Positions 1 to 64,000 of a DNA stretch of 64,000 bases are shown here, one piece after another. Positions within the stretch are counted from its first letter, which is position 1. Each line of letters starts with the position of its first letter. Source of the DNA: Candidatus Hermodarchaeota archaeon (GTDB lineage Archaea; Asgardarchaeota; Lokiarchaeia; Sigyniarchaeales; SOKP01); NCBI GenBank assembly GCA_048885525.1, contig JBHLLP010000002.1, positions 32,001 through 96,000 on the forward strand, given 5' to 3'. The notes beneath the pieces are model-generated. The model was not told where the DNA came from. It was given only the letters and a program-made list of their open reading frames with translations, and did no database searches. The position numbers and the translations under genes were made by a program.

Positions 1-3
1 ATA

Positions 4-273
4 ATGATGCCTTTTAACATCGGATTATGGCTAGCAACAGATGCATGGACATTAGATTTACTTCCTGAAGAATCACGAGGAAGATTTTTGGGAATAATAA
101 ATATAGGAAATGCAATTGCAAAAGCACCAGGTGTTCTTATTGCAGGTTATTTAGCAGATAACTTTGGAATTTTATGGGTATTTCTTGTAACGGGTATAAT
201 ATTATGGATTGGTATTCCATTTTTCTTACGAGTACCAGAAACAATAAAACCAAGAAATGATAATAGTGAGTAA
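4..273 (+). CDS. MFS transporter, C-terminal part (runs off window start)
   Basis: Hydrophobic helices with MFS-like 'DLLPEESRGRFLG' and 'GYLADNFG' motifs. Confidence 0.8.
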   Translation: MMPFNIGLWLATDAWTLDLLPEESRGRFLGIINIGNAIAKAPGVLIAGYLADNFGILWVFLVTGIILWIGIPFFLRVPETIKPRNDNSE

Positions 274-1762
274 CGGTAAGTATAAAATTGTTTACATTGG
301 AGCAGGATCATATCGCTTTTCTATTCCATGCACAATGAATATACTAGACTTCGCTAAAGATTTTAATCCTATTGAGTTATGGCTAGTGGATATTGATGTT
401 TATTCACTATCCATGATAAGAGAAGTAGTTTGGCGCATGGTTCAACTACATAAAAAAGAGATAGAAATTCATTCCACAGTTGATAGAAGAATAGCACTTC
501 CTAGTGCAGATTATGTGTTAATTTCAATCTCTGTAGGGATACAAAAATCCGAGTGGATTGATATTCATATTCCATTGAAGTTTGGAATGCCTCAAAATAC
601 AGGAGATACCGTAGGTCCAGGAGGGATATTTCGTGGTCTTAGAACGATACCTTTAATTGTTGAAATTTTAAAAGATATTAAACAATTATGCCCTAAAGCA
701 ATAGTTTTAAATTATACAAACCCACAAAGTACTACAATGCTCAGTACTTATCAAACAGCGCCTAATGTTCAATCAGTAGGTCTCTGTCATGAACTATTTT
801 ATTTAGAGTCGAAAAAATTTAGTAAAGTTTTGAAGTATTGTAAAATAAATACCTCAACCAAAAAGAAATTTCAAATTCTATATGGAGGTCTTAACCATTT
901 TTCTTGGATAACTAAGTTTGAATACGGCGGAGAAGATCTATATCCAATATTACGAGAAGAGGCAGAATATATGTATAAATCAGGAAAGTTTGGCAGACCA
1001 TTTAATTTTTATCTTCTAAAACAGACGGGTTATCTAACATATGTAGAGGATAGACATGTGGCTGAATTTTTACCTAAATATTATAATTATTTTAATCATT
1101 GGGATAAGCCTTTTAACATCACTGATTTAAGAAGTGTAAGTAGAGTTAATTTAGAAAGAAAATTTATGTACTCTTTGATTAAAGCTCTAAAAAGAAAAAG
1201 ATTTAGTTGGATTATTAAATTATTTTTACGCCCAACTGAAGGTATAGAAAAAGCTTTATTAATGGCTAAAGATAAAGAGAGGAACATTTCAAGACATCAT
1301 GTATGTAATGTATTGAATAATGGAACTATCCCATCCTTACCAAATAACTGTGTAATCGAAATTCCTTGTTATTTCAAAAACGAAAAGATTCATAAAGTAG
1401 TCATAGGGAATCTTCCTAATCCTATTGAAGAATGGGTTATTCTTCATGCAAAAAATCAACAATTGGTTGTAGATGCAGCACTTTCAGGGAATCTTGATGA
1501 TTTGATTAAAGTCTTACTAGCTGATCCTATGTGTAGCTTTATAGAAGATGAAGAAAAAATAGATGCTTTAATGTTTAATATGTTATATTATCAGAAGGAA
1601 TGGTTACCTAATTTCTCGGAGTCCATTCCAGAGTATAGTGATTTAAAAAAAATGAAATATTATATTGAAAAAAAGGAATTATCCACAAGAAAACTTTCAA
1701 GAGAGGAAAAATATCATCCAAATAATTATATTAAAGAGAATTCATGGCCTTTTTGCGCTTAA
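257..1762 (+). CDS. Family 4 glycoside hydrolase (NAD+/Mn-dependent, alpha-galactosidase/glucosidase-like)
   Basis: YIGAGS Rossmann motif, GDTVGPGG, NYTNP, GLCH, GLNH motifs of GH4. Confidence 0.9.
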   Translation: MIIVSNGKYKIVYIGAGSYRFSIPCTMNILDFAKDFNPIELWLVDIDVYSLSMIREVVWRMVQLHKKEIEIHSTVDRRIALPSADYVLISISVGIQKSEWIDIHIPLKFGMPQNTGDTVGPGGIFRGLRTIPLIVEILKDIKQLCPKAIVLNYTNPQSTTMLSTYQTAPNVQSVGLCHELFYLESKKFSKVLKYCKINTSTKKKFQILYGGLNHFSWITKFEYGGEDLYPILREEAEYMYKSGKFGRPFNFYLLKQTGYLTYVEDRHVAEFLPKYYNYFNHWDKPFNITDLRSVSRVNLERKFMYSLIKALKRKRFSWIIKLFLRPTEGIEKALLMAKDKERNISRHHVCNVLNNGTIPSLPNNCVIEIPCYFKNEKIHKVVIGNLPNPIEEWVILHAKNQQLVVDAALSGNLDDLIKVLLADPMCSFIEDEEKIDALMFNMLYYQKEWLPNFSESIPEYSDLKKMKYYIEKKELSTRKLSREEKYHPNNYIKENSWPFCA

Positions 1763-1930
1763 ACATTATGGAATTTCTATAATTAACAACAAATCTAATC
1801 GAAATTTTAAAAGTATTAAATAATGCTCATAATTAACATGCATAAAATAAAATAAATGATTTGTAGATTTGATAATACTGTGTAAATTTACTATTAATCA
1901 ATTATTAATTATTTTTGAGAGGTAGTTTAG

Positions 1931-2848
1931 TTGGAATTAAAATTCTGTTGTGCTTGGCTTTATGCTATTTCAAAATACAATAAATACGCTGAAAATTTTA
2001 AAGTTAAAGACGTTTTAATTGCTTTAAAACAAATTAAAGAATTAGGTTTTAATACAACTGAATTGGAAGTAATGCGGAAAAAAAATCTTAAAGAAATGTA
2101 TAAAAACAAAAAATTAATCTTAGAGAACTTGGAAAATTTAAATTTGAAAGCTAATAATTTTTGTGCAGTATTTCCAGAATTAATGACGACAGAATGGAAA
2201 AATCATATTGATTTATTCGAAAGATCTACTGAATTAGCAGTATACTTTGGATGTGATACAATTCAAGTGGACTCTCATTTACCTCCTTTAAAATATAATT
2301 CAGAACATCCCTATGATGAAACGATAAAGTTTGATGTAAATATTAAAGTTAAAGTAGAAGAGGGTCTTGATTCTTTTAATTGGAACAATCATTGGAATAA
2401 TCTCGTGGATTCTATAAAAAAATGTGATTCAATTGCATATGATAATGGTTTAAAACTATGTTTAGAACCTAGAGTTCACGAATCAATACCTAATACCGAA
2501 GCAATATTAAGATTGTTTGATTGGGTTAATTCTGATAATTTTGGAGCAGTTTTAGATTGTGGACATTTACATGCTCAAAAAGAAAGCATTCCACTTTCCG
2601 TTGAAAAATTAGGAAAGAAAATATTTTTTGTACACGCCTCTGATAACGATGGACGTGATAACAAGCATCTAGGCATTGGTCGAGGGAACATTGATTGGGA
2701 AGGAACACTTAAAACGCTGAAGAAACATAAATATAAAGGTTTTATTGCTATAGATATTGGAAAACTACCTCCTGAATACGATTTAGACCAAGAAATTCAT
2801 AATTCTATTAGATATCTTAAAAATCTTGCTAATAAAATTTTAGATTAA
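1931..2848 (+). CDS. Sugar phosphate isomerase/epimerase (xylose-isomerase-like TIM barrel)
   Basis: LCLEP, DCGH, VHASDNDG..HLGIGRG.IDW metal-binding pattern; TTG start. Confidence 0.85.
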   Translation: MELKFCCAWLYAISKYNKYAENFKVKDVLIALKQIKELGFNTTELEVMRKKNLKEMYKNKKLILENLENLNLKANNFCAVFPELMTTEWKNHIDLFERSTELAVYFGCDTIQVDSHLPPLKYNSEHPYDETIKFDVNIKVKVEEGLDSFNWNNHWNNLVDSIKKCDSIAYDNGLKLCLEPRVHESIPNTEAILRLFDWVNSDNFGAVLDCGHLHAQKESIPLSVEKLGKKIFFVHASDNDGRDNKHLGIGRGNIDWEGTLKTLKKHKYKGFIAIDIGKLPPEYDLDQEIHNSIRYLKNLANKILD

Positions 2849-2897
2849 AATAAATATAGTTAATTATGTATTCAGAGACTATAAGAGTATTAGATTA

Positions 2898-4259
2898 ATG
2901 AAACAATTAACAGGTATAGTAATAGGTGCGGGAAACCGTGGGGCAGATGCTTATGCTTCCTATGCCTTAGCTTATCCCAAAGAATTAAAAATTGTGAGTG
3001 TTGCAGAACCAAATCCAATTAGACGTGAAAATTTAGCATTTAGTCACAAAATCCCAAAAAACTATGAATATGATGATTGGAAAGAGATTCTAGAACAACC
3101 GAAATTGGCTGATGTTGCAATTATCACTACACAGGATAAAATGCATTATGAACCCGCAATGAATGCTATGAAACAAGGTTATCATGTGCTTTTAGAAAAA
3201 CCAATGGCTACGACAGAAAAGGAATGTCGCAATTTAGCACAAACTTCTGAAGATACCGGTGTTATTTTACAAATATGCCATGTTCTTAGGTATACTAAAT
3301 TATTTAGTTATTTAAAAGAAATTATTGATTCTGGAAAATTGGGAGCTATTATTAATATTAACTACTCTATTAACCTTGGTCATTGGATTTATGCCCATAG
3401 CTTTGTCCGAGGGAGCTGGAGAAACCAAGAAGAAACATCTCCTATGATATTAGCTAAAGCTTGCCATGATTTTGATATTCTTTATTGGTTTGCAGGTGCA
3501 GATCCGATTAAAATTTCTTCTTTTGCCAGATCAAGTTATTTAACAAGCGAAAATCGTCCTAAAGGTGCTACTAAAAGATGTGCTGATGGATGTCCCCATT
3601 TAAATACATGTCAATATAATGCTATCAATACATATCTTAACACTGTTCAATTCCATAATGATCTTTTACAAACTGAAAAAAAAGGGATGAGATGGTTTAT
3701 CAAACTGTGGAAAAATCATCCTAAAATTACTAAATTATTAATACCTCAATTCAGAAAAAATACACCATATCGTGGTTGGCCCATTAATACGATTTCAGAA
3801 GATCTATCAGATGAAGGTATATTAAAAGTACTAAAAGAGGGTCCTTACGGAAGATGTGTATTTAACTGTGATAATGATCAACCTTCAGCTCAAATAACTA
3901 ATATTGAGTTTTCAAATCAAATCATTGCGACATTAACAATGCATGGACACTCTCATAGAGAAGGTCGATTTGTTCGAATTGATGGAACAAAAGCAAGTTT
4001 AATTGGAGAATTTACTCTAATGGGAATGCCCGTCACCCTATATGATCATCTAACAGGGAAAAAATTTCACTATAAAATAAAACTTACAAAAAATCCACAT
4101 GAATATGAGGATTATCCTCTAATAAGAAGATTTCTAGCAGCAGTTCGAGGTGAAGAAAAACCCTTGACTACTGCTCGAGAATCTCTTCAAAGTCATCTAA
4201 TGTCTTTTGCTGCTGATCAATCTCTCAAAGAAGAGAAGATTATTCATATCAAGAATTAA
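2898..4259 (+). CDS. Gfo/Idh/MocA family oxidoreductase
   Basis: IGAGNRG, LLEKPMA, KACHDFD motifs. Confidence 0.9.
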   Translation: MKQLTGIVIGAGNRGADAYASYALAYPKELKIVSVAEPNPIRRENLAFSHKIPKNYEYDDWKEILEQPKLADVAIITTQDKMHYEPAMNAMKQGYHVLLEKPMATTEKECRNLAQTSEDTGVILQICHVLRYTKLFSYLKEIIDSGKLGAIININYSINLGHWIYAHSFVRGSWRNQEETSPMILAKACHDFDILYWFAGADPIKISSFARSSYLTSENRPKGATKRCADGCPHLNTCQYNAINTYLNTVQFHNDLLQTEKKGMRWFIKLWKNHPKITKLLIPQFRKNTPYRGWPINTISEDLSDEGILKVLKEGPYGRCVFNCDNDQPSAQITNIEFSNQIIATLTMHGHSHREGRFVRIDGTKASLIGEFTLMGMPVTLYDHLTGKKFHYKIKLTKNPHEYEDYPLIRRFLAAVRGEEKPLTTARESLQSHLMSFAADQSLKEEKIIHIKN

Positions 4260-4272
4260 ATTGGTGAATATT

Positions 4273-5343
4273 ATGACTCCATTCAAAATATCGTCCAAAT
4301 TAAAAAAAAAATTAGGAAAAATTGATCGAAAAAACGATAACTTGAATTATTCTTTACAACCTTTTGTTACAAAATGGTTAAAGGAGCATCCCCCTAAAAT
4401 GACTTATACATTAAAGCCACAAGAAATGAGCTTTGAATCATGGAAACAACAAGTTAGAGAATTAATCATTAATAAGATACCCACTATAGAACCACTACCT
4501 CTTGAAAAACAACAATTAAAAATATATGGTGAAACAACGTCAAATGGAATTAAAATTACTCAATTTTCTTTAATGGCAATTCCGGGATTAAGAGTACCAG
4601 CAATAATGTGTATTCCTGAAAATCTTGATCATAAGAAACCTGTTTGTATTTGCATACATGGACATGATCAAAGTATTTACAATTCTGTTGGAATTAAAAA
4701 ATCCAAGAATAAAGAATATTTTGGATATGAACTCGCTAATTTAGGATTAATAACACTTTCTTTTGATTGGATTGGAAGTGGGGTTCGGGAATCTTTTAAG
4801 AATAAATTTCTTTTTTTCCTAAAAGATGAGGGGCAAAGAACCAATTGGCTGAGATTTATAGGATTGGATATGATGGGACTCCGTATAACTGAAGTAAAAG
4901 CATTATTAAATTATTTAGAAAATCAAGATCAAGTAGACCCTACACGTTTAGGAATAATCGGCCATTCAGGAGGGGGAACACTTTCTTTATTTGCCACACT
5001 TTTTGATGATAGAATTAAAGTATGTGCGACTTCAGGATACTTTAGTACATGGGATCACTCAATTCTAGCGATGTATCATTGTGGTTGTAATTATATCGCA
5101 GATCTGAGAAAATATCTTGAATTATATGATGTGTATGCTTCTTTAGCACCACGCCCTTTAGCGATTACAATAGGAGAAAAAGATAAGATATTTCCCTACA
5201 AAGGAACTAAAATCTCTATCCCGATAATCGAAGAAGCTTATAAGGAAACAAATCATCCCGAAAATTTGCTAATTCATGTACAAAAAGAAGGTCATAGATT
5301 TAGTGGAGAAAAGATATATCCATTCATGTTAAAACATCTATAA
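4273..5343 (+). CDS. Alpha/beta hydrolase (dienelactone hydrolase / carbohydrate esterase-like)
   Basis: HGH, GHSGGG nucleophile elbow, D and GH triad candidates; start moved to ATG 4273, 5 nt after GGTGA. Confidence 0.8.
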   Translation: MTPFKISSKLKKKLGKIDRKNDNLNYSLQPFVTKWLKEHPPKMTYTLKPQEMSFESWKQQVRELIINKIPTIEPLPLEKQQLKIYGETTSNGIKITQFSLMAIPGLRVPAIMCIPENLDHKKPVCICIHGHDQSIYNSVGIKKSKNKEYFGYELANLGLITLSFDWIGSGVRESFKNKFLFFLKDEGQRTNWLRFIGLDMMGLRITEVKALLNYLENQDQVDPTRLGIIGHSGGGTLSLFATLFDDRIKVCATSGYFSTWDHSILAMYHCGCNYIADLRKYLELYDVYASLAPRPLAITIGEKDKIFPYKGTKISIPIIEEAYKETNHPENLLIHVQKEGHRFSGEKIYPFMLKHL

Positions 5344-5482
5344 ATATATTGAAAAACTGAAAATTAAAGTTATTTCTCAGAATTGAAATAGCCTTTATTT
5401 ATTAGCAAAATTTAAATAATTCCTTTACAAAATTATATTCTATTATAATTAAACAAATTTATTATTTTTAAGGTGATGTTAT

Positions 5483-6217
5483 ATCTCTAAATTTAAAGAA
5501 TCGTTAGGGAACATTCGGGAAAAATATAAAAGTATAAAAGAAATTAATAGAAATATAATTTCCACAATTTTCATAGCTATCATAACTTTATTCATTGGAT
5601 TATTAATAACTTATATTGTTTTTCATTTAATACCTGGAGATCCAATTTTAGCTCAATTACCACTACACTTTACTGAAGAACAGTATATCTATATGGCCAA
5701 TCGATTAGGATTTGAATATAATCCATTTTTAGATACCTATATCCTACAATTTTCTCGCTTTCTTGGTGATCTGCTCAATGGTGCTTGGGGTTGGTCAAGT
5801 TCTTTAAACCGAGGCATGCCTGTTTATGAAATGCTTTCTGAATACACTATATTTCTACATTTGATAATAATAGCTATAATCCCACTAATCATTGGTATAG
5901 TTTATATGATAAAGTCAACGCATCGAAAATTAATAGTTTTCAATACACTAGTAATTGTAATAACTCTGGGTTGTACCTTTGGAGTATATATGGCATTTAG
6001 TGAACTATTTAATATCAGAGGATTTGGATCACTTTTAATAGATGCCTACATCTACTATGATCATTACGTTATAGTTGGATGTTCATTCATAATAGTGATA
6101 ATGTTTGTTCTCATACCTTTAATATCAAATGTTATCCTTAGCGTCTATAAATTGCGATTAAGTAAATCTCTTGAGAGAGATATCGAATCAAATTTGAAAA
6201 ATGCTACAAATGCATAA
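5483..6217 (+). CDS. DppB/OppB-like ABC permease derivative, probable ATC start
   Basis: Frame is open from ATC 5483 (in-frame TGA at 5474) and encodes a TM helix plus 'LIPGDP' before the track's ATG 5693; GDLLNGAWG.S and FNIRGFG.LL.DA are DppB-like. Confidence 0.7.
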   Translation: MSKFKESLGNIREKYKSIKEINRNIISTIFIAIITLFIGLLITYIVFHLIPGDPILAQLPLHFTEEQYIYMANRLGFEYNPFLDTYILQFSRFLGDLLNGAWGWSSSLNRGMPVYEMLSEYTIFLHLIIIAIIPLIIGIVYMIKSTHRKLIVFNTLVIVITLGCTFGVYMAFSELFNIRGFGSLLIDAYIYYDHYVIVGCSFIIVIMFVLIPLISNVILSVYKLRLSKSLERDIESNLKNATNA

Positions 6218-6223
6218 TAAAAA

Positions 6224-7942
6224 TTATGCTTTTTTAGCAAAAGGTTCAAGATCTAAGGCTTCAAAAATATCATCTACTGATTCAATTGTTCCTAAAAAGT
6301 GCCATTCCCCTTCATCGACATTCTGACCAGATCCATATCTCGAAGCCATATTATAAAGTCTATTAAAATTTTCATAATGCAGAGCAACTCTATTTTCTGC
6401 ATAATCTCGAGCAGACCAAGTTGTTATCAAAAATTGCCAATCGCTACTTTCTAAGAGGAGGAGTTCTCGCGCCATCTGCTTCAAGATTTTAATTAGATTA
6501 GGATCACTAGAGTCTTTAAATTTTGCTATAATATCTTCACTCTTAGCTTCGCATTCATATATTCTCTCCCATGTCCACGTCGTCCACTCATTAAGCCACA
6601 CCCAGTGAGATGAAGCTTGACCCCAAGAACCCTCAATTACACTTACCACCTTGCTTGGTGGATTTGCTTCAAGATACAACTTTGAATTTGTCAGATTTAT
6701 TTCGGGATCATCTTCCATCCAACGAAGAATACGTGATATCCACCAATTTCCCTCGAACCACCAGTGACCAAATAGTTCAGCATCATAAGGTGCTACAATT
6801 ATACCTTCATTTCCATTTCTATTTTTATAATCTCTCAAAATATCCTTAACTAGATTTAAATAATGTCCGGCATTTTCATCCAATTTTCCTGGGACATCTT
6901 CGGGCCAATATAACATCTTCTTTCCCAAATCTAGCTTTGGGCTAGTAACTTTCCAATATTTCATCCCTCCAGGCCAGTGCTTCTTATGAAAATCGAGATA
7001 TTCAGCGCAGCCAGGATATCCATGTTCTCCGCTCCATACCACAATCCCTGTTTTTTCATCTCTTGTAAAAAAACCAACTGGTCCAGGAGTGCTGGGATCA
7101 GTAGAAACTAAGTAAGGTTCATATTGAGACTTTTCAAAAGAGGTTGGAATTTCTTCATATTGAGATTCAAATTGTTTCCAGAGTTCTGCAAGCAAAGGAA
7201 ATCGAGCAGCATAGACACCCTGTGATTTACCACCTAAGAGTAATGTGGTATCAATGAAGAAATACTTTAAACCATTTTTAGCAAGAAAATATTCTACACC
7301 AGGGCGATTATATTCTTCCCCAGTTATGGGGTTTTTCCAACGATATCCGGGACGATAAGCGCACTCAGGTAACCATGCACCTGTAGGCGCTCTCCCAAAA
7401 TGACGTTTATAATTATCTACTGCTGTCTTAAATTGGGCATCAATTGATGTTTCTTTAGAAAGCAATGGTGCATATCCATGAGTTGCCCCACAAGTAATAA
7501 TATCAACATGTCCCATATCTTGTAAGTTCTTAAAAGCCCCCACGATATCCTTATTGTATCTGTGTATAAAATTATCTCTAACTCGGTCATAGAACTCCTG
7601 CCACCACTTTGTTAATTTGATTCTCCCTTCTTCATATTTGTTTTCTGTAAAATCTTCAAAATCGAATAAAGCGGCATTATGTTTTTCTTCCAAATAGCCT
7701 AAAAACCCTTCAGTAAATTTGGGATTTCGAAGCATTTCACATAAGACAGGAGTAAGACCAACAGTAAGTTTTGGATGATATCCTTCATCTACGAGTTTGT
7801 ATAATTCTATCAAGAGGGGAATATATGTTTCTGCCGCTGCTTCATTAACCCAATCCATACCATGGGGCCATACACCATGGCCTAATACCCATGGGAGGTG
7901 GCTATGTAAGACCAGACAGAAGGAGCCTAAAATTTCAGTCAT
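6224..7942 (-). CDS. GH57 1,4-alpha-glucan branching enzyme
   Basis: HSHLP, ETYIP, WLPECAY, DAELFGHWW, SSDWQF motifs. Confidence 0.93.
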   Translation of the reverse strand: MTEILGSFCLVLHSHLPWVLGHGVWPHGMDWVNEAAAETYIPLLIELYKLVDEGYHPKLTVGLTPVLCEMLRNPKFTEGFLGYLEEKHNAALFDFEDFTENKYEEGRIKLTKWWQEFYDRVRDNFIHRYNKDIVGAFKNLQDMGHVDIITCGATHGYAPLLSKETSIDAQFKTAVDNYKRHFGRAPTGAWLPECAYRPGYRWKNPITGEEYNRPGVEYFLAKNGLKYFFIDTTLLLGGKSQGVYAARFPLLAELWKQFESQYEEIPTSFEKSQYEPYLVSTDPSTPGPVGFFTRDEKTGIVVWSGEHGYPGCAEYLDFHKKHWPGGMKYWKVTSPKLDLGKKMLYWPEDVPGKLDENAGHYLNLVKDILRDYKNRNGNEGIIVAPYDAELFGHWWFEGNWWISRILRWMEDDPEINLTNSKLYLEANPPSKVVSVIEGSWGQASSHWVWLNEWTTWTWERIYECEAKSEDIIAKFKDSSDPNLIKILKQMARELLLLESSDWQFLITTWSARDYAENRVALHYENFNRLYNMASRYGSGQNVDEGEWHFLGTIESVDDIFEALDLEPFAKKA

Positions 7943-8134
7943 TTTTTAATACTCTTTATAAATAATATTCTATAATTTTAAATTAGTTATAAGTACATAA
8001 TTTTTCATTTCTTAAATACCAAAAAGATGGTAAAAATATTCTAAAAACGTTAAAGTTATATATTCTTATTTAGCTTTTAAACATATATAATTTCCAATTG
8101 AAATTTCATTGAGATACTAAAAAAGTAGTAATTA

Positions 8135-9523
8135 ATGAGTCATATTCCAATAAAAAACCTTAACGAGTTAAAAAAGAACGGAAGAATTATAGGTAAAGCG
8201 AATTACGTATTTACACCAGAGATTTCAAGCTCGATAGGATCTATTCACGGTAGTTTATTCAAACAAAATGAATCTATTGTAATGGGGAGAGATTTCCATA
8301 ATGATAGCCGTATGTTAAAAAGAGCATACACCTCAGGTATGATGTCTACTGGAATTAATCTTTTAAATCTCTCAGATTGCACTTTTCCATTATTACAATT
8401 TACGATCAGACGCTTTGGGGCGAGTGGAGGAGTTTATTTCTCTGGAGGTCATTTATATAGCGAAGATGTAGGAATTAGGTTCTTAGATGCGGGAGGTATT
8501 GAGTTACCTCAATCAGAAATTCAGAGAATAATTGAGTCTTACAACAATTATCCGCAACAAGTAAGGAGAGTAGATCCAAACGAAATAGGACAAATAACAG
8601 CAATACCACAAACTGCAGATGTTTACATCAAATCTCTTCAACAGTTTGTCGATAAAAAAAAGATAAAGAAAGCGAATTTAAAGATTGTTGTGGATTGTTC
8701 CTATGGGCCTACAGGAAAAATAACACCACTTTTAATTAATGAGATTGGAGTCGAAGTTATAGCTTTAAACACTCATTATCGTGAGAGATCTTCAAGTCCA
8801 GTACCAAGTATTAATACTGTACGAAATACAGCAGATATTGTAAAAGCATCAAATAGTCATCTGGGAGTATGTTTTGATGTGGATGGTTCAAGAATATTGG
8901 TGATAGATGAGAATGGGCTTGAAATAAATTTCGAAGACTTATTAATGCTTTTTATTACATTTGATAAAAGAATACAAAGATCGAAAGCTAATACTATTAT
9001 TACCACCCCTTCTATATCTCCAGTTGTGAGAAATTTTATTGAAGATGGTGATTTTCCGATAAAGCTAGTAGAGAACTATCCAGGAGAGATTTCAAGGCAA
9101 ATAAGAGAGGAGCGTGCATGTTTTGCTGCTGCGGATACATTAAAGTTTTATTTCACAGAGTACGCTCCATTTAGTGATGGTAACTTTATTCTACTCAAAA
9201 TTCTCGAGATTATGACTACAGAAAATGATCTTCTTAGTTCACTTACGAGAGGATTTCCTAAAGGAACAAAAATTAATAAAACTATTCCAGTATCAGCAGA
9301 ACTGATTGATAATATACATAATCGATTAAGGGAAATGGCAGATGAACAAGGATATAAATATCATGATATAATAAATGAGTTAAAGATAATCAATGACGAT
9401 ACTTATACAACTATTAAAGTAGCATTATATAGAAATGCATTACTTCTATCTGCTGAGTCAGAAGATAAAGAGAAAGCACAAGAAATGATTGTTGAATTAG
9501 AAGAAATTATATCCAAACTTTAG
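8135..9523 (+). CDS. Phosphohexomutase (PMM/PGM)-fold protein with degenerate active site
   Basis: MGRD..SRMLK, KIVVDCSYG, FDVDGSR; SHNP phosphoserine motif replaced by GGHLY. Confidence 0.8.
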   Translation: MSHIPIKNLNELKKNGRIIGKANYVFTPEISSSIGSIHGSLFKQNESIVMGRDFHNDSRMLKRAYTSGMMSTGINLLNLSDCTFPLLQFTIRRFGASGGVYFSGGHLYSEDVGIRFLDAGGIELPQSEIQRIIESYNNYPQQVRRVDPNEIGQITAIPQTADVYIKSLQQFVDKKKIKKANLKIVVDCSYGPTGKITPLLINEIGVEVIALNTHYRERSSSPVPSINTVRNTADIVKASNSHLGVCFDVDGSRILVIDENGLEINFEDLLMLFITFDKRIQRSKANTIITTPSISPVVRNFIEDGDFPIKLVENYPGEISRQIREERACFAAADTLKFYFTEYAPFSDGNFILLKILEIMTTENDLLSSLTRGFPKGTKINKTIPVSAELIDNIHNRLREMADEQGYKYHDIINELKIINDDTYTTIKVALYRNALLLSAESEDKEKAQEMIVELEEIISKL

Positions 9524-9626
9524 AATTATATTTTCTGTCTAATAAGGAATTAAAATTTAAAATAAATAGAACCAATTATATAATAATATAAAAATAACTT
9601 AAGATTCAAAAAAAGATGATCTAATC

Positions 9627-10283
9627 ATGGCATTTGACATTAGTTCAATAATAATTCTGATAACTTTAAGTATTATATTTGTAATTTTTTTAGTTTTTGA
9701 TTTATTTGGTAGGAACGAGAAATATGGATATTTAGCTTATATTGTTGCGGTAGTACCGGTTAATTATTTTTGGGCTATAGGAGGAGACCCTCTATTCGCT
9801 TATATCCTTCTTTTCCTTTTATGGATTGCTACAATACTACGAGATACAATAGGTGTATACCTCAAAAAAGATAAAGAAATAAATGAAATACTTATGTATC
9901 TTGCTCTTGGAATACTTATCCAATTGATTATTACTGCAATTATACCAGAAACAATTCCAGTATTACAAAACACTACAGTAAAATATTGGTTTTTCTGGTT
10001 ACCTAATGTACATTCAGCAATTTTTAGTGCTTCAATGGCATTAGGATTTAAAATTAGTGCTACGATTTTAATATTTCTAGTTATTATTCCATTAATCCTC
10101 GATATTAAAGATGAAGAAATACCTTTACCTATAGTTATAGTATTCGTTGCCATATTTGTTATCCCTTTTCTATATTTAAGTTATGTATGGATTCCAGAAG
10201 CAATGGGTGTGCTAACATTTCTATTTTCAGTCATTTTATTTGTAATTCTATTGCTTATAACAAGAGGTAAAGAATCAAAATAA
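9627..10283 (+). CDS. Hypothetical multi-pass membrane protein
   Basis: About 7 hydrophobic segments; no motif recognised. Confidence 0.7.
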   Translation: MAFDISSIIILITLSIIFVIFLVFDLFGRNEKYGYLAYIVAVVPVNYFWAIGGDPLFAYILLFLLWIATILRDTIGVYLKKDKEINEILMYLALGILIQLIITAIIPETIPVLQNTTVKYWFFWLPNVHSAIFSASMALGFKISATILIFLVIIPLILDIKDEEIPLPIVIVFVAIFVIPFLYLSYVWIPEAMGVLTFLFSVILFVILLLITRGKESK

Positions 10284-10299
10284 AATATCTTAATTCTTT

Positions 10300-11610
10300 T
10301 TATTTTTCTAAGTCGAGGATAAGATATTTTCTTGTGTAAAGGAACGCAATTATTAATATTAAAGAACAAATTGGACTCCAGATAATTAATCCCATTGAAT
10401 ATGAAAAGGAACCTACCGTAATTTGTGGTAACTCATTTAAAGCTCCTAATAAAAATACTCCAAGAGCTTGAAAAATGTTTAAAAAAATCGATGGAACGCC
10501 TGTATATGTTCCAGCTTTTAATTCTCCGGTGGTTCTTTCATCATATTCAGCTAGATCAGCAAAAATGACAGCAGGTAATAAATACCATCCCCCCAACGAT
10601 GCACCAATACCGAACATAAAGAGCAACCCTATTAATAAAAAATTATTTAAAGGTATTAATCCTAATAAGGTAATCGGAAGAATTAAAGCAGCCAAAATGT
10701 AAATAAATAGCATTGTTTGTTTCTTTCCGTATTTCTTTATTACTCTTCTCCAGATTTCAAGGAATATGATAATACAAAAGAAATTAAAGCTAAAAATTAA
10801 TAAATACTCACTTAGTTCTAAATTTAAAACCGATTCAAAAAAAGGGAGCATCTGAGTGGTTATTATAACCCATGCAATACTCGAAAGTCCAATCGTTATA
10901 GCAACGGCCATAAAATTCTTATTTTTTACACATATTATCAAAATTTCTTTAAGAGTTGATTTTATCTTAGTTCTAGGCTCTATTGGCATTAAGAAGGCAT
11001 TTAAACAAAAAAGAATAATAGTTAAAATACCAAAAAGGCATATGGGAATAATAAAAGAGAAAGGAAGAACATTCGGATTAGTAGAAATTTGATCAAAAAC
11101 TTGGGTTAAAACTAAGTAAGTATAACTCCAATAAAATAAAGTTCCTAACAAATTAAATGTATTCTGTATTTGAGAGACTTTTGGACGTTCATTTATATCA
11201 AACTGTTCAGCCATCCATGCTTGATATGGTACAATTATACCATAACTTGCCTTAAACAGAATTTCCCAGATTAACAACCATATGAAAATAATGACTTTAT
11301 TATCCATATCAGGTAATAATAACGAAGGTAACATCAGGAATATGAAAGAAAACCCAATAACAGGAGCAAAAATAATAATATATGGTTTTCTCCGACCCCA
11401 CTTTGTATATTTTCTATCACTAATCCATCCAAATAAAAATGAAAAAAATGCAATGCTAATATAGCCTATAGATAAGGCAAGCCCTACAAGAAAAGGAGTC
11501 ACTTGATATCCTATAGTATATAAGGCAAATACACTAAATCCCTCAATTCCAAGTACCATTGACAGCCCTATCCTGGGCATACCAAAAATAATAGCTTTTT
11601 TTATACCCAT
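10300..11610 (-). CDS. MFS/GPH (MelB-like) sugar symporter
   Basis: GWISDRKYTKWGRRKPY and ADLAEYDERTTGE..AG.Y motifs. Confidence 0.85.
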   Translation of the reverse strand: MGIKKAIIFGMPRIGLSMVLGIEGFSVFALYTIGYQVTPFLVGLALSIGYISIAFFSFLFGWISDRKYTKWGRRKPYIIIFAPVIGFSFIFLMLPSLLLPDMDNKVIIFIWLLIWEILFKASYGIIVPYQAWMAEQFDINERPKVSQIQNTFNLLGTLFYWSYTYLVLTQVFDQISTNPNVLPFSFIIPICLFGILTIILFCLNAFLMPIEPRTKIKSTLKEILIICVKNKNFMAVAITIGLSSIAWVIITTQMLPFFESVLNLELSEYLLIFSFNFFCIIIFLEIWRRVIKKYGKKQTMLFIYILAALILPITLLGLIPLNNFLLIGLLFMFGIGASLGGWYLLPAVIFADLAEYDERTTGELKAGTYTGVPSIFLNIFQALGVFLLGALNELPQITVGSFSYSMGLIIWSPICSLILIIAFLYTRKYLILDLEK

Positions 11611-11903
11611 AGGTAATACATCGATTTAAATGATTTATTTCGCTTGAAATTTTTAATGTTTTATCTATATAAAATGTTAATCCTTGTGTTCTTTTTTTCC
11701 AATTTTAACACTATATAAATAATTTTATACCCTTAAAATCTAAAGGACTTAAAAAAAGATTAATTTAAAAGATTAGTTTATATAACCTAGTGTAACTCAC
11801 AATTTAAATAATCAATTATTTATTTATTTCATAGATCTTATTTTATGATATAAAAACAAATTTATTATTAATTCATATTAAAATTTGGATTAAATATTAA
11901 ATA

Positions 11904-12902
11904 ATGGCAAAGAAAAAAAGCAATACAGATGAAGATAGTACGGATAAAGTTCTAAATTCAAAATCTTCTTACAGTTTAAAAGATTTGCCGGGAGTGGGAG
12001 ATGCAACTGTTAAAAAACTGATGGAAGCAGGAATTATATCTATAAGAACTCTCGCAATGTACCCATTGAGAAAATTAATGGATGAAGCAGGCATTGGTGA
12101 AAAAACAGCTGAAAAAATAATAAAAGTAGCACAAGATATAGAAAAAATGGGATTCAAGTCAGCTGATAAAATATGGGAGAAAAGAAAGGCTTTAAATAAA
12201 TTAACTACTGGTAGTCAAAATTTAGATGATTTATTAATCGGAGGGATTGAACCAGGCGCGGTTACAGAATTGTTTGGAGAATATCGAACTGGAAAAACGC
12301 AATTAACACATCAGTTATGTGTTAATGTACAATTATCTTATGAGGAAGGAGGTCTTGAAGGAGGAGCTTTATATATTGATACTGAAGGTACGTTTAGACC
12401 GGAAAGATTAATCCAGATGGCAATTGCAAAAGATTTGGATCATAATTTAATTTTAAAAAATATAACAGTCGGAAGAGCCTATAATAGTGATCATCAAATT
12501 TTACTAGCTAGAGAAGCTCCAAAAATCATAAATGAAAAAAATATCAAATTAATTATAGTAGATTCACTAATAGGACATTTTCGTAGTGAGTACGTAGGAA
12601 GAGGTACATTAGCAGAGCGTCAACAAATCATTAACACTCATATACACGATTTATTACGATTAACTGAAACATATGATGAATTAGCAGTAGTATTTACAAA
12701 TCAGGTATCTGCAAAACCAGACGTATTTTATGGTAATCCTTTAACACATACGGGGGGACATGTTGTTGCACACGGCGCTACAATTAGAATATACTTACGC
12801 AAGGGAAAAGGGGAACAAAGAATAGCCAAGGTTGTAGATGCACCACATATTCCTGAGAATGATGCGATATTTTCTATTACTGAAGATGGAATTACAGATT
12901 AA
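11904..12902 (+). CDS. radA: DNA repair and recombination protein RadA
   Basis: N-terminal HhH (DLPGVG), Walker A GEYRTGKT, YIDTEGTFRPER, IIVDS; no intein. Confidence 0.93.
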   Translation: MAKKKSNTDEDSTDKVLNSKSSYSLKDLPGVGDATVKKLMEAGIISIRTLAMYPLRKLMDEAGIGEKTAEKIIKVAQDIEKMGFKSADKIWEKRKALNKLTTGSQNLDDLLIGGIEPGAVTELFGEYRTGKTQLTHQLCVNVQLSYEEGGLEGGALYIDTEGTFRPERLIQMAIAKDLDHNLILKNITVGRAYNSDHQILLAREAPKIINEKNIKLIIVDSLIGHFRSEYVGRGTLAERQQIINTHIHDLLRLTETYDELAVVFTNQVSAKPDVFYGNPLTHTGGHVVAHGATIRIYLRKGKGEQRIAKVVDAPHIPENDAIFSITEDGITD

Positions 12903-12943
12903 TTTGTGTAAAGCTTTATTAATTTTATAATTTAAAGAAAAAA

Positions 12944-13381
12944 TTAATAATCAAGATTGACATTAATTTCAATTCCTTTTCTTAAGGATTCTGATATTAT
13001 GCAATATTGTTCAAAAAATCTTTGACATTGATCTGCTCTTTTACGCATTTCAGGGTTTTTTATTATTGGTTCGATATTAACATCGATCTTTTTTATTCTC
13101 CAAAAATCTTTATCATTACGAGCAATTATAACTTCAGCGCTTCCATTAAGATCTGATAAAATGAAACCTGTTTTTTGCAAACAAAATTCAAAACTTAAAC
13201 TTAAACAACTTAGAATAGATAAAGCTAATAATTTTGCAGGAGAGGGTCCTATTTTCTCTTTGATATTTTTACGACTTTCGTCAATATATAAACTTTGCAT
13301 TTTAATTCCTCCAAGATCACATCTATATATCATCTCTTCTTCCTTTTTTAAGCTTACTTTAGGTCTTAATTCGTGAGACAT
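12944..13381 (-). CDS. OsmC/Ohr family protein
   Basis: GPSPAKLL...SC and YCIISESL conserved Cys pair. Confidence 0.85.
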   Translation of the reverse strand: MSHELRPKVSLKKEEEMIYRCDLGGIKMQSLYIDESRKNIKEKIGPSPAKLLALSILSCLSLSFEFCLQKTGFILSDLNGSAEVIIARNDKDFWRIKKIDVNIEPIIKNPEMRKRADQCQRFFEQYCIISESLRKGIEINVNLDY

Positions 13382-13421
13382 ATGAAATCACTGTTCTTTT
13401 TTATTTTTCAATTTAAAAAAA

Positions 13422-13889
13422 TTATAAATTAAGATTAACATTAACCTCGATTCCTGCTCTGACACTTTGTGTTACTATACAATATTGCTCAAAGAAGTTA
13501 ACTCCGTTGCTTGTTTCTTTAAGGCATTGCTTTGCTCTTTTAAGTGCCTCAGGGTCGGTAATTGTAGGATCTACTTCAACGTTGATATTTTTTATTCTCC
13601 AAAATCCTTTTTCATTTCTCATAATAGTCACTTCCGCTTCTGCCTTAAAATCATCTACATGTAAATTTCTTTTCTTCAAACAAAAGATAAAACTGGCGCT
13701 TAGGCAGCCAGTGACTCCCAAAGCTAAAAGCCTTGAAGGATTTGGTCCAAGCATATCCACTTCTTCATGATGTTCTTCATCAATATAACAATCTTTAACC
13801 TTCATATTGCCTAAATCGCATTTAAAAATCATTTGCGATTCAGATTCACCTAGTTTAATACCAACTTTAGTTTTTATTTCATTCGAAAT
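13422..13889 (-). CDS. OsmC/Ohr family protein (start ATT 13889 or GTG 13898)
   Basis: GPNPSRLL...GC and YCIVTQSV; the track's GTG lies inside the GGTGA SD motif, and ATT-S-N-E aligns with paralog M-S-H-E. Confidence 0.82.
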   Translation of the reverse strand: MSNEIKTKVGIKLGESESQMIFKCDLGNMKVKDCYIDEEHHEEVDMLGPNPSRLLALGVTGCLSASFIFCLKKRNLHVDDFKAEAEVTIMRNEKGFWRIKNINVEVDPTITDPEALKRAKQCLKETSNGVNFFEQYCIVTQSVRAGIEVNVNLNL

Positions 13890-13910
13890 AAGAATCACCC
13901 TATTAGTATA

Positions 13911-14426
13911 TCATTTAGAGCTTAAATTTTTAAAAAGAGAGAATAAATTTTCTTTTTTTGACTTGTCATCTCTAATTTCTTGGAATAATTGTTCAATTTC
14001 AGCTAATTTTATTTTGTAATACTTCAAATCCTCCTTGATTTCTGATTGAATTATTGATAATTGAAAAGAATCATTCATTTTACATGCAGTCTTAACAAAT
14101 TTTAAACATTGATTAATTCTTTCATAAACTATAGCATCATCAAATAATTTATCGACTATGATATTAATTTGATTAACTAGCCAATCTCCGCTTTCTTTTT
14201 TCATAATATGCAATTGAACTTTAGGAAAATCTAATTCTTGTCTATTAATTCTCAAGCAATTAACTAAACTTGCGTTTAGGCAATTTATTATTGTCTTACT
14301 GTTAATTATTGGATCATGTGTAGTTAACAAGTTAATATCTTCTTCATTTAGTTCTTCAAGAATACAACTATATAAGTTAGTATCATTTAAATCACAATTA
14401 AATACTTTTATCTCATTCTGATTCAA
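13911..14426 (-). CDS. Divergent OsmC-like paralog with C-terminal helical extension
   Basis: CLNASLVNCL, GDWLVNQINI, NQCL...AC align with the two downstream OsmC proteins. Confidence 0.6.
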   Translation of the reverse strand: MNQNEIKVFNCDLNDTNLYSCILEELNEEDINLLTTHDPIINSKTIINCLNASLVNCLRINRQELDFPKVQLHIMKKESGDWLVNQINIIVDKLFDDAIVYERINQCLKFVKTACKMNDSFQLSIIQSEIKEDLKYYKIKLAEIEQLFQEIRDDKSKKENLFSLFKNLSSK

Positions 14427-14507
14427 AGCTATCCACTTAAGAGATGATTTTTTTATTTTCTTTAGATTAAATAATTAAAAGTTTTACAAAAACTTTTTAA
14501 TTTTGAT

Positions 14508-15116
14508 TTAAAAGCTAGATTTCGTATTATTTTTTTCAATTTTTTTTAAAACAAAATGACGATGTAAATGAAAATAAAAACCAAGAAAATATAATAAAAT
14601 TAAAAAAATATATTGTGGAGCAAAAATAGTAATAAATATTATCATTAAAACAAAACTTATAACTTCTATTCCAATACATATTTTATTACCGTAATATTTC
14701 TCATCAAAAAAGGAAGCTGGTACTTTATAATTAGCTAAGTATTTTGATAAATTTTCGGTTTCTTCTTTTGAAATTAATAACTTTAATCCAACTAGCTTAT
14801 TTTGAAAATAAAAGAAGTTTGTGCCCCAATCAGTAGTATCAATAATGATATGCAATGCATAACTATAACCAATAAAAATTAAAACTGACCATCTCAAAAT
14901 ATACCCAATAATAATAATTAGTATACTTGGAATTATAGAGTGAGTTATCAATAATCTATGATTATTGTCTTTTGCAAATTTGGATAAAAAGACATCAAAA
15001 TCACAAATAAAGGAAAAAAGAACAATAGCTATAAATTCTAATATTGTAAAATTAAAGAAATAATCTAAAACTGATGTAATGATGACTCCAATTGCCATAT
15101 GAACATTAATATGCAT
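14508..15116 (-). CDS. Membrane-bound metal-dependent hydrolase (YdjM-like)
   Basis: H near N-terminus, DFD, HR.LITHS, HIIID motifs in a hydrophobic protein. Confidence 0.75.
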   Translation of the reverse strand: MHINVHMAIGVIITSVLDYFFNFTILEFIAIVLFSFICDFDVFLSKFAKDNNHRLLITHSIIPSILIIIIGYILRWSVLIFIGYSYALHIIIDTTDWGTNFFYFQNKLVGLKLLISKEETENLSKYLANYKVPASFFDEKYYGNKICIGIEVISFVLMIIFITIFAPQYIFLILLYFLGFYFHLHRHFVLKKIEKNNTKSSF

Positions 15117-15134
15117 GATAAATATAGAATATAG

Positions 15135-16118
15135 TTAATTGACATATTTCTTTTTCATTACTCTTTTTAAGACTCTACTTTTTGTCTCAAAACCCGCAGG
15201 ACCTTTTTTTTCTATCAAGAAAGAAGCTGCAGAGGATGCTAAAAGAGCAGCTTTTTCAATTGATTCCCAAGATTTATCAGAATGAATAAATTCATATAAA
15301 AATATTGAAAAATATACATCACCAGCACCAGTTTCATCCATAATTTTCTTGGGTTTGAAAGCGGGTATTTTCAATATTTTTTCTCCTTTTTTTGTGAGCA
15401 TGGACCCCTTTTCTCCCAATGTCATAATATAAATTCCATAGTTATCATAATTATTGCAGTGAGTCATTACTTTTTCAAACTCATCATATTCACCAGCAAG
15501 AAGTTTCATTTCTTCCTCTGATCCTTTTAATATCAACCTATCTCCAATTAACTCAATTATATTCTTTATATTAGAGATTATTTCATTATCATAAATGTAT
15601 GTAACTTTACCAGTCTCATCTATTTTTCTAATAAAACCTTGCAAATCTATACCGATAAATGCTCTAGGGAATTTTTTTAAGATTTGTATTATATATTCAT
15701 AAGATATTTCATTACATAACGGAACAAATACAAAAATATCAGGTGGATCATTAAGATATTCTAAAGGTATATCTTTAAAATTAAGATTAGGGCTTTTAGA
15801 TTTGAGAGTCAAAGTCCTAGCATGATCGAAGTAATCTAAAACGAAATTTGTGTTCTTTACTTGAGAATATTTAATTCCTCTTAAATCAATATCTTTATTT
15901 TTAATTTTTTCTAATAAAGAATCATCAAAGTTCAACGTACCAATATGAGAAATTATACCAATATTTACATCTTTGGTATAAGTTCTTAATGATAAAGAAC
16001 AATATGTTACACTTCCTCCCAAACTTGGTTTATTCTTTAATAGAAATCGGATAATATTATCAATCGAAAAATGGCCAGTAAAGAAAATTGTTTTATGGTT
16101 ATGGTTTTGATAAGTCAT
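15135..16118 (-). CDS. PfkB family carbohydrate kinase
   Basis: LGGS, TLGEKG and DETGAGD signature. Confidence 0.9.
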   Translation of the reverse strand: MTYQNHNHKTIFFTGHFSIDNIIRFLLKNKPSLGGSVTYCSLSLRTYTKDVNIGIISHIGTLNFDDSLLEKIKNKDIDLRGIKYSQVKNTNFVLDYFDHARTLTLKSKSPNLNFKDIPLEYLNDPPDIFVFVPLCNEISYEYIIQILKKFPRAFIGIDLQGFIRKIDETGKVTYIYDNEIISNIKNIIELIGDRLILKGSEEEMKLLAGEYDEFEKVMTHCNNYDNYGIYIMTLGEKGSMLTKKGEKILKIPAFKPKKIMDETGAGDVYFSIFLYEFIHSDKSWESIEKAALLASSAASFLIEKKGPAGFETKSRVLKRVMKKKYVN

Positions 16119-17246
16119 TTAAGTCGATCTTAATTCTTCAATAATTTTATTTTTTTCTTCTATTGCTATTTTTAATTTATTTATTCTACTTTGTAAATCT
16201 TCTACTAAATCTGACATCGGACCCTCATGAACTATAGATTCGGGTTTCTCAATTGCTTTTAGTTCTGCTATCAAGTGATCCTTTTCATTCAATTGTTCTT
16301 GCAATTTAGCAATTTGTTTTCCAAGGTTGCTAATTTGTGGAGTAGATACAGATTCTTGTGATTTCTCCTGCAATGATCTTTGTATTTTTGCTAGTTCAGT
16401 TTTTAAGTCTTCATTCTCTTTCTTAAGTTCTTTTATTTCATTAGGCTCTAATTTGAATCCCCTGCTTTCAACTGTTACTTGAAGTTCAGCTTTTTCTTTA
16501 TTTAATACATCCACAATTCGCTTATATCTATTTAAATCTGATTGAAGATCTTGACATAATAGTTCTAATGTTTGTGATGAGGATTGTGTTGATTTTGGTC
16601 TTATAACAGGAGACTCAGGCGGTTCTACGGGAATAACATAATCAATTGGTAATTTTTTCATTTTTTCTATTAATTGTTCACTCAACGCTTCATTTTCTTC
16701 AGTTAGATCGTTAATTTTTTTTTCTAGTTCATCAATCTGTACCTTCTTTTTAGATAAATCAGATTTCAAACCATCAATCAAAGCGGTGGTTACTTCAGAA
16801 TTTCTTTCAGTGAAGGAACTGCTTATTGATTCAGATGTTCTTGAAGCCACTTCTAATTTCGTTTTTAATTCAGTAATTTCAAGATTTCTTGCCCTTAATT
16901 CTACTTCTTTTTCAGATAGATCTTTTTCTAAGCGGATTATTTGATTATTAAGTTCTGCATTTTGTTGTTGAATTTCATCTACAATTCTTCCACTAATCAT
17001 CCCTGCTTGGTTTAACTGTTCTTTTAATCTCTTATTCTCTTCAATAGTATTCTTAACAATTTTTTCCGTCTTGCTTATTAATTCTACATTTTCTTGTATT
17101 TTATTTCTTAATTGTTCATTCTCTTCTTCGATTTCTTTTATTCTATCTATCGTATCTCCAAGGACATTGGGTTTTTTGATTTCATTTTCCATCTTTTTTC
17201 TCCATAAACTTATGAAATCCTCAACTTTCTCATTATCTTCTGGCAT
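16119..17246 (-). CDS. Long coiled-coil protein
   Basis: E/K/L heptads throughout, broken by Pro/Ser linkers; three related internal segments. Confidence 0.75.
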   Translation of the reverse strand: MPEDNEKVEDFISLWRKKMENEIKKPNVLGDTIDRIKEIEEENEQLRNKIQENVELISKTEKIVKNTIEENKRLKEQLNQAGMISGRIVDEIQQQNAELNNQIIRLEKDLSEKEVELRARNLEITELKTKLEVASRTSESISSSFTERNSEVTTALIDGLKSDLSKKKVQIDELEKKINDLTEENEALSEQLIEKMKKLPIDYVIPVEPPESPVIRPKSTQSSSQTLELLCQDLQSDLNRYKRIVDVLNKEKAELQVTVESRGFKLEPNEIKELKKENEDLKTELAKIQRSLQEKSQESVSTPQISNLGKQIAKLQEQLNEKDHLIAELKAIEKPESIVHEGPMSDLVEDLQSRINKLKIAIEEKNKIIEELRST

Positions 17247-17303
17247 TTTAATTCTAGACTTTTTTTTACCCTAATTTTTGTATTTTAAATTAATTTATTA
17301 ATT

Positions 17304-18188
17304 TTATTTCATTAGCACTCCTGAAAAATATCCTACACAATATCCACTAATACTTCCAGTTTTTTCAGAACTTGTATAATATTGTAGTAGTTTACCTTTA
17401 CTTGCATCTAAATTTTTACAAATCATAATTAAGGATGTAATTGTCTGAGCTCCGCATACAGTTGTTTTTGAAGCAGCTTCAAATGTTTTCTCAGGGTTAA
17501 GATCAATAAACGCATCAATTACTTTTCGATCCCCTTCCTTAAATTTCTCCAATTGCTTAGAATCATAAACTTCTTTATGAGTCATATCAGAAGAAGCAAT
17601 TATAACCACATCTTTGTTATAGGAATTAATAACTTCTGCGATATCGGTTGATAATCTACTCATAACACCAATATCCTTAGTTGCAACTTTTATTGGTATA
17701 AAGCTAATGTTTTTTTCTTGAGCACAGTATTTAATAAATGGTAATTGTACTTCGATATTATGTTCTCTTCCAAAAGGGAATCCAATAAATGCAGATTCAT
17801 CCCTTATAATTATTTCACTATTATCTAAAATCTTATTAGATAGTTCATTATTAATGGCAATATTCCCCAATGGAGTTTCCCATTCTCCCTCATCCATTAA
17901 TGCAACTTTTCCATAACCAATATGATCAGTTCCTAAGACAATAACTGTATCAGGGATTTTTTCTTTGAATAAATTCAAAAAAGTAAATGCTGCGGTACAA
18001 CCAGAGTAAACATATCCTGCATGAGGTGAAACCCCACCTATAATAGTTCTCTTATCTTTATTTAAAGACTTAAAATCTTCGCCTGGACCAAATTCTTTAT
18101 CTAAAAAGGATTTTCTTATTAAATTTATTAAATCTGGTTTATAACGTGGATAAAAACTTCCAGCCACAGCTGCCCGTCGAGTAACCAT
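17304..18188 (-). CDS. MEMO1 family protein (AmmeMemoRadiSam protein B-like)
   Basis: R.AAVAGSFYP, PHAGYVYSG, WETPLG, EHNIEVQLPF, SSDMTH, CG. Confidence 0.93.
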   Translation of the reverse strand: MVTRRAAVAGSFYPRYKPDLINLIRKSFLDKEFGPGEDFKSLNKDKRTIIGGVSPHAGYVYSGCTAAFTFLNLFKEKIPDTVIVLGTDHIGYGKVALMDEGEWETPLGNIAINNELSNKILDNSEIIIRDESAFIGFPFGREHNIEVQLPFIKYCAQEKNISFIPIKVATKDIGVMSRLSTDIAEVINSYNKDVVIIASSDMTHKEVYDSKQLEKFKEGDRKVIDAFIDLNPEKTFEAASKTTVCGAQTITSLIMICKNLDASKGKLLQYYTSSEKTGSISGYCVGYFSGVLMK

Positions 18189-18307
18189 ATTTTATCATAT
18201 CTATTTTTTAGTTATACTATTAAGATCATTAATGTTGAAATTTATATAATTTCATCTAATTGGAGTAAAATTGAAAGAATTATTAAGTTATTTTAAATAT
18301 CTCTTTA

Positions 18308-18904
18308 ATGATGAATCAAACAAATGATGAACAAGTCTCTCTTGATGATATTGAAATACCAGATAAAATTCCAGCAAAGTTCATCAATTCTAGAGTGATA
18401 GTCTTCAACCCTTTGTATGCCTCGTATTTGTATGTAAAAAAAGGTTTTTTTGGTTCCCCATTGGGAATAAACAAGCCTAGATTAGAATATTTTTCCAAAC
18501 CAAGCGAATTATCTTTAATAGAAGCCTATTATTTATTGGAAAAGAATCAAATAACAATTTATGATGTAAAGGAGAAGAATTTTTTAAACTCTGAGAAATT
18601 TCATGAGATTGCTAAAAAAACTCATCATAAATTTGAAGAAAAGTATATTATTTACAAAGATTTAAGAGAAAGAGGATACATCCCTAGACCTGGACTTAAA
18701 TTTGGAGCCGATTTTGTTGTCTATAAAAAAGGCCCTGGGCTTGAACATTCCCTTTTTATGGTTCATGTCTTACCACATGATTCTGAGATTACTGCTATTG
18801 ATATGGTAAGAGCTGGTCGCTTGGCAACATCTGTTAGAAAAAGATTTGTAATAGCGAATCCACTTACATGTAGCTATTACTTTTTTGAATGGTTTAAACC
18901 ATAA
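18308..18904 (+). CDS. endA: tRNA-splicing endonuclease (single catalytic unit)
   Basis: LSLIEAYYL, YKDLRERG, GLKFGADF.VY, HS, RLATSVRK (Tyr/His/Lys triad present). Confidence 0.92.
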   Translation: MMNQTNDEQVSLDDIEIPDKIPAKFINSRVIVFNPLYASYLYVKKGFFGSPLGINKPRLEYFSKPSELSLIEAYYLLEKNQITIYDVKEKNFLNSEKFHEIAKKTHHKFEEKYIIYKDLRERGYIPRPGLKFGADFVVYKKGPGLEHSLFMVHVLPHDSEITAIDMVRAGRLATSVRKRFVIANPLTCSYYFFEWFKP

Positions 18905-18932
18905 TATTCAAAAAATTTAATGTTTAGATATA

Positions 18933-20756
18933 CTAAATAGATTGTATTCTTATTTTATGTATAAGTTTATTTTTTATTTCTTCAAGCTGTTGGAACTCAT
19001 CATTTGGTACCATTTGGCTGATACGTAAAATAGAGGTTGTAAGGTCTGGATCTAATATATCTTTAATTAACTTTCCTTGTTTTATTAGGTTTTTACCTTC
19101 TTTGTATAAAATAAGGATGATTTTGATTAAACCTAATAATTTTGTTATATTAGTATGATTGTCAATCTCATCATATGCATTTTGAATTAAAAATCCATTT
19201 TTTATCATTTTTGCTATAAAGAGTGTTAATTGCTGGTCTTCTAGTAAATTTTTATCTCCAGCTAACTGAATTACATGCTCTAAATCTTGTTCTTGAGATA
19301 AAATTTCGTTAACTAGTTTTCTACATTCTGACCACTCAATTTCTATTTCTGGCCAATCAATATCTCTCTCATACCACCAATCTGCAATAAATTGAGGGTA
19401 ATTTGAATATGAATTATTCCAATTAATGGCAGGATAATGCTTTAAATATGCCAATTTTGGATCTAACGCCCAAAAAGTTTGAACTAATCGTTTAGTTGTT
19501 GAGGTAACTGGTTCACTAAAATCTCCCGCTGGAGGAGAAATTGTACCTACAATAGTTATTGAACCATTTCTCTCATTTCCTTTTTGATCCGTCCCCAAAG
19601 TTTTAACAAAACCAGCTCTTTCATAAAAACTTGACAATTTCGATGGTAGGTAGGCAGGATATCCTTCTTCAGCGGGCATTTCTTCTAATAATCCCGAAAT
19701 TTCTCGTAAAGATTCAGCCCATCTTGATATACTATCCGCAAGAACAACAACATCATAACCCATGTCCCTATAATATTCTGCAATTGTTACTCCAGAAAAT
19801 AAGCTAGCTTCCCGAGCAGAAACTGGCATATTAGAAGTATTAGCCATAAGTATAATTCGGTCTGACAAAGTTCTTCCACTTTTAGAGTCTATTATTTCAG
19901 AGAATTCCTTCATTATATTAGCAATTTCGTTTCCTGGTTCGCCGCAACCAACATATACAATCAAATCTGCTCTACACCATTTAGCTAACATTTGTTGGAT
20001 AACAGTTTTTCCTGTTCCAAAACCACCCGGAATTGCTGTCGTTCCTCCTTTAGCGATTGGAAATAATAAATCAATAGTGCGAATTCCGGTAATTAATGGT
20101 TCTATAGGATTTAATCTCTTATTATATGGACGTCTTTTTGTAATCGGCCACTTTTGTAACATCGCAAATGATTTTTCTTCATGTTTCAGTTTTATTCTAA
20201 ATATCTCATCAATGATCGTATAAGTACCTTCATTTACAATAAAGGAAAGGGTTCCGGTAATATTAGGAGGGACCATGATTCTGTGTTCTATAGATGAAGT
20301 TTCTTGGACAGCTCCAATTATATCCCCATTTTCAACTTTGTCATTAATTTTTCTTAATGGTTTAAAATACCATTTTTTGCTTCTTGAGATAGAAGGATAT
20401 TGTATACCTCTTTCTAACATTCCAGAAAGGATATCCTCAAAAACTATTCCTAAAGGTCTCTGTAATCCATCGAACACATTTGAAAGAAGGCCAGGAGCCA
20501 ATTCCATGGAAAGAGGTTCATTCAAACTAATAACGTCATCATAGAGTTTCAAGTTTGTAGTATTTTCGAAACATTGAGCAACAATATGGTCTGAATAAAT
20601 TTGGATTACTTCACCCAAAATGTTATATTTAGTAATTTTAATTAAATCATGAAGACGAGTTTGATTTTCTAGTCCTTTGACTTTAATCAATGATCCTATG
20701 ATTGCTGAGATATATCCACAATTGAATTTCTTTTTTGAATCATTTTGATTAAGCAT
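18933..20756 (-). CDS. atpA: A/V-type ATPase subunit A, second copy (GER->GEP)
   Basis: GGFGTGKT, NTSNMPVSARE, EEMPAEEGYPAYL; GCGEPGNE replaces GCGERGNE. Confidence 0.92.
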   Translation of the reverse strand: MLNQNDSKKKFNCGYISAIIGSLIKVKGLENQTRLHDLIKITKYNILGEVIQIYSDHIVAQCFENTTNLKLYDDVISLNEPLSMELAPGLLSNVFDGLQRPLGIVFEDILSGMLERGIQYPSISRSKKWYFKPLRKINDKVENGDIIGAVQETSSIEHRIMVPPNITGTLSFIVNEGTYTIIDEIFRIKLKHEEKSFAMLQKWPITKRRPYNKRLNPIEPLITGIRTIDLLFPIAKGGTTAIPGGFGTGKTVIQQMLAKWCRADLIVYVGCGEPGNEIANIMKEFSEIIDSKSGRTLSDRIILMANTSNMPVSAREASLFSGVTIAEYYRDMGYDVVVLADSISRWAESLREISGLLEEMPAEEGYPAYLPSKLSSFYERAGFVKTLGTDQKGNERNGSITIVGTISPPAGDFSEPVTSTTKRLVQTFWALDPKLAYLKHYPAINWNNSYSNYPQFIADWWYERDIDWPEIEIEWSECRKLVNEILSQEQDLEHVIQLAGDKNLLEDQQLTLFIAKMIKNGFLIQNAYDEIDNHTNITKLLGLIKIILILYKEGKNLIKQGKLIKDILDPDLTTSILRISQMVPNDEFQQLEEIKNKLIHKIRIQSI

Positions 20757-20780
20757 TTAACATCATATAATTCAATTAAC

Positions 20781-21200
20781 TTAACTTATTTGTTTATTAC
20801 AAAATGGACATTTTTTAACGAAACTTGGCAAAATATTTCCACAACTTTGACATTTTTTAATTAAAGGTTTATGAGACCGAATTTCTAAATTTATAGGTCC
20901 AGGTATTCTTGGTAGGGATGTTTTTTCTCTTATCATTCTAGTTCGTTTATTAACTGAAGATTTTCGCTTTCTATCTGGAAACATTTCAGAATATAACGAT
21001 CTTTTAGTTCCTTTAAAGAATAAGCCAAGTCCAACTAGAAATAAGAAGGATAATCCAAAAATTACGATAAAAGGGTTAAAATTTAAACTTATTAAATAAA
21101 AGAATAGGATTAAGAGGACTAAGGAGTATATAACTAAAAGTACAATTCTTTTTTTATTTCTTTTATATGTATATCTATTTTGGATATTTTCGGTTGCCAT
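20781..21200 (-). CDS. Two-TM membrane protein with C-terminal zinc ribbon
   Basis: Two hydrophobic helices, basic linker, CQSC...CPFC. Confidence 0.7.
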   Translation of the reverse strand: MATENIQNRYTYKRNKKRIVLLVIYSLVLLILFFYLISLNFNPFIVIFGLSFLFLVGLGLFFKGTKRSLYSEMFPDRKRKSSVNKRTRMIREKTSLPRIPGPINLEIRSHKPLIKKCQSCGNILPSFVKKCPFCNKQIS

Positions 21201-21238
21201 TTATTATTAACTTACATTTTAAATACTTGGTTGATAAC

Positions 21239-23740
21239 TCATCTATATTTTTTAGAGATATAATTAAACGCCTTATCAATTTCCTCTCTAATAGATTCTG
21301 TTTCTATTTCTTTATCAATTTCCTCAGAAATAATATCTTTTTCAGTTATTGTTCTAAAATTGATGATTGAATAATCACTATCTAAATGGAATGGTATATA
21401 TCCAATTCCTGAACCTTGGAAAAATTTAAAAAAGAACTCATAAAAATGCAATCTGAGCGTATTTAGAAAGACTAATAATCCTTCTAATAAAATAACTACC
21501 AGATTTCCGAAGATTAAACCAACCAAATTTATTATTTCTACTCCAATACCTTCTCCTTGAATTAAATCACCCATAAGATTTATCGCATACAATAAAGCAA
21601 TATGGGCTAATGCTAAAGCTAGTATTCTGAGATAAGAAGCAGCATTACTCATAACAGATAATACCGTGTCAAATGTTTCAAGTGAGCCTTCACCGATTAA
21701 TGAAGTATAAGATTCTTTTTTTAGATATGAAATTCTAATTAATTTTCCAAAAGGTTTCAGAACTAATAATAATAAACCAGGTATTATCACTAATAAAATA
21801 GGATATGGAAAAGCTAACCATCCATAAATATCAAATCCGTATACGAAAATTAAGATCGTTCCTCCTGTTAATAGAAAAATTTTCATTAAAGAATCACTTA
21901 GAGCTAAATACTTTCTATGTTGTTTCCAATAATTCAAAAATTGGATAAGCCAACCTAAATTGATATGGAAAACACCTATAATAATCGCAAAATAAAACAC
22001 AGACAATATGTTACCTAGTGGATTATATAAAGTGATATTGAAAAGAGATAAACTAAAGATTCCTAGAAGATTAAATATATACATTATTAGACTAAAAATT
22101 TCTATGACAACGCCTAGGTTAATAAGAAATTTCGCTCCTCTGTACTTCAATGCAAGATCTAAAACTCCCAAAATAATAATTATTCCACCACCTATAGCAA
22201 TATATCCTAAGATTTGTAGAATTTTCGATATAATTGAAGCTATTGAAATTGGGTTAAGATGCCACAGAACATTTCCAAAAATTTCAATTTCATGGAGTCC
22301 AAAAAACTCCCCATATAAAAAACCAACAAAAAATGAAGCCCATCCACAGAAAAAGATAATCCAAGAAAAATTAACAATATCACCACCTCTTTTTCTAAAA
22401 ACTAAAGCTCCAATTAAACCCGAGATAATAAGAACTAATCCATGACCGATATCTCCAAACATTAATCCAAATAATATTGGAAAAGTTATAGCAATAATCG
22501 GTGTAGGATCAATTTCAGAATATGTAGGTGTACCATACATTTTAGTAAGTGCTTCAAAAGGTTTAATTAAAAAGAAATTCTTCATAATTGTTGGAGTTAT
22601 TTCACGTATATCTTTTTCGTCTTCAACATCTTCTAATTCATCCTCTTCTTCTACAGGTTCTTCATCATATTTTAATTTTTTAATAGATTTTTTCTTTTTT
22701 ATTTCTTCTAAACTATATTTTTCTTTTGTAGCACTTTTTTTTGAAATATAAATTGATTCAATTGTAATATTAGTCTTAAAAGTATTAAATAAATTAGTTT
22801 GAACATGATCTTTTTTGGAAGCAGGCACGAAAAATTTTAGAATTAAGCGATTATTTGACTTTCTTTCAAATTGTCTGTTTGCCCAGTTATATTCTTCAAT
22901 ATTTTGTACAATTTCATTGATTCCAGCGAATTTTATCAGGTTATCTCTACCAATTCGATTAAGTTCCTTATAATATCTTACGAGCATCCTTTCAATAAAA
23001 TTAATTTCTTTATTAATTCTTATATGGTTTATTCCCGATTCTGTAAAATATTTCTGTACGATTGGAACTTCTTCAGAATGAATAAGGCGAATCCTTCCAT
23101 TAAACTCAGTTTCTTTATCTCTAGGATAGATTATATAAAATCCAATCCTTTCTTTAGATACTTCAAAAGTCTGATAAAAGTTAGGAAATACAGCAAAATC
23201 GAAGAGATTATTTAAATTATTAAGATTTTTAGTGAAAGTAGTAAATATTCTAAATCTAAATTGATTGATATCCACAAGTGAATCTTTTTTCATATTCAGT
23301 TTCTCTAAACTTTTATAACAAACTTTTAACATATTCAAATTTTCTAATTCAATAGTTCCTTTAGTAACAAAACTTTGTAATTCGTTTAATCGATTAATAT
23401 AGAAATCTACTTCTTCAAAAAGATGGTTAATTAACTCTGATAAATCATTTGCGGTAAATTGGATTTTTTCAGGTTCATTAATTTTCAATTCTGAGAGAAT
23501 AAACTCATTAATATTAAGCTTTTTTAATAAATTATTTAAATTTTGTCTTAAATCTTTAATTTTATTGGAAATTGGTTCTTGTTCTTCTGATTCTTCTTTA
23601 ATTTTAGGTTTATCTTTAGTTTTTATATGAACTGAGGCTAAATTAGATAATTCAATTAGAAATTGATCTCTATAAAGGGGGCTTATTTCTGTTTTCATCA
23701 GATAAAAGTTATCTTTTTTCACCATAATTATCACTTTCAA
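21239..23740 (-). CDS. atpI: A/V-type ATPase subunit I (a)
   Basis: YGTPTYSEIDPT, FGLMFGDIGHG, SYLRILALALAH, LRLHFYEFF; true start may be the ATG 5 codons in. Confidence 0.92.
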   Translation of the reverse strand: MKVIIMVKKDNFYLMKTEISPLYRDQFLIELSNLASVHIKTKDKPKIKEESEEQEPISNKIKDLRQNLNNLLKKLNINEFILSELKINEPEKIQFTANDLSELINHLFEEVDFYINRLNELQSFVTKGTIELENLNMLKVCYKSLEKLNMKKDSLVDINQFRFRIFTTFTKNLNNLNNLFDFAVFPNFYQTFEVSKERIGFYIIYPRDKETEFNGRIRLIHSEEVPIVQKYFTESGINHIRINKEINFIERMLVRYYKELNRIGRDNLIKFAGINEIVQNIEEYNWANRQFERKSNNRLILKFFVPASKKDHVQTNLFNTFKTNITIESIYISKKSATKEKYSLEEIKKKKSIKKLKYDEEPVEEEDELEDVEDEKDIREITPTIMKNFFLIKPFEALTKMYGTPTYSEIDPTPIIAITFPILFGLMFGDIGHGLVLIISGLIGALVFRKRGGDIVNFSWIIFFCGWASFFVGFLYGEFFGLHEIEIFGNVLWHLNPISIASIISKILQILGYIAIGGGIIIILGVLDLALKYRGAKFLINLGVVIEIFSLIMYIFNLLGIFSLSLFNITLYNPLGNILSVFYFAIIIGVFHINLGWLIQFLNYWKQHRKYLALSDSLMKIFLLTGGTILIFVYGFDIYGWLAFPYPILLVIIPGLLLLVLKPFGKLIRISYLKKESYTSLIGEGSLETFDTVLSVMSNAASYLRILALALAHIALLYAINLMGDLIQGEGIGVEIINLVGLIFGNLVVILLEGLLVFLNTLRLHFYEFFFKFFQGSGIGYIPFHLDSDYSIINFRTITEKDIISEEIDKEIETESIREEIDKAFNYISKKYR

Positions 23741-23749
23741 TTTATTTTT

Positions 23750-24385
23750 TTATTTTTCAATAATTAGATCTTTAGTTTTTTTTAATCTGACATAATTTTC
23801 TCTGTCAACTTCCTCTAATATATCTTTTATTAGTTTTATATTAGATTGTAATTGAGGAATTATGATGTTTTTTAAACCATTTATCCTACGATTGATTTTC
23901 TTAAAGTTTATTGCTTGCTTTAAAAGTAAATCTTCAATTTCAGAAAATTCAATTATCTTATTAAAAAATGATTTTAAAGATTTAATTAAATCATCTAAAT
24001 AATGACTCGTATTGTCAAATGTATAAGCAGGTAATTTTTCTTCTTGAATTAGTTCATATGAAATTTGGGGATTAGTAATTCCTACTACTTTTTTGTAAAA
24101 AATCTCAATTGTAGGTTTGTATTGAATTCTACTTAAATTACTTATCAAAAATAATTCATTTTTACCCATCTCTTCATAAGTAAGATTTAATAATTTCATT
24201 GATTCTTTAAAAAGGGTGAGAAATTCTTTTCTAGATTTATTATAATCTTTCCATATAGAACGAAGTAAAATAATTAATTGTTCTCTTCTTAATTCTAAAA
24301 AATTTTCTCCTTTTTGAGCAAAATTTAATCTCTTACGTAAATTTATTAAGTTCGTTTTACTGGGTTTTATCTCTCTAAAACTTAT
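23750..24385 (-). CDS. atpD: A/V-type ATPase subunit D, probable ATA start
   Basis: RRINGL.NIIIP and LEE.DREN..RLKK; conserved N-terminus IKPSKTNL..L..RL..A..G...L..RRE lies upstream of the track start and begins at ATA 24385 (211 aa). Confidence 0.88.
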   Translation of the reverse strand: MSFREIKPSKTNLINLRKRLNFAQKGENFLELRREQLIILLRSIWKDYNKSRKEFLTLFKESMKLLNLTYEEMGKNELFLISNLSRIQYKPTIEIFYKKVVGITNPQISYELIQEEKLPAYTFDNTSHYLDDLIKSLKSFFNKIIEFSEIEDLLLKQAINFKKINRRINGLKNIIIPQLQSNIKLIKDILEEVDRENYVRLKKTKDLIIEK

Positions 24386-24388
24386 TCT

Positions 24389-25780
24389 TTACACCTTTCC
24401 AGAATAATATTTATCAATAAATTTTTGATGAATTCGAAGTAATTGATTTTCAGTTAAATTACCTAATACATCCCAAGCGATATTAAGAGTATGTTCGAAA
24501 TTACGGTTCTCATCTGGTTGTTGATTTAAAAATGTTTGTTCAAATTCTTTCCCGTATTTCAACAAATTATTCTGTTCATAGTTTAACCCATCTTCTCCGA
24601 CAATTGAAATAAGGTCTTTAACTTCTAAATAATTTGAATAAGATGCTAATAATTGAGAGGATGTGTCTGCATGATCCTCTCTTGTTTTTTCACTACCAAT
24701 AGCATCCTTCATTAAACGTGATATTGAAGCTAAAACTTCAAAAGGAGGGTAGATACCTTTTTGGTGCAAACTTCGACTTAAAACTAATTGCCCTTCAGTG
24801 ATGTATCCTGTTGTATCTGGAATAGGATGAGATATATCATCATTAGGCATAGTTAAAATAGGTATTTGAGTAATTGAACCCTTTTTACCTTTAATTTTTC
24901 CTGTTCTTTCATAAATAGATGCAAAATCTGAATAGATGTATCCTGGATATCCTTTTCTGCTAGGAATTTCTTCCTTTGCTGAACTAAGTTCTCTTAACGC
25001 CTCAGCATAGTTCGTTATGTCTATTAGAATAACAAGAACATGCATGTCTTTTTCAAAAGCAAAGTATTCTGCAGTAGTCAAAGCTACTCTAGGTATAATT
25101 AACCTTTCAATTATTGGATCATCTGCAAAATTTATGAATGAAATTATATTTTGGATTGTACCCCGTTCTTGAAATTTATTTAAAAAATAAATTGCTTCAT
25201 CTTGAATAATCCCAATTCCACAAAATATAATTACAAAAGGTTCTTCTGAAGTAACTTTTGCCTGAGTTGCTATTTGAGCAGCTAACTTATTGTGTGGTAA
25301 TCCTTGTGCGCTAAAGATTGGAAGTTTTTGGCCTCTAATTAAAGTAAATAACCCATCTATAACAGATACTCCTGTTTGTATAACATCGACAGGATATTCT
25401 CTCGCATATGGATTAATTGGAAGGCCATTTATATCTCTTTGAATATCAGTTAGAACCTCAGATTCTGAAATCATTTTAGTTTTTATGTCTATGGGTTTAC
25501 CTAGTGAATTAAAAGTCTGCCCAAACATATCTTTAGAAATGTTTACTTTAAAAACATCTTCCGTAAATATTATCTCAGCATTTTCAGATGACAATCCAGA
25601 AGTATCTTCAAAAACTTCCACAACTATTACGTCCTCATTCAATTTTACTATCTGACCCGTACGAGTTTTGCCATCATCTGTGTTAATTTTAACAATCTCA
25701 CCATATTGAGCATCATGTTCGTTTTTAAGAAATACTAATGGACCTATTATTTGGTGAATTTTTCTATAAATTACACTCAT
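24389..25780 (-). CDS. atpB: A/V-type ATPase subunit B
   Basis: RGQKLPIFS..GLPHN, DITNYAEALRE, PDTTGYITEGQ, SISRLMK. Confidence 0.95.
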   Translation of the reverse strand: MSVIYRKIHQIIGPLVFLKNEHDAQYGEIVKINTDDGKTRTGQIVKLNEDVIVVEVFEDTSGLSSENAEIIFTEDVFKVNISKDMFGQTFNSLGKPIDIKTKMISESEVLTDIQRDINGLPINPYAREYPVDVIQTGVSVIDGLFTLIRGQKLPIFSAQGLPHNKLAAQIATQAKVTSEEPFVIIFCGIGIIQDEAIYFLNKFQERGTIQNIISFINFADDPIIERLIIPRVALTTAEYFAFEKDMHVLVILIDITNYAEALRELSSAKEEIPSRKGYPGYIYSDFASIYERTGKIKGKKGSITQIPILTMPNDDISHPIPDTTGYITEGQLVLSRSLHQKGIYPPFEVLASISRLMKDAIGSEKTREDHADTSSQLLASYSNYLEVKDLISIVGEDGLNYEQNNLLKYGKEFEQTFLNQQPDENRNFEHTLNIAWDVLGNLTENQLLRIHQKFIDKYYSGKV

Positions 25781-25782
25781 TC

Positions 25783-27621
25783 TTATTTAAATACCCCATG
25801 GGTTAATTTTAAAGATTCTATTTCATTCAGTAAATTACTTTTTAAATTGTCAATTTTGTCGAAATTTTCGTTCTCAATTGTACGATTAATTCTTAAAATG
25901 TCACGTATCACTTTTAGTTCTTTAATTTCTTCTATAAAAAATCCTTTTTCTAACAGTTCTTCGCCTTCTTTATATAATAATAGAATAATTTTAATCATTC
26001 CTAAAAGTTTTTTCGCGTTTGTAAAGTTATCAATATTATCGAAAGCATTTTGGATTAAAAACCCATCTTTGATTAACTTAGCAATAAATATAATTAATCG
26101 TTGATCTTCTGGGAGATTTTCCTCTCCGATAAGTTGTACAATATATCTTAACTCATTATCTTTTGAGAGAATCTCATTTACTTGTTGACGACAATCATGC
26201 CAATCTATATCAATTTCTGTCCAATCTATATCTCTTTCATACCACCATTCGGAAATATAATCTGGATAATTAGAATAAGAATTTAGCCAATTAATTGCAG
26301 GATAGTGCTTTGAATATGCTAACGCAGCATCTAAAGCCCAGATACCTTGTACAAAATTTTTAGTCGTAGCTGTAACTGGTTCACTAAAATCTCCTGCTGG
26401 AGGTGAAATAGAACCTATAATAGTTAAAGATCCTACTTTTTCTTCTTTAGTTTCTTTTTTTCCAATTAATTTAACAGCTCCAGCCCGTTCATAAAAACTT
26501 GAAAGTTTTGAAGGTAAATATGCAGGATAACCTTCTTCTGCAGGCATTTCTTCTAATAATCCAGAGATTTCTCTTAAGGATTCTGCCCATCTTGATGTGC
26601 TATCTGCAAGAACTGCAACGTCATACCCCATATCTCGATAGTATTCAGCAATCGTTACACCAGAGAAGATGCTAGCTTCACGTGCTGAAACTGGCATGTT
26701 TGAAGTGTTAGCAATCAAAATTATTCGATCTAATAGAGGTTGACCAGATTTAGGATCAATTAATTCAGAAAATTGTTTTAAAACATCGGCTATCTCGTTA
26801 CCACGTTCGCCACAACCTACAAATACAATTACATCGGCATCACACCATTTTGCTAATGATTGTTGAATGACTGTTTTACCGGTCCCGAAACCTCCAGGAA
26901 CTCCAATTGTACCACCTTTAGTAATGGGAAATAATAAATCTATTACTCTTATCCCTGTGATTAAAGGTTCATTAGGTAATTTTCTCTCTTTAAAGGGACG
27001 TGAAATAGTTATTGGCCATTTTTGTAGCATTGAAAAACTTTTTTCTGTATCCCCAATTTGCAATTTATAGATTTTATCAATAATTGTAAAGTCTCCTTCA
27101 TCTGCTAGGAAAGTTAATTTTCCTGAAGTATTAGGAGGTATCATTATTTTGTGTTGTATAATTGGAGTTTCTTGGACTGTACCAATAATATCACCACCAC
27201 TTACATATTTATCAATATTATCATTAGGTAAAAAATGCCATTTCTTTGAACGTGAAAGGGAGGGGATTTCTAATCCTCTATGTAATCCTCCACTTTTAAA
27301 AAAATCGAAAGCTTCTTGTAAAGGTCTTTGAATTCCATCAAAGAAATTCCTCAGTAATCCAGGTGCTAATTCCATAGAAAGAGGTTCTCTCAAATTAACA
27401 ACTTCTTCATTGATTCGTAAATTATTAGTATCCTCAAAGCATTGACAAACTACATGATCAGAATATATTTGAATAACTTCTCCTAAAATGTTATGTTTAG
27501 ATATTTTAACAAGATCATGAATTCGAATCTGGGTTTCTAGTCCTTTAACTTTAATCAATGAGCCAATTACAGCTGAGATATACCCAACTTTAAAATTGGT
27601 TTCAGAATTGGATTTGTTCAT
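25783..27621 (-). CDS. atpA: A/V-type ATPase subunit A (canonical copy)
   Basis: GGFGTGKT, GCGERGNE, ADSTSRWAE, SPPAGDFSEPV. Confidence 0.95.
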   Translation of the reverse strand: MNKSNSETNFKVGYISAVIGSLIKVKGLETQIRIHDLVKISKHNILGEVIQIYSDHVVCQCFEDTNNLRINEEVVNLREPLSMELAPGLLRNFFDGIQRPLQEAFDFFKSGGLHRGLEIPSLSRSKKWHFLPNDNIDKYVSGGDIIGTVQETPIIQHKIMIPPNTSGKLTFLADEGDFTIIDKIYKLQIGDTEKSFSMLQKWPITISRPFKERKLPNEPLITGIRVIDLLFPITKGGTIGVPGGFGTGKTVIQQSLAKWCDADVIVFVGCGERGNEIADVLKQFSELIDPKSGQPLLDRIILIANTSNMPVSAREASIFSGVTIAEYYRDMGYDVAVLADSTSRWAESLREISGLLEEMPAEEGYPAYLPSKLSSFYERAGAVKLIGKKETKEEKVGSLTIIGSISPPAGDFSEPVTATTKNFVQGIWALDAALAYSKHYPAINWLNSYSNYPDYISEWWYERDIDWTEIDIDWHDCRQQVNEILSKDNELRYIVQLIGEENLPEDQRLIIFIAKLIKDGFLIQNAFDNIDNFTNAKKLLGMIKIILLLYKEGEELLEKGFFIEEIKELKVIRDILRINRTIENENFDKIDNLKSNLLNEIESLKLTHGVFK

Positions 27622-28330
27622 AATACTTTAAGTATTCTGTTATTTTTCCCCTCTGTTTATTGATAAATTTTTCATATTCTTTTTCAATTTCTTTAATTTC
27701 TGAATCATCTATAATTTTAGTAACTTTGTTTTGGATAAATGGTGATGCCTTATCTATCAAATTATTAATAGTGTAATCATACGAGATAATCCCTCCTATA
27801 AGTGATATTTTGAAACCTCCTATAAAATCACGTAGATCTTTGTTAATTTCAACAGGATCTTTAAATAAATTTCCAATTTTATCAAAATTTTTGATAAAAT
27901 AATTATAGTCTTTTGAATTAAATAAAATTTCTATGGAATGAGCTTTATCCATGGTATTTTTAACTTCTTCAATAGATTTTAATAAGTAATCAATATATCC
28001 TGAATAATTTTTCTTAATTTTGTTTTCAATAAGAATAAATAAGCTTTTTTTTAACTCCTGAATTAGATTATTCTTTAATCCAAGAAATTTATTTTTTCCT
28101 TCTAAAAGTGTTGATGATAAGGATTGATTTAGAAACTGCTCATAAGTTTCTATAAGATGACTTTTTAATCTTTGAGATCTTTCATTACTTCTTTCTAAAA
28201 ACCTTTTCATAATTTCAGCTTTTTGAAATAAGGTTTTTTGACTTAATTCTTTTATCTCTCTTTGAGCCTTCTCGATAAAGTAATACCCTAATTGACTAAA
28301 TTGTTTCTTTAATTCTTTTTCTTCTGAAAT
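27602..28330 (-). CDS. atpE: A/V-type ATPase subunit E, probable ATT start
   Basis: Position between F and A, FIGGF motif, helical N-half; frame open 40 codons upstream of the track ATG to ATT 28330, 1 nt after the atpF stop. Confidence 0.75.
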   Translation of the reverse strand: MSEEKELKKQFSQLGYYFIEKAQREIKELSQKTLFQKAEIMKRFLERSNERSQRLKSHLIETYEQFLNQSLSSTLLEGKNKFLGLKNNLIQELKKSLFILIENKIKKNYSGYIDYLLKSIEEVKNTMDKAHSIEILFNSKDYNYFIKNFDKIGNLFKDPVEINKDLRDFIGGFKISLIGGIISYDYTINNLIDKASPFIQNKVTKIIDDSEIKEIEKEYEKFINKQRGKITEYLKYYEQIQF

Positions 28331-28331
28331 T

Positions 28332-28667
28332 TTAACTCAACTCATTTTTAAAAACAATATCACCTAAAGCATCTTGAATCTTATTAAAGATAATGTCTCC
28401 TTTCTCAATGTTAGTTTCAAAAATATCTGGTAAAATAAATACAAAGGGCTTTTTATTAGCTTTTTTAAAATCCAATAAAAAGTCAATTATATCATCTCGC
28501 AATGGTATAGATACAAGCAATATACCAATTGATTCTATTTTTATTAAATCTAAGAATTTTTGTAAAAATTCCTCCTCATTTCTAACAACAGTACCTTCTA
28601 TTCCTAAAAGTCCTAATAATATTACTATTTCATCCTCTCCTATGATATGAATTTTTTGAACTTCCAT
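28332..28667 (-). CDS. atpF: A/V-type ATPase subunit F
   Basis: IHIIGEDE...LLGLLGI, IGILLV, ILPD, IQDALG; operon position. Confidence 0.85.
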   Translation of the reverse strand: MEVQKIHIIGEDEIVILLGLLGIEGTVVRNEEEFLQKFLDLIKIESIGILLVSIPLRDDIIDFLLDFKKANKKPFVFILPDIFETNIEKGDIIFNKIQDALGDIVFKNELS

Positions 28668-28978
28668 TAAAAATCAAGTCCTACTTTTTCTATAATTAGT
28701 TTTTGTAAATTTCCTGAATTTTTTTTAAAATCGATTTCAATTTTTTTAAGTGCATTATCCAAATTTTTTTCATAAACATTAGTTTCTTTGTCTATATCAA
28801 CAGTTAGATTTCCTATGGCCGTCTGTACAAGTACATTTATTTTGGTCAGATATTCTTCAAATTTTTGGTTTTGTTTTTCTCTAAATTCTTCGATCTCTTT
28901 CAAGTTGAGGCTTTTAGCGTCACTTATTAAATTATCATAAACTTTTTCAATATCCTTTACCCATTCAAAAATATCCAT
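28667..28978 (-). CDS. A/V-type ATPase peripheral stalk subunit H/G
   Basis: 103-aa helical charged protein (VKDIEK...ISDAK) inside the ATPase operon. Confidence 0.6.
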   Translation of the reverse strand: MDIFEWVKDIEKVYDNLISDAKSLNLKEIEEFREKQNQKFEEYLTKINVLVQTAIGNLTVDIDKETNVYEKNLDNALKKIEIDFKKNSGNLQKLIIEKVGLDF

Positions 28979-29026
28979 TAATCATCCCGTTTCTTACTCT
29001 TTTTCTTATTCTTTATAATAATGTTA

Positions 29027-30088
29027 TTACAGGATTTTATATTTTTCATTGATAATACTAACTAATTTTGGTAAAATGTATAAACGTATTTCTTTATCTT
29101 TTTTGATTAATATTTCTATAATCTTAAAAATTGTTAGATAATCAATGTCTCCGGTTCTAATCTTAAATTTTCTAAAAAAATAATCTAAATATAAAGTTTC
29201 AACTGACCATATTAAATGATTTTTATCAATTTTAAAATTTGAAAAAAGTGATCTGAGTTCTTTTATTTTACCTAATTTTTGATATAGCACTGAGATAAAA
29301 TCTTCTATATTTGATTGTTCGGTTAAAAATAACAGAATGTTACTGTCAAAGAATAAATATGTGTCAACTAAAAATTGTTGTAACAAATTTCTATCAAAAT
29401 TATTATTAATTCCTCTATAAATTATATTTAAATTATAAATCTCAGAGATATATCTTATATAAAAAGAAATTATTGTTTTTTCTTTTGGTTTTAAATATTT
29501 TATCTCATCTATTAAGGTATTGTAAAATAATTGATCTAAAAAAGCTTCAAGAACAAAAATTTCATTAGTTTTTTTAAAATAAAGAATTCCTTCTCTTATT
29601 ACTCTATTATATTTAGTACGTTTCATAAATAATTGAATTTGATCTAAAGAGGATAATTCAATTAGTTCTCTCATGAACTCTGTATTATTTAAGTACTTTT
29701 CAACTAACATATTTACCATTTGCAGTTTTTCTTGAGTACTCATACCTAAAATTGTACCAAGGATGACATGTTTAATATTCATCACTTCATATTTAGACAG
29801 AAAATTCTTCAGAAAATTCTTCATATTTTCCGGAGAATATGATAAAATTTTACCAATTAATTTTATATATGTATGGAAAAGTGCTCTTTCAATATCTTCT
29901 ATTGTATATGTATTAAAACTAAGACCCGGATAATAAACCTTAATATATTCAATAAACTCATTAATATCAGTAATTTCATCTAACTTTTGAAATGTAGATT
30001 CATCCATTATTAGTTGTTTTAAAAAACCAATCTTAATTAAAGTATATGCGTAGTTGGGGACGGTAACACTCGTAAGAAATTCACTCAT
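29027..30088 (-). CDS. atpC: A/V-type ATPase subunit C (d)
   Basis: NYAY, YEVMNIK, LEAFLDQ, EIYNLNIIYRG; size and operon position. Confidence 0.8.
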   Translation of the reverse strand: MSEFLTSVTVPNYAYTLIKIGFLKQLIMDESTFQKLDEITDINEFIEYIKVYYPGLSFNTYTIEDIERALFHTYIKLIGKILSYSPENMKNFLKNFLSKYEVMNIKHVILGTILGMSTQEKLQMVNMLVEKYLNNTEFMRELIELSSLDQIQLFMKRTKYNRVIREGILYFKKTNEIFVLEAFLDQLFYNTLIDEIKYLKPKEKTIISFYIRYISEIYNLNIIYRGINNNFDRNLLQQFLVDTYLFFDSNILLFLTEQSNIEDFISVLYQKLGKIKELRSLFSNFKIDKNHLIWSVETLYLDYFFRKFKIRTGDIDYLTIFKIIEILIKKDKEIRLYILPKLVSIINEKYKIL

Positions 30089-30124
30089 TAAGTAATTTTT
30101 ATATATTAGTTAAAAAAGTTATGT

Positions 30125-30493
30125 TTAAGCTGCTGGTGTTGGGATCTTTGTCCAAAGTAAAATTCCAACAATTAAACCATAAAGTGCTAAGGCTTCACAT
30201 AAAGCTACAACTAAAAAGGCTTTAAAAAATGCTTCTTCTCTCTCTGAAAGAGCTGAAATTGCTGCTGTGCCAACTGTTTTCATAGCCAATGCACTTCCAA
30301 TTACAGAAAGACCAACTGCCAACGAAGCACTTATAGCCATTGCTGCGGCAGTTACTGAATTATAGTAATCAAATGTATCAGGGATTTGTGCTGCAACAAA
30401 AGTAATAATTCCATTTGACGTAAAAATTACTAAGAAAATCAATACTACTTGAAATAACCCTAAACACAAATAAAATTTCTGTTTGCCGTTCAT
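30125..30493 (-). CDS. atpK: A/V-type ATPase proteolipid subunit K (c)
   Basis: Hairpin with ALCEALALYGL ion-carrying Glu, plus extra N-terminal hydrophobic segment. Confidence 0.9.
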   Translation of the reverse strand: MNGKQKFYLCLGLFQVVLIFLVIFTSNGIITFVAAQIPDTFDYYNSVTAAAMAISASLAVGLSVIGSALAMKTVGTAAISALSEREEAFFKAFLVVALCEALALYGLIVGILLWTKIPTPAA

Positions 30494-30648
30494 ATATTTT
30501 ACATCTTAGCTTTAGTTTATATAAATTTCTAATTTAAATGAGAATAATGCAATTTTGCGTATAAATATTCTTATTAATAATAAAAAGAAAGAAGGTTCTA
30601 TTAATGATAAAATAGTGTTGAAGATAGAATTGAAATTATCAATTCTAT

Positions 30649-31284
30649 TTACATATAAAGCAAGACTCGTATTCGGTCAGCAATGTCATGTATCCTATCA
30701 GCTAATTGTTCTAATAAAACAATACTATCTCTTAGCCGCAAGAGTATCCTAATATTCAAATCATCATTTCCATATAAATATTCAAGAAACTGTCTGTATA
30801 TTGCATCAACTTCGTTTTCAATCTCATGGATCTTTGTTGTATTACTAAATACAACATCTGGTTTATCTCTTAAACTTTTTATGGTTGATTTTAATACATT
30901 TGCCATCTCAATAGTCTTATTGATCAATTTCTCATATCTTTTAGTTATCTCTTGGTTTTTTTTAGTATCTATTTTTATCTTAGGCAGCATATCGACGAAC
31001 TCTAAAGGATAGTTGATAACATTATCCATTTGGAGGATTAGAGCCACAAAATCACCTAATCCCGCTCCAGATTCAGAAAAGTTTTGAATTAGTTGGATTT
31101 TTATCCCATCTGCATCTTCTTCAGATAGTTGCATCTTACTTTTTTTCTTTTCAAGTGATGATTTGTGCTTCTCATAATCTTCTACCCATCTGTTATAAAA
31201 AACGCCCATATCACTGAGAACAGAATAAATAATTCGAGAGTGTTCAATAAGCATTGTTATGATTTCTTCCCTAATTTTATTCAT
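30649..31284 (-). CDS. DUF47 / PhoU-like protein
   Basis: EEDAD, EIENEVD, LEQLADR..D.AD repeats. Confidence 0.85.
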   Translation of the reverse strand: MNKIREEIITMLIEHSRIIYSVLSDMGVFYNRWVEDYEKHKSSLEKKKSKMQLSEEDADGIKIQLIQNFSESGAGLGDFVALILQMDNVINYPLEFVDMLPKIKIDTKKNQEITKRYEKLINKTIEMANVLKSTIKSLRDKPDVVFSNTTKIHEIENEVDAIYRQFLEYLYGNDDLNIRILLRLRDSIVLLEQLADRIHDIADRIRVLLYM

Positions 31285-31542
31285 AAAAATTACCTTTTTT
31301 TTAATGATTATAAAGAATTATCTTATTCATGAATATTCAATTTAAATATTTAATTTACTCTTATAAATATAAAAAATTAGATCAATAAAAAATATAGTAT
31401 TCAGAGAAATTTTAATATATTCTAAATTTAATTTATAAATAAATTCTAAAAGTAATGAAATATCTATTTAATAAAACAGTTTTTTTTAGATTTATGGTAT
31501 TTTTGTTTGTTCAAATTTATGAAAAGGTGAAAAAGAAGCTTA

Positions 31543-32205
31543 ATGAACATTAAGGATAAAATAACGCAATGGAGAGAATATTCGAAAATATCTGATTTAG
31601 GAATTATAGCTAGAAGGAAGTTCTTTAATAATGCCTTTGATGGTGCATTAACGTGTGCCGGAATTATAAGTGGAATTTTCATAATATTCTTAGCAGAACC
31701 TTTAACATTTGAAAGCCAAGATGTGCTTATAACTGGATTTGCTACGGCACTAGCTATAGGAATTAGTGGTTTATGGGGTGCATTTCTTTCTGAAGAAGCT
31801 GAACGAAAGAAAAAAGTTATAGATATGAAGAGGGACATGGCGGAGTTTGAAGAAGAATCTGAAAATCTGGAATTGTTACATATAAAGGATAAATATACGA
31901 AAGGAAATAAAAAAAAACCAAGGTCATTACTAGAAAAAGCAGAAAAATACGCCACAATTGTAGCTTCTTTAGTAGATGGTGGAGCACCAGTTTTAGGAAG
32001 TTCTCTTCCTCTAATTCCTTTTTTCTTTGGAGCATATCTGAATGTGTATCATTTTATATTTTCTTATGTTATTCTAGCTGGTTTGCTTGTATATTTAGGT
32101 GTATTTTTAGGGCAAATTTCAGGAGGAGGTCGTATAAGATATGCATTACATTTGATAACAGCAGGTATAGTAACTTTAATCGTTTCGATACTGCTTGGTC
32201 TCTAA
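31543..32205 (+). CDS. VIT1/CCC1-like membrane protein
   Basis: ARRKFFNNAFDG, ISGLWGAFLSEEAE, LPLIPF. Confidence 0.82.
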   Translation: MNIKDKITQWREYSKISDLGIIARRKFFNNAFDGALTCAGIISGIFIIFLAEPLTFESQDVLITGFATALAIGISGLWGAFLSEEAERKKKVIDMKRDMAEFEEESENLELLHIKDKYTKGNKKKPRSLLEKAEKYATIVASLVDGGAPVLGSSLPLIPFFFGAYLNVYHFIFSYVILAGLLVYLGVFLGQISGGGRIRYALHLITAGIVTLIVSILLGL

Positions 32206-32302
32206 TATTATAAGGTGTATTATAAAATCAATCAAATTATTAAAAGATGAATAGAATTAAGGAGGATATCTATTCTAAATAGATTTTTAAATATTAAATA
32301 AG

Positions 32303-33016
32303 ATGTTAGAAAAAGTCAAAACATACGCAAAAATAACACACTTATGGGGAATAGCTCGACGTTATTTTGTTAATAACTTCTATGATGGAATGCTAACAGT
32401 TTTAGGAGTCCTTTTGGGTTTTTTTGTTTTGGTCCTTAAAGAAAATCAACCATTAATCGACAGTCATCTTGTCATTTTAACAGGTTTAGGAAGTTGTATA
32501 TCTATGTTTATGTCAGGTCTAACTGGATCATATCTTTCAGAGAAAGCTGAACAAAAAAAAATAAAAGAGGAATTAAAAAAAGCAATGGTAATAGTTTCAA
32601 GCGAAGAAGAGGAACAGATTAAAGAAGATTCTGTTGAAATAAAAGAAATTGAGAAGGCAATGTTGATTAAAATAAATCATGATATCAATCCAAAGATAAA
32701 AATCAGATTGAGAAAAAGGATAAAAAAAAATAGAACTCTTCAAGAAAAAGCAGAGAGTTTTGCTAGTATTGTTGTTTCTTGTGTAAATGGTGGTTCACCT
32801 TTTTTAGGAGGTTTAATACCTCTAATTCCTTTTTTGTGCGTACCATCGGCTAATTTTGCAATCTTTATTATCTCATTTCTTTTAATTCTTGTTTGTATTA
32901 TATTACTTGGTATCTTTTTAGGTATAGTTTCAAAAGAGTCCATTATCAAAAATATATTTCAGATGACTTTTGCCTTCTTTATTACTCTTTTAATTTCCAT
33001 CTTTCTATTACGTTAA
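32303..33016 (+). CDS. VIT1/CCC1-like membrane protein (paralog)
   Basis: ARRYFVNNFYDG, MSGLTGSYLSEKAE, IPLIPF. Confidence 0.82.
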   Translation: MLEKVKTYAKITHLWGIARRYFVNNFYDGMLTVLGVLLGFFVLVLKENQPLIDSHLVILTGLGSCISMFMSGLTGSYLSEKAEQKKIKEELKKAMVIVSSEEEEQIKEDSVEIKEIEKAMLIKINHDINPKIKIRLRKRIKKNRTLQEKAESFASIVVSCVNGGSPFLGGLIPLIPFLCVPSANFAIFIISFLLILVCIILLGIFLGIVSKESIIKNIFQMTFAFFITLLISIFLLR

Positions 33017-33091
33017 ATTATTATCACAAATTTTAATTTTTGAGATTCATTTTACATTTTAACAAGATCATTTATAAAAGGACTGCGAAAA

Positions 33092-33883
33092 TTGAAAGCT
33101 GTGGGAGTAGATATTGGATCGTTAGAAACAAAAGTAGTATTACTTGATGATAAGAATATCGTGGATTATCGTATAGGACGTTCTACTTTTGATTTTAAAC
33201 GTGTTGGTAATAATTTATTCAATGATCTTTTAGAGCAAAATAATCTAAAAAAGAATGATGTTTATGTTATGAGTACTGGGTATGGTAGGAATACTGTATC
33301 TTTTGCTGATGATCGTATTACAGAGATTACAGCTCATGCGCGTGGAGTACAATATTTTTTCCCAGAAGCACATTCTGTTATAGATATAGGAGGCCAAGAT
33401 AGTAAAGCAATTGTAATATCAAAGAAAACAGGAAGTGTTATTGACTTCCAGATGAACGATAAATGCGCTGCTGGAACCGGTCGCTTTATTGAAGTGATGG
33501 CTGGAGCACTTGAGGTTCCCATTCAGGATATCGGGGAGTTAGCACTAAGATCTAATAATCCAGCATCTATTAGTTCTACATGTACTGTATTTGCTGAGTC
33601 TGAAGTTATATCTCTTTTTGCCAAGGGAACAAAAAAAGAAGATATAGCTGCGGGAATTCATAAATCAATTGCAAGGCGGGTTGCAGGAATGGCTAAAAGG
33701 ATAGGAGTTGCACCAGTTTTAGTCTTTTGTGGTGGAGTTGCTAAAAATGTTGGAGTTAAAAAATTTTTAGAACAAGAGTTAGGATTTGAAATAGTAATAC
33801 CAGAGTTTAATGGAAAAAGTAGTGCTCAACTTACAGGAGCAATTGGAGCTGCATTAATTGCTCAAGATCAAAATCACAGCTAA
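33092..33883 (+). CDS. 2-hydroxyacyl-CoA dehydratase activator (HgdC/BadF-type ATPase)
   Basis: GVDIGS, TGYGR, DIGGQDSK, MNDKCAAGTGRF, STCTVFAESE. Confidence 0.93.
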   Translation: MKAVGVDIGSLETKVVLLDDKNIVDYRIGRSTFDFKRVGNNLFNDLLEQNNLKKNDVYVMSTGYGRNTVSFADDRITEITAHARGVQYFFPEAHSVIDIGGQDSKAIVISKKTGSVIDFQMNDKCAAGTGRFIEVMAGALEVPIQDIGELALRSNNPASISSTCTVFAESEVISLFAKGTKKEDIAAGIHKSIARRVAGMAKRIGVAPVLVFCGGVAKNVGVKKFLEQELGFEIVIPEFNGKSSAQLTGAIGAALIAQDQNHS

Positions 33884-33991
33884 GTTCTTTTACTATTTTT
33901 TTTTGAAATTTTAGGTTTTGGATAATTATAATAAATTTTATGTATAAATAACTCCTTTTTGATTAATAATTCATAGTTGTAAAAAATTATA

Positions 33992-35128
33992 ATGGAAAAT
34001 ATAGAGCTTTTATCAGAATTCACGACATTTTTAAGAGAAAAAAAAGAAGAAGGAAAAAAGATTGTTGCATTTATTTCTCATGACAATATCCCTGAAGAAT
34101 TAATTGATGCTGCTGGTTTTTTCCCTTTAAGACTAATTTTTGCTGGAAATGATGATTTAATGCAAGCAAGCCATGATTACTTACCACCTTCTACTTGTGC
34201 ATTTATTCAGTCTTGTATTGGATTGTTTTCAATGAAGCCTAGTCAATATACGTTTTTAAATTTAATTGATTTCTTCATTGTTTCAAACCATTGTGTTTCT
34301 GATATTTGTGCCTCTGAAATAATTTCCAAATATTTTAATATTCCCCGTTTAAATTTTTATATTTCATATACTAAGAAAGATAATAGTTTGAAATATTTCA
34401 AACTGGAATTAATCGAATTGAAAAAACAATTAGAAAACATTATTGGCTATAAAATAGAAGATGAGGTTTTTAAAAAGAGTATTAAAAAGTATAATTCTTA
34501 TAAAAAAAAACTGTTAGAGTTTAATCTTTTAAATATTAGGGGATCAGAAAAACTAAAAATAATTCAAAGAGCGATGCTTTTTGGACCTTCATTTCTTCCT
34601 AAATTAGAATTATATATCCAAAAATACAAGGATAATCAAATTCTAAATTCTAATGGTCTAAAAGACATTTTATTAACTGGTGGTTCTATTTTTATAGATG
34701 ATCATCTGATTAATTTAATTGAAGAAGGAGGAGGAAATATTGTTTATTTGGATACTTGGATTGGAAATAATTATTATTCTCAAATATTCGGAGATGATGT
34801 CTTGGGTTCAATAGAGAATCCATATGATTTATTAGTTCAGCGATTTAAAAATAATATTTTTGGAGATCATTCTGTGCCAAACTTCTTAGAAAATAAAATC
34901 TCACAAATCGAGCAAATTTATTTAGCCCATAAAAGAAAGACTGGTAAAAAATTAGGTATTATAAATCACATAATTAAATTCTGTGATCATATTTCTCTTA
35001 TGTCAACACATTTGAAAAATCAATTACAAGAAAAAGGGATTCAAGTTTTAAATTTAGAGAGAGATTATTCTAGAGCAATTCGGGGTCAACTTAATACTAG
35101 GATAGAAGCATTTTTGGAGATGATTTAA
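33992..35128 (+). CDS. 2-hydroxyacyl-CoA dehydratase subunit
   Basis: PEELIDAAG, three spaced Cys (STC, HC, KFCD), TRIEAFLEM. Confidence 0.88.
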   Translation: MENIELLSEFTTFLREKKEEGKKIVAFISHDNIPEELIDAAGFFPLRLIFAGNDDLMQASHDYLPPSTCAFIQSCIGLFSMKPSQYTFLNLIDFFIVSNHCVSDICASEIISKYFNIPRLNFYISYTKKDNSLKYFKLELIELKKQLENIIGYKIEDEVFKKSIKKYNSYKKKLLEFNLLNIRGSEKLKIIQRAMLFGPSFLPKLELYIQKYKDNQILNSNGLKDILLTGGSIFIDDHLINLIEEGGGNIVYLDTWIGNNYYSQIFGDDVLGSIENPYDLLVQRFKNNIFGDHSVPNFLENKISQIEQIYLAHKRKTGKKLGIINHIIKFCDHISLMSTHLKNQLQEKGIQVLNLERDYSRAIRGQLNTRIEAFLEMI

Positions 35129-35131
35129 AAA

Positions 35132-36490
35132 ATGAGTCTTATAGCTGATGAGATTGTTCGGTTTAGTTCTGTTCTTAGAATCTCTTATAATCTTTTAACA
35201 GGGCGAGATTATTTAAAAAGAAAGAAATTTCGAGAAAAAAAGAAACTAATTTCAATCGCATTACCTTTTTCTGACTTAGTTTATGGCTTTCCTGACTTAG
35301 TGCCTGTATTTCCAATTAGAATGCATAAATTTGAAATGCATAGATATTTAACATATTTAGGTTCTGCATCAAATATTTTTGGCTGGAAAAATGTGTCAAA
35401 TTTTTTAGGATTTATAAAAAATCTTGGTATTGGAGATTTTAATAAAATTATAGATGAAATCATTGAAAATGTAATAGATACAGTGAATGATAAGTACAAT
35501 GAGATGTATGACCTTGGAATAGAAAGTGGAGTTCCGACTGATTTTTGTTATGGAATAAAATCTCTCTATGGAATGCATATGAGTAAAGGTAAAAATGTAG
35601 AAGCTACATTAAATTATACTATTCGATGTAGTGCTTGGAATAAATACTTAGAATCATTGAAAACCGTTCAGAATCCAGCAAGACAGATTTGGATTGATGT
35701 CCCACCAAGAAACATCGGGAATGCGTTAGAATTGCTAACAGATAATCTTTATGATGCTGTTAGAGAATTAGAAAAAGTAAGTGGAAATAGCTATGATAAA
35801 TATATTCTTCGAAATCATTTTCAAGTTGCTAATGATATAAGAAAATATTATAAAACTATTCTTTATGAAATAAGTTTATCTGAATTTTATCCATGTAATC
35901 CTGCTACGTTTAGTGAAATATTAGTGATACTAAACAATAGTTTTCAAGACTATAATTCTAATGCAACTCGATATCGGGACAATATGGCATCATTAGTAAA
36001 TGAAATGAAAGAAAGAATCAAAAATAAAATTGGTATAGATGTCAGTAATATGCCCCGAATATTAATTACTCCTATGTTTGGTGGGTGGGAACCAAAAAGT
36101 CATGAAATAATATATGAGTTAGGAGGTCGAGCTTTATATGCTGATTGGGATATGTTATTACTTTTAGAAGATATTCCTATTACTAAAATATCTGATCCTG
36201 TTGAAGCTTATGCTCATTATTTAATGAATGCAACTGTAAATGGGATAGGATGTGATAATGATGCTCTATCGGATTCTTATATGAGGTTGGCAAAAAATTT
36301 AAATGCTGATGGTCTTGTCTTTATTCAACTTTTTGGTTGCCATTCAATATCCAATTGTTTCACAATGTTAAAGGAAAAAATTCGTCAAGAACTAGAAATT
36401 CCGTGTATCGCTCTAAATTTTAATAAAATTGGTGAGAATGTGGAACAGGTTAAAACTCGTTTAGGAGCTTTTATGGAAATGTTTAATTAA
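35132..36490 (+). CDS. 2-hydroxyacyl-CoA dehydratase subunit
   Basis: DFCYG, RCSAW, IDVP, DGLVF...GCH, QVKTRLGAFMEM. Confidence 0.82.
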   Translation: MSLIADEIVRFSSVLRISYNLLTGRDYLKRKKFREKKKLISIALPFSDLVYGFPDLVPVFPIRMHKFEMHRYLTYLGSASNIFGWKNVSNFLGFIKNLGIGDFNKIIDEIIENVIDTVNDKYNEMYDLGIESGVPTDFCYGIKSLYGMHMSKGKNVEATLNYTIRCSAWNKYLESLKTVQNPARQIWIDVPPRNIGNALELLTDNLYDAVRELEKVSGNSYDKYILRNHFQVANDIRKYYKTILYEISLSEFYPCNPATFSEILVILNNSFQDYNSNATRYRDNMASLVNEMKERIKNKIGIDVSNMPRILITPMFGGWEPKSHEIIYELGGRALYADWDMLLLLEDIPITKISDPVEAYAHYLMNATVNGIGCDNDALSDSYMRLAKNLNADGLVFIQLFGCHSISNCFTMLKEKIRQELEIPCIALNFNKIGENVEQVKTRLGAFMEMFN

Positions 36491-36580
36491 TCTTATAAAA
36501 AAGGAAGGTTTAATATTTTGTTAATAATGATTTCTTTTGATAAAAATAAAGAATAATTACACCTCTGGGGGTTAGATTTT

Positions 36581-38044
36581 GTGTTATTCCATGATAAAGT
36601 TAAAGAATTGGATTCAGATTCATATAAAGACTATTACGTTCTTTGCGGGATTGAAGAGGAATTCCTCATAATTAATAAAAATGGAAGATTAGCAAAAGTA
36701 GCAGATGATATAATGGTGAAATCTGCTGAAATTCTTGAAAAAGATCAAAATTTTCTGAATTCACTTCAAGTAAAAATACGAGGACTTGATGCTGAACCTT
36801 CACCTTCGCAAATAGAATATGTTACTTTACCTTTACCTCCTACTTCCTTGGAACAAGCTGTAAAAGAAGGAAGGAAATTACTAACTGAAGCTGCAAAACA
36901 GCTTGGTGTTAAAATACTTGCACAAAGCCTTCATCCCATACAGAGTGATCCTAATCCAATTTCTGGAACTCATATTAATGTTTCTGTTCAAAAAAAAGGG
37001 AGCTTAATGACTCCTGAAGATATGAAAATAGTATATAATTACTTGTGGGATTATCTTCCAGAAATAATTGGAATTTCAGCAAATTCATATGTTTATAGAG
37101 GAAGTTGGAATAACATAGCTAGTAACCGATGTGCCAATAGTTCTGTCCTTAAATCAAATGGATTTGCATTGATACAGATTCCTGAAAATCGACCTGCTCT
37201 GATTCCTATGCGTTATTATGGTCGAATGAGATATAAACTTAAAATAGGATTTGAAGAAGATGAGTTTTCCAAAAAGGTTATTACTAATAATCGTGGAGAT
37301 CGTTTAGTAGATATAACACCAAGAGGTCCTTTTACAAACATCAGTGATGATAACGATGAATTACCCTCAAGAAATCGGATAGAAATTCGTATAATTGACG
37401 TACAATATAATAATGAGGATTTACTTGATTTAGCGTATCTATGTTGTGCTTCTGCACTTCATGCGATCCATCTCCAATCAACAGGAGAAATTATTCAAGA
37501 CCCATATCATACTAAGAATTTAGAAAATGCTATCGCAAATGGAACTAAAGCTATTTTTAAAAGACCAAACGGAGTAAGTGAAGCCTTAGAAGATAGCATA
37601 ACAAGATGGATAGATGAAACTAGGATTTACCAAGATTCATTAAACATCAAAATTAAAAACCTACCCGATACAAAAATTAAAACGGATCAATCTCAAAAAG
37701 AGCTTAATATTGAATATCAAACGAGAAAAATTGAAAAGCTAAGACAGCAAGGCAGAAATTATGTCGTTATGGAATTAGTAGAACCGAGAATTGTGACTGA
37801 TAGGAGAGGAAATCGCTATAAAATTACTGCTGGCACCCAAGTTCGAGGTAATTTAGAAGCAAATTATAGTTTTTCTTATGACGATATTGATGGAATGGTG
37901 ACTAACTTCAACGGGATACGAGTTGTTAATAATCTTGTGGTCCAAAATCTTAAAATACCAATATTAGAAAGTGATCGTGTTTTAAGAGGACAATCTGAAT
38001 CAGAATCCTTATTAGATAGATTGTTTGGTGACTTTTTCTTCTAA
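36581..38044 (+). CDS. Glutamate--cysteine ligase (GCS2)-like carboxylate-amine ligase
   Basis: GIEEEFLI, QIEY, GTHINVS, SANS, RIEIRIID motifs. Confidence 0.8.
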   Translation: MLFHDKVKELDSDSYKDYYVLCGIEEEFLIINKNGRLAKVADDIMVKSAEILEKDQNFLNSLQVKIRGLDAEPSPSQIEYVTLPLPPTSLEQAVKEGRKLLTEAAKQLGVKILAQSLHPIQSDPNPISGTHINVSVQKKGSLMTPEDMKIVYNYLWDYLPEIIGISANSYVYRGSWNNIASNRCANSSVLKSNGFALIQIPENRPALIPMRYYGRMRYKLKIGFEEDEFSKKVITNNRGDRLVDITPRGPFTNISDDNDELPSRNRIEIRIIDVQYNNEDLLDLAYLCCASALHAIHLQSTGEIIQDPYHTKNLENAIANGTKAIFKRPNGVSEALEDSITRWIDETRIYQDSLNIKIKNLPDTKIKTDQSQKELNIEYQTRKIEKLRQQGRNYVVMELVEPRIVTDRRGNRYKITAGTQVRGNLEANYSFSYDDIDGMVTNFNGIRVVNNLVVQNLKIPILESDRVLRGQSESESLLDRLFGDFFF

Positions 38045-38071
38045 ATAAAAATTAAGCAAATTACTAAGAAT

Positions 38072-38437
38072 ATGAATCAAAAAAATAATACTTGTTATAA
38101 ATGTGATAAACTCTTCGTTTATGGTACATTACAACATGGTCAAAGCAGAAATTATATACTGGGAGGTTTAAAATTTAAAAAAGCTATTCTATTAAATTAT
38201 AGAAAAGTGGAACCCCCATCCTTGGGGTTTCCATTTATCGTTAATGAAGTTAATAGTAATGTTGAAGGTGAGGTATATTATGGTGTTGGACAATCTCTTA
38301 TTAATCAAATCGATATGATTGAAGGAGAAGGGAAATTATACCATAGAATCTTAGTTAAAGTACAATTGCAAGATGGAAGTGAAACAGATGCTTATACATA
38401 TTACCCCTCTGAGATTTTAATTAAAAATTATACATAA
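38072..38437 (+). CDS. Gamma-glutamylcyclotransferase (AIG2-like)
   Basis: LFVYGTL, VEGEVY, IDMIEG...Y.R, AYTY. Confidence 0.9.
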   Translation: MNQKNNTCYKCDKLFVYGTLQHGQSRNYILGGLKFKKAILLNYRKVEPPSLGFPFIVNEVNSNVEGEVYYGVGQSLINQIDMIEGEGKLYHRILVKVQLQDGSETDAYTYYPSEILIKNYT

Positions 38438-38454
38438 TTCATTGGAAGATTTTA

Positions 38455-39198
38455 ATGAGTGAAGAAAATTCTTTGGAAAATGAAAAAATAAATCAAATTC
38501 TTCTTATAGATAATTATTCTCGAGGTTTGCCAACAGATAGAATAACTAGAATAGAAACAATTATAAATAACTGCATAGCTGAAGTAGAGTTAAAAACGAT
38601 TCACTTTACTCAATTTAAAGCTGAAATTGTAGAAAATTATATTGGGGTTATACTCTCTGGATCTGAATTGAATGTCTCTAGTTTTTATTATGACGAAAGA
38701 ATAAAAAAGAAATTCAAAGCTCAATTGGCTTTAATTCAAAAAATAAATCAAATTCCAATTCTTGCATTATGTTTTGGATTTCATTTGGTTGCATATGCGT
38801 ATGGGGCTCAAATAAGTAGGATGAGGCTCCTAGGACTAGGAGGAAGAATTATTTTTATTTTATTGAAAGAAACAGATGAACTTATAACACAGAAAAACAT
38901 ACCAGTTAATGTTCATCACCTTGATTTCGTGTCTCCAAATGATTGTAAAATCCAAAAAAATTTTAATATTATCAGTGAATCCCGAACAATGGGCTATAAA
39001 ATGGTTCAGTATATGAAGCATTGTGATAAACCAATATTTGCAGTTCAATTTCATCCAGAAACTCATAATCCTTATTATTTTAATCCAGGTTTATTTGATG
39101 AGAGAATCGCAGAAAAAACAAGGATGACGGGAGAAAAAATCATTGAAAACTTCATATGGATGTGTTCTTACCAAAAAAAAAATAAATTTAGTAAGTAA
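38455..39198 (+). CDS. Class I glutamine amidotransferase / gamma-glutamyl hydrolase-like
   Basis: LIDNY, ILSGS, LALCFG, QFHPE (Cys-His-Glu triad). Confidence 0.88.
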   Translation: MSEENSLENEKINQILLIDNYSRGLPTDRITRIETIINNCIAEVELKTIHFTQFKAEIVENYIGVILSGSELNVSSFYYDERIKKKFKAQLALIQKINQIPILALCFGFHLVAYAYGAQISRMRLLGLGGRIIFILLKETDELITQKNIPVNVHHLDFVSPNDCKIQKNFNIISESRTMGYKMVQYMKHCDKPIFAVQFHPETHNPYYFNPGLFDERIAEKTRMTGEKIIENFIWMCSYQKKNKFSK

Positions 39199-39209
39199 AA
39201 AAGCAAAAA

Positions 39210-40718
39210 TCATGAAGTTCTTTTCATATTTTTTTCTTTTTTAGAAGATCTTTTCGACTGCCACGGATAAGTTGATAAAGCAGCTATTATAGGTTCTTTA
39301 GATTTTCTTATCCGGAATAAAAATGTCATTGATTTTCTTATTTCTAATAAAAATTCATTTCTAATAATTTTATTATTGACTTCTCCTTTTTCTTTTACTA
39401 ATGCTAATCTATGTAGGGCAAATATACCTAATATAAGTGCGATTATAAAGAAAAAATCCATTCCTTGTAAATTTAATATTTGGATTGATCCACTATTATT
39501 TGGAGAGTTCCAATTAAGCGTCCAATAAAATTCAGAAAGTTCAAAATAATTAGCACATAAACCACCGATTATGGGAGCAATTCCTAGGGGAATAGAAGTG
39601 AATAAAGTCGTAACCGCAAGATACCAATTAGCTTTTCCTTTTGGAGCTAATTTTAAACTAATATTACTTAATGCGAGGGTAGTTCCTGCTAATGAAATTC
39701 CAGTAAAAATATGGATCAAAATCAATAGTGGCATTGTGAACCAGTAAAATCCCGGTAATGATGTAAAAACCCAAGCTAGTATACAAAAAAGAAATAAAGG
39801 ACAAGAGACATTTAATACAGATTTATTACTAAATCTATCAGAAAGATGACCCCATAATTGTAAGAAAATAAGATTTACAATTTGACTTATCGCTATGAGA
39901 CAGATTACTAATGTTAAGCTTAAATGTAATTTTTCAAGCATATAAACAGTAAAGAATGGTACCGTAAATCCAATGGTAAAATACCACAGAAATAAAAACT
40001 TTAGTAAATTTTTATAATTTTTGTCTCTATAAGGTTCAGAAATTAATTGGGGGAGTTTTGGTTTCATTTCCAGCATTATCATTGTAGGTTCTGAAATTTT
40101 TGATATATAATAGACACTAATCATTCCAAAAGCAAATCCTAAAAAATAAAGAATTGAATAACCTAAATCTTGAATATGTGTGAAACTAAATCTCCATATA
40201 TCTATAAATATTCCAGCAAATAAAGTAGTTATTAATCCCATAACTGTGGATAATAATATCCTTCTTGAATAGAATTTTCCAAGTATTTTTTGTGGTATGA
40301 GATCATGCATCCAAAAATTCCAAGCGGTATGACCAATTGAAGCGAAAATGGATTGCAATGTTAAAAAAAGTACTAAAAAAATTAAACTTAATTCAAATGT
40401 GAAAAGAAAAGGAATTAATCCTATAGCTAATATACATAATCTATACAAAATTAGACTATAGACTGTAATCACACGCCTATTACGTAATTTTTCGATAATA
40501 AAAATAGTTGGAATCTGAAAAAAATTACATAATGTTGGAATCGCTCCCAAGAGTCCTATTATAAGCAAGTTTGCCCCAAACCTTAAAGCAAAAGAAATTA
40601 AAATTGGACCAGCAGTTAGATTCACCATAATCTGAGAGATATATCCATCTTTAGTCACATTTTTTAGAGAAATTTCAATGTCATTTTCATTTAGAGTTTC
40701 TTGAGTTGGAAATATCAT
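39210..40718 (-). CDS. MFS transporter
   Basis: 12-TM pattern, WM.DLIP....GKF.SRR, WGHLSDRFSNK. Confidence 0.85.
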   Translation of the reverse strand: MIFPTQETLNENDIEISLKNVTKDGYISQIMVNLTAGPILISFALRFGANLLIIGLLGAIPTLCNFFQIPTIFIIEKLRNRRVITVYSLILYRLCILAIGLIPFLFTFELSLIFLVLFLTLQSIFASIGHTAWNFWMHDLIPQKILGKFYSRRILLSTVMGLITTLFAGIFIDIWRFSFTHIQDLGYSILYFLGFAFGMISVYYISKISEPTMIMLEMKPKLPQLISEPYRDKNYKNLLKFLFLWYFTIGFTVPFFTVYMLEKLHLSLTLVICLIAISQIVNLIFLQLWGHLSDRFSNKSVLNVSCPLFLFCILAWVFTSLPGFYWFTMPLLILIHIFTGISLAGTTLALSNISLKLAPKGKANWYLAVTTLFTSIPLGIAPIIGGLCANYFELSEFYWTLNWNSPNNSGSIQILNLQGMDFFFIIALILGIFALHRLALVKEKGEVNNKIIRNEFLLEIRKSMTFLFRIRKSKEPIIAALSTYPWQSKRSSKKEKNMKRTS

Positions 40719-40778
40719 AGTATAAATTTCTACAGGTATTTTTAGAAGGTTAGATCTATTATAATTATAAATGGTTAA

Positions 40779-41882
40779 TTAATTGATGGGAATTTTTTCT
40801 TTTGCTCCAAACTCCATTAACTCTTCAGTAATAATTCGTTTTTTAATAAAATCTTTTAAATCTAATCCAATTATTGTTCTTCCATCATTTCTAAAATTTT
40901 TTCCACATAATATGGATGAAAGATTAATTACAGAATCTATAATTGGTGTTTTAACACCTAAAAACTTAGCTAAAGATGAAATTGGGACCAAACCAGTTGG
41001 TATATCCTCTGTGAAATATCTTGTAATTAATTGCTTTGGCGAGTTTATATTTTTATAAGCATCTATATTTTGAATTGCGTCATATATGCATTTTTTTTTA
41101 ACACCATAGGATTTATGTGCCCAATTGCAAAATCTGATATGATTAAATCCTAAGATTTCAAAAATTTTATTCATTTCAATTTGAATATTTTCAAGGACCT
41201 CACAAATTCGAGTAGTTGCCCCCTCAGCATAAAATTTGAAACTTATTCCAGAATCCATGATACCTGCATTTAAAAGTGAAATTGTTGGATGCAATAACAT
41301 TCCAATATTAGTTAATGTCATTTCAAGATAATCTCTTACTGGATTTAACTGAGGAAATATATCTTTTAGTGTATCATACACAAAAAAAGTGTGTTTTTCC
41401 GGAAAAGCGGCAAAGTCGACAGAATCTTTGATCTTAAGAATTTTTACTCCATTCTTTTTTAGTTGCCTTGAAGTAAAAATCAGTGTTTGAGCTTCAGCAA
41501 TAAAAATGGGAAAAGAAATACCTTTCTTTTCAACTGTTCGTCTAAATTCAACGGCACCAAATGTTCTTCCAGGATTTAATATTATAATTTGATCTGGAGA
41601 GAGAAATTTTATAATTTTTTCAGCAATATCTCTATGTGCTGACGCAGGGATCACTATTAATATGATATCAACATCTCTTAATGCTAATTCTAAATTTTGT
41701 GTAGCTAAGTTAATTGGAAAAAAACCTTTTATTGCTCCAGATGCTTTTATTCCTCCTTTCTTTTTTATATCTACAATTCTTGAAAGTGAACGATTATATA
41801 GATTTACAGAATGTCCTTTCGAAGATAAATATGCTCCAAACGCACGACCACCGTTTCCAGCCCCTACAACACAAAACTTCAC
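40779..41882 (-). CDS. NAD/NADP opine (octopine/nopaline) dehydrogenase family protein
   Basis: GAGNGG, NPGRTFGA, NIGMLLHP, RYFTEDIP.GL. Confidence 0.9.
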   Translation of the reverse strand: MKFCVVGAGNGGRAFGAYLSSKGHSVNLYNRSLSRIVDIKKKGGIKASGAIKGFFPINLATQNLELALRDVDIILIVIPASAHRDIAEKIIKFLSPDQIIILNPGRTFGAVEFRRTVEKKGISFPIFIAEAQTLIFTSRQLKKNGVKILKIKDSVDFAAFPEKHTFFVYDTLKDIFPQLNPVRDYLEMTLTNIGMLLHPTISLLNAGIMDSGISFKFYAEGATTRICEVLENIQIEMNKIFEILGFNHIRFCNWAHKSYGVKKKCIYDAIQNIDAYKNINSPKQLITRYFTEDIPTGLVPISSLAKFLGVKTPIIDSVINLSSILCGKNFRNDGRTIIGLDLKDFIKKRIITEELMEFGAKEKIPIN

Positions 41883-43627
41883 TTATCAATCACCTTAAAA
41901 ATAGATTTTTCTTTTTGAATTATCAAATTAGATGACTTTAAATCGGGAAGATTAGATGTAATGTCTTTAATTCTCTGTAATTCATCATATTTTTGTTGTC
42001 TCAAGTCATCCCACGAGTAGCATGCACCATTAATAATTTTTGTTTTAATTTTACCCATTGCAAATTTATTGTTTTTTAAATGTGGAGCATCAAAAATCCC
42101 ATATTTTACAAGACGGTTCAAAACATTGGGATTAACATATGGATCTTTTAGTTCTTTCTCATCCTTAGTCAAACATGGGATTAAATTTATTATCCATTTT
42201 GCTTGTTTAATTAATTGTTCTTTTCTTTTTTGTATTTTATTATCAATCAAGTTTAATTTGCTTGAATATATTCTATTTATAACTTGATCTATTATTTTAC
42301 AACTTTCAATTACGTCTTCTGGAAGAGCAGCATGCTGAGCTTCTGAATAACTAACTACATGAATTATATCTGGTTTTATTGCTAATTGAATCATTGTAGT
42401 AGCTGCTAATTGCCCCTTTGCTTTATCTAAATCCAATGGGAAACTGGCTAATCCTGTTCTTACTTGTTTAATTACTGAAAATTCTTTATCTACTAGAGTC
42501 TGTAATAATTCATTATTTGCTAGAATTTTGGCTAAATCCATATCAAGTGAACTTGAAGGTGGTGTATTAAACATATTTTGTGCGATGAAATGTTTTACAC
42601 CTAGCTTTTTAGCTATTATCCCGCATAAATACATATCTGCCACAGATATAACATCTGGAGCGTCTCTTAAACTCCAATGGTGAGAATCGTTAATCTCGAC
42701 AGGAATATTATTGTCACCATGCCATTTAATAGCTTCTAAGTGTTGAATTATTGATTCTTTTAATGTTAAAGGCCCTCTCCCATCCATTTGATTAAACCAA
42801 AAAATTGGGATAGCTGCCCAAGCATTATTAATAGTTTCTCTATATAGTTTCGCTAACTTTATAAAATCACGAGTTCCTGAATAGATTCGTAAAAGAGGAT
42901 AATTTCCTGTTAATCTTGCTCTATGTAAATTTAAAAAGTCTTCCTTAGTTCTAATTGGTACTCCTCCTGCGCCAGATAAATGTTTAACTTGATCCTTAGG
43001 ATGGAAATAATTAGCTTGAGTATTCTGATCTGGAGCGATTGAAATTATATCTAAAACCTCTGCATCTGCAATCTTTTTTATCCCTTTTATGGTTTCTTTC
43101 ATACTTGGTAATCCAAAATGAGCTCTTATTATAGGAAAGGGCTTTTTCCATTTTATACGAGAAATTAATTCCTTAGGGATCTCTACTTCTTCTCCAGAAA
43201 CAGCTAATTCATTTCTTAAAATAGAAATTATTTTATATTTTGACTCTCCACCTATAAAAAATTCATGAAAAATACCAAAATCTTTAGCAATTCTAACTAC
43301 TTCAGGAGTCCCAGCAAAAAATAGTTGTTTAGGTTTGTATTCCGACTTTTCATATTTTTTTTTAAAATTTTGAAGAATTGGTATAACAGTAGAGGGTGTT
43401 AGCCGGTAGCTAAGCCCTAAAATATCTGGTTTCACTCGTTTAATTTTATCAATAATCACAGAATTTGGAACTGCAGGTCCTAAAAAGAAGCATTCAAACC
43501 CCAATTGGGTTGCAATGTTCATAAAATTATAAGATCCTGCTACATGAACGCATTGACCAATACATGCCGTTAAAATCTTTTTGGTTTTTAGCCTTTTGAT
43601 ATTATTATTATTATCTTTCATTATCAT
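41879..43627 (-). CDS. Cobalamin-binding protein (B12 domain plus large C-terminal domain, function unknown)
   Basis: GQCVHVAG (variant of DxHxxG), LGLSYRL, FIGG; about 430 further residues. Confidence 0.75.
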   Translation of the reverse strand: MIMKDNNNNIKRLKTKKILTACIGQCVHVAGSYNFMNIATQLGFECFFLGPAVPNSVIIDKIKRVKPDILGLSYRLTPSTVIPILQNFKKKYEKSEYKPKQLFFAGTPEVVRIAKDFGIFHEFFIGGESKYKIISILRNELAVSGEEVEIPKELISRIKWKKPFPIIRAHFGLPSMKETIKGIKKIADAEVLDIISIAPDQNTQANYFHPKDQVKHLSGAGGVPIRTKEDFLNLHRARLTGNYPLLRIYSGTRDFIKLAKLYRETINNAWAAIPIFWFNQMDGRGPLTLKESIIQHLEAIKWHGDNNIPVEINDSHHWSLRDAPDVISVADMYLCGIIAKKLGVKHFIAQNMFNTPPSSSLDMDLAKILANNELLQTLVDKEFSVIKQVRTGLASFPLDLDKAKGQLAATTMIQLAIKPDIIHVVSYSEAQHAALPEDVIESCKIIDQVINRIYSSKLNLIDNKIQKRKEQLIKQAKWIINLIPCLTKDEKELKDPYVNPNVLNRLVKYGIFDAPHLKNNKFAMGKIKTKIINGACYSWDDLRQQKYDELQRIKDITSNLPDLKSSNLIIQKEKSIFKVIDK

Positions 43628-43722
43628 AAAATTTCCTCCTTATCGGAGTTTTTATAGTAATTATAATTCTTAATCATTCATAAGACAGACTTTGGGGTAT
43701 TCCCTGAGCCAAATGATGAAAA
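43628..43722 (-). promoter_or_regulatory. Candidate structured 5' leader with SD-sequestering hairpin
   Basis: Minus strand CTCC-GATAA-GGAG overlaps the GGAGG SD; upstream GC-richer TTTGG..GGG-AATA-CCC..CAAA. Confidence 0.3.
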
Positions 43723-43975
43723 TTAGAAATAGATATATTTACTAATTTTTGATTGGTTATACAATTAACCATAGTAAACACTATATTATTATAGCAATGT
43801 TTGATATTTAAATATAGTGATTATTTAAATAGATATAAATTTACTTTTTAATTAAATAAATAACCTTTTAAGTAAAAGTATTTGTCTATAAGAGAAGTAA
43901 ATTTATATACTTTTATATATAATATCTATATATAAAAAGAAATTTTTTTATAATATAATCTATTGGTGAAGTGAA

Positions 43976-44200
43976 ATTTCTTCTAGCCAATCACAAAGAA
44001 AATCTACCTTAGAAATAGTAGAAAATATTTATAATGCCTTAGATGATGGGAAATTTCATACAATAAGCGAAATTTCTGAAAAGGCAAAGTCGAACTGGAT
44101 TACAGTAAAAAATCAAGTAGAACTTATTAAAAAAATTCAAGATTTACCTAAAATTGATATAATTCATGCCTCAAAGCAGATATTAGTGAGAAAAGTATAA
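43976..44200 (+). CDS. Small winged-helix/HTH protein absent from ORF track, ATT start
   Basis: 74-codon ORF ISSSQSQRKSTLEIVENIYNALDDGKFHTISEISEKAKSNWITVKNQVELIKKIQDLPKIDIIHASKQILVRKV; GGTGA 6 nt upstream. Confidence 0.75.
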   Translation: MSSSQSQRKSTLEIVENIYNALDDGKFHTISEISEKAKSNWITVKNQVELIKKIQDLPKIDIIHASKQILVRKV

Positions 44201-44312
44201 TTTAGAAAGGATATAAACTTGTATTGTAAGCAGTATCAGAAAAAAATTGTATCTTATACTTACTTTAATGTTAATAAACAAATATTACCCTATTTATCAG
44301 AAATATGAGATA

Positions 44313-44360
44313 AATTATTGTTGAGAAAATTTTTAGTCAATAATTACTGTTGAGAAAATT
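44313..44360. repeat. 19-nt direct repeat, 2 copies, 1 mismatch
   Basis: aattattgttgagaaaatt (44313) and aattactgttgagaaaatt (44342). Confidence 0.6.
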
Positions 44361-44545
44361 AAAAAAGACAAAAAAGAAGAAGCCTAAGTAAAGAAGCTTA
44401 TAGTATTTACAGATAATTACAAATTGTAAAAATTTAAAGGCTCAAATAGAATTTCTGACTAAATCAATAAATCTTCCTAGGAAATATGATATCTCTATAG
44501 AAGGTTTTTTTTAAAAAATCTAAAAAAAAAATATTAAAAATTAAT

Positions 44546-45460
44546 ATGATTGAAAATAAAAATAATAAATCGGCTGAGTCAAATAATAAAGAAAAGTGTT
44601 GTAGAAATCCAAATATTAATATTAGAAATGGGGCAAAGGTATGTTTAAATTGTGGTATGGTAATAGGCGTTGTATTACTACAGAAAGAAAGAAGAGCTTT
44701 CACTTTAGATGAAAGAAGAAAAAGAAAGCGAACTGAAAAAAGGTGGAGAGCTTATGGTCCCAGGACCATTCTTTCAAATGAAATTATAGACAGTAAAGGT
44801 AAAATCATTGATGCTAAAAAAAGATTAAAAATTAAACGTTTATCAAAAATACAAAGATCTTTAACTACAGGAATAGAGAGAAATTTATGGGAAGCTGAGC
44901 CAAAAATGTCATATCTGGTTTCTAAATTAAATATTCCTGATTATGTTTTTAAAACGGCCTGGACAATTTATAAATCTGCTGCGGAAAAGAAATTAACAAT
45001 GGGTAGATCGATTAAAGGATTTATAGCTGCTTCTTTATATGTTGCAATACGAACTTATGAAATTCCTCGGTTATTAGAAGAAATAACTGACGCTCTCTTT
45101 ATCTCTCGAAGAACTGTCATTCGTTCTTTAGGAATATTATTTAGAGAAATATTACCAGATCTTAATCTTAAATATAAACCAATTACACCAGAACAATTAG
45201 TATTTAAATTTGGAAATGAGTTAAAAATACCTATCAAAATACAAAAAAAAGCAGTTAATTTACTAAGATATTCGTCTAATAGAGGGCTTTCTACTAATGG
45301 AAAAGATCCAAAAGGATTTGCAGCTTCAGCTATTTATATGGCGGCAAAATCTACTGATCATCGTAAAACTCAGAGTCAAGTTTCAGATACAGCAAAAATC
45401 ACAGAAGTAACTTTAAGAACTAGAATAAAAGAAATTAAAGAATTATCCCGTTTAAATTAA
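44546..45460 (+). CDS. tfb: Transcription initiation factor IIB (TFB) paralog
   Basis: CC...VCLNCG zinc ribbon, ERRAF, two cyclin repeats (GRSI..AASLY; GKDP.G.AASAIY; TEVTLR.R). Confidence 0.92.
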   Translation: MIENKNNKSAESNNKEKCCRNPNINIRNGAKVCLNCGMVIGVVLLQKERRAFTLDERRKRKRTEKRWRAYGPRTILSNEIIDSKGKIIDAKKRLKIKRLSKIQRSLTTGIERNLWEAEPKMSYLVSKLNIPDYVFKTAWTIYKSAAEKKLTMGRSIKGFIAASLYVAIRTYEIPRLLEEITDALFISRRTVIRSLGILFREILPDLNLKYKPITPEQLVFKFGNELKIPIKIQKKAVNLLRYSSNRGLSTNGKDPKGFAASAIYMAAKSTDHRKTQSQVSDTAKITEVTLRTRIKEIKELSRLN

Positions 45461-45470
45461 GAGTGTATTC

Positions 45471-47525
45471 ATGAATTCGAAAGGGTTATTTTTAGTAAGT
45501 CCTAACATAGGACATCCCAAAATATTGAATATTGATAGTAAATTAACTAAAAAAGACTTTAAAACAGATTTATTAATCATATCTAATATAAAGAATCCAA
45601 AAAAAGTAAAAGAATTCTTAACAGATAATATTAAATTAATACCTATTTTTGACTATAAGTGGAAATTAGAACAACTTCTAAAAAAAAGAGGTTTAAGAAA
45701 AAAAATCAAACGATTATGGAGAAAAATAAAAGCTTTTTTCTCATTTAGAAAAAAGGAAAAACATTTTGAAAGTTCAATAGAAGAATTAGACAAGTTTGGA
45801 GAAAAACAAAAAAGAACAGTAAAAATAAAAAAGAAGGATATAAAGAAAATAAAGCCTCGCGCTTTTAGGGGAATCCCAATAATTACTAAAATCATAAATA
45901 TAATATCAACAACCTCAATAAAGATCAATAACTCAAAATATATTGATGATCAATATTGTAGACCTCAGAATTATTTAAGAAAATTAGACGTTTTTGATAA
46001 TTTGGATTATTTCTTTAAAATTACTTTAGAATTTAAAATAACTGATGAGATTTTAAAATTTTTGTCAACCAAAAAGTTCGTAATGTTTGACATTTTAGTT
46101 GAAGATATAAATTTGGACAAAGAAATAAATTATCACGCTATTGTAATTTCAAAAAACGATTGGACAAATATCAATATCATACAAGCAACTGATTTACATA
46201 TAGCTAAAAGAAATGATGAAATATTTGATAAAATAAATAAAATGTATCGAAATCTTAGAAGTAAAAATATTAAAAAAATAAATCAAATAGAAACTAATCA
46301 ACTAAACTCAAAAGATAAAGGTGATATTAGAAAATCTCTTTTTAAAATTGATCTCTCATTTAAAAAGAGACTGATTAATCCAAACAATCTTTTTAGAAAA
46401 TTTATTGAGATTGTAAATAAGAAAGTAACCAAAAATGAAATTGACTTTATAATTATTACAGGAGATATTGTAGATTTTACTAATATTAGTAAAACACCAG
46501 AAAATAAAAATAAAATTTTTAGGTATAAAAAGAGTAATTGGAAAGTCTTCAAAATAATTGTCTTGAATATAAATCAGACTAATACTAAGGGTGTTAAAAG
46601 ATCAACGGAAATATTATGTCCAATCTTTACCATTCCCGGCAATCATGATTATCGCCCTTGGCAGTATGATTTAAATTGGGGAGGAATTTATAAAAAAATA
46701 GGGCTTAAAAAAATTGAAGCTCAAGCATTAAAAGATGAATATTCAGCTTCTCCAATCAAAGCTATTTTAAAAAGTGAAAATGCATTAAAAGGATATTTGT
46801 CCGAAATAAATGCTTCACTAAATTACTATTTAAAATTAGAAAATTCTGTGTTTATTTTTTTAAATACTGGGGCGGATTCCTATAAAAAAATAACAGATTT
46901 TATATCAGGAAGCCCTTCTCTAACAGGTCTTACTCACAGGCAAATAGAATTTTTAAATAATATTATTGAATATAAGCACAATAAAAAATCTCAAATTTTT
47001 CTTTGTTTGCATGCACCTCCTATAAATACAAGAGAGAAACGAGGTATATTAAGCCGAATAAAGAAAAAATTTAAAAAAATGATGAGAATACATTTAGATC
47101 AGTTCAAAGAATCTAAATTTGCAAGTCTAAAAAGGAAAAGAGAAAAAGCCAGAATTGATAATAAATTTAATATAACATATGGAACGATTTCTTCTAATTG
47201 GGAGAAATTGATTGATTTTTGTATCAAATATTGTATTCTAACTATCTCAGGTCATACACACATGTTAAATGAATATAGATTGAAAAAATCTTTACAAAAT
47301 AGCTCTAATGATAAGGAAGTGAAAAATTCATCTTTTTCAGTATTTTATGATGATTATTCTGAGATTTGTAAAAACATAAAGGATATTCAAAAATATAGTC
47401 CCTTTATAGTTCAAACTCCTGCGCTAGGATTAAAATCCTTTAAAAGACTTAAGAAAGCAGGAGCATATCGAGAAATAATAATAAAAAATGGAAAATTAGA
47501 TTCATTTCAAGTTAAATATCTATAA
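45471..47525 (+). CDS. Large calcineurin-like metallophosphoesterase
   Basis: TDLH, TGDIVD, PGNHD, LHAPP, SGHTH; very Lys-rich insertions. Confidence 0.85.
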   Translation: MNSKGLFLVSPNIGHPKILNIDSKLTKKDFKTDLLIISNIKNPKKVKEFLTDNIKLIPIFDYKWKLEQLLKKRGLRKKIKRLWRKIKAFFSFRKKEKHFESSIEELDKFGEKQKRTVKIKKKDIKKIKPRAFRGIPIITKIINIISTTSIKINNSKYIDDQYCRPQNYLRKLDVFDNLDYFFKITLEFKITDEILKFLSTKKFVMFDILVEDINLDKEINYHAIVISKNDWTNINIIQATDLHIAKRNDEIFDKINKMYRNLRSKNIKKINQIETNQLNSKDKGDIRKSLFKIDLSFKKRLINPNNLFRKFIEIVNKKVTKNEIDFIIITGDIVDFTNISKTPENKNKIFRYKKSNWKVFKIIVLNINQTNTKGVKRSTEILCPIFTIPGNHDYRPWQYDLNWGGIYKKIGLKKIEAQALKDEYSASPIKAILKSENALKGYLSEINASLNYYLKLENSVFIFLNTGADSYKKITDFISGSPSLTGLTHRQIEFLNNIIEYKHNKKSQIFLCLHAPPINTREKRGILSRIKKKFKKMMRIHLDQFKESKFASLKRKREKARIDNKFNITYGTISSNWEKLIDFCIKYCILTISGHTHMLNEYRLKKSLQNSSNDKEVKNSSFSVFYDDYSEICKNIKDIQKYSPFIVQTPALGLKSFKRLKKAGAYREIIIKNGKLDSFQVKYL

Positions 47526-47552
47526 ATAGTTTATTCATGACATAAAAAAGCA

Positions 47553-47888
47553 GTGGAGGTGAAAACTAAAATAAAAGATGAGAAAATATGTCAGATATGT
47601 AGCTTTCCAAAAGAATTATGTATCTGTGAAAAATTAGGAGCCGAGGATCAACAAATAGAAATTTATAATGAAAAAAGAAGATGGGGGAAAAAAGTGACCA
47701 TTGCTAAGTTTAATGGTAACTTTAATATTGATTTAGATAATCTTATTACTAGAGCAAAGAAAAAGTGCGCTTCTGGTGGAACATATGGAGACAATTATAT
47801 TGAAGTACAAGGAGATCATCGTTTTAGATTAAAAAAATTTCTAATTAATGAAGGTTTCCCTAAAGAAAAAATTTTAATTGAAGATTAA
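47553..47888 (+). CDS. sui1: Translation initiation factor aIF1 (SUI1)
   Basis: CQICSFPKELCICE zinc knuckle, RRWGKKVT, GGT, IEVQGDHR; start GTG 47553/47559 or ATA 47571. Confidence 0.92.
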   Translation: MEVKTKIKDEKICQICSFPKELCICEKLGAEDQQIEIYNEKRRWGKKVTIAKFNGNFNIDLDNLITRAKKKCASGGTYGDNYIEVQGDHRFRLKKFLINEGFPKEKILIED

Positions 47889-48065
47889 AATTGTGAATGA
47901 TGCATTAATTGGTTTAAAGCTATAGATGATTTTAGAGAATTTATAATAGATCTGGATTATATCTTTATTATTATAGAGATTTAAAAGCCTCTCTTTTGAA
48001 ATCAAAAAAAATATAAAAAATCAATAAATCACTTGAAAATTAATGATATTCTTCTTAATCCTATC

Positions 48066-48545
48066 TTATTTTTCCTTTAGAAAAAACATTTTTCTCTTGG
48101 AATGAACTGCTTCAAAAGATTCTTTATAAATTTTGATGTCTTCATGTATTTCTTCTAATTCTTCATTTTTCAGCATATTATCAAAAATTCTTTTTGTTGA
48201 GAGGTATAATTTAGGAACAAATGTATCTATTTGAGATAATTGGTAAGCTAGTTCTTTTATTGAAGAAAAATCTAATTTCAAATTAATTTCTTTCCTTTTA
48301 ATTCTTTCAATAATTTTCTTCTCCAATTTTCTTCGTGAAATATTACTCCATGTTATTTCATACACGAAATAATTGACAGACTGAACTGCTTCAGTTAAAA
48401 GGGCGGTTCCTGTTGCTATAAAAATGCTTCCCGTAATCAAATATGCTGTTAAAGTCCCTAATGCTAGCGTTAATGATCTATAAATTATACTTTTAACAAT
48501 ACTTTGTTTCCACTCTATTTTCGACAATTTTTTTTTTAATGTCAT
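48066..48545 (-). CDS. DUF2061-like membrane domain plus helical C-terminal domain
   Basis: SIVKSIIYR...AYLITG...YFVYE.TW. Confidence 0.65.
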   Translation of the reverse strand: MTLKKKLSKIEWKQSIVKSIIYRSLTLALGTLTAYLITGSIFIATGTALLTEAVQSVNYFVYEITWSNISRRKLEKKIIERIKRKEINLKLDFSSIKELAYQLSQIDTFVPKLYLSTKRIFDNMLKNEELEEIHEDIKIYKESFEAVHSKRKMFFLKEK

Positions 48546-48681
48546 CTCAAAGTTTTTATAATTCCTATTTTATAAGAATTTCAGTTAATATATTTAATAA
48601 TTTTTTTCTTAATTAATCAATAATGAATATTCTCCAAATTGTCTTTTTGAAAAAAAAGTTTCTTTAAAAAAAAATGAAGCA

Positions 48682-49344
48682 CTAGTCATATTCTAAAGAT
48701 TTATAACAAAACCACCAATCATAGCACCTATATTCCTTAGATCTTTGTTCTGCTGTTTCTTCATCTGTGGGGGGTGGTATTATAACTTGTTGACTAATTA
48801 ATTCATTATTTGGCCAATTTGCAGGAATTGCAACCTTCTCTTGATCTGCATTTTTCAGGGCTTTAATTATTCTAATAATTTCATCTATATTTCGACCAAG
48901 TTCTTGTGGATAAAAGAGAATTACTCTTATTACTGTCTTTGGATCAACAATAAAGACAGCTCTAACAGTATTAGGTCCTTTACCAAGATGGATCATGCCC
49001 AGTCTTTTAGCAATATTACCATTATCAGCAATTATTGGAAATGGTATTTTTACTCCTAATTTTTCGGCAATCCATTCTATCCATTTTAAATGTGAAAAAA
49101 CCTGATCTATGGAAAGTCCTACTAATTCACATTCTAATTTTTGGAATTCTTCATATCGCTTTGCAAAAGCTACATATTCAGTTGTACACACAGGTGTAAA
49201 ATCTGCAGGATGACTAAAAAATACAAACCATTGTCGTTTAAAATCTTTTGGAATTTCTTTTTTACCGTGAGTTGTTATTACTTCCATCTCTGGAAATTTA
49301 TCACCAATTAATGGAAATGAATTAGAATTTTTAGAGTTATTCAT
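48682..49344 (-). CDS. Peroxiredoxin (archaeal Prx6/TDXH type)
   Basis: [28 protein letters not shown]-terminal CYDWWFC. Confidence 0.95.
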
Positions 49345-50023
49345 ATAATTTCACCTCAGATATTTTTTTTATTATATCTTATTATATTCTTTTTAATTAG
49401 ATATCAAATTTTAATCGATAATCTTATGGTTTTGATATTTTTTTGTTTATGTAATCTATTATTATCAAATTTTTGGGTTCTAATTTCATTTTTCCTATAT
49501 CTTTTGATATCTCATTTAAAACATTCTTTTTATTAGAACGATCTTTTATCCTTGAGATTATTTTAATTTTTAATTCTTTGTTCCTCTTAAACCTTAAATT
49601 ATTTTTCTTGGTTTGTTCTAATTTTCTAATATTTCCTGATTTTAAGTATTTTTTATTATTTTTTTCATTGCTATGTGTCAAATTTTTCATCTGTTTATTA
49701 TATTCTATTAATTCTATTATTAAATTTAACTATTACTTAATTTTCTCTGAAGTAATTTAAAATAATAATTTGAGTCTTATAGGATAATTGATTTGGTTAG
49801 TTTTTATAAACTATATATCTAAGGATTAATTTTAGATTTCCTAAGTTAATAAATTTCAAACCATTTTTATATATTTTCTTAAAAAATACATACCTTTTAA
49901 TTTTTTTGTTTTAAAAAGATAAAAATTAAAATTATTTTATTGTATAGACATTATTAGAGTAATTATTTTATAATTTAAGGTTATTCCTATGCTCTCTTTT
50001 AAGTTTCAAATTACATAATAGAT

Positions 50024-51043
50024 TCAATTTTTATCTTTTTCTAATATTGATTCATAAACCTTAATGTAATCATCAACCATTCTTTCAACAGAAAACTTTT
50101 TTTCAACCCATCTTCGACATTCTGAGCGATCAATAAGATCAATTTTTTTTAATGCATTAATTGCTTCTTCATGAGAATTGACTAAAAAGCCAGTTTTTCC
50201 ATTTACAATTACTTCAGCCATACTACCTTTGTTAAAAGATATTACGGGTGTTCCACAAGCCATTGCCTCTACAACTGACAATCCAAATGCCTCAGGAATA
50301 TTAATAGGGTTTAATAATGCATAAGCTCCTCCTAATAACTCATCTCTTTTCTTTGGATCAGCAATACCAACATACTTGACTAATTCATCATCAAGGAAAG
50401 GTTCAATATTTCTTTTAAAATAATCCTTATCTTGAATAATTCCTGCTAAGATTAATTTCATTTCAACTTTAAGAGCCATTTCAATAGCTTCTTTAGCACC
50501 TTTATCATGATGTAAACGACCAAAAAATATTAGATAATCTTTTGGATTAGATTTAAAAGTAAATTGGTTCAAATCTATACCATGATATACCGTAGCTATA
50601 TAATTTAATTCTGGAATTCTAGCAGCATTACTTATAGAAACGTAATAACTCTGATTATTGTATTTCTTATACACAGGTAAAATTTTGGGAGATGAGATAC
50701 CATGAATTGTTGTTACCACAGGAGTGGATGTCATTTTTATATATGTTAATGGTAAAAAATCAAAATGGTTATGAATAATATCAAAATCATCTCCTCTTTC
50801 GAACAATTCAGATATATGTAAACATTCCCATACTTTTGGAATTATTTGATTATCTTCTTCATAACCATGTTCACAAACACCAACAAGATTTGCTTTAGTA
50901 ATGGAATTTTTTGTAGCAAATAAAGTGACATCAATCCCTTTCTTTATAAGTCCTTCTGTCAATAAAGAGACTATATATTCCCATGGTCCATAAGAGCGAG
51001 GAGGAGTACGCCATGCGATTGGTGAGAGTATTGCTACGTGTAT
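50024..51043 (-). CDS. GT4 glycosyltransferase, probable ATA start
   Basis: EAFGLSVVEAMACGTP; family N-terminus HVAILSPIAWRTPPRSYGPWE lies upstream of the track TTG and begins at ATA 51043. Confidence 0.9.
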   Translation of the reverse strand: MHVAILSPIAWRTPPRSYGPWEYIVSLLTEGLIKKGIDVTLFATKNSITKANLVGVCEHGYEEDNQIIPKVWECLHISELFERGDDFDIIHNHFDFLPLTYIKMTSTPVVTTIHGISSPKILPVYKKYNNQSYYVSISNAARIPELNYIATVYHGIDLNQFTFKSNPKDYLIFFGRLHHDKGAKEAIEMALKVEMKLILAGIIQDKDYFKRNIEPFLDDELVKYVGIADPKKRDELLGGAYALLNPINIPEAFGLSVVEAMACGTPVISFNKGSMAEVIVNGKTGFLVNSHEEAINALKKIDLIDRSECRRWVEKKFSVERMVDDYIKVYESILEKDKN

Positions 51044-51045
51044 TA

Positions 51046-52005
51046 TTAGTCACCTAATACAAAATTTTGCTTTTCAAGCCATTTAAGAATTTCTGAAAGA
51101 CTTGCGGTTGCCAAAGCTATAGAACTATCAGCACATCCATAATAAAGTAGGATATCATCATTTTCTTGAATCCAGCCACATGGAAAAACAACTTTATCAA
51201 CATCACCAAAGATTTCATACGATTCTTTTGGAGAAAAGACCCACTCATCAGATCGTGCGATTACTTTGCAGGGATCTTTTAGATCTAAAAGTCCAAGTCC
51301 TAAGCGATAAATGATACCACTAGCGGTTGTTTTAACTCCATGGTAAAGTATTAACCATCCAGAATCAGTTTTCAATGGAGGGGGAGATAAACCAATTTTA
51401 TTTGCATCCCACCAACTTCCATCTCTAGCGGGAATAAGAAGTTTGTGATCACCCCAATGTTTAAGATCCGGTGAAAAAGCAATCCATATATGGGCACCAG
51501 TTCCTGACATTTTAGCAACGGGTCTATGAAGTATTGCCCATCGATTATTAAACTGAATTGGAAATATAGCAGCATCCTTGTTCTCTGGTGGCATAATAAC
51601 CCCATAACGATTAAAATGCTTGAAATCTTTGGTACATGCTAATGAAACTAAAGGTCCAGCTTTAGAATAGGCAGTATAGATAATAACCCATAAATTTTTT
51701 TCTTCCAAGAATGTAATTCTAGGATCTTCAATACCCCATATTTCTTCTGGATAAGTCTTAGGATTTGGTGTCATAGTAGGTTGGGTATCAATATGCCAAT
51801 TACTTATTCCATCTTTACTACGAGCTAAAGTAAAATGGGAAATTCCTCTTTTATCTTCTACTCTCATTAGAAGTATAATTTCATTATGAAATTTAATTGC
51901 ACCTGCATTGAAAACTGTATTCGCAAGATAAGGCAAATCTTTTATTGAAATAATTGGATTGGCTGGATGCCGCTTAAAAAGCTCATTAAAATTTGATTTT
52001 ACGAT
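51046..52005 (-). CDS. GH130-like (DUF377) glycosidase/phosphorylase, probable ATC start
   Basis: VFNAGA, GIEDPRIT, NKDAAIFP, LHRP, LYHGV, VVFPCG; LFKRHPANPI lies upstream of the track TTG. Confidence 0.88.
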   Translation of the reverse strand: MVKSNFNELFKRHPANPIISIKDLPYLANTVFNAGAIKFHNEIILLMRVEDKRGISHFTLARSKDGISNWHIDTQPTMTPNPKTYPEEIWGIEDPRITFLEEKNLWVIIYTAYSKAGPLVSLACTKDFKHFNRYGVIMPPENKDAAIFPIQFNNRWAILHRPVAKMSGTGAHIWIAFSPDLKHWGDHKLLIPARDGSWWDANKIGLSPPPLKTDSGWLILYHGVKTTASGIIYRLGLGLLDLKDPCKVIARSDEWVFSPKESYEIFGDVDKVVFPCGWIQENDDILLYYGCADSSIALATASLSEILKWLEKQNFVLGD

Positions 52006-60911: not shown

Positions 60912-62399
60912 ATGCCAATTAAACATAAAGAATGGGTTAAAAATCCAAAAATTTTTGAAATTAATACATGGTCATGGCTTCATTTTCTATCAGAGACTTT
61001 TAATAATCCGATTACTCTAAAGAATGTCCCTAACGAGATTATTCAAAGAGAATTAAGATTTTTCGACGCAGTGTGGCTTATGGGGGTGTGGGAAAGAAGT
61101 CCTGCTAGTAAAAAGATAGCATTTGAGCATCCTGATCTACAAGAAGAATATCATAAAGCTTTAGAAGACTTTAGAGATGATGACGTTATAGGATCACCAT
61201 ATTCAGTATATTATTATCATGTTGATAAATATTTTGGTGGTATTGATGGTTTAAAGAAGGTCAGAGAGAGATTTGCTGAACAAGATATCAGATTAATATT
61301 GGATTACGTCCCAAATCATGTATCTATAGATTCATTATGGACATTTGAATCAGGTTTATTCATTGAAGGGACTTTAGATGATTTAATGGCTCATCCATAT
61401 GAATTTTTCAGTATAGGAAAAAAAGTATTTGCTTATGGTCGTGATCCAAATTTTCCTCCTTGGACAGACACAATTCAAATTAACGCTTTCTCAAAAGAGG
61501 CTCGTCAAAAGACAATTAATACTCTTTTAAGTATTGCTGAACTCTGTGATGGTATTCGCTGTGATATGGCAATGTTAATGACCAATAATATATTTAATAG
61601 AACATGGGGTAAAAGAGCGGGACCTCCTCCAAAACAAGAATTTTGGGAAGAAATCATTACTGCTGTGAAGGAGAAATATCCAAATTTCCTATTTATAGCA
61701 GAAGTGTATTGGGATATGGAATGGGAACTTCAACAACAAGGATTCGATTTTTGTTATGATAAAAAGTTGTATGAGCGATTAACCCATGAGAATGCAACCC
61801 TAATTAGAGATCATCTAAAGGCAGAATGGCTTTATCAAAGTAAGCTTATGAGATTTATTGAAAACCATGATGAGTTAAGAGCTGTAGAAAGATTTGGAGA
61901 AGAGAAGTCAAAAGCTGCTGCAATTATAGCATTTACGTTACCAGGAGCAAGATTAATATATGAGGGACAGACTCGTGGTAATAAAGTAAAATTACCAGTT
62001 CAACTTGGAAGAAGACCATTTGAAGAAGATAATAAAAATCTATATAATTTTTATCAAAATTTATTAAAATCAATTCCTGGAAGAGAATTTGGTAATGCTA
62101 GCTGGTCTCTATGTGAATCAAAATCTTTAGAGTCTAACAATTCTTCATTTTCAAATATCATTTCTTATTTATGGTGGATAAATGATAATTATAGACTTAT
62201 AGTTGTTAATTATAGTCCAGTTCCTTCAAAAGCTCATGTAAGAATAAGTCCTTTTCATTTTGATACTCATAAATGGAAATTCATAGACTTACTTAATCAG
62301 AAATCCTATACATACAATGGAGAAGATTTGTATAAACATGGTTTATATGTAGAGTTAAATGCATGGAATGGTCATATTTTTAGTATAAAGAAAGATTAG
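60912..62399 (+). CDS. GH13 alpha-amylase family protein
   Basis: DYVPNH, DGIRCDMA, AEVY, FIENHD catalytic regions. Confidence 0.92.
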   Translation: MPIKHKEWVKNPKIFEINTWSWLHFLSETFNNPITLKNVPNEIIQRELRFFDAVWLMGVWERSPASKKIAFEHPDLQEEYHKALEDFRDDDVIGSPYSVYYYHVDKYFGGIDGLKKVRERFAEQDIRLILDYVPNHVSIDSLWTFESGLFIEGTLDDLMAHPYEFFSIGKKVFAYGRDPNFPPWTDTIQINAFSKEARQKTINTLLSIAELCDGIRCDMAMLMTNNIFNRTWGKRAGPPPKQEFWEEIITAVKEKYPNFLFIAEVYWDMEWELQQQGFDFCYDKKLYERLTHENATLIRDHLKAEWLYQSKLMRFIENHDELRAVERFGEEKSKAAAIIAFTLPGARLIYEGQTRGNKVKLPVQLGRRPFEEDNKNLYNFYQNLLKSIPGREFGNASWSLCESKSLESNNSSFSNIISYLWWINDNYRLIVVNYSPVPSKAHVRISPFHFDTHKWKFIDLLNQKSYTYNGEDLYKHGLYVELNAWNGHIFSIKKD

Positions 62400-62448
62400 T
62401 AGGTTTCATCATCTACTCGTAAGAAGTTTTTAATAATATAATAAACTA

Positions 62449-63747
62449 ATGCTTTATATGAAAACTGTTATCATTGCCGCAGGAGAAGGAAAAAGACTAA
62501 GACCAGTAACTTCTACCCTGCCAAAACCTTTGATTCCAATTGCTGGAAAACCTTTACTAGAGCATACGATATTAGGATTAAAAGATTCTGGAATAACTGA
62601 AATTTTGCTTGTTGTTGGATATAAAGAAAATTTAATTAAGGATTATTTTGGAGATGGAAAAGAGAAATTTGATATAAAAATTCAATATATTACGCAAAAG
62701 GAGCAATTGGGAACAGCTCATGCTTTTGGATATGGTAAAGATTTCGCGAATAATGAACCTATTTTGTTAATGTATGGTGATTTATTAGTAGAAGCAAAAG
62801 TTTATCAAGAAATTGTTCAAAAATTTATGGAAAAAGAAGTAGAAGGTATAATATTATTAATGGAAGTAGTAAATCCCGAAGAATTTGGCATTGTTTCTTT
62901 AAATCCTCAGGGATTTGTAGAAAAAATTATAGAAAAGCCTACGCCAGAGATGAATGCAGGAAATCTAGCAAATGCAGGCGTTTTTATATTTGATTCTAGT
63001 ATCTTTCAAGCAATTGAAAAGACTGAAAAATCAGTTCGAGGTGAATATGAATTTACAGATTCTATGGAAATTCTAATAAACCAATTTAAAGGGAGAATTT
63101 TTGGTCATACACTTAAAGATTATTTCTGGAGTGATATAGGATTACCTTGGCAATTTTTAGATGCGAATAGATATCTTTTAGACAAAGTTGAAAAAAAAAT
63201 ATTGGGGCAGGTTGAAGAAAATGTTCATATCTCAGGCAAAATATATATTGGTGTGGGAACTACCATTAGATCTGGTTCTTATATTCAAGGTCCTTGTTAC
63301 ATTGGAAATAATAATTTAATTGGTCCAAATTCAATAATAGGACCATATACATTCATTGCTAATGATTGTCATATTAGTATTAGTGAAATAGAAAATTCTA
63401 TTATTCTTTCGAATACTTTAATTCCAGACATTAATTATATAGGAGATACTATTATCTGTGAGAATGTAAATCTGGGATCTGGGACTAATGTCAAGAATTT
63501 AAGATTTGATGAAGAGAATGTTAAGGTAACAATTAAAGGTCAATTAGTTGATTCAAGAAGAAAGAAGTTAGGCGCAATTATAGGATCAAATGTAGAAATT
63601 GGAACAAATGTTATTATATTGCCCGGGAAAATTATTGGGGAAAATTCAAGAATCGGCCCGGATACATTAGTAAGAGAGGATATTCCTCCAAATACTTTTT
63701 ATTACACTAATCCAAATAAAGAGATTATTAAGAAGAGTTTAAAATAA
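62449..63747 (+). CDS. Archaeal GlmU-like sugar-1-phosphate nucleotidyltransferase with LbH domain
   Basis: AAGEGKRLRP.T...PKPL, QLGTAHA, GD, EKP, RGEYE.TD, hexapeptide repeats, NLRFD. Confidence 0.9.
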   Translation: MLYMKTVIIAAGEGKRLRPVTSTLPKPLIPIAGKPLLEHTILGLKDSGITEILLVVGYKENLIKDYFGDGKEKFDIKIQYITQKEQLGTAHAFGYGKDFANNEPILLMYGDLLVEAKVYQEIVQKFMEKEVEGIILLMEVVNPEEFGIVSLNPQGFVEKIIEKPTPEMNAGNLANAGVFIFDSSIFQAIEKTEKSVRGEYEFTDSMEILINQFKGRIFGHTLKDYFWSDIGLPWQFLDANRYLLDKVEKKILGQVEENVHISGKIYIGVGTTIRSGSYIQGPCYIGNNNLIGPNSIIGPYTFIANDCHISISEIENSIILSNTLIPDINYIGDTIICENVNLGSGTNVKNLRFDEENVKVTIKGQLVDSRRKKLGAIIGSNVEIGTNVIILPGKIIGENSRIGPDTLVREDIPPNTFYYTNPNKEIIKKSLK

Positions 63748-63841
63748 TTGTAATATCTACTTGTAAAAGTTTTATTAAGAGTTAGAAATTATTTTTATTA
63801 AAAAGAATATGAAATATGAACTAGGAAAGGGATTTAACCAT

Positions 63842-64000
63842 ATGTTAGATAAAAAGAATTCAGTAATTTCTGCTTTAATAGATAGAGGAGTTAAAATACC
63901 GAATCCTGCTTCAGTTGAGATAGGCGAAGAAGTCGATATTAATCTAATATCATCTGAGAATGTTATAATACATTCTGGTTGTAAAATATTTGGTGAAAAA
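63842..64000 (+). CDS. Partial hexapeptide-repeat (GlmU-like) protein, runs off window end
   Basis: MLDKKNSVISALIDRGVKIPNPASVEIGEEV...VIIHSGCKIFG. Confidence 0.6.
   Translation, partial: MLDKKNSVISALIDRGVKIPNPASVEIGEEVDINLISSENVIIHSGCKIFGEK

What the first reader, a model, noticed from the sequence alone, without database searches (positions are those of the whole stretch)
18933..20756. Second ATPase A subunit with the catalytic-site Arg replaced by Pro
Seen: a full-length duplicate of atpA ends the operon. Walker A and the catalytic Glu are intact, but GERGNE becomes GEPGNE (CCA at 19937-19935 versus CGT at 26805-26803; two base differences, so unlikely a single read error) and DSTSR becomes DSISR. 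Both copies share an unusual WWYERDIDW segment, implying a lineage-specific duplication. There is only one B gene. Known: this Arg coordinates nucleotide phosphates in F/V/A catalytic subunits. Inference: a nucleotide-binding, hydrolysis-impaired A' that could enter the A3B3 ring as a built-in brake, attractive for energy-starved cells.
Basis: partly seen in the sequence, partly recalled or inferred. Interest (0 to 1): 0.75.

Follow-up and report, generated by a model that had tools for sequence, protein, structure and literature searches.

The report
Arginine-less spare ATPase motor subunit
One family of Loki-type Asgard archaea keeps, at the end of its only rotary ATPase operon, a well-preserved second copy of the motor subunit in which the arginine that grips ATP's last phosphate is always proline. 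It is probably a subunit that binds nucleotide but barely works and so throttles the enzyme; no experiment has tested this.

Summary
Window 18933-20756 (-) encodes a full-length A/V-ATPase subunit A paralogue (A'), 66% identical to the canonical A at 25783-27621. It reads GEP (CCA, 19937-19935) where A reads GER (CGT, 26805-26803). The 99%-complete genome holds one B gene.

The change is neither an error nor decay:
- All 131 distinct A' sequences carry Pro, through all four Pro codons.
- They also keep the P-loop Lys, catalytic Glu, Walker-B Asp and second phosphate Arg.
- dN/dS is 0.09-0.16, against 0.08-0.12 for A.

Only three columns separate A' from A: R273P, I318L and D279N. DSISR is a sub-lineage trait (28 of 131).

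A' ends the operon c-C-H-F-E-A-B-D-I-x139-A' in 26 species genomes of one Lokiarchaeial family. It is missing from related, nearly complete genomes, so presence needs at least five changes on the operon tree. It therefore looks accessory.

New here: A' is as constrained as A in the N-terminal assembly domain (divergence ratio 1.01). It is relaxed about 1.4-fold in the nucleotide-binding and C-terminal domains.

Best reading: A' competes with A for places in the A3B3 head and slows catalysis. The mechanism is inferred from E. coli betaR182 mutants, not shown.

This scan reached the same conclusion on other genomes. I found no paper describing it.

The parts
18933..20756 (-). A': second A/V-ATPase subunit A (607 aa) carrying GEP, the last gene of the operon
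19935..19937 (-). CCA = Pro274, in place of the gamma-phosphate/Pi-binding Arg (A R273; P. horikoshii R264; E. hirae R262; E. coli beta R182)
19800..19802 (-). TTA = Leu319. This is the second fully diagnostic site: Leu in 131/131 A', Ile in 50/50 A
19917..19919 (-). AAT = Asn280, in the 'arm' helix after GEP. Asn in 119/131 A', Asp in 49/50 A
19728..19730 (-). ATA = Ile343 of DSISR. A sub-lineage variant (28/131 A'), not diagnostic
20781..21200 (-). x139: small protein with an apparent two-helix membrane part and a C-terminal CxxC...CxxC zinc ribbon. Present in family operons with or without A'. No family match
21239..23740 (-). Subunit I (a-type stator, 833 aa), assigned by length, hydrophobic C-terminal half and operon position; no family search was run on it
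23750..24388 (-). Subunit D. The conserved N-terminus lies upstream of the first ATG, straight after the B stop, so a non-canonical start is likely
24389..25780 (-). Subunit B, the only B-type gene in the genome
25783..27621 (-). Canonical subunit A (612 aa, GER; CGT at 26805-26803)
27602..28210 (-). Probable subunit E (weak NCBIfam match, 1.2e-07)
28332..28667 (-). Subunit F
28667..28978 (-). 103-aa protein, possibly the H/G-type peripheral-stalk subunit (the only family match is a very weak one to an F-type b' stalk subunit; assigned mainly by size and operon position)
29027..30088 (-). Subunit C (d-type)
30125..30493 (-). Proteolipid c/K subunit

Best explanation
A' is a functional, selected paralogue of the catalytic subunit A of the organism's single A/V-type rotary ATPase/ATP synthase. 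It keeps everything needed to fold, to sit between two B subunits in the A3B3 head and to bind Mg-nucleotide. It has lost one of the four basic groups that hold the gamma-phosphate/Pi, because the Arg of GER is Pro. A subunits never touch each other in the ring, and only three positions distinguish A' from A. A' should therefore compete with A for the three catalytic places in proportion to its abundance. A place filled by A' would bind ADP or ATP, but could hardly bind Pi or stabilise the transition state. Rotary catalysis is sequential, so even one such site should slow ATP-driven rotation by orders of magnitude, which would make A' a built-in throttle on ATP hydrolysis. SHOWN: conservation, purifying selection, operon position, the domain pattern of constraint, and repeated loss. 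INFERRED: co-transcription, assembly into the head, loss of catalysis at the site, and the physiological role.
For: 1) The Pro is invariant: 131/131 distinct A' against 50/50 Arg in family A. All four Pro codons are used among 26 genes.
2) The rest of the site is invariant in A': P-loop K and T/S, catalytic Glu, the Glu of GNE, Walker-B Asp, and the DSxSR Arg that corresponds to E. coli betaR246.
3) dN/dS is 0.09-0.16 for A', 0.08-0.12 for A and 0.10-0.22 for I.
4) Only three columns discriminate A' from A, and none adds a compensating basic residue in the nucleotide-binding domain.
5) In the 26 paired species, the ratio of orthologue divergence A'/A is 1.01 (CI 0.95-1.08) in the N-terminal domain (residues 1-205), 1.43 (1.24-1.66) in the nucleotide-binding domain and 1.40 (1.26-1.56) in the C-terminal domain. 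Constraint on the part that builds the head is unchanged; constraint on the catalytic and C-terminal parts is relaxed.
6) A' is always the last gene of the one operon, 20-55 nt after x139. There is no second B, D or F.
7) In one genus the two copies are 81% identical (elsewhere 57-71%), yet A' keeps P273, L318, L437 and K501.
8) Precedent: in E. hirae V1, A-Arg262 together with Lys238 and B-Arg350 holds the gamma-phosphate (PMC5095293). E. coli betaR182Q/K lack ATP synthesis, have low ATPase and no Pi binding, while MgADP binding is unaffected (PMC3268026).
Against: There is no biochemical, proteomic or transcript evidence for this protein. Nothing shows that A' is in the complex or in what ratio. 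Strict conservation of the catalytic Glu and the whole site would also fit a subunit that still does chemistry. F1 with alanine at catalytic residues still rotates, 10^3-10^4 times slower (PMC5380711), so 'dead' may be too strong. A' is missing from several 97-100% complete genomes of the same family, so whatever it does is dispensable. The timing of the duplication is unclear: A' nests inside the family's A tree (AU p=0.019 against A as a separate clade, a post hoc test).
Confidence: 0.55

Rival explanations
1. A' is a working catalytic isoform with altered kinetics or substrate preference, for example weaker ATP/Pi affinity, another nucleotide, or use under a different ion-motive force. It forms A'3B3 heads under some conditions and is not a brake.
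For: The catalytic Glu, P-loop, Walker B and second Arg are invariant in 131 sequences; a pure dummy would be expected to let them drift as subunit B did. Purifying selection is strong. F1 catalysis tolerates loss of single catalytic residues at a much lower rate (PMC5380711).
Against: All 116 of the 150 representatives at 50% identity whose motif could be read carry Arg at this position. So do both copies in other Asgard families that have two A genes. betaR182K, which keeps the charge, already abolishes ATP synthesis and Pi binding in E. coli (PMC3268026), and Pro is more drastic. No compensating basic residue appears among the A'-specific changes. Constraint is relaxed 1.4-fold exactly in the catalytic domains.
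Confidence: 0.2
2. A' makes an asymmetric head (for example A2A'1B3) with fewer productive sites per turn. That raises the ion-to-ATP ratio so that ATP can be made at a lower ion-motive force: a gear shift rather than a brake.
For: A' looks competent for assembly and nucleotide binding. The family's genome records come from marine sediment samples (record titles). Forced rotation can pass a non-productive site.
Against: Each productive 120-degree step would still need its full energy unless the idle step's energy is stored elastically, which has not been shown for any rotary ATPase. Nothing in the sequence enforces a fixed stoichiometry. A' is lost repeatedly in relatives from similar habitats.
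Confidence: 0.07
3. A' works outside the rotary enzyme, as a soluble ATP/ADP-binding protein or in another ring.
For: It is dispensable in relatives. The head already has a full set of A and B.
Against: A' is always inside the ATPase operon with no partner gene of its own; x139 also occurs without it. The N-terminal domain that builds the head's crown is exactly as constrained as in A. No systematic surface change separates A' from A.
Confidence: 0.08
4. A' is a decaying duplicate or an assembly/sequencing artefact.
For: None beyond the loss of a key residue.
Against: dN/dS is 0.09-0.16. The frame is intact in 26 species genomes and more than 100 database proteins. Pro is kept through synonymous codon turnover. 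The same letters appear in contigs of three runs.
Confidence: 0.02

Closest known systems
Catalytic subunit A of A/V-type ATPases (P. horikoshii 1VDZ/3M4Y, E. hirae 3VR2-3VR6, T. thermophilus 3A5C/7VAI)
   Same: A' has the same four-domain architecture, including the A-specific barrel-sandwich insert. It matches solved A subunits at E about 1e-169. The P-loop, catalytic Glu and Walker B are intact, and it sits in an A/V operon.
   Different: The Arg after the catalytic Glu (P. horikoshii R264, E. hirae R262) is Pro. A' is a second copy beside a canonical A and shares the single B.
Catalytic/non-catalytic pairs of rotary ATPases (A/B, beta/alpha)
   Same: Both are duplicates of the catalytic subunit that keep the fold and the place in the ring but lose catalysis. 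They are examples of pseudo-active sites in a ring.
   Different: B and alpha occupy the alternate ring positions, B has lost the P-loop, and both donate the Arg finger. A' keeps the P-loop and every A-type surface, so it should take an A position. The duplication is recent and confined to one family, not pre-LUCA (PMC10656485).
E. coli F1 betaR182Q and betaR182K laboratory mutants
   Same: The homologous residue is changed. The mutants lose ATP synthesis, Pi binding and most ATPase, but still bind MgADP (PMC3268026).
   Different: Those are engineered changes in the only beta subunit. Here the change is natural, fixed, and sits in an extra copy next to a wild-type one.
Known brakes on ATP hydrolysis in rotary enzymes (MgADP inhibition, bacterial epsilon, mitochondrial IF1, zeta; V1-Vo dissociation)
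   Same: The proposed physiological outcome is the same: limiting wasteful ATP hydrolysis (mechanisms listed in bioRxiv 10.64898/2026.10.01.756066).
   Different: None of these uses a defective paralogue of the catalytic subunit itself.
[quoted passage not shown]
   Same: It may rest on the same two A-type genes.
   Different: In this genome and in 25 related ones there is a single operon with one extra A gene, not two enzymes. A' scores no better than A on the eukaryotic V1-A model (589 against 612 bits). I could not check which genes that paper used.

Membership tests
A/V-type ATPase subunit A (NCBIfam NF003220; Pfam PF02874+PF16886+PF00006+PF22919) | Domain architecture with the A-specific barrel-sandwich insert, and a score above the curated cut-off | tested here: met
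   All four Pfam domains are present. NF003220 scores 724 bits against a cut-off of 470. The stricter equivalog TIGR01043 (cut-off 972) is reached neither by A' (726) nor by the canonical A (749).
A/V-type ATPase subunit A (NCBIfam NF003220; Pfam PF02874+PF16886+PF00006+PF22919) | Walker A GxxGxGK[TS], catalytic Glu, Walker B Asp | tested here: met
   GGFGTGKT, E273 and D341 are invariant in 131 A' sequences.
A/V-type ATPase subunit A (NCBIfam NF003220; Pfam PF02874+PF16886+PF00006+PF22919) | Gamma-phosphate/Pi-binding Arg directly after the catalytic Glu (GER) | tested here: not met
   Pro in 131/131 A'. Arg in 50/50 family A and in all 116 broader representatives with a readable motif.
A/V-type ATPase subunit A (NCBIfam NF003220; Pfam PF02874+PF16886+PF00006+PF22919) | Encoded with B, D, F, C, E, I and c in one operon | tested here: met
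A/V-type ATPase subunit A (NCBIfam NF003220; Pfam PF02874+PF16886+PF00006+PF22919) | Catalyses ATP synthesis/hydrolysis in the A3B3 head | not testable with these tools
   Needs biochemistry.
Non-catalytic subunit B/alpha type | Degenerate P-loop, closest match to B models, alternate ring position donating the Arg finger | tested here: not met
   The P-loop is intact. The B model NF003235 scores 117 bits against 724 for the A model. Only three columns differ systematically from A.
Pseudoenzyme paralogue under selection (working concept, not a curated family) | A catalytic residue is lost, yet the gene is under purifying selection and conserved across species | tested here: met

The most novel reading that the evidence does not exclude
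The head of this ATP synthase is naturally heteromeric at its catalytic positions (A and A' mixed). That gives a rotary motor with fewer than three productive sites per turn. Either it is a one-way, synthesis-biased enzyme whose ATPase is intrinsically throttled, or it is a gear shift that raises the ion/ATP ratio for life near the thermodynamic limit. It would be a new regulatory principle for rotary ATPases, and a second, recent replay of the ancient catalytic-to-non-catalytic duplication.
Probability: 0.3. Interest if true: 0.85.

Novelty: new variant of a known kind. Interest (0 to 1): 0.66.

Why it matters
Rotary ATPases are among the most conserved machines of life, and the GER arginine is held to be essential for catalysis. 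A naturally fixed, strongly selected arginine-less copy of the catalytic subunit, sharing one B subunit and one rotor with the normal copy, would be a new way of regulating the enzyme from inside the ring. It would also be a living example of how a catalytic subunit turns into a non-catalytic one, the step that created B and alpha before LUCA. [quoted passage not shown] It is directly testable with recombinant A3B3DF complexes.

Tried and rejected
- Expression: no RNA holder was listed for the locus. Only sediment DNA runs hold it, so nothing can be said on expression.
Among the 80 loci returned, every match in an ATPase context is Promethearchaeota, but absence elsewhere cannot be claimed.
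The genomic context of other degenerate A-like representatives (Glu replaced) could not be read.
- A phylum search with one of those representatives (P0184) at E<=1e-180 found nothing, which is uninformative.
- x139 as an A'-specific partner: rejected, because x139 sits in family operons that lack A'.
- 'GEP-only' genomes: G147 and G216 show only A', but they also show no B, so these are assembly gaps.
- Independent second origin of A' in one genus: not needed. That A' shares four of the five A'-typical residues, and a single A' clade is not rejected (AU p=0.43).
- A conserved promoter in front of A': none seen in the 90 nt upstream across 26 loci.
- Complex prediction (A' with B) was not run. 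It is a textbook pair that would pass by likeness and would not change my odds.
- One script call returned no answer and was repeated.

Full report
**1. Observation**

The minus strand of the window carries one A/V-type ATPase operon:
- c/K, 30125-30493
- C, 29027-30088
- a 103-aa H-like gene, 28667-28978
- F, 28332-28667
- E, 27602-28210
- A, 25783-27621
- B, 24389-25780
- D, 23750-24388
- I, 21239-23740
- a 139-aa gene (x139), 20781-21200
- a second A gene, A', 18933-20756

The operon ends convergently against a tRNA-splicing endonuclease gene.

A' (607 aa) and A (612 aa) are 66% identical over 601 residues without a gap. I read the codons directly:
- A' has GAA-CCA (Pro at 19937-19935).
- A has GAA-CGT (Arg at 26805-26803).
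- A' also reads DSISR where A reads DSTSR.

The whole 3.58-Mb genome, 99.3% complete, has these two A-type genes and a single B. Contigs from three sequencing runs of one study carry the same letters over the Pro codon.

**2. Which residue is changed**

Aligned to the solved P. horikoshii A subunit, Pro274 of A' falls on R264, directly after the catalytic E263. That position is E. hirae A-Arg262. Together with Lys238 and the Arg finger B-Arg350, it holds the gamma-phosphate (PMC5095293).

The F-type equivalent is E. coli betaArg182. The betaR182Q and betaR182K mutants lack ATP synthesis, have low ATPase and no Pi binding, but bind MgADP normally (PMC3268026).

By the same alignment logic, from my own knowledge of the E. 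coli beta sequence, the Arg of DSTSR is betaR246. The T/I position corresponds to betaI244. DSISR is therefore beta-like and unlikely to disable the site.

**3. Organism and distribution**

The organism is a Loki-type Asgard archaeon: GC is about 29%, and the best database matches are named Promethearchaeota or Lokiarchaeota. Among 300 Asgard species genomes, two A genes about 6.7 kb apart occur only in the window's own family.

I fetched 40 operon loci. Twenty-five species genomes plus the window show the order c-C-H-F-E-A(GER)-B-D-I-x139-A'(GEP).

Other members of the family have the same operon, including x139, but no A'. In some of them x139 is directly followed by the endonuclease gene. 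Five such genomes, 97-100% complete, have exactly one A and one B.

Two genomes in which only A' was found also lack B, so these are assembly gaps. No genome relies on A' alone.

On a tree of the concatenated B, I, C, D and E proteins, presence of A' needs at least five changes. This points to repeated loss of an accessory gene.

Other Asgard families with two A genes carry them on separate contigs, and both copies have GER.

**4. Origin**

A and A' share a 6-7 residue insertion (DIDWxEI) that the sister family and the other Asgard classes lack. The duplication therefore happened inside this family.

In the protein tree, 24 of 26 A' form one clade whose branching mirrors that of the partner A genes. 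The two A' of one genus sit next to their own A.
- A single A' clade is not rejected (AU p=0.43).
- A as a clade separate from A' is rejected (p=0.019, a post hoc test).

The timing is therefore blurred, probably by exchange between the copies.

In that one genus the two copies are 81% identical along the whole length, against 57-71% elsewhere. Their A' nevertheless keeps Pro273, Leu318, Leu437 and Lys501. I read this as homogenisation that spared the diagnostic sites, which argues for selection on them.

**5. Selection**

In a set of 131 distinct A' and 50 distinct family A sequences:
- The Arg position is Pro in 131/131 A' and Arg in 50/50 A.
- Position 318 is Leu in 131/131 A' and Ile in 50/50 A.
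- Position 279 is Asn in 119/131 A' and Asp in 49/50 A.
- No other column separates the two at 85% or more.
- DSISR occurs in only 28 of 131 A'.

The 26 A' genes use CCT, CCA, CCG and CCC for the Pro, and five different codons for Leu318. The residues have therefore been kept through much synonymous turnover.

The P-loop Lys, catalytic Glu, the Glu of GNE, Walker-B Asp and the DSxSR Arg are invariant in A'.

Nei-Gojobori dN/dS over ten close species pairs:

| Gene | dN/dS |
|---|---|
| A' | 0.09-0.16 (one value of 0.28, at a very small dS) |
| A | 0.08-0.12 |
| B | 0.03-0.16 |
| I | 0.10-0.22 |
| x139 | 0.16-0.61 |

A' is clearly not evolving neutrally.

For the 26 species that have both genes, I compared mean pairwise divergence per column among A' orthologues with that among A orthologues.

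| Region | Ratio A'/A | 95% bootstrap CI |
|---|---|---|
| N-terminal 205 residues (beta-barrel crown and the A-specific insert) | 1.01 | 0.95-1.08 |
| Nucleotide-binding domain | 1.43 | 1.24-1.66 |
| C-terminal domain | 1.40 | 1.26-1.56 |

The part that builds the head is as constrained as in A. The parts that catalyse and move are somewhat relaxed, yet their key residues remain invariant. This fits a subunit that still assembles and binds nucleotide but is freed from optimal catalysis. It fits poorly with a protein that has left the complex.

**7. Breadth**

Among the 150 best representatives at 50% identity out of 1.84 billion proteins, 116 have a readable GER motif and none has Glu-Pro. 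A handful of A-like representatives have lost the Glu instead, reading GCGLS, GCGIC, CGAR, CGGR or CGKR.

All ATPase-context matches among the 80 loci returned were Promethearchaeota.

**8. Mechanism**

*Shown:* a conserved, selected, operon-embedded A paralogue that lacks one phosphate ligand and keeps A-like constraint on its assembly domain.

*Inferred:*
- The 20-55 nt gap after x139, and the lack of a conserved promoter, suggest co-transcription with the operon.
- In the A3B3 ring each A is flanked by two B subunits, so nothing visible would stop A' from taking any of the three A places.
- At such a place Pi binding and transition-state stabilisation should be largely lost, by analogy with betaR182 mutants. 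ADP binding should persist.
- Because the three sites fire in sequence, one slow site should throttle ATP-driven rotation. Single-residue catalytic mutants of F1 still rotate, but 10^3-10^4 times slower (PMC5380711).

The most likely role is therefore a built-in limiter of ATP hydrolysis, or a locked storage form of the enzyme.

Alternatives, each with its refuting test, are listed among the rival explanations:
- an altered but working isoform
- a gear shift of the ion/ATP ratio
- a role outside the enzyme

**9. Comparison with what is known**

A' is an A subunit by architecture and score, but it fails one defining catalytic feature. It is not a B-type subunit.

It resembles the ancient A/B (beta/alpha) split in kind. 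It differs in being recent, in keeping the P-loop, and in competing for the catalytic position.

I found no paper that describes it. [quoted passage not shown] That may be this gene pair misread as two enzymes. Here there is one operon, and A' scores no better than A on the eukaryotic V1-A model.

**10. Earlier notes of this scan**

The same feature was found and followed up on other genomes (e1-5605142, e1-4858883, e1-5575467), with the same conclusion. I re-derived the core claims independently. I also added:
- the domain-resolved constraint analysis
- the codon-turnover evidence
- the homogenised-pair evidence
- the loss count on the operon tree
- the 50%-representative survey

**Verdict**

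This is a real, strongly conserved and unusual variant of a universal enzyme subunit. The function is inferred, not shown. It is a new variant of a known kind, and I score its interest at 0.66.

Noticed in passing
window 20781-21200 (-): x139 is a 139-aa protein with two apparent membrane helices and a C-terminal CxxC...CxxC zinc ribbon. It lies between subunit I and A' and matches no family. It is conserved in the family's ATPase operons whether or not A' is present, with dN/dS 0.16-0.6. It may be a lineage-specific accessory subunit of the membrane sector.
   Followed up: partly
window 23750-24388 (-): The conserved N-terminus of subunit D (ISFREIKPSKTNL...) lies before the first ATG and begins straight after the stop codon of B. 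D therefore probably starts at a non-canonical codon.
   Followed up: partly
L067 (G180:C32, operon locus of a 97%-complete family member): The only A-type gene of this genome reads GCGIRGNE, with the catalytic Glu replaced by Ile, and there is no A'. It could be an error in the MAG or an organism whose sole A lacks the catalytic base.
   Followed up: partly
P0177, P0184, P0190, P0207, P0216, P0244, P0248, P0265, P0274: Among A-like representatives at 36-44% identity, several have the catalytic Glu replaced (GCGLS, GCGIC, CGAR, CGGR, CGKR) while mostly keeping the Arg. These are other degenerate A-like proteins, of unknown origin and context.
   Followed up: partly
G168:C71:88174-91611 (L217, L219): The A gene of a same-genus genome is a 1157-aa open frame whose two A-like halves are separated by about 500 residues. 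It is probably an intein-containing A.
   Followed up: no
window 30649-31284 (-): A PhoU_div/DUF47 gene directly precedes the ATPase operon. It is conserved there in most family loci.
   Followed up: no

What the first reader, a model, noticed from the sequence alone, without database searches (positions are those of the whole stretch)
47553..47888. aIF1/SUI1 may itself start at AUA: possible start-codon-fidelity feedback loop
Seen: GGAGGTGA (47555-47562), a particularly long SD match, overlaps both in-frame GTGs (47553, 47559). The next start-like in-frame codon is ATA 47571, 8 nt downstream, giving M-KDEKICQIC, close to the usual short aIF1 N-terminus before the zinc knuckle. There is no in-frame ATG anywhere in the gene. 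Known: eIF1/aIF1 and bacterial IF3 police start-codon choice, and infC (AUU start) and eIF1 (poor context) autoregulate in this way. Inference: an archaeal equivalent, in which aIF1 level could tune all ATH-start genes.
Basis: partly seen in the sequence, partly recalled or inferred. Interest (0 to 1): 0.8.

Follow-up and report, generated by a model that had tools for sequence, protein, structure and literature searches.

The report
Second aIF1 gene, probable AUA start
This Loki-type Asgard archaeon carries a second, intact copy of aIF1, the factor that checks start codons, and like the main copy it most probably begins at a weak AUA/AUU codon behind a ribosome-binding site, which suggests (but does not prove) that the factor limits its own synthesis as bacterial IF3 and eukaryotic eIF1 do.

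Summary
ORF 47553-47888 is a SUI1/aIF1 gene with no in-frame ATG. A perfect 8-nt Shine-Dalgarno, GGAGGTGA (47555-47562), overlaps both in-frame GTGs and lies 8 nt before ATA 47571.

The gene is a second, sporadically kept aIF1 paralog under purifying selection (dN/dS about 0.1).

The main aIF1 of the genome, on another contig, has no ATG/GTG/TTG before its zinc knuckle. Its layout is GGTTGTGA (TGA is an in-frame stop), 9 nt, then ATT.
- An ATH codon sits at this site in 83 of 83 main-type genes of the family.
- 77 of the 83 have no canonical alternative.
- All eight intact paralog copies keep GAGGTGA, 8 nt, then ATH. The 8-versus-9-nt spacer shows the motif is non-coding.

Controls argue for selection specific to aIF1.
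- The uS14 start flips freely among ATG, GTG, TTG and ATH in the same family.
- aIF1A always has a canonical start.
- Outgroup aIF1 genes (mostly Bathyarchaeia) start at ATG.

I put the AUA start of the window copy at about 0.7; GTG 47553 remains a rival. The feedback loop is inference, at about 0.45. No expression data could be obtained.

The scan had already reported the main copy's ATT start and the genome-wide ATH starts on other DNA.

The parts
47555..47562 (+). Shine-Dalgarno element GGAGGTGA, complementary to the 16S 3' end over 8 of 8 bases.
   Evidence: The core GAGGTGA is kept in all 8 intact paralog copies, always exactly 8 nt before ATH. GAG is kept even though GAA is the preferred Glu codon (51582 against 13351).
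47571..47573 (+). ATA, the proposed start codon (read as Met by the initiator tRNA).
   Evidence: It is homologous to the ATT/ATC start of the main aIF1. Aligned SD spacing is 8, within the 4-9 range of ATG genes in this genome. It places the first Cys at residue 7; unambiguous Asgard aIF1 starts place it at 5-9.
47553..47555 (+). In-frame GTG, the rival (default-annotation) start.
   Evidence: No SD lies upstream of it. G078 and the G007 pseudogene have ATG at this site. Its last G is also the first base of the 8-nt SD.
47559..47561 (+). In-frame GTG inside the SD, the second rival start.
   Evidence: It is in frame only because the spacer is 8 nt. In main copies with a 9-nt spacer the same GTGA gives an in-frame TGA stop.
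47571..47888 (+). Coding sequence of aIF1-2 as proposed: 105 codons plus TAA.
   Evidence: Pfam and NCBIfam matches. dN/dS is 0.07-0.11 against other paralog copies.
47589..47627 (+). N-terminal zinc knuckle C-x2-C-x6-C-x-C (CQICSFPKELCIC).
   Evidence: translation. These Cys positions are invariant in the alignment of 17 Asgard aIF1 proteins.
47646..47861 (+). SUI1 domain, residues 32-103 of the 111-codon frame.
45471..47525 (+). Upstream same-strand gene, a calcineurin-like metallophosphoesterase. Its stop lies 29 nt before the SD (27 nt before GTG 47553).
   Evidence: The same junction is kept in G078. The short gap suggests an internal cistron that needs an SD.
44546..45460 (+). TFB (TFIIB-repeat) paralog, the first gene of the same-strand cluster.
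   Evidence: The gap to the next gene is 10 nt.

Best explanation
Shown: 47553-47888 encodes an intact second aIF1 (aIF1-2) under purifying selection, in an Asgard (Promethearchaeota, Loki-type) genome that also has the family-wide main aIF1 on another contig.

Strongly inferred: translation starts at AUA 47571. The 30S subunit is placed there by pairing of GGAGGUGA with the 16S 3' end, and the normal CAU initiator tRNA reads AUA with one mismatch. The two in-frame GUGs are by-products of the SD and its 8-nt spacer.

Inferred: aIF1 destabilises initiation complexes on near-cognate codons, so a high aIF1 level lowers initiation on its own AUA/AUU mRNAs. [quoted passage not shown] The same stringency would also set the output of the few per cent of genes in this genome that start at ATH.
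For: 1. The main aIF1 has no other possible start.
- C32:32284-32598 reads TTG TGA TAA GAC AGC ATT AAA GAT, with no ATG/GTG/TTG that gives 40 aa or more.
- In family f1, 83 of 83 main-type genes have ATH at this site (76 ATT, 4 ATA, 3 ATC).
- 77 of the 83 have no canonical codon between the in-frame stop and the zinc knuckle.
- The GTGA-to-ATH spacer is 9 nt in 74 genes and 8 nt in 2.

2. The paralog keeps the same architecture.
- All 8 intact copies have GAGGTGA, 8 nt, then ATH AAA GAK. The three codons in between vary freely, and conservation begins at the ATH.
- A 1-nt difference in spacer between homologous layouts cannot lie inside a coding region.

3. ATH starts are real in this genome.
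- In frames closed just upstream and lacking canonical starts, ATT, ATA and ATC peak sharply at SD spacing 6 (11, 5 and 2 cases).
- Six control codons give 0-1 cases at that spacing.

4. Selection is specific to aIF1.
- In the same family the uS14 start is ATH in 9, ATG in 9, TTG in 6 and GTG in 4 of 28 genomes.
- aIF1A has a canonical start in 70 of 70 Asgard genes, and ATG in 10 of 11 in f1.
- Outgroup aIF1 genes start at ATG, reading MAEIC, and 0 of 80 lack a canonical start.
- Other Asgard families also use ATA (f6, f7, f14, f20) or CTG (f9, f12) for aIF1.

5. Mechanistic basis.
- S. solfataricus aIF1 lets the 30S complex bind AUG mRNA but not AUU mRNA (Hasenohrl 2009, as cited in PMC4705826).
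- A normal initiator tRNA (CAU anticodon, A1:U72) is present.

6. The gene follows another gene by 27 nt on the same strand. An internal cistron is the setting where archaea rely on an SD.
Against: - The window copy, unlike the main copy, has two in-frame GTGs. G078 and the G007 pseudogene have ATG at the site of 47553, so an upstream canonical start may operate in this subclade.
- TATAAATA at 47521-47528 sits at the archaeal promoter distance for a transcript beginning near 47551-47553, which would make GUG 47553 5'-terminal. In a genome with 71% A+T this match is weak evidence.
- SD spacing of 8 (9 in the main copy) is longer than the sharp optimum of 6 seen for other ATH starts.
- ATH starts are a genome-wide habit here, so an ATH start alone does not prove regulation.
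- No transcript, ribosome or peptide data exist.
- Related genomes are not independent, so the counts overstate the evidence.
Confidence: 0.5

Rival explanations
1. AUA 47571 is the start, but there is no dedicated feedback. The lineage simply tolerates ATH starts behind strong SDs, and aIF1 happens to carry one. The weak codon may only keep a low-abundance factor low.
For: - ATH starts occur in about 30 strict cases genome-wide, and probably more.
- uS14 also uses ATA/ATT in this genus.
- Two further genes in the window fit the pattern.
- aIF1A genes of many Asgard families use TTG or GTG, so non-AUG starts on factor genes are not unique to aIF1.
Against: - aIF1 keeps ATH in 83 of 83 genes across 12 genera, and in the paralog. 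In the same genomes uS14 switches among ATG, GTG, TTG and ATH. A single T-to-G change would give ATG, yet it is never seen.
- Near-cognate aIF1 starts recur in distant Asgard families, but not in the TACK-dominated outgroup.
Confidence: 0.27
2. The window copy starts at GUG 47553 (or 47559), as a gene finder would call it. GGAGGTGA then merely encodes Glu-Val-Lys or acts only as a downstream element.
For: - GTG is a legitimate archaeal start, and both GTGs are in frame.
- ATG stands at the 47553 site in G078 and in the G007 pseudogene.
- The TATA-like box at 47521-47528 is about 27 nt upstream.
Against: - No SD precedes either GTG.
- The five other intact paralog copies have AAA, AGT or AGG at the 47553 site.
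- GAG and the A after GTG are kept at the nucleotide level in all intact copies, although dS is about 0.7-1.2.
- The same motif is closed by an in-frame TGA in 74 main copies.
- The first Cys would fall at residue 11-13, against 5-9 in unambiguous cases.
- From my own knowledge, GUG is a poor start on leaderless mRNAs.
Confidence: 0.17
3. Dual initiation: both GUG 47553 and AUA 47571 are used, which gives two isoforms that differ by six residues.
For: Both signals are present. An ATG or GTG at 47553 is kept within the three-member subclade.
Against: The six extra residues are not conserved. Nothing suggests a function for them.
Confidence: 0.06

Closest known systems
Bacterial infC (IF3): AUU start with translational autorepression (Butler et al. 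1987, cited in PMC4705826)
   Same: A factor that rejects non-AUG starts is itself encoded behind a conserved AUU/AUH start preceded by an SD. The predicted logic is identical: more factor means less initiation on its own mRNA.
   Different: IF3 and aIF1 are unrelated folds. No experiment exists for the archaeal case. Two paralogs are involved here, and dozens of other genes in the genome also start at ATH.
Eukaryotic eIF1 autoregulation through a poor AUG context (Ivanov et al. 2010, cited in PMC6237735)
   Same: It is the orthologous protein family (SUI1) and has the same role in start-site stringency. [quoted passage not shown]
   Different: Eukaryotes weaken the context of an AUG in a scanning system. 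Here the codon itself is near-cognate, and the ribosome is placed by an SD.
Archaeal aIF1 of S. solfataricus, P. abyssi and M. jannaschii (biochemically and structurally studied)
   Same: The domain, the zinc knuckle, the basic loop and the GG / QGDHR motifs are shared.
   Different: Outgroup aIF1 genes sampled here (80 loci, mostly Bathyarchaeia and other TACK) start at ATG and read MAEIC. No autoregulation of aIF1 was found in the paper library.

Membership tests
SUI1 / aIF1 (PF01253) | SUI1 domain match above the curated cut-off | tested here: met
   PF01253 scores 62 bits against a cut-off of 25.5. NF002096 scores 109.3 bits against a cut-off of 98.
SUI1 / aIF1 (PF01253) | Archaeal N-terminal zinc knuckle CxxC...CxC, plus the conserved R, GG and QGD positions | tested here: met
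   CQIC...CIC, KRRWGK, CASGGT and VQGDHR are all present. These positions are invariant in alignment A1.
SUI1 / aIF1 (PF01253) | A gene maintained by selection, not a decaying copy | tested here: met
   dN/dS is 0.07-0.11 between paralog copies. The G007 copy, by contrast, is a pseudogene with two TAA codons.
SUI1 / aIF1 (PF01253) | Binds the 30S subunit near the P site and rejects near-cognate starts | not testable with these tools
   Known for S. solfataricus and P. abyssi aIF1 only (PMC4705826 and PMC6237735).
Fidelity-factor autoregulation through a weak own start (infC / eIF1 type) | The factor's own start is near-cognate or otherwise weak | tested here: inconclusive
   Met for the main copy: ATT is the only option. 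Likely but not exclusive for the window copy, which has in-frame GTGs.
Fidelity-factor autoregulation through a weak own start (infC / eIF1 type) | The weak start is conserved where other genes' starts drift | tested here: met
   aIF1 keeps ATH in 83 of 83 genes. uS14 has ATH 9, ATG 9, TTG 6 and GTG 4. aIF1A has canonical starts in 70 of 70.
Fidelity-factor autoregulation through a weak own start (infC / eIF1 type) | Expression falls as factor level rises, and this is lost when the start is changed to AUG | not testable with these tools
   This needs reporters or toeprinting.
SD-led initiation site | Complementarity to the organism's own 16S 3' end, at a spacing used by its other genes | tested here: met
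   8 of 8 bases match GGATCACCTCCT. Aligned spacing is 8; ATG genes span 4-9 with a peak at 6.

The most novel reading that the evidence does not exclude
Asgard archaea of this family run a start-codon-stringency circuit. aIF1 is made from a conserved AUU start and, in some genomes, also from a second paralog with a perfect SD and an AUA/AUU start.

Under this reading aIF1 represses its own synthesis and jointly sets the output of a regulon of ATH-start genes, which includes ribosomal proteins.

The second copy sits behind a TFB paralog and a phosphoesterase. It would be a conditionally expressed variant that shifts stringency.

This would put the logic of the eIF1 feedback before eukaryogenesis.
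Probability: 0.3. Interest if true: 0.85.

Novelty: new variant of a known kind. Interest (0 to 1): 0.72.

Why it matters
Feedback through a weak own start is the textbook control of start-codon fidelity in bacteria (infC) and eukaryotes (eIF1). Nothing comparable has been described for archaea.

Finding the same design in Asgard archaea would matter in three ways:
- it makes the question testable of whether the eIF1 loop predates eukaryotes or arose by convergence;
- it matters for annotation, because gene finders miss or misplace aIF1 and other ATH-start genes in these genomes;
- the second paralog offers a natural comparison, with a perfect SD plus AUA against a split SD plus AUU.

Tried and rejected
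- **RNA structure.** The fold of 47526-47610 is no more stable than shuffles (z 0.49). There is no sign of a regulatory hairpin.
- **uORF coupling in the main copy.** GTG ATA AGA .. TAA overlaps the ATT. I rejected this because the ATC variants of genus g20 lose that stop while keeping the layout.
- **Stop read-through from an upstream start.** Rejected: many main copies have two or three consecutive in-frame stops, such as TGA TAA or TGA TAA TAG.
- **A special initiator tRNA for ATH.** None was seen, only a normal CAU initiator. ARAGORN found only 34 tRNAs, so this check is incomplete.
- **Codon-usage score.** My first attempt to list start-less genes this way was swamped by antisense shadow frames. 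I replaced it with the SD-spacing test.
- **Pfam check of two ATH-start genes in the window.** It gave only modest support. The GT4 domain begins before the TTG; GH130 is uninformative.
- Two coordinate slips were corrected and rerun.

Full report
**What is in the sequence**

The frame opens at 47541 after TGA 47538-47540. It reads CAT AAA AAA GCA GTG GAG GTG AAA ACT AAA ATA AAA GAT GAG AAA ATA TGT and ends at TAA 47886-47888. It contains no ATG.

GGAGGTGA occupies 47555-47562 and matches the genome's own 16S 3' end (GGATCACCTCCT) over eight bases. ATA 47571 follows after 8 nt.

The motif is rare: 2 in the window against 0.56 expected, and 50 in the 3.58-Mb genome of 29.4% G+C.

The product is SUI1/aIF1. 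It has the archaeal zinc knuckle CQIC...CIC.

**The gene is a paralog**

The genome has two SUI1 genes. The one on contig C32 is the family-wide ortholog. The window copy is about 62% identical to it.

Copies of the window type were found in only 8 of 131 family genomes by DNA search. A ninth, in G007, is a pseudogene with two TAA codons and a lost Cys.

Seven second copies form their own clade in a quick tree (SH-aLRT 96). They evolve under purifying selection: dN/dS is 0.07-0.11 with dS about 0.7-1.2.

Their neighbourhoods differ among genomes:
- a metallophosphoesterase gene, as in the window and in G078;
- the 3' end or a remnant of a DEAD-box helicase gene;
- a YkgJ-like gene.

In five of nine cases, counting the G007 pseudogene, an upstream same-strand gene stops 14-30 nt before the SD. 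In the window the cluster is a TFB paralog, then the phosphoesterase, then aIF1-2, with gaps of 10 and 27 nt.

**The main copy settles what the ATH is**

The C32 gene reads ...AAAGGTTGTGATAA GAC AGC ATT AAA GAT GAT GAA ATT TGT. No ATG, GTG or TTG gives even 40 residues.

I examined 83 main-type genes of family f1 with a closed frame, from 12 genera. The results:
- the codon at this site is ATT in 76, ATA in 4 and ATC in 3;
- 77 have no canonical codon between the in-frame stop and the knuckle;
- the spacer between GTGA and ATH is 9 nt in 74 and 8 nt in 2.

With 9 nt the TGA of the motif is an in-frame stop. With 8 nt the GTG falls in frame.

All eight intact paralog copies have GAGGTGA, exactly 8 nt, then ATH AAA GAK. 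The three intervening codons vary freely (K-T-K, N-I-K, I-I-E, K-R-F and others), and conservation begins at the ATH.

A homologous layout that differs by one base in its spacer cannot be coding. So the G-rich motif is a ribosome-binding site, and the in-frame GTG of the paralog is a by-product.

GAG before the GTG is kept in every copy, although GAA is the preferred Glu codon. This again points to constraint on the nucleotides.

**ATH starts are real in this genome**

About 10-15% of genes have a recognisable SD. The distance from the A of GGTGA to ATG peaks at 6 and spans 4-9.

I then took frames that are closed within five codons upstream and lack canonical starts for 15 codons. In these, ATT, ATA and ATC show a sharp peak at spacing 6 (11, 5 and 2 cases). 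Six A+T-rich control codons show 0-1.

The two aIF1 genes have spacings of 9 and 8. That is inside the ATG range but longer than the optimum.

A normal initiator tRNA (CAU anticodon, A1:U72) is present.

**Is aIF1 special?** Three controls bear on this.

- **uS14 in the same family.** Its start at [start]-CCA-CAA-GG is ATH in 9, ATG in 9, TTG in 6 and GTG in 4 of 28 genomes. The result shows that ATH is interchangeable with canonical starts, and that such starts are labile. aIF1 never changes.
- **aIF1A across the phylum.** It has a canonical start in 70 of 70 genes and ATG in 10 of 11 in f1. Many other families use a conserved TTG or GTG.
- **aIF1 outside Asgard.** In 80 outgroup genomes, mostly Bathyarchaeia and other TACK, aIF1 starts at ATG and reads MAEIC. 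None lacks a canonical start.

Within Asgard, near-cognate aIF1 starts recur:
- ATA in f2.g5, f6, f7, f14 and f20, and in one f19 genome;
- CTG in f9 and in two f12 genomes.

Related genomes are not independent, so these counts overstate the evidence. The contrast still holds genus by genus.

**Mechanism**

Published work shows that S. solfataricus aIF1 lets the 30S complex accept AUG mRNA but not AUU mRNA (as cited in PMC4705826). P. abyssi aIF1 proofreads initiation complexes (PMC6237735).

A factor with this activity that is translated from AUU/AUA should repress its own synthesis. That is the logic of infC and eIF1.

I found no report of this for archaea in the paper library. It remains an inference.

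**Remaining doubt for the window copy**

- G078 and the G007 pseudogene have ATG where the window has GTG 47553.
- TATAAATA at 47521-47528 lies at promoter distance for a transcript starting about 47551. A 5'-terminal GUG start therefore cannot be excluded.
- Against it, the other five intact copies have AAA, AGT or AGG at that site.
- The G of ATG or GTG at that site also extends the SD from 7 to 8 bases.
- W-rich boxes are common at 71% A+T.
- The gene looks like an internal cistron.

My odds are: AUA about 0.7, GUG 47553 or 47559 about 0.2, and both about 0.1.

**Earlier notes of this scan**

After reaching the above, I found that other agents had already reported the ATT start of the main copy and the genome-wide ATH habit on other DNA. 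I re-derived both independently.

New in this report:
- the paralog status of the window gene;
- the 8-versus-9-nt spacer argument;
- the uS14, aIF1A and outgroup controls.

Noticed in passing
L218-L287 (aIF1A loci of Asgard genomes): aIF1A genes of many Asgard families start at a conserved TTG (TTG CCT AAA AAA in f8, f12, f13, f14, f23 and f27) or at GTG (f22). In the window's own family they start at ATG. Initiation-factor genes may be generally enriched for non-AUG starts in this phylum.
   Followed up: partly
window 44546-47888: This is a same-strand cluster of a TFB (TFIIB-repeat) paralog, a 684-aa calcineurin-like phosphoesterase and aIF1-2, with gaps of 10 and 27 nt. It may be an operon that pairs an alternative transcription factor with an alternative translation factor.
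   Followed up: partly
L210 (G109) and L211 (G118), upstream of the aIF1-2 copy: In other genomes aIF1-2 follows the 3' end of a DEAD-box helicase gene. In G109 only a short fused remnant of that helicase is left, between the phosphoesterase gene and aIF1-2. The ancestral order may have been phosphoesterase, helicase, aIF1-2.
   Followed up: no
L004 1441-1850 (G007): The G007 copy of aIF1-2 is a pseudogene. It has two in-frame TAA codons at conserved Lys/Arg positions and has lost the first knuckle Cys.
   Followed up: yes
window 51041-51054 and 52003-52019 (minus strand): Two more probable ATH starts lie in the window. The GT4 glycosyltransferase has GGTGA, 6 nt, then ATA 51043. The GH130 gene has AGGTG, 8 nt, then ATC 52005. 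The first canonical TTG would cut into the GT4 N-terminal domain.
   Followed up: partly
L171, L173 (f9); L188, L189 (f12): Some Asgard aIF1 genes appear to start at CTG behind an SD. Examples are GGAAGGTG, 7 nt, then CTG, and AGGAG, 10 nt, then CTG with an in-frame TGA one codon upstream.
   Followed up: no
G000 contigs C5:21124-21678 and C6:106725-106994: HdrA-like and MvhD-like frames have no start codon, and a tRNA-Sec is present. These are probably the downstream parts of selenoprotein genes read through TGA.
   Followed up: no
window 26399-26406: This is the only other GGAGGTGA in the window. Its flanks read like coding sequence. I did not examine it further.
   Followed up: no
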